Positions 1-64,000 of a stretch of DNA of 64,000 nt are shown here, one piece after another. The notes below the pieces were generated by a model. The model did not search any database and was not told where the DNA came from. It saw only the letters and a list, made by a program, of their open reading frames with translations. Every line of letters begins with the position of its first letter. Position 1 is the first letter of the stretch. Source of the stretch: Eledone cirrhosa (Eukaryota); assembly GCA_964016885.1 (NCBI GenBank), contig OZ024748.1, positions 53,630,001 to 53,694,000 on the forward strand. Direction: 5' to 3'. Both the position numbers and the translations under genes were made by a program.

Positions 1-13960: not shown

Positions 13961-14548
13961 TCAGATTAGCATGGGAGGGGGGTGTTCCGAGGCCATAGTA
14001 TCTAGAATAAGGAAGCGTTGGAAGAAGTTTAGGGAGCTGCTTCCTCTGCTGACAAAGAAGGGTTTCTTCCTACGTATGAAAAGCCAGTTATATGATGCCT
14101 GTGTGCGGAGCGCGATGCTGCATGGTAGTGAGACATGGGCAGCAACTCCAGAAGATATGCGATGGCTGGAGAGAAATGAGACAAGCATGCTCCGTTGGAT
14201 GTGCAATGTTAATGTGCGTGAACAACCCAGCATGGATGTGTTGAGAGAGAAACTGTGTCTGAGAGGGATAGAATGTAGTGTGCAGGAGAGCAGACTGCGG
14301 TGGTATGGACAAGTGATGCGCATGGAGGATGACCGAAGTGCCAGGAAATGCCAGTTGAAGGAAGACGTCGTAGAGGTAGACAACGAAAAACATGGGCAGA
14401 GGTGGTGAGAACAGACCTCAGATCGCTGAAGCTCACGGTGGAGATGGCAAAGGACCGTGACAAGTGGAGAGATGCTGTGCTGAATAAGACCCATCCCACC
14501 CTTGCAAACAGGGAAAAGCAGATGTAAAATGATGATGATGATGATGAT
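13961..14548 (+). mobile_element. 5'-truncated RTE-clade LINE (ORF C-terminus, frameshifted) with (TGA)n tail
   Basis: Peptide motifs RIRKRWKKFRELLPLL, LYDACVRSAMLHGSETW and RLRWYGQVMRM are typical of the RTE C-terminus; homologous to 61990-62603. Confidence 0.9.
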
Positions 14549-15164
14549 ATGTGTGTTAGATTGTTTAATACAACAGAGCACTGGATTTCATGACTATATG
14601 GTGTTTAGTTTTCACCTTATGTATCCTGAGTTCAAATAGCTCTCAGGTGGAAGTGGTAGAGGCATAATTAGGTAAAATAGCACCTATGACAGGCAGTGAA
14701 ATTGCGTCCCTGCTCAGCTCTGTATTTTTACCTATGGGCCTAATAATTTATATAAATGGTTTAATGACCCAGCCAGAGAGACAGAGCATACATCTGAAGG
14801 AGTTTCTTTCTGCACTCCCCGATGAGGCTTATTTGACTTTAATAGAATGTGCTCCTAGTCCAAGTGGTGCTCCAATCATGTGATGCCCATGGCATGTGCC
14901 ATGCTTGCTATACTCTAGTTATGCCTCTAGTTGGTGGCAATGATGATGATCAACAGAGGCCTCTCTATGTGATCAGTTGACATGCTAAAAGTAGTAACCA
15001 AATTACACTCAACCATTTCCTCGCCATATTTCTATTGAAAGAAACTATAATTTTCAAAGAAGTTTGAAAAAAAGAAGAAAAGAAGCAACTTTCTTGTTAT
15101 TCATCTGGTATTTAGACCATAGCATAAAATGGGGATTTGGATTTTCACGTATTTCTCAGACTTA

Positions 15165-15203
15165 AAATATGGGGTCGGCTTATATTTGAGTATATATATG
15201 GTA
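15165..15203. mobile_element. Tc1/mariner-like terminal remnant
   Basis: ggggtcggcttatatttgagtatatatatggta resembles a ...tatacggTA terminal inverted repeat; partner end not seen. Confidence 0.35.
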
Positions 15204-15263
15204 ATTATGATGAAATGTTTTTATATAATTATAAATAAACACTTTAGTTTTGTTGCTTGGTCA

Positions 15264-15897
15264 ACACTGTAAAATGGTTGTGTTGGTGACACGGCACAAA
15301 GCAACTAGTCCACACTGTAAAATGGTTGTGTTGGTGACACGACTCAAAGCAACTAGTCCACACTGTAAAATGGTTGTGTTGGTGACACAACTCAAAGCAA
15401 CTAGTCCACACTGTAAAATGGTTGTGTTGGTGACACGACACAAAGCAACTAGTCCACACTGTAAAGTGGTTGTGTTGGTAATATGACACAAAGCAACTAG
15501 TCCACACTGTAAAATGGTTGTGTTGGTGACACGACACAAAGCAACTAGTCCACACTGTAAAATGGTTGTGTTGGTGACACGACACAAAGCAACTAGTCCA
15601 CACTGTAAAGTGGTTGTGTTGGTGACACAACTCAAAGCAACTAGTCCACACTGTAAAATGGTTGTGTTGGTGACACAACTCAAAGCAACTAGTCCACACT
15701 GTAAAATGGTTGTGTTGGTGACACGACACAAAGCAACTAGTCCACACTGTAAAGTGGTTGTGTTGGTAATATGACACAAAGCAACTAGTCCACACTGTAA
15801 AATGGTTGTGTTGGTGACACGACACAAAGCAACTAGTCCACACTGTAAAGTGGTTGTGTTGGTAATATGACACAAAGCAACCTGTCCACACTGTAAA
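15264..15897. repeat. 48-bp minisatellite (~13 copies) contiguous with an RTE-type 3' tail (15900-16080)
   Basis: Unit cacactgtaaaatggttgtgttggtgacacgacacaaagcaactagtc; continues into gttggcattcggaagggtatccagc...catgctagc...(TGA)n. Confidence 0.9.
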
Positions 15898-16522
15898 TGT
15901 GGTTGGCATTCGGAAGGGTATCCAGCCTTAGAAACCATGTCAGAAACAGTTCTGTATGATCAAGTCAGGGTCATCACACCTGGCTTTTCTCATAATGGGA
16001 CAACTCATCTAACTCATGCTAGCAAGAAAAAATGGACATTAAACGACGACGACAATGATGATGATGATGATGATGATGAACCAGGTGCAATTTCAGGCAG
16101 TTCCATATCAAAAAGATTAAATCATCAAATTAACTCCTACTACCTTGCCAAAAAAACCTCAGACATATTGAAAAATATTGTCTTTTATAGAAAGGAAGGG
16201 TAAATTCCATTACAACTTTGCAAAACTGTCACCACAGATAAATACCTCTCTATCATTCATGGAATGACTAAATGACGTTTATTTTTCATTATTAATGCAT
16301 ACAAGATTTCACAGCTCTAGTCTATGAACTTTTCATCCCACCCTTGTACATCTTTCATAAACCCCTTTATCCATCTTAGAAAGAAAAGGACACATTTGGA
16401 CAATATTGTCCTTGACATACTGTCAAATGGGATGGTTCAGGGTGGATTGTCTTTGAACACAGATTTCCTCAGTCAATCTTCACTTCTGAATAGGTTTATT
16501 AATTCTGTATGTTATGACTTAA

Positions 16523-16960
16523 CCCTTTAGCATTTACATTACTCTATATATACTATTGTATTTTCACAGTAAAGGCTTTACCTCACCTAATATCTCACAT
16601 ACCATTTACATTACTCTATATATACTATTGTATTTTCACAGTAAAGGCTTTACCTCACCTAATATCTCACATACCATTTACATTACTCTATATATACTAT
16701 TGTATTTTCACAGTAAAGGCTTTACCTCACCTAATATCTCACATACCATTTACATTACTCTATATATACTATTGTATTTTTTACTATAAACACTTTATGT
16801 CACATAATTATCTCACATAATATCGAATCTGTAAGATTTTGATATTATTTATTTTGAGAAGAATACCTTAACATCAGTATGAGTGGCAGGTTATGGCCGG
16901 TTTGAAGAGGAAGATGTCAGAGAAATCTGATTGGATACTGTTAGTTTAAATGCTGAAGGG
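16523..16960 (+). mobile_element. piggyBac-like MITE (short family) with an internal 72-bp triplication
   Basis: TTAA-CCCTTTAGCATTTA...TAAATGCTGAAGGG-TTAA. Confidence 0.85.
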
Positions 16961-17200
16961 TTAATGGCTAGAGTGTAGTATCCATGATTATAGGGTTGTG
17001 GGTTGATATCCTAGGCCAGGCAGTGTGACATGTTCTTCAGCATGTGGTTTAATTTCATGTCATATTTCATGACAAGTGGAATCTCTGTGATTAAAAAACA
17101 GACTGGAAAACTCCCATGAGATGCAGCTTCGTAGAAGGCCATCTATATCTACATAGGTGTTAGCTGTAACAACATGAAAGTACTGGGACCCTATCATTAA

Positions 17201-17397
17201 CCCTTTAGCATTTACATTACACTATATTTACTTTTGTATTTTCATGGTAAACACTTTATCTTACATAATATCGAAACTACGAGATTTTGATATCATTTAT
17301 TTTGAGAACAACACCTTAAAATAAGTATGAGCAGCTGGTTATGGCCAGTTTGAACAGAAAGTGATGGGAGAATTCTGGCTGGATATGGCCAGTTTAA
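17201..17397 (+). mobile_element. piggyBac-like MITE, right end truncated
   Basis: TTAA-CCCTTTAGCATTTAC start; body homologous to 24094-24313. Confidence 0.75.
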
Positions 17398-17987
17398 AAT
17401 GAGATGAAACCTTGTAGGTGGGCAGTTAAACTTATATAGGTGTTAGCTGTATGAGAGTACTGGTGTCCTTTCATTAAAACACAACAGAAACTTATAAGAT
17501 GCAACCTTGAGGAAGCCAGTTATGTAGGAACTGTAACAACATGATAGAGCTGGGACCTTATCATTAAACAGTGAAGGATCATTTGATGAAATGAAACTGG
17601 GGGCCATATCATTAAAACACTCCAAGACTATAGGTGGGAGTTGTAGTTTTATTATTTTCTTTTTGTCCAAAATGTACATTTGGACAAATGTGGACAGTAT
17701 GTCCTGTTCTTTAGTATGCCATAGGGCAAACAATATGTTCCTTTGGAGAATATAGTGCTGTTGAATTACCAGATGGATGTGTATCATAGTGTTATTCAGT
17801 TTCCGTTAGTTTCCACTTTGAAAATGTGTTGCGTCTACACATAATTCAATTTAATTTAATTGAAATAGTCAAATATTACAGATCCCTGATTGATATATAA
17901 CACATACGATGAAACACATGTCAGTATTATGCAATAAGTGTTATTTCCACCCTTCTGGATTGTGATGTTTTAAATAATAATTTTGTA

Positions 17988-18024
<37 letters not shown>

Positions 18025-18523
18025 TATATATGAGAGAGAGAGAGAGAGAGAATATAAGAATAGACTGAAATAAAATTATGTCAGTCATATTACACCTTAA
18101 ATAGCTCAAATACTATACAGACTAAAAACTATAATTTGTAGGGATTCATTTTACCCAAATTATATTTAGGTGTAAATATTTACAATGTATTAAAAGTAAG
18201 CATTGCAAGCAAAAATTACATTTGAAAATAAAAATATAATTTCACCTAGAAATTCCTGCTTATACTGCAGCTTCATTCTGGCAAAGAAATAGATATTAAG
18301 ATGATTAATCAATAAACTAGGATGCCAGAAATCATCAGTAAGCAATGTCTTAAAATATACCTTATGGCTTTTACAAGAAACTTCAAGTTTTATACCTTGT
18401 CTTTGTACATGTCTAGACAGCAAAACTATCTCATAGCAAAAGGACACACTAATATTATAAACAAGATTCCACGTGCTTTTAGATTTAAAACAGTAGATCT
18501 AACATCAAAAGCCAGAAGTTATG

Positions 18524-18554
<31 letters not shown>

Positions 18555-18727
18555 TATATATAATATATATATATATATAGAAGGAATTGGTAGTTTACTT
18601 GAAGCATTGTATAGTGAGGTATGAATGTTTGGCGTTAGAAGGACAGAACAATGCAGGTTTGGAGATAGAATATAAATGTAAGAGATAACGCTGACAATTA
18701 GTCTTTTACCTTAATTTATTCATATAT

Positions 18728-18762
18728 CCTGATATTTCGAGATAATATCTCTTCTTCAGAGG
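18728..18762 (-). ncRNA. Minimal type I hammerhead motif
   Basis: Minus strand cct-CTGAAGA-agagata-t-tatctc-GAAA-ta-TC-agg; within a ~290-bp unique island between (TA)n runs. Confidence 0.55.
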
Positions 18763-18874
18763 GAAGTAAAGATGTTAATCCACTTCGAACACTGGATTAA
18801 CCCCTTTACTTACAAAGTTAGCCAAACGTGGAATTGGAAACCAATGTTGAAGATCACTGAACTATTCTACACAT

Positions 18875-18905
<31 letters not shown>

Positions 18906-18990
18906 CACAAATAACTAAATATATATAGAGAGAGAGACACACACACACACATATATATATACACACACACATATATATACACACACACAC

Positions 18991-19038
<48 letters not shown>

Positions 19039-19159
19039 CATCATCACATATATATATATACACAAATAACTAAATATATATAGAGAGAGAGACACACACA
19101 CACACATATATATATATACACACACACATATATATACACACACACACACACATATATAT

Positions 19160-19208
<49 letters not shown>

Positions 19209-19262
19209 CTATATATATATACACATACACACACACAGACACACACACACATATATATATAT

Positions 19263-20290
19263 AAGAGATGTAGCGGGATCTCAGGAAGCTTAATTAAGAA
19301 TGTAGGATTCACATGCAGCAGCTGTGCTGAAACAGCAAGCAAACAGCCACAGGAAACAAGTACCACCAATCTCTGGGAGGGCCCTGTAGAAACAGTAGAC
19401 AGCTTCTGCTACCTAGGTGACCGAATTAGCAACGGAGGTGGGTGCTCAGAAAGTACAATAACTAGGGTAAGAACGGGATGGAAGAAGTTTAGGGAACTAC
19501 TACCACTGCTAGCTGCAAAAGGCTTCTCCCTCAGAATGAAAGGCAGACTGTATGATGCGTGTATCCGAACAGCGATGTTGCATGGTAGTGAGACCTGGGC
19601 GCTGAAGGTGGAAGACTTACGTAGATTAGAGAGAAACGAAGCCTGCATGCTCCGATGGATGTGTAACAGTAATATACGTGAACGACAAAGCATAAATGAA
19701 TTGAGAGAGAGACTGAGCATAAGAGGAATCAAATGCCGCGTGCAGGAGAGGCGGTTACGCTGGTATGGACATGTGATGCGTATGAAGGATGACAGCTGCA
19801 TAAAAAGGTGCAGAGCACTAGAAGTTGATGGAAACCGCGGAGTGGGGAGACCCAAGATGACTTGGGATGAGGTGATAAAAGCCGACCTTACCCAACTACA
19901 CCTCTCAAAGTCAATGACACACGACCGTGACTTCTGGCGTCACGCAGTAATACAGGGTACCCGACCTCCCATGGGTACATGCTGAAGCATATAAACAATA
20001 TGCCCCCCCCCCCACCGCAAGGTGGTCGTGGAGGTGCCACGGCAAAAAAGCACCCAGCCCACACTGTAAAGTGGACGTGTAGGCGCCACGAAAAAGCACC
20101 CAGCACTCACTGTAAATGAGGTTGGTGTTAGGAAGGGCATCCAGCTGTAGAAATCAAGCCAGGTCAGTTCCTGTATGAGCTAGGCATGGACAGCCGACCA
20201 GACACTGCCCACAACAGGACAACCCGTCTAACCCATGCTAGCGTGGAAGAACGGACGTAAAACGGTGATGATGATGATGATGATGATGAT
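19263..20290 (+). mobile_element. 5'-truncated RTE-clade LINE with long 3' UTR and (TGA)n tail
   Basis: KRCSGI...CSSC...FCYLGD...LYDACIRTAMLHGSETW...RRLRWYGHVMRM...GRPKMTW; stop at 19985; 3' UTR with hairpin repeats. Confidence 0.92.
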
Positions 20291-20394
20291 ATATATATAT
20301 ACATATACATATGTAATACACTCAGATACATGTCCATGTGGAATCTCTTGTTAGTTAAATAAGATATCCACCTGGTGTTGTACATCTTTCATCA

Positions 20395-22330
20395 TCCCTA
20401 TCATCATCAGTAACATCACCACCACCAACATCATCAGTAACATCACCACCACCACCATCATCATCAGTAACATCACCACCACCACCATCATCATCAGTAA
20501 CATCACCACCACCAACATCATCAGTAACATCACCACCACCAACATCATCAGTAACATTACCACCATCATCATCAGTAACATCACCCCCCCCCCCCCATCA
20601 TCAGTAACATCACCACCACCACGACCATCAGTAACATCAGCACTACCACCACCACCACCAACATCAGTAATATCACCACCACCACCATCATCATCAATAA
20701 CATCATTGTGTTATTGCAATGAGTTTAGAAGGGTCTCATGTGAAATGAGCCCCTCCTAATGTCATTGGGAAGGCAATGATAGATGATGACATTGATGTCA
20801 GTGGTGGTGGTGGTGGTGGTGACATTGATGTCAGTGGTGGTGGTGGTGGTGGTGGTGGTGGTGACATTGATGTCAGTGGTGGTGGTGGTGGTGGTGGTGG
20901 TGACATTGATGTCAGTGGTGGTGGTGGTGGTGGTGGTGACATTGATGTCAGTGGTGGTGGTGGTGGTGGTGGTGGTGACATTGATGTCAGTGGTGGTGGT
21001 GGTGGTGGTGGTGACATTGATGTCAGTGGTGGTGGTGGTGGTGGTGGTGGTGACATTGATGTCAGTGGTGGTGGTGGTGGTGGTGGTGACATTGATGTCA
21101 GTGGTGGTGGTGGTGGTGATGATGATGATGATGAAGGTGGTGATGGTGACAGTGATGGTGATGACAACGATGGGGACAGTGATGATGGTGGTGGAGATGA
21201 AAATAATAATGAAGACGGTGATGAAGGTGGTGGTGGTGGTGGTGGTGTTAATGATGATGATGACTAATCCCAGTTATCTTAACAGGTGATAGTACTCATC
21301 TAGTTATCACTTCTTTCCTCTCCATCTATCCATTCGTCTATCCTTTATTCCTCCATCCACTTCTATATCCCTCCATCCATCCGTTTGTCCGTCTCTCCAT
21401 CCCTCTATCCTATGTATCACCCAATATTATAAACTCCTACTGTATAAGAAGAGCTGGCCAGCACCACCACCTCCACCACTGTCACTACTGCCACCACCAC
21501 CACCTCCACCACTGTCACTACTGCCACCACCACTACCACCACCACCACTGTCACTACTGCCACCACCACCACCTCCTCCACCACTGTCACTACTGCCACC
21601 ACCACTACCACCATCACCACTGTCACTACTGCCACCACCACCACCACCACCACCACTGTCACTACTGCCACCACCACCACCTCCTCCACCACTGTCACTA
21701 CTGCCACCACCACCACCACTGTCACTACTGCCGCCACCACCACCACCACCACTGTCACTACTGCCACCACCACCACCTCCTCCACCACTGTCACTACTGC
21801 CACCACCACTACCTCCTCCACCACTGTCACTACTGCCACCACCACTACCTCCTCCACCACTGTCACTACTGCCACTACCACCACCACCACTACCACAACC
21901 ACCACCACCACCACCACCACCACTACCGCAACCACCGCCACCACCACCACATCCCCCAGTGACACCTCTACCTCCTCCACTGCCACCACAACCACCGCCA
22001 CCACCACCACCACCCCCAGTGACACCACCACCACCACCACCACTACCACAACCACTGCCACCACCACCACCACCACCACCACCACCACAACCCCCACCAC
22101 CACCACCACTACCACAGCCCCCAGTGACACCACCACCACCACCACCACTACCACAACCACCACCACCACCACCACAACCCCCACCACCACCCCCACCACC
22201 ACCACCACTACCACAGCCCCCAGTGACACCACCACCACCACCACCACTACCACAACCACCACCACCACCACCACCACCACCACCACCACAACCCCCAGTG
22301 ACACCTCTACCTCCTCCACTGCCACCACAA
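20395..22330. repeat. Cluster of CAC/GTG-based minisatellites (catcagtaacatcaccacc; gacattgatgtcagt(ggt)n; cactgtcactactgccaccacc)
   Basis: Direct inspection; three blocks with alternating strand bias. Confidence 0.9.
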
Positions 22331-22816
22331 CACTCCAAGGCAGACAGATTTCAGTCAGCTTTTCTCCCTTCTGCACCACCACACACACTTTTTCTTTACC
22401 TACATCTCAGATGAGTGTATGCAGATGATATGTGCAGCACTTACATACTTACATAGATTCATGCGTATGTATGTATGCACATATCCTTGCATTCTTACAT
22501 TCCGACATGCCTACATGCATACGTGCCAGCCAAATTCTTCATCTAATCAGGCAGTGAGGATGAATAAGAGACAAACTGACAGACAGCCAGACCGATGGAC
22601 AGGGGGACAGTTGGGCGGACAGACAGACGGATGCATGGACAGAGAGACAGACAGACGTACAGCTGGACAAAGGAATAGGCAGATAGATTGCTCTAAAATC
22701 TGTTAGCCAATGGACAGCCTCATAGATTGACCATGTAGCAAACAAACTGATTACCTATAAGGAAATACTTGATCCTCAATCAAGCCTGCCTTGATCTCCA
22801 CAGGGCTGTGTATGTG

Positions 22817-22867
<51 letters not shown>

Positions 22868-22922
22868 ATATATATATACACAATATATTAATAAATGGAA
22901 ACTATATTTATAAAACCATAAT

Positions 22923-22988
22923 TATTTTATTATATATATTTCAAGGGCGACCAAGGTAAATTATGGTGCGCTTTCATCAGATAAAATA
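22923..22988 (-). ncRNA. Type I hammerhead ribozyme (family A, antisense arm)
   Basis: Reverse complement gives tattttat-CTGATGA-aagcgcacca...tggtcgccctt-GAAA-tatata-TA-ataaaata. Confidence 0.8.
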
Positions 22989-23126
22989 CAGATTTGTTTT
23001 CTAAATAAATATTGACATACCCGGAAAAAAGACAAACTCAACGGTTGAAATTCGCTGGATAGTATTTCAACCTTTGAGGTTGTCTTTTTTCCGGGTATGT
23101 CAATATTTATTCATAAAACAAATCTG

Positions 23127-23194
23127 TATTTTATCTGATGAAAGCGCACCATAATTTACCTTGGTCGCCCTTGAAATATATATATAATAAAATA
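23127..23194 (+). ncRNA. Type I hammerhead ribozyme (family A, sense arm)
   Basis: tattttat-CTGATGA(23135)-aagcgcacca-taatttacct-tggtcgccctt-GAAA(23173)-tatatata-TA-ataaaata. Confidence 0.82.
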
Positions 23195-23329
23195 ATTATG
23201 GTTTTATAAATATAGTTTCCATTTATTAATATATTGTATATTTACTCCACTAACTTGTTGAGTGCTTGTAATCAGTTATAAACATTTTTAAGTTTGTTGA
23301 ATCCCAACAAATTAAATATAACCTCTGCA

Positions 23330-23404
<75 letters not shown>

Positions 23405-23477
23405 CTGGTGGTTTAGTTCGGATCTAGTTGTCGAAATGGCAGAGCTCAGCCGTCGGGATCCTAACACTTTTCATATA

Positions 23478-23635
23478 TCATCATCATCATCATCATCATA
23501 CGTCCGCTTTTCCCTGCTTGCAAGGGTGGGACGAGAACTGATTCTGGCTTGATTCCTACAGCTGGTTGCCCTTCCTAACACCAACCTCATTTACAGTGAG
23601 TGCTGGGTGCTTTTTTTCCGTGGCACCTACACGAC
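23478..23635 (-). mobile_element. 3' fragment of SINE family C
   Basis: (CAT)n-cgtccgcttttccctgcttgcaagggtggg... Confidence 0.8.
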
Positions 23636-23649
23636 ATATATATATATAT

Positions 23650-23966
23650 CCATCCTCCCACTCCCACCAACACCATCCTTTCTCTGTAAAGTTATGTTGG
23701 TACCACAACATCTAATGAGGTCATGTAGGTGTCATGGCAAAAAAAAAAACACAGTCCACACTGTAATGTGGCCGTGTAGGTAATACGCTAAAAAGCTCCC
23801 AGTCTACACTGGTTGGTGTTAGGAAGGGCATCCAGCCGTAGAAAACCTGCCAGACAGTCCTATATACGAGCGAGACACGGTCACCCAACCAATCTTGCCT
23901 CAAGTGGGACAATTCCCGTCTAACCCATGCTAGCGTGGAAGATAGACGTTAAACAATGATGATGAT
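23650..23966 (+). mobile_element. RTE LINE 3' UTR fragment
   Basis: Homologous to the reverse complement of 62715-63030; (TGA)n tail. Confidence 0.8.
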
Positions 23967-24093
23967 ATATCAATAAAAAATCCAAGGCCATATTCATTTG
24001 GTTCAGGTTTATTAAAATGCCTTAATATATATTTGTTTAGCTCCTCAGATGGTAAACCTAAAAAATAATGAAATTTCATTAAAAAAACTTTAA

Positions 24094-24313
24094 CCCTTTA
24101 ACATTTACATTACTCTATATTTACTATTGTATTTTCACAGTAAATCTTTACCTCACATTATTATCACACATAATATCAAATCTACGAGATTTTGATGTTA
24201 TTTCTTTTGAGAACAATACCTAAATGTAGGTATGAGCAGCCAGTTACAGCTGGTTTGAACAAAAAGAAGTGAGAGAGTTCTGGCTGGATATGGCTGGTTT
24301 AAATGCTAAAGGG
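24094..24313 (+). mobile_element. piggyBac-like MITE (short family)
   Basis: TTAA-CCCTTTAACATTTA...TAAATGCTAAAGGG-TTAA. Confidence 0.85.
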
Positions 24314-24812
24314 TTAAGTTTGGAAAAGGTTTACTTTTCTTGATACAGACGGCTGGCCAGACATGTGATGTTAATTCCTCAATGGTCAGCCCCTGTATAA
24401 TATATATTATCATTCATTGTTTTTTACGTCTGTCTTTTGATGGTTGTGTGGAATGGACTGGTCCGTTTCAGTACAGCATCTCTCCACATGTCGCAATCCT
24501 ACAACATCTCCACTGTAATTTGAGATCAGCTCTCACCACCTCTGTCCAGGTCTTCTTAGGCCTTCCTCTACTAATATCTATATTCTTTTGTTAACCTGTT
24601 TAGCTTGCTTCGTTTTTTTGGCTTCGGTGGCTGATAGCTTCACAAACACCATTTTCATTTTATCTGGCCTCTATAACATATGTTAATTGCTCTGGTTTTC
24701 TTTTAGTCCATTGAGCGCTTGCTGCATATCTCGAAGATTGCGTCTCATAGATTCGATATTATGTGAGGTAAAGTGTTTACCACAAAAATATAATAGTACA
24801 TATAGAGTAATC

Positions 24813-25200
24813 ATCATCATCATCATCATTTTACGTCCACTTTTCCCTGCTTGCAAGGGTGGGACGGGAACTGATTCTGGCTTGATTTCTACAGCTGGAT
24901 GCCCTTCCTAACACCAACCTCATTTACAGTGAGTGCTGGGGGCTTTTTTGCCGTGGCACCTCCACGTCCACTTTACAGTGTGGGCTCGGTGCTTTTTTGC
25001 CGTGGCACCTCCACGACCACTTTGCAGTGGAATGATAGGGACTCCAGACCCTGTCATCTCATTTCTACAGCTAAGTAAACTGGAGCAATGTGAAATAAAG
25101 TGTCTTGCTCAAGGAAACAACACATCACCAGGTCTGAGAATTGAACTCACAACCTTTTGATTGCAAGGCCAATGCTCTAACCACTAAGCCATGTGTCTCC
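24813..25200 (-). mobile_element. SINE family C with two copies of the internal hairpin unit
   Basis: Reverse complement of the 7330 type; gccgtggcacctccacg occurs twice. Confidence 0.9.
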
Positions 25201-25779
25201 AGTAATGTAAATTCTAATGGGTTAAGGTAACCTCCCATTGTCCAGATCATGGATGGGATCAGTGGCAGATTTTCTATTGGCCCCATATAGGATTCTAAAG
25301 GTAAGCTTAAACAGCTTCCATATTCTTTTCCAGTGGACAATAGCTTTGTATATATGTGTATTCTACAACATATTTCAAATAAATAGATGTTTATTTTTAA
25401 ATATTTGTTCATTTATAACATTATTCTACATTTATGTTAAATTTTGTTTCACATCGCTTTATTAAATTTGAAATTTGTATAAGCCATTGAACAATAATGC
25501 TAAATAAAAGAATACAATTTTTACATCAACTTACATGTTGTTCGTTAAGAACAACATCAACTTACATGTAGTTCATTAAGAACAACATAGAGGTGCTTTG
25601 GAAAAGATGATCTTACAGAGCCAACTAGTTTTATATTAAAACCATATGTTTAAGTTACTATATTAGTAATGAAATAATTAGTAATTTTGGTAAATCCTAC
25701 AAAGTTCTTCATTAATTAATTGAAAGAGTGTATTTCATTAGAAAGATGGCAATGGAAATGTTTACTCAGGGTCAACAAA

Positions 25780-26130
25780 AGACTCTGTGTGGTTGCAAAA
25801 TATGCAAAAAATAGTAACTAAATCTTCAAATCTCATCCAATCATCCTAAAAAAATAAATGACACATTCAACAATACATAGATATAAAGACATGATGGTCA
25901 GAGCTGGAGTGTCTTTCATCATTGGTCTAATTGAACAAGGTTGACTTTGAACCGAATAAAAACTATAACAACAATAGGAAAAACATCCAAACCAAATGGA
26001 GCTTCTACATGACTGTTTGACATACTAGAAGTAGCAACCACATCTGTTCAACATCTTAGGATACTTGGACAATATAAGTGCTGCTAGATATAATAATGGT
26101 AAGGTGGCCATCTCTAATATGACTTCAATC
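25780..26130 (+). repeat. Decayed dispersed repeat with (AAC)n tail, in tandem (also ~14955-15060, 26560-26630, 57020-57800, 58500-58730)
   Basis: Recurring ctagaaatagcagccaaat...ggacacattgga...gatggtca..gctgga...gacctggggctaaacaac motifs; likely SINE or LINE 3' remnants. Confidence 0.45.
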
Positions 26131-26133
26131 ATA

Positions 26134-26470
26134 TGAGGGCCGTCTGATAGGTTCAGAGGCTGACCAAGATACTCTCATGGAATGACCAAATGAGATTTAT
26201 TTTTCAACATAGTCCATGGAAAGAAACAATGTAGTTATCAATAAGAAGAGTTGAAATTAATGCATGCAAGATTTCATAGCTCTAGCATCACTCCTTCATA
26301 AGTTGACCAAGATACTCTCATGGAATGACCAAATGAAGTTTATTTTTCAACATAGTCCCTGGAAAGAAACAATGTAGTTATTAATAAGAAGAGTTGAAAT
26401 TAATGCATGCAAGATTTCACGGCTCTAGCATCATTCCTTCATAGACTATGAATGTTTCATCTTACCCTCA
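26134..26470. mobile_element. Mariner-like MITE with an internal ~140-bp tandem duplication
   Basis: TA-TGAGGG...CCCTCA-TA termini; tgaccaagatactctcatggaatgaccaaatg occurs twice. Confidence 0.7.
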
Positions 26471-26633
26471 TAGATGTGCTTCATTATGACTGACTTGAAG
26501 TCTAAACAACAACAACAACACAAGTGGTTATTTCTTCCTCAAATCAACAATTATAGATTTTGCTGTGTGGTCAACTGCTTGGTTAGAAATAGCAATGAAA
26601 TTTTCCTCAAATCACAACAACTTACTATCTTAA

Positions 26634-26925
26634 CCCTTTAGCTTTTAAACTGGCTGTATCCGGCCAGAATTCTTTCACCCCTTTCTGTTCAATCCAGCTG
26701 TAACCGGCTGCTCATACTAATGTTAAGGTATTGTTCTCAAAATAAATAATATCAAAATCTCATAGATTCGATATTATGTGAGATATTATGTGAGGTAAAG
26801 TCTTTACCATGAAAATACAATAGTATATATAGAGTAATGTAAATGTTATGTGAGATATTATGTGAGGTAAAGCCTTTACTGTGAAAATACAATAGGATAT
26901 ATAGAGTAATTTAAATACAAAAGGG
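26634..26925 (-). mobile_element. piggyBac-like MITE (short family) with internal duplication
   Basis: TTAA-CCC...GGG-TTAA; reverse orientation to 24094. Confidence 0.8.
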
Positions 26926-27092
26926 TTAAAAAGCAAAAACAAAAAGAAAGCCTAGATGAGATGGGATAATGCAATCCTAATGGTACAAATCATTGGATGG
27001 TCACATCTGGAGTGGCTTTGAGCATTGATTGTTAAACTTTTTTGTACTAAACTGCCTATAGTTTGATAGTAAAATACCCCCCCCCCCCCCTT

Positions 27093-52466: not shown

Positions 52467-53289
52467 ACACTTCCCAACAATATCAAGAACTACACTAATA
52501 TATATCTTGATTGTACTGCCTTCTTTGCTTTGTTGTTTTCTCATTTACTTTTTGCAAACGTATGTGTGTGTGTTTGAAGGTTGAAGATGTGTGGCTTAGA
52601 TGTTAACATGTTCAGCTTTTGATTGCAAGGTCACAAATTCAATTATGTGCTCTTTTCTTGAGCAAGCCACTTTATTTCACTTTACTCCAAGAGAGATCTA
52701 ATGCATACATACATATATATATATATACACTTGTGTGTGTGTATATGTGTGTATTTATGAATGCTCACCCAAGCACATTATGTAAAGAGAAATATATTTC
52801 AACATACTGGATATTTGATTTGTTGCAAAATTTGATATCTAAAACTTCCACTTTCCTATATATATATATATCTATCATAAATATAAAACTAGAGATTACA
52901 TGATACTCCAATCCTTCTGTTGAATATATTATATACCTACTATTTGCTATCTAAACACAAAAATGACATTCAAGTCTCCTCATTGCTATTTGTTTTTCAC
53001 TAAAAATAATAAAAAATGTAACAAAATAACAAAAATAAAATTTCAAAATACACATGAGATATTCATTCAGATCTCAACTATTTACAATAAATATCTCATG
53101 GGACATGGAAATATTCTGATATCATATTGTAAGACAAATAGATATTTTTTTTTTTTTCATTTTACAGTGGACCACTGCACAGATAGAGACAACCCTTTGT
53201 TGTACATTTGAACTCAACATGAGTGATCCCAAATTTAGGGTTAAGAATTACTTGAGGACCACTACACGGATAGAGACGACCCTTTGTTG

Positions 53290-53386
53290 TCTTGCTCAAG
53301 GAAACAACACATCACCCGGTCTGAGAATTGAACTCACAACCTTTCGATTGCAAGGCCAATGCTCTAACCACTAAGCCATGTGCCTC
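53290..53386 (-). mobile_element. SINE family C, 5' head only
   Basis: tcttgctcaagg...aattgaactcacaacc...ctaaccactaagccatgtgcctcc. Confidence 0.8.
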
Positions 53387-53391
53387 CATAC

Positions 53392-53433
<42 letters not shown>

Positions 53434-53494
53434 CTATGTGTATGTATGCATTTATGTATGAATGTATATATGTATATATATACACATCTATCTA

Positions 53495-53528
<34 letters not shown>

Positions 53529-53545
53529 ATATATATATATATATA

Positions 53546-53884
<339 letters not shown>

Positions 53885-54490
53885 GAATGAGTTAACAATG
53901 CTATTCATATCAGAATGAGGAGAAAGAATATATGTAACAATGTTGATATTTTTTTATGAGCAATAAAACAGTAAGTGGAATAGCTTATGTAAGAAATTTA
54001 ACCTGAGTCACTGACCCTGTCTGTGTACTTGAACTTGTTATCTGCATAACACACACATATATATATATATGCACATAACTATATATATGCATATATATAT
54101 ATGTGTGTGTGTATATACATATATATATATATGCATATAGATATATATATGAATGTGTGTATGTATATATATATATATATATTAAAATAACAGATTAAAG
54201 TTTTAGCAAAGAATCGCTGCTTTCACCATATATATATGCATGTATGTATGTATATATGCATGTATGTATGTATGTATATATGCATGTATGTATATATATG
54301 CATGTATATGTATATATATATATATGCATGTTTATGTATATATATATATGTATGTTTATGTTTATATATGCATGTATATGTATATATATATGTGTGTATA
54401 TATATATATATATATTGTATGTATATATGGATTTATATGTATGCATATATATATATGTATGCATATATATATATACATACATAAATACAT

Positions 54491-54640
54491 ACAGGTAAAA
54501 TTCCGTTATCACTAATTGCATTATTAACAAATTTTTCCATATAACATTTTTTACAATCCTTGAGTTAACAACAAACAAAAGAATTTTTCGTTACAACAAA
54601 TTTTTTTATACCTCGTGAATTTCGTTATATCGGAATTTCA
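54491..54640. mobile_element. Tc1/pogo-like MITE remnant
   Basis: TA-CAGGTAAAATTCCGTTAT...TTCGTTATATCGGAATTTCA imperfect inverted termini. Confidence 0.5.
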
Positions 54641-54650
54641 TATATATATA

Positions 54651-54784
54651 AACAGCTGTCGAAACAGCCGCAGCTCAGCTGTCGGGGTCCTGACTCTTTT
54701 CCTATTACCCACTCTACTACCCAAAGTATCAAGTACTCTGGTGCGTTATGGTCCACCGGGTTCCTTACCACATTTCCTTCGTTA
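54651..54784 (+). mobile_element. Family E element, 5'-truncated sense copy
   Basis: gtcgaaacagccgcagctcagctgtcggggtcct...accacatttccttcgtta-(TA)n. Confidence 0.78.
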
Positions 54785-54792
54785 TATTTATT

Positions 54793-55392
<600 letters not shown>

Positions 55393-55393
55393 G

Positions 55394-55441
<48 letters not shown>

Positions 55442-56559
55442 TTCTCTATCCAAAACGTAGAACCCTCTACCAATTCCTCTAAGCATGAACTTGATAAGAC
55501 TTTGTATATTTGCATTCCTCATAAAAATTCAGACAAGTTGAGAAAACAACTATATGTTTGGCGTCCATTCTTCCATGGGTTAGATGTGTGTGTGCCTCAA
55601 AGTCTATTAATGTATACATCTATGTATGTATAATATTTCACAAGCCATACATGTATACACAAATGTGTTCATACATATGCTTATGAGCCTAAGAGTATGT
55701 TTATTATTGTCTGTGAATTACTGTGTATGTGTGAATGAATGTTTGTGTGTGTGTGTTTGTATTATAATATGTATGTGTATATATTTGTGTATGTATGATA
55801 ATGTAAGTATAAGTATGTGTGTGTATGACTGTGTTCATTTTTGTTAGTTTGTGTGTGTGTGTTTCTGTGATATTATTGGTGTGTATTTGAAAGTACCAGT
55901 AATGTACTGGGGTTGATTTAATCGACTTTCACTCCCCCAAAATTGTTGGCCTTGTGCCTAAATCAGAAACTATTATTTGTGTGTATATATTTCTGTATGT
56001 GTATATATGTGATAATGTATGTATAAATGTGTGTATATATGGATATGTACATTTAGATGTGTGAGTGTTTGTATGTATGCATGTCTGTGTGTGAATGTAT
56101 GTATGTATGTATGTATGTATGTGTGTGTATGTATGTATGTGTGTCTGTGTGTGTATGTATGTATGTATGTATGTATGTGTGTGTGTATGTATGTGTGTCT
56201 GTGTGTGTATGTATGTATGTATGTCTGTGTGTATGTATGTATGTGTGTCTGTGAATGTATGAATGTCTATCTGTCTGTGAAGATATGTATGTATGTGTGA
56301 AGGTATGTGTGTCTGTGAATGTATGTATGTGTGTGAAGGTATGTATGTATGTGTGTCTGTGAATGTATGTATGTGTGTGAAGGTATGTCTGTATGTATGT
56401 GAAGGTATGTATGTATGTATGTATGTATGTATGTATGTGAAGGTTTGTATGTGTGTGTCTCTGTGAAGGTATGGTTGCATGCTAGCCAGGGGATTGCTTG
56501 CTAAGCAAATTACATACACACTTATGATTCATAACAGACTTGATATAACTGATTGATAA

Positions 56560-57010
56560 CACCACACTACGCCACTCCACCCTACACCACACCACCCTAC
56601 ACTACCCCAACCTGCACTATGCCACCCTGCACTACACCAACCTGCACTATGCCACCCTGCACTACACTACACCACACCACACCACACTACACTACACATC
56701 ACACTCCACCACACTACACCACTCCACACCACACCACTCCACACCACTCCACACTATGTCACCCTACACTACACTAAATCCTAACACACCACAACACACT
56801 ACACTACACATCACCACACTACACCACTCCACACCACTCCACACCACCCTACATCACACCACTCCACACTACGTCACCCTACACTACACTAAATCATAAC
56901 ACTCCACACCACACTACACACCACATTACACCACACCACACTAAACAACACCACACCACACTACACCACATTACACTACATCACACTACACCACACTACA
57001 CTACACATCA
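56560..57010. repeat. Degenerate pentanucleotide (CACTA/CACCA)n
   Basis: Direct inspection. Confidence 0.85.
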
Positions 57011-59538
57011 CGACAAGTTAGTCTTTATGTGGTTACTCAATTTTCTAGAAATAGCAGCTAAATTTCCTTTTAGACATACTCTGCTCTCTTAATTCTTTCG
57101 TTACCACATCTCTCAAAGATGCTGCCTATATTTTGAAAGTAATAAATAATTTGGAGAGATTTAGTAAAGAAAAAAAATCAAATTTTCTCATTATTAGGCT
57201 GGTCTTTGGAACATAACTTAACAAAGATTATTTGTAAAAGATTTTGAGGTAAGGCTTTTAGTTAAATATGAATACTTTAAAATATACAGTTTTGAAATAT
57301 AGTCCCAGGGGAGGGGATTTAAGGGTTTTGACATTGAAAGGTTACAAAAGCAGACGTTCATTAATGTAGTCCCTATTTCTCTGTAGATAGGAAAACTACA
57401 GACAGTCACAACTGGAGTTCCTTTGGTGATAGGTATGCTTGATCAAGATGGACCTGGGGTTAAACAACATCTATAACAATGTAGCTTCTATGTGGTCGTT
57501 TGAGCTGCTAGAAATAGCAGTTAATAGTTTCCTTCACATCACAACCTGTTTGTCTTATATCAGGACAGCAGGAATTAGATAACTGTTTCTACTTTTGGCA
57601 CAAGGCCAGCAATTACCCCAGTGAGTTACTGGTACTTTATTTTATTGACCTCGTAAGGATGAAAGGCAATGTTAATCTCGATGGGATTTGAAATCACAAC
57701 GTAAAGGGCCATAACTCTATACTGCAAGGCTGGAATACTTATGATTATATATTTACTCAATTCGGGGTTGACCCGGGGCTAAACAAGAATAAGGGTGAGG
57801 ACAACAACAACAACAGCACAAGGCAACAACCACAATAACAGCAACTGCACAGGTCAATATAATGCCAGATACACAAATATATGCACAACATGTAATATAC
57901 ATTATACAACACTAGCCAGTGACGAAGCCTCACCGTGGACGCTCTCTGTGCTAGATATAGTAGCCAATTTTCGCTTAACTCTTTTGATACCAAACTGCAC
58001 AAAACCACTCTGGATTTATGATACAAAACTGCTCATTTTAAAATGTTTATCTGTAGATTAAAACCCTCAATCAGAATTTTATTTTTATAAATTTTTGTTG
58101 AGAAATTCTTTAAACATGAGCTTACTAATGAAAAACGCATTTTTTTCACTGAATTTCTCCAAATTTTTAGTTATTTCCAAAATTAATTGAAACATTAGAA
58201 ATAACGTAATGAAGAGGTAAAATCACACACCCTACAGTTTTAATTCTTTTGATATGACAGTACTGCCTGAAACTACCCTAGGTTTGACAATACAAAACTT
58301 TGTTTTAATGTGTTTATATTTTTCTAAAAACGCTTTGTCATAGTTTTATATAAGAACCTTTGTTAAGTTATGTTCCAAATACCTGACTAAGAATGAGAAA
58401 GTTAGTTACTTACCAAATTCTTGATTTTTTTTAAAAAATTGATTTGAAAACAGTAGGAAGTTTCTTTCATTACAAATTTGGTAATTGAAGGGTTAAAGAT
58501 TGTTGATATAGAAAAATACATTGGACGGTGTAGAAAGAGAAACATAATGCCTGAAAAAATAAGATGGGATGGTCATGGCTGGAAAATGTTTGTTATATGT
58601 CTTTGCAATGAAAGCAGACCTGGTGAAAACCACTGAAAAACATTACAAAACACAAGCAAATGAGAGGAGCTTCTATGTATATATGGTCACTTGTCTAGCT
58701 AGATATAACAGCCAAGACCCCAGCAAAATATATCTTTCTGTGATTTTAACATTTTTTACAGCAACCTACCCCTAAAACCAGCTCTGGTAAAAAAAAAGAA
58801 AAAAAAAAGCTATTTTAAAGGATTTCGAATTAACTCTTGATAGTAACCCAGCCAAACCCAATTCTGATTCTACAAAAACAAAACCAAAAAAGCCCGCCCA
58901 TTTTAAAGTGTTCCTAATTAAACTAAAATATTCCCACATAATTTTCTATAGAAATCATATGTAATTATCTTAGTAATGAAATGACAGTTTTAGTAAATCA
59001 CTCAACATTTTTCAACGAAATGTTTGATACAAACCCGGGCCAAAGTAAGTGCTGGTTCCACGAAACAAAACCACACATTTTAATGAGTTCCTATTTAAAT
59101 TACTATTTTCCACACATTAATTTCTATAAAAAGCATTTGTTAATTTACTGCCTAGTTAATTAAATAATTAATAATTATAGTAAATCTCTCAAAATTCTTC
59201 AATAATTAATTGAAATAGAGGATATTTCATAAGAAATACGGTCAGAAAAGGGTTAAATAAAAGTGAAAGATACATTTGATAATGGGGTCTGAAAAAAAAT
59301 AGTTTGTCTTTTGATTATATATATATATATATAATCAAAAGACAAATTATATATATATATATATGTGTGTGTGTATATCTGTGTGTGTGTGTACCTGCAT
59401 GAATATATAGGTATAAATATATGCGAGAGTTTGAATGAATATATATACATTTGTACAAATATATACATACCCACACACATATATATGTATTTATGTTTAT
59501 ATATGTATATGTGTGTGGATGTAGATGTATGCGTATAA

Positions 59539-59670
59539 GATGATTTCTCCTGAATGAAACAGTTCTAGTCCTGTAGAAGCCTTTCTATATTAAATATATT
59601 TATACTCTGTTTTGTATTGAGTACCTTACTTACTTACTGTGGTTACCCCCGATTGAACCCCGGTTAAGCT
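59539..59670 (+). mobile_element. Family B element, 5'-truncated sense copy
   Basis: gatgatttctcctgaatgaaacagttctagtcctgtagaagc...tactctgttttgtattgagtacc...; homologous to 32658-32768. Confidence 0.78.
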
Positions 59671-59949
59671 TATATATATATACATATATATAAATATATA
59701 TACACATACATACAGACACACGAATATATGCATATATGATGCAAGCAATAATATATATATTCACTGCATGTCCAATCTCACTGTCCAACTATCTTCCATG
59801 ATGGGTTTTTTTCCTCTTCCGTCTCTCTTATTTCCCCTGCTAAAGAATTATCATGCAGGCAGCAAAAAATGGAAGGAAGAAATAAGAGGCTTAGCAACTA
59901 TTTACTCCATTCTGATTAATGTATGTATGGCATCTAGGCATGACTATAT

Positions 59950-59997
<48 letters not shown>

Positions 59998-60146
59998 TAT
60001 ATATATGTATATATATGTATGTATGTTTGTATGTATGTATGTATTATATATATGTATATATATGTATGTATGTTTGTATGTATGTATGTATTATATATAT
60101 TCATATATACATATATATATACATGTATTATATATATTCATACATA

Positions 60147-60185
<39 letters not shown>

Positions 60186-60257
60186 TAAATATATTCATAT
60201 ATATATCTATATATACATGTATTATATATATTCATACATATATATATGTATGTATTA

Positions 60258-60287
<30 letters not shown>

Positions 60288-60289
<2 letters not shown>

Positions 60290-60476
60290 TGTTTCTACTT
60301 TAGGCACAAGGCCAGCAATTACCCAGTGCATTACTGGTACTTTATTTTATCGACCCTGTAAGGATGAAAGGCAAAGTCAACCTCGGCGGGATTTGAACTC
60401 AGATCATAAAGGGCCGTAACTCTTTGCTGCAAAGCATGGCGTCCGACCCTCTACCGATACTGCCAATCCACCGCCC

Positions 60477-60477
<1 letters not shown>
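60288..60477 (-). mobile_element. SINE family M, full length
   Basis: Minus strand agggcggtggattggcagtatcgg...gagttcaaatcccgccgagg...gcctttcatcc...gtagaaacaattattatt. Confidence 0.9.
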
Positions 60478-60478
<1 letters not shown>

Positions 60479-60514
<36 letters not shown>

Positions 60515-60686
60515 AATATTGTGTACAGTGCTCAGGTGCACTACAACTCATCAAAAAGTGTATGTATAGTACATAGGGTAATGTACAAACGTCAGGAAAA
60601 TGAACAGTGCATGAGTCATGATACACACGTGTGCATGTGTATGGAAGGGGTACATCAGGTGTAGTTTTGGCGTATTTCGGGAAGCA
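60479..60686 (-). mobile_element. Probable CR1/L2-group LINE 3' end with (ATT)n tail
   Basis: Minus strand ...LPEIRQNYT* then a UTR ending gtagtgcacctgagcactgtacacaatatttc-(ATT)n; clade assignment is tentative. Confidence 0.45.
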
Positions 60687-61169
60687 TACATACATATATA
60701 TATGTATGTATGTATGTGTGTATTATACATATTCCTATATATATATATATATATATGTATTATATATATGCATTATAAATATGTATATATGTGTATGTGT
60801 TATATATATATGTCTATAATATATACACACACACACATATATACACCATGTATGGTATACAGGTAACAGCATGTGTACATGAGTGTGTGTGTGCGTGTAT
60901 ATATATATATGTATATATATATATAAATGTACATACATACATGTATGCCTATGTCACTTGTCATAATTCAGATGTATAGAACTATTATTGAAGGTTAAGT
61001 TCATCATAAAAATTCTTAACCATATACACACACTTTATTACACACACACACACACGCATACATACACATGCAGATATACACAGCTCCCCTATATATATAT
61101 ATATACATATATATATATGTATATGTGATATATATCAGATATATATACACATACAGGTATACCTGTATA

Positions 61170-61216
<47 letters not shown>

Positions 61217-61217
<1 letters not shown>

Positions 61218-62603
61218 GCACAACTAATTAGAGAAAGGGTCAAACTAGATGAGATGCAGTTTGGTTTTGTGCCTGGGAAGAGTACAACAGATGCCCTCTT
61301 CTTTGTGAGACAATTACAAGAGAGGTTCTTAGAGAAAAATAAGCCACTATACTTAGCCTTTGTTGACCTAGGTTCCCCAATCTGTCATCTGGTGGTCCCT
61401 AAGGAAACTAGGTGTTGAGGAATTTCTTGTGAGGACAGTGCAAACTTTGTACAGAAGTACCCTCAGTAAATTCAGAGTAGGAATAGAGTTTAGTGAGGAA
61501 TTCCAGATACAAGTAGGAGTACATGAAGGTTCAGTCCTCAGCCAGCTCTTGTTCATTATAGTCCTCCAAGCCATAACAGAAGAGTTTAAGACTGGCTGTT
61601 CATGGGAACTTCTTTATGCTGACGGTCTGGTTCTTATAGCAGAATCAGTAGAGGAGCTAGAGAATAAATTCTGGCTATGGAAACAGCAGTTGGAAGCAAG
61701 AAGACTGAGAGTGAATCTAGCTAAGACAAAAGTGTTGATGACTAGAAAAGAAGACAAAACCCTGATTCCGTCAGGGAAATGGCCACGTTAGATATGCAGA
61801 AAAAGAACTGGCATAAATTCTATAAAATGCACACAATGCAGATCCTGGGTACACAAGAGATGTAGTGGGATAGCAGCAAACTAACAGGTAGAGAGAAATA
61901 CGTATGCAGTAAATGTACAGGGAATTAGACAGTAAAAGTCGCAATGATTGACACATATTTCAAATGCAGGCGGGTGCTATAGAAATGGTGGATACGTTCT
62001 GGTACCTTGGCGATCAGATTAGCATGGGGGGGGGGGGGTCCGCGGCCATAGTATCTAGAATAAGGACAGGTTGGAAGAAGTTTAGGGAGCTACTTCCTCT
62101 GTTGATGAAGAAGGGTTTCTCCCTGCGTACGAAAGGCCGGTTTTATGATGCCTGTGTGAGGAGCACGATGCTGCATGGTAGTGAGACATGGGCGGCAACT
62201 GCAGAGGATATGCGACGGCTGGAGAGAAATGAGGCAAGCATTCTCCGTTGGATGTGAAATGTCAATGTGTGTGAATGACCCAACATGAATGTGTTGAGAG
62301 AGAAACTGTGTCTGAGAGGGATAGAATGTAGTGTGCGAGAGAGGAGACTGAGGTGGTATGGACATGTGATGTGCATAGAGGATGACCGATGGGTGAAGAA
62401 GTGCCAGGAAATGCCAGTTGAAGGAAGACGTGGTAGAGGTAGACCACGAAAAACATGGGCGGAGGTGGTGAGAACAGACCTCAGATCGCTGAAGCTCGCG
62501 GTGGAGATGACGAAGGACCGTGACAAGTGGAGAGATGCTGTGCTGAATAAGACATGTCCCACCCTTGCAAGCAGGGAAAAGCGGACATAAAATGATGATG
62601 ATA
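61217..62603 (+). mobile_element. RTE-clade LINE, RT domain to 3' end, with frameshifts and stops
   Basis: QFGFVPGKSTTDA, LYLAFVDL, VGVHEGSVLS, LLYADGLVLIA, VNLAKTKV, FWYLGD, LHGSETW, GRPRKTW; (TGA)n tail. Confidence 0.95.
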
Positions 62604-62633
62604 TACACATATGTGTGTGTGTATATATATATG

Positions 62634-62686
<53 letters not shown>

Positions 62687-62714
62687 GTCTATGTGTGTAT
62701 ATATATATATATAT

Positions 62715-63197
62715 CATCATCATCATCATCATCGTTTAACGTCCATCTTCCACGCTTGCATGGGTTTGGACGGGAGTTTTCCCACTTGAGGCAAGAGTGG
62801 TTGTCTTGCTCGCATAGGACTGTCTGGCGGGTTATCTACGGCTGGATGCCCTTCCCAACACCAACCACGTTTACAGTATGGACTGGGAGGTTTTTACCAT
62901 GTTACCTACACGGCCACATTACAGCGTGGACTGTGTGTTTTTTTGTCGTGACACCTACACGACCTCATTTGTTTCGGACTGGATGTTGTGGTACCAACAT
63001 AACTTTACATTGAAAGGGGTGGTGTGGATGGGGTGGGGGTAGTGGGACGGGGGTGTATTTTTGTTAGAGGTGCCTACTGACTGTAGTAGGTTTCAATTTG
63101 TACTTAGGTAAGGTGGGTCTTCTGTATTACTGTGTAGCGCCAAAGATCTCGGTCCAGTGACATTGTCTTGGAGAGGTGTAAGTGTGTGAGGTCGGAA
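62715..63197 (-). mobile_element. RTE LINE 3' end (sister subfamily of 19263) with long 3' UTR
   Basis: Minus strand SDLTHLHLSKTMSLDRDLWRYTVIQKTHLT* aligns with ADLTQLHLSKSMTHDRDFWRHAVIQGTRPP; UTR and (TGA)n tail. Confidence 0.82.
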
Positions 63198-63574
63198 TAT
63201 ATATATATATGTATATATATATGTGTGTGTGTGTGCTTTTGTGTTTGTATATAAACGGTAAACAAATATCAAAAATAAGAAAACAAACGACACAGTACAT
63301 GGAAGAAATATATTAGTTTAATGCTTGAAATAGCAGGAAGAGAGTCTTATATATATACACACATAATATATATACAGGTATACTTCACCCTATGTCATTA
63401 ATTTGTTCCAGAAGTCAAGACTTAAGGTGAAAAACGCGGAATATTGCCTATCCCCCATAAACTCCTAACAGGTATTACCTACATTACTTTATGCTGTATA
63501 TTTTAACATTTATTTAAATGAGATTTCATGTTTTTATTGATTATTTTTAGTGTTTTTTGTGGTTTAATATTTTT

Positions 63575-64000
63575 AGTAGAGCGATGTGAAGTTAGGTTGA
63601 CATAACACAAGGTGTATTTTTGGTAGACCAATGTAAAGTTGGGTCAACATAGCACTAGATGTATCTTTGGTAGACCAATGTAAAGTTGGGTCAACATAGC
63701 ACTAGATGTATCTTTGGTAGACCAATGTAAAGTTGGGTCAACATAGCACTAGATGTATCTTTGGTAGACCAATGTAAAGTTGGGTCGACATAACACTAGA
63801 TGTATTTTTGGTAGACCAATGGAAAGTTGGGTCAACATAACACGAGGTCTATTTTTGGTAGACCAATGTAAAGTTGGGTCAACATAACACGAGGTCTATT
63901 TTTGGTAGACCAATGGAAAGTTGGGTCAACATAACACAAGGTCTATTTTTGGTAGACCAATGTAAAGTTGGGTCAACATAACACGAGGTCTATTTTTGGT
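63575..64000. repeat. 47-bp minisatellite, ~9 copies, running off the window
   Basis: ggtagaccaatgtaaagttgggtcaacataacacgaggtctattttt; copies start at 63622, 63669, 63716 and onward. Confidence 0.92.

Follow-up and report, generated by a model that had tools for sequence, protein, structure and literature searches.

Probable 5'-truncated insertion of a Hydra-clade Penelope-like element with two head-to-head hammerhead motifs in a (TA)n tract of Eledone cirrhosa

Penelope-like elements (PLEs) of the Hydra clade were described by Craig et al. 2021 (PMC8557442), in whose account nearly all families have (TA)n as their insertion site and possess a hammerhead; in the 25 families listed in its file S2, stem III of that hammerhead starts with AC in every case. 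For the minimal hammerheads of PLEs, a palindromic helix III has been proposed to pair two ribozymes, and hammerheads on opposite strands, 100-700 bp apart, were previously reported in metazoan PLEs (PMC4209133). A tail on one end of the insertion is a known PLE trait (PMC8557442, PMC3846280), and in the PLE of Anolis the tail is presented as the interval between two internal RT start sites (PMC11167929). The role of the hammerhead in these elements is called an open question in the texts of PMC8557442 and PMC11167929.

We analysed a window of 64,000 nucleotides (the whole stretch of DNA presented here) from the Eledone cirrhosa genome, which is 3.0 Gb in size with large chromosomes. The first-pass annotation, made from the letters alone, had described at this locus a ~170-bp inverted repeat with an intact CTGATGA/GAAA core in each arm, and this was confirmed: the fold-back spans 22873-23244 between two (TA)n tracts, and its arms, 22873-23051 (minus strand) and 23064-23244 (plus strand), align over 179 bp with 173 identical bases, the differences being 6 bases and one 2-nt indel within a TA run. 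The 12 unpaired bases between the arms are native element sequence and part of the left arm. In each arm the motifs follow in the order TATTTTAT, CTGATGA, a 31-nt stem II region, GAAA, (TA)4 or (TA)5, and ATAAAATA.

The insertion is flanked by (TA)n microsatellites of period 2, the insertion target, at 22818-22878 (31 copies, left) and 23329-23399 (35.5 copies, right). Between them lie an inverted, 5'-truncated copy of the pseudo-LTR (pLTR) end (22879-23063, minus), whose outer end is the 'short' site ~50 nt downstream of the predicted ribozyme cut, and a direct 5'-truncated pLTR-end copy with a full tail (23064-23328, plus), whose end is the 'long' site ~142 nt downstream of its own predicted cut. 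The left copy holds a type I hammerhead motif with a (TA)4 stem III at 22923-22988 (minus; predicted cut between 22931 and 22930). The right copy holds one at 23127-23194 (plus; predicted cut after 23186), composed of stem I (23127-23134/23187-23194), CTGATGA (23135-23141), stem II with its loop (23142-23172), GAAA (23173-23176) and (TA)5 (23177-23186). The tail of ~90 nt (23237-23328, plus) is present in this single arm only and continues, in tandem copies, into the 5' UTR and ATG of an RT-EN ORF.

A genome search with the right arm returned 2,934 candidates, the best 40 of which were scored and were all 94-96% identical except the window's own copy. By manual count, 24 of these 40 had an adjacent inverted copy; the same layout also appears in PMC8557442, PMC3846280 and PMC4209133, and the fold-back with head-to-head hammerheads noted in the first-pass annotation is nothing special, being the inverted 5' copy that PLE insertions usually have. 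When longer copies were followed upstream, a low-complexity 3' region gave way to a GIY-YIG domain and then to an RT. Among 30 loci fetched by 3'-region DNA (reference locus excluded), 8 ran from a GIY-YIG part through ~1.9 kb to the ribozyme region, and the linked ORFs contained YRDD, a CNCRNKSNC linker and, at the C terminus, GIY-YIG. At the other side, the tail directly preceded an ATG in 23 of the 25 loci retrieved with the start of the ORF, with the whole ribozyme there in 15 of the 25; it extends into a short 5' UTR, followed by the ATG of the RT-EN ORF. The link to an RT/GIY-YIG ORF, together with the tail before the ATG, identifies the repeat family of the fold-back (family A) as the pLTR of a Penelope-like element.

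Several features of the linked protein correspond to those of the Hydra clade: VKSDKT (DKG changed to DKT) and LRWRA (RWR, not RWK) at loci L095-L097, and CNCRNKSNC (the CxCx5C linker), CSFCVEE (CxxC) and CKH (CxH) at locus L069. The protein has no CCHH, its GIY-YIG core is without a cysteine pair, and compared by eye it resembles the Hydra alignment rows shown in PMC8557442. The (TA)n insertion target and the presence of a hammerhead within the pLTR are further traits of the clade; its tendency towards units of '<3 kb' is not followed, the ribozyme-to-ribozyme distances being 3,772 bp (L267) and 3,676 bp (C1:12383285/12386961), with the length beyond 3 kb consisting of 3' UTR. A sister subfamily, D, has at L267 an RT-EN frame that is open over 672 aa and lies between two direct pLTRs in the 3,772-bp unit; the family A protein is 71% identical to that of subfamily D over 395 aa. 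For the subfamily D protein a database search gave 372 homologues at E ≤ 1e-20, nearly all of them without a name; the best among those with a name was an argonaut protein (39%), and a Pfam scan of three linked ORF pieces returned 0 families. Judged by these protein diagnostics, which match those given in PMC8557442, family A is a Hydra-clade PLE.

The family is very abundant, with tens of thousands of copies in the clan and many subfamilies. In the literature we found neither family A nor a (TA)n stem III described, though subscription papers, Repbase and bioRxiv supplements may hold either. We class it as a new and very abundant family within the known Hydra clade of PLEs; its fold-back, tail and (TA)n target are known PLE traits. 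Subfamily D (L223-L272, e.g. L263-L272, G000:C1) looks very young, with thousands of near-identical ribozymes, long open RT-EN frames (L267) and identical arms in 9 of 15 pairs. Other PLE-like frames occur near family A copies: locus L031 has a YVDD-type RT and a separate GIY-YIG frame (495-2237 and ~2900-3670, minus strand), and L087:4224-5240 holds another Hydra-like EN frame. A PLE-like RT ORF near L031, ~7 kb away on the other strand, was not counted as linked.

In the window, all five hammerhead copies of the first-pass annotation (at 6560, 9711, 13429, 22923 and 23127) were found at the places given, with CTGATGA and GAAA intact. The element at 6503-6810 is a family A member with an inverted, hammerhead-bearing arm (6560-6625, minus) and a direct arm reduced to the tail (6709-6810). 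Two others are each of a sister subfamily, one at 9652-9919 with an inverted hammerhead arm (9711-9772, minus) and a direct tail, and one at 13370-13872 (plus) with a direct hammerhead arm (13429-13489) and unrelated DNA inserted at ~13512-13779. We also found a sixth member, absent from the first reading, as a fold-back at 5104-5302; it lacks a hammerhead because the fold-back is truncated downstream of the ribozyme. Core-pattern matches numbered 19 in the 64-kb window, 5 of them from family A, and full motifs numbered 7 (5 from family A, 2 from other families); 100 local shuffles gave 0.02 such motifs on average and never more than 1.

The window contains further repeats of related and other kinds. 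An unrelated family contributes a head-to-head hammerhead pair at 31770-32260 (cores 31847 minus, 32185 plus) with the stem III palindrome ACTAGT, and this family also occurs upstream in locus L002. A third head-to-head pair, at 46810-47130 between TA runs (cores 46904 minus, 46979 plus), has the stem III ACCA-C-TGGT, resembling the published Hydra-1_Obim stem (acca-a-tggt). More CTGANGA...GAAA motifs, some with clear stem II hairpins, lie at 3579, 18735-18759, 30951, 46567-46589 and 52436 and are probably other PLE families. Long CCA/ACT-rich minisatellite arrays with strong strand skew occupy 20400-22300 and 36370-44400, and 20787-21128 is, in type, the reverse complement of 21457-22283. A second interspersed repeat, abundant, SINE-like and often (CAT)n-bounded, is present at 7324-7660, 12700-13016, 23480-23960, 24820-25212 and 54796-55151, with arms 88-93% alike.

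The motifs of the fold-back have the CUGANGA and GAAA core, the NUH site and the three helices of a type I hammerhead. For comparison between subfamilies we used 18 representatives (4 window copies and 14 from 39 clusters). Stem III self-pairing, in the palindromic 15.2-16.2 region, was found in 100% of cells (central pair U-A in 12 and U-G in 6 representatives), in agreement with the earlier reading of a PLE-type hammerhead with a palindromic stem III. Other parts of that reading needed amendment. Stem III consists purely of (TA), with a length that differs between copies: the one at 23127 has (TA)5, the remaining four have (TA)4. The 8-bp stem I of TATTTTAT and ATAAAATA is found in three of the five copies, with a U-G pair (ATAGAATA) at 9711 and 13429. 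The change in stem II from U-A at 9711 to C-G at 23127 was confirmed, but in the 23127-type stem an additional, bulged pyrimidine sits next to the pair, so that the inner pairs shift register.

Stem II is ~9 bp long and has a C-C mismatch at its fourth position that recurs in most subfamilies. The conserved G10.1-C11.1 position of PLE minimal hammerheads is A-U in family A, and across the 18 representatives it was A-U in 10, G-U in 4, G-C in 3 and unpaired in 1. The energy model predicts an internal loop in stem I, past which the stem could be extended by 11-12 bp (23108-23119 with 23201-23212, plus strand); loop II varies freely, and no tertiary contact between loops 1 and 2 was identified. 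A scan with hammerhead models, proposed as a check in the first-pass annotation, gave no support: Rfam returned no hammerhead among 11 hits in 22880-23330 (E ≤ 10), and none among the 150 of 359 whole-window matches listed. The Rfam hits that were found were only chance miRNA matches to repeats, and the stock models may not cover this hammerhead variant.

Stems I and III contain only A-U pairs. As an 8-nt palindrome, stem III fits an 8-bp helix between two ribozymes, predicted to be weak in trans at -3.2 kcal/mol, and for a single arm alone the active fold was predicted 2-3 kcal/mol above the minimum-energy fold. Such a marginal active fold would fit the low or protein-assisted activity described for PLE hammerheads (PMC4209133, PMC11167929). 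Cleavage in cis as a dimer of the two arms was ruled out, because the two ribozymes lie on opposite strands and cannot pair within one transcript. A transcript through the element is predicted to form one hairpin of -262 kcal/mol, pairing the entire sense ribozyme except two bases; with the ribozyme buried in a ~180-bp hairpin, the head-to-head layout is predicted to silence it rather than to supply a dimer partner. The many head-to-head pairs with near-identical arms genome-wide would, if they are transcribed, yield long double-stranded RNA on which A-to-I editing or small-RNA silencing could act.

The first-pass annotation had suggested that the ribozyme was under selection in the source elements, and the contrast between core positions N7 and G8, the two-sided changes in stem II and the pairing of stem III bear this out. 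In hammerhead numbering N7 is the free position of the core. A genome-wide pattern search gave 9,005 matches in which N7 is not T, occurring in blocks of identical sequence, and 345 scattered matches in which G8 is not G under the same flanking pattern; N7 was the only core position seen varying between subfamilies. Among the 18 representatives 94.7% of cells pair, and 7 of the 9 stem II pairs were changed on both sides, with 28 two-sided cells against 9.2 in shuffles (0/500); the pair of the first reading was U-A in 13 and C-G in 4. For the structure as a whole, two of five measures, those of pair count and pair type, did no better than shuffles (143/500 and 445/500), and the remaining ones are inflated by related sequences. 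Core columns were invariant in 12 of 12 cases and flank columns in 2 of 35, a difference partly built in because most representatives were picked with a pattern demanding the core.

Copies found by BLAST gave a mixed answer to whether the core is any more conserved than its flanks, the test named in the first-pass annotation. In subfamily A, core decay was lower than that of the flanks (9/976 vs 122/5826, p=0.011); in B/C it equalled that of the downstream flank (9/720 and 20/1583). This is roughly what is expected for dead copies. Taken together, the sequence comparisons support selection on the ribozyme at the level of the source elements. All changes in stems I and III were A-to-G; RNA is subject to A-to-I editing, and such editing could also feed these changes. 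A block after stem I, at 23195-23236 (TATGGTTTTATAAATATAGTTTCCATTT), matches the ribozyme in conservation in most subfamilies and holds TATAAATA ~30 nt before the short end site; it is possibly a promoter or protein site.

A stem III identical to the (TA)n target had been called unusual, which holds in that it occurs in 0 of 25 published Hydra families, so that the ATATATAT stem III is new for the Hydra clade as published. Identity with the target, in turn, is not needed, since the ATATGTAT form, with a tandem U-G wobble, is very abundant and also inserts into (TA)n, and since insertions hardly ever end at the cut. Genome-wide, ATATGTAT had 21,031 matches and ATACATAT, its mismatched strand-mirror, 108, both counted with patterns limited to the motif's 3' half; A-to-G editing acting on the source RNA could contribute to the imbalance. 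Inspection of 12 ATATGTAT loci showed that all had the core and passed into (TA)n at the usual two downstream sites, and the tree requires at least three switches between the ATATATAT and ATATGTAT forms. Copies that go from stem III into a longer TA tract numbered 14, of which 3 were slippage and 11 ended at the cut site, as against 3,249 copies running through it, and the cut therefore does not set the insertion ends. Use of stem III DNA as a self-target for nested insertion was considered for the 14 copies and rejected, as 11 had no remainder within ~1.5 kb downstream and the other 3 were TA slippage. We infer that the (TA)4 stem III is a small variant serving self-pairing, not targeting.

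The actual ends were mapped in 239 distinct copies anchored on the 3' side of the ribozyme. The (TA)n began 40-69 nt after the predicted cut in 117 and at the long site, 120-159 nt after it, in 92; of the remaining copies, 26 had no TA run within 260 nt and 4 ended elsewhere. Head-to-head pairs (n=52) comprised 37 with one long and one short end, 3 with two ends of the same type and 12 unclassed, one of which is probably two separate insertions. Among classed pairs, 37 of 40 were thus long+short (p=2e-8), as is the 22879-23328 element, with a short end on the left arm and a long end on the right; without the loci fetched by full-length BLAST the counts were 25 long+short and 2 same-type (n=36). 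Two fixed end sites with one type per arm match the Anolis system as presented in PMC11167929, in which the tail is defined by two RT start sites.

In 38 of 46 pairs the two arms resembled one another more closely than they did the family median, indicating that both derive from one source and disfavouring arms drawn from randomly paired RNAs. The fold-back centres vary from copy to copy. In 14 of 28 mapped copies (44 examined) the 5' end falls 65-83 nt upstream of the core, and these clustered truncation points (window 23051-23064, L119-L162) may mark a strong RT stop or an RNA 5' end; several of them are joined to (TA)n via TATCC.

The element at 22879-23328 is, with high probability, a 5'-truncated Hydra-clade PLE insertion in (TA)n that consists of two head-to-head pLTR ends, each with a type I hammerhead motif that is likely to have served in self-cleavage of the element RNA as a weak, dimer- or protein-assisted ribozyme. 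In such an insertion the GIY-YIG endonuclease would nick (TA)n, and the RT would start inside uncleaved (or re-ligated) RNA at two sites, one per target strand; both cDNAs would stop early and then join head to head, though one cDNA might instead be copied by snap-back. The 8-nt palindrome would build helix III between two ribozymes, and would read (TA)4 because the element is AT-rich, not because of a need to match the target. The copy at 22881 would be a dead by-product, as its transcript is predicted to fold into a long hairpin blocking the ribozyme.

Other explanations give the hammerhead region a different task. If the (UA)4 3' end of the cleaved RNA annealed to nicked (TA)n and primed insertion, stem III would be a targeting device. 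The 5' cleavage product would indeed end in UAUAUAUA, stem III leads into (TA)n in 11 genomic copies that have no remainder within ~1.5 kb, and such a stem is present in none of the 25 listed Hydra hammerhead families. Those 11, however, stand against 3,249 copies running through the site and could stem from deletion or from priming at any internal TA run; the ATATGTAT form used the same two downstream (TA)n sites in 12 of 12 inspected loci, nearly all Hydra families in PMC8557442 target (TA)n with AC-starting stems, and ribozyme mutants of the Anolis PLE are reported to have left insertion unchanged (PMC11167929), which together make targeting very unlikely. We consider it equally improbable that the conserved block is a DNA- or RNA-level protein-binding site or a TATA-like promoter element and the hammerhead inactive: several subfamilies conserve the 30 nt after stem I about as well as the core, for a rotifer PLE a TATATATA box has been put forward as a pLTR promoter (PMC3846280), and the active fold is predicted to be marginal, but the variation obeys the rules of a ribozyme (N7 free, G8 fixed, compensatory changes in stem II), and core and stems are kept in distant subfamilies with different flanks.

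The palindromic stem III might instead join two element RNAs in a protein dimer, one RNA per target strand, and so yield head-to-head long+short insertions, with cleavage secondary. Self-complementarity kept through at least three switches although the cut does not define the ends, the long+short type of 37 of 40 classed pairs, and an Anolis PLE protein predicted to be a dimer and reported to extend both strands (PMC11167929) all speak for this. Derivation of both arms from a single source (38 of 46 pairs; in the young subfamily, 9 of 15 pairs have identical arms) suits one tandem RNA or snap-back equally, though, catalytic G8 is also conserved, Naiad PLEs are described with the same inverted structures and without canonical hammerheads (PMC8557442), and the trans stem III duplex is predicted to be weak (-3.2 kcal/mol), so that we regard the proposal as quite unlikely. 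Pairing through the palindromic stem III would have an analogy in the retroviral kissing loop. On this analogy, stem III would be an RNA-pairing signal that brings two pLTR RNAs into one RT-endonuclease dimer, each strand being primed on one RNA (+50 and +142) to give a head-to-head product with a one-sided tail, and in a minor route a cleaved (UA)4 end would prime on (TA)n; this version, too, is unlikely. An origin as a foldback or MITE-type DNA transposon, or as an artefact of assembly, has hardly any probability left: a long inverted repeat does lie between TA runs, but fixed terminal inverted repeats without a link to an RT were not what we found, the arms being unequal and differing at 6 bases and an indel, the fold-back centres differing between copies, and the sequence being the 3' end of an RT element, whose linked RT ORF refutes this origin.

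With a truncated PLE insertion as the preferred reading, the locus itself is ordinary, because the element type, fold-back, (TA)n target and ribozyme had all been described already. The clan is of wider use: it gives unusually clear genomic evidence that the core chemistry and stem III self-pairing were selected, though the cut sets no insertion ends, and it offers natural variants together with two sharp RT start sites.

Compared with non-LTR retrozymes (PMC7229834; bioRxiv 10.64898/2026.07.22.740005), family A shares short non-coding units, a type I hammerhead and a relation to PLE pLTRs. Retrozymes as described in PMC7229834 form head-to-tail tandem arrays, whereas 22879-23328 is a head-to-head truncation product without a same-strand ribozyme pair; head-to-tail tandem units with a ribozyme were not found in the 64-kb window, the arms there being head-to-head. 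With PAc, the Poseidon PLE from Anolis (Frangieh et al. 2024, PMC11167929), it has in common two internal RT start sites downstream of the ribozyme that define the tail, insertions not ending at the ribozyme cut, and an AT-rich target. PAc belongs to another clade, and its start sites are reported to lie inside the ORF with no target homology, in contrast to family A, whose end sites lie before the ATG with 2-5 nt of TA at the junction.

The minimal PLE hammerheads of Cervera and de la Pena 2014 (PMC4209133) are likewise of type I, with a long helix II and a palindromic helix III predicted to act as a dimer, and are described with many subfamilies showing compensatory changes and with opposite-strand pairs. 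Relative to that description, family A differs in having A-U at 10.1-11.1 (in sister subfamilies G-U or G-C), a stem II with no clear unpaired base in front of it (after A9), a helix I of 8 bp with a possible 11-12 bp extension, and a helix III palindrome of 8 nt.

The closest match is the Hydra clade (PMC8557442), which includes Hydra-1_Obim (Octopus bimaculoides) and Penelope-13_HM. Its published features shared with family A are the C-terminal GIY-YIG without CCHH, the CxCx5C linker, DKT, RW[K/R], flanking CxxC and CxH around a conserved E and N, (TA)n insertion and a pLTR hammerhead, and for Penelope-13_HM an inverted 5'-truncated copy is noted, as in family A. Family A departs from the clade as published in its ATATATAT or ATATGTAT stem III (AC start in 25 of 25 listed families), its unit of 3.7-3.8 kb (vs 'generally <3 kb') and its tail of ~90 nt (vs 30-40 nt), and further in its stem II of ~9 bp with a conserved C-C mismatch and its tens of thousands of copies. 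Hydra-1_Obim, compared by eye with its representation in PMC8557442, is distinct from family A in ribozyme and N-terminus.
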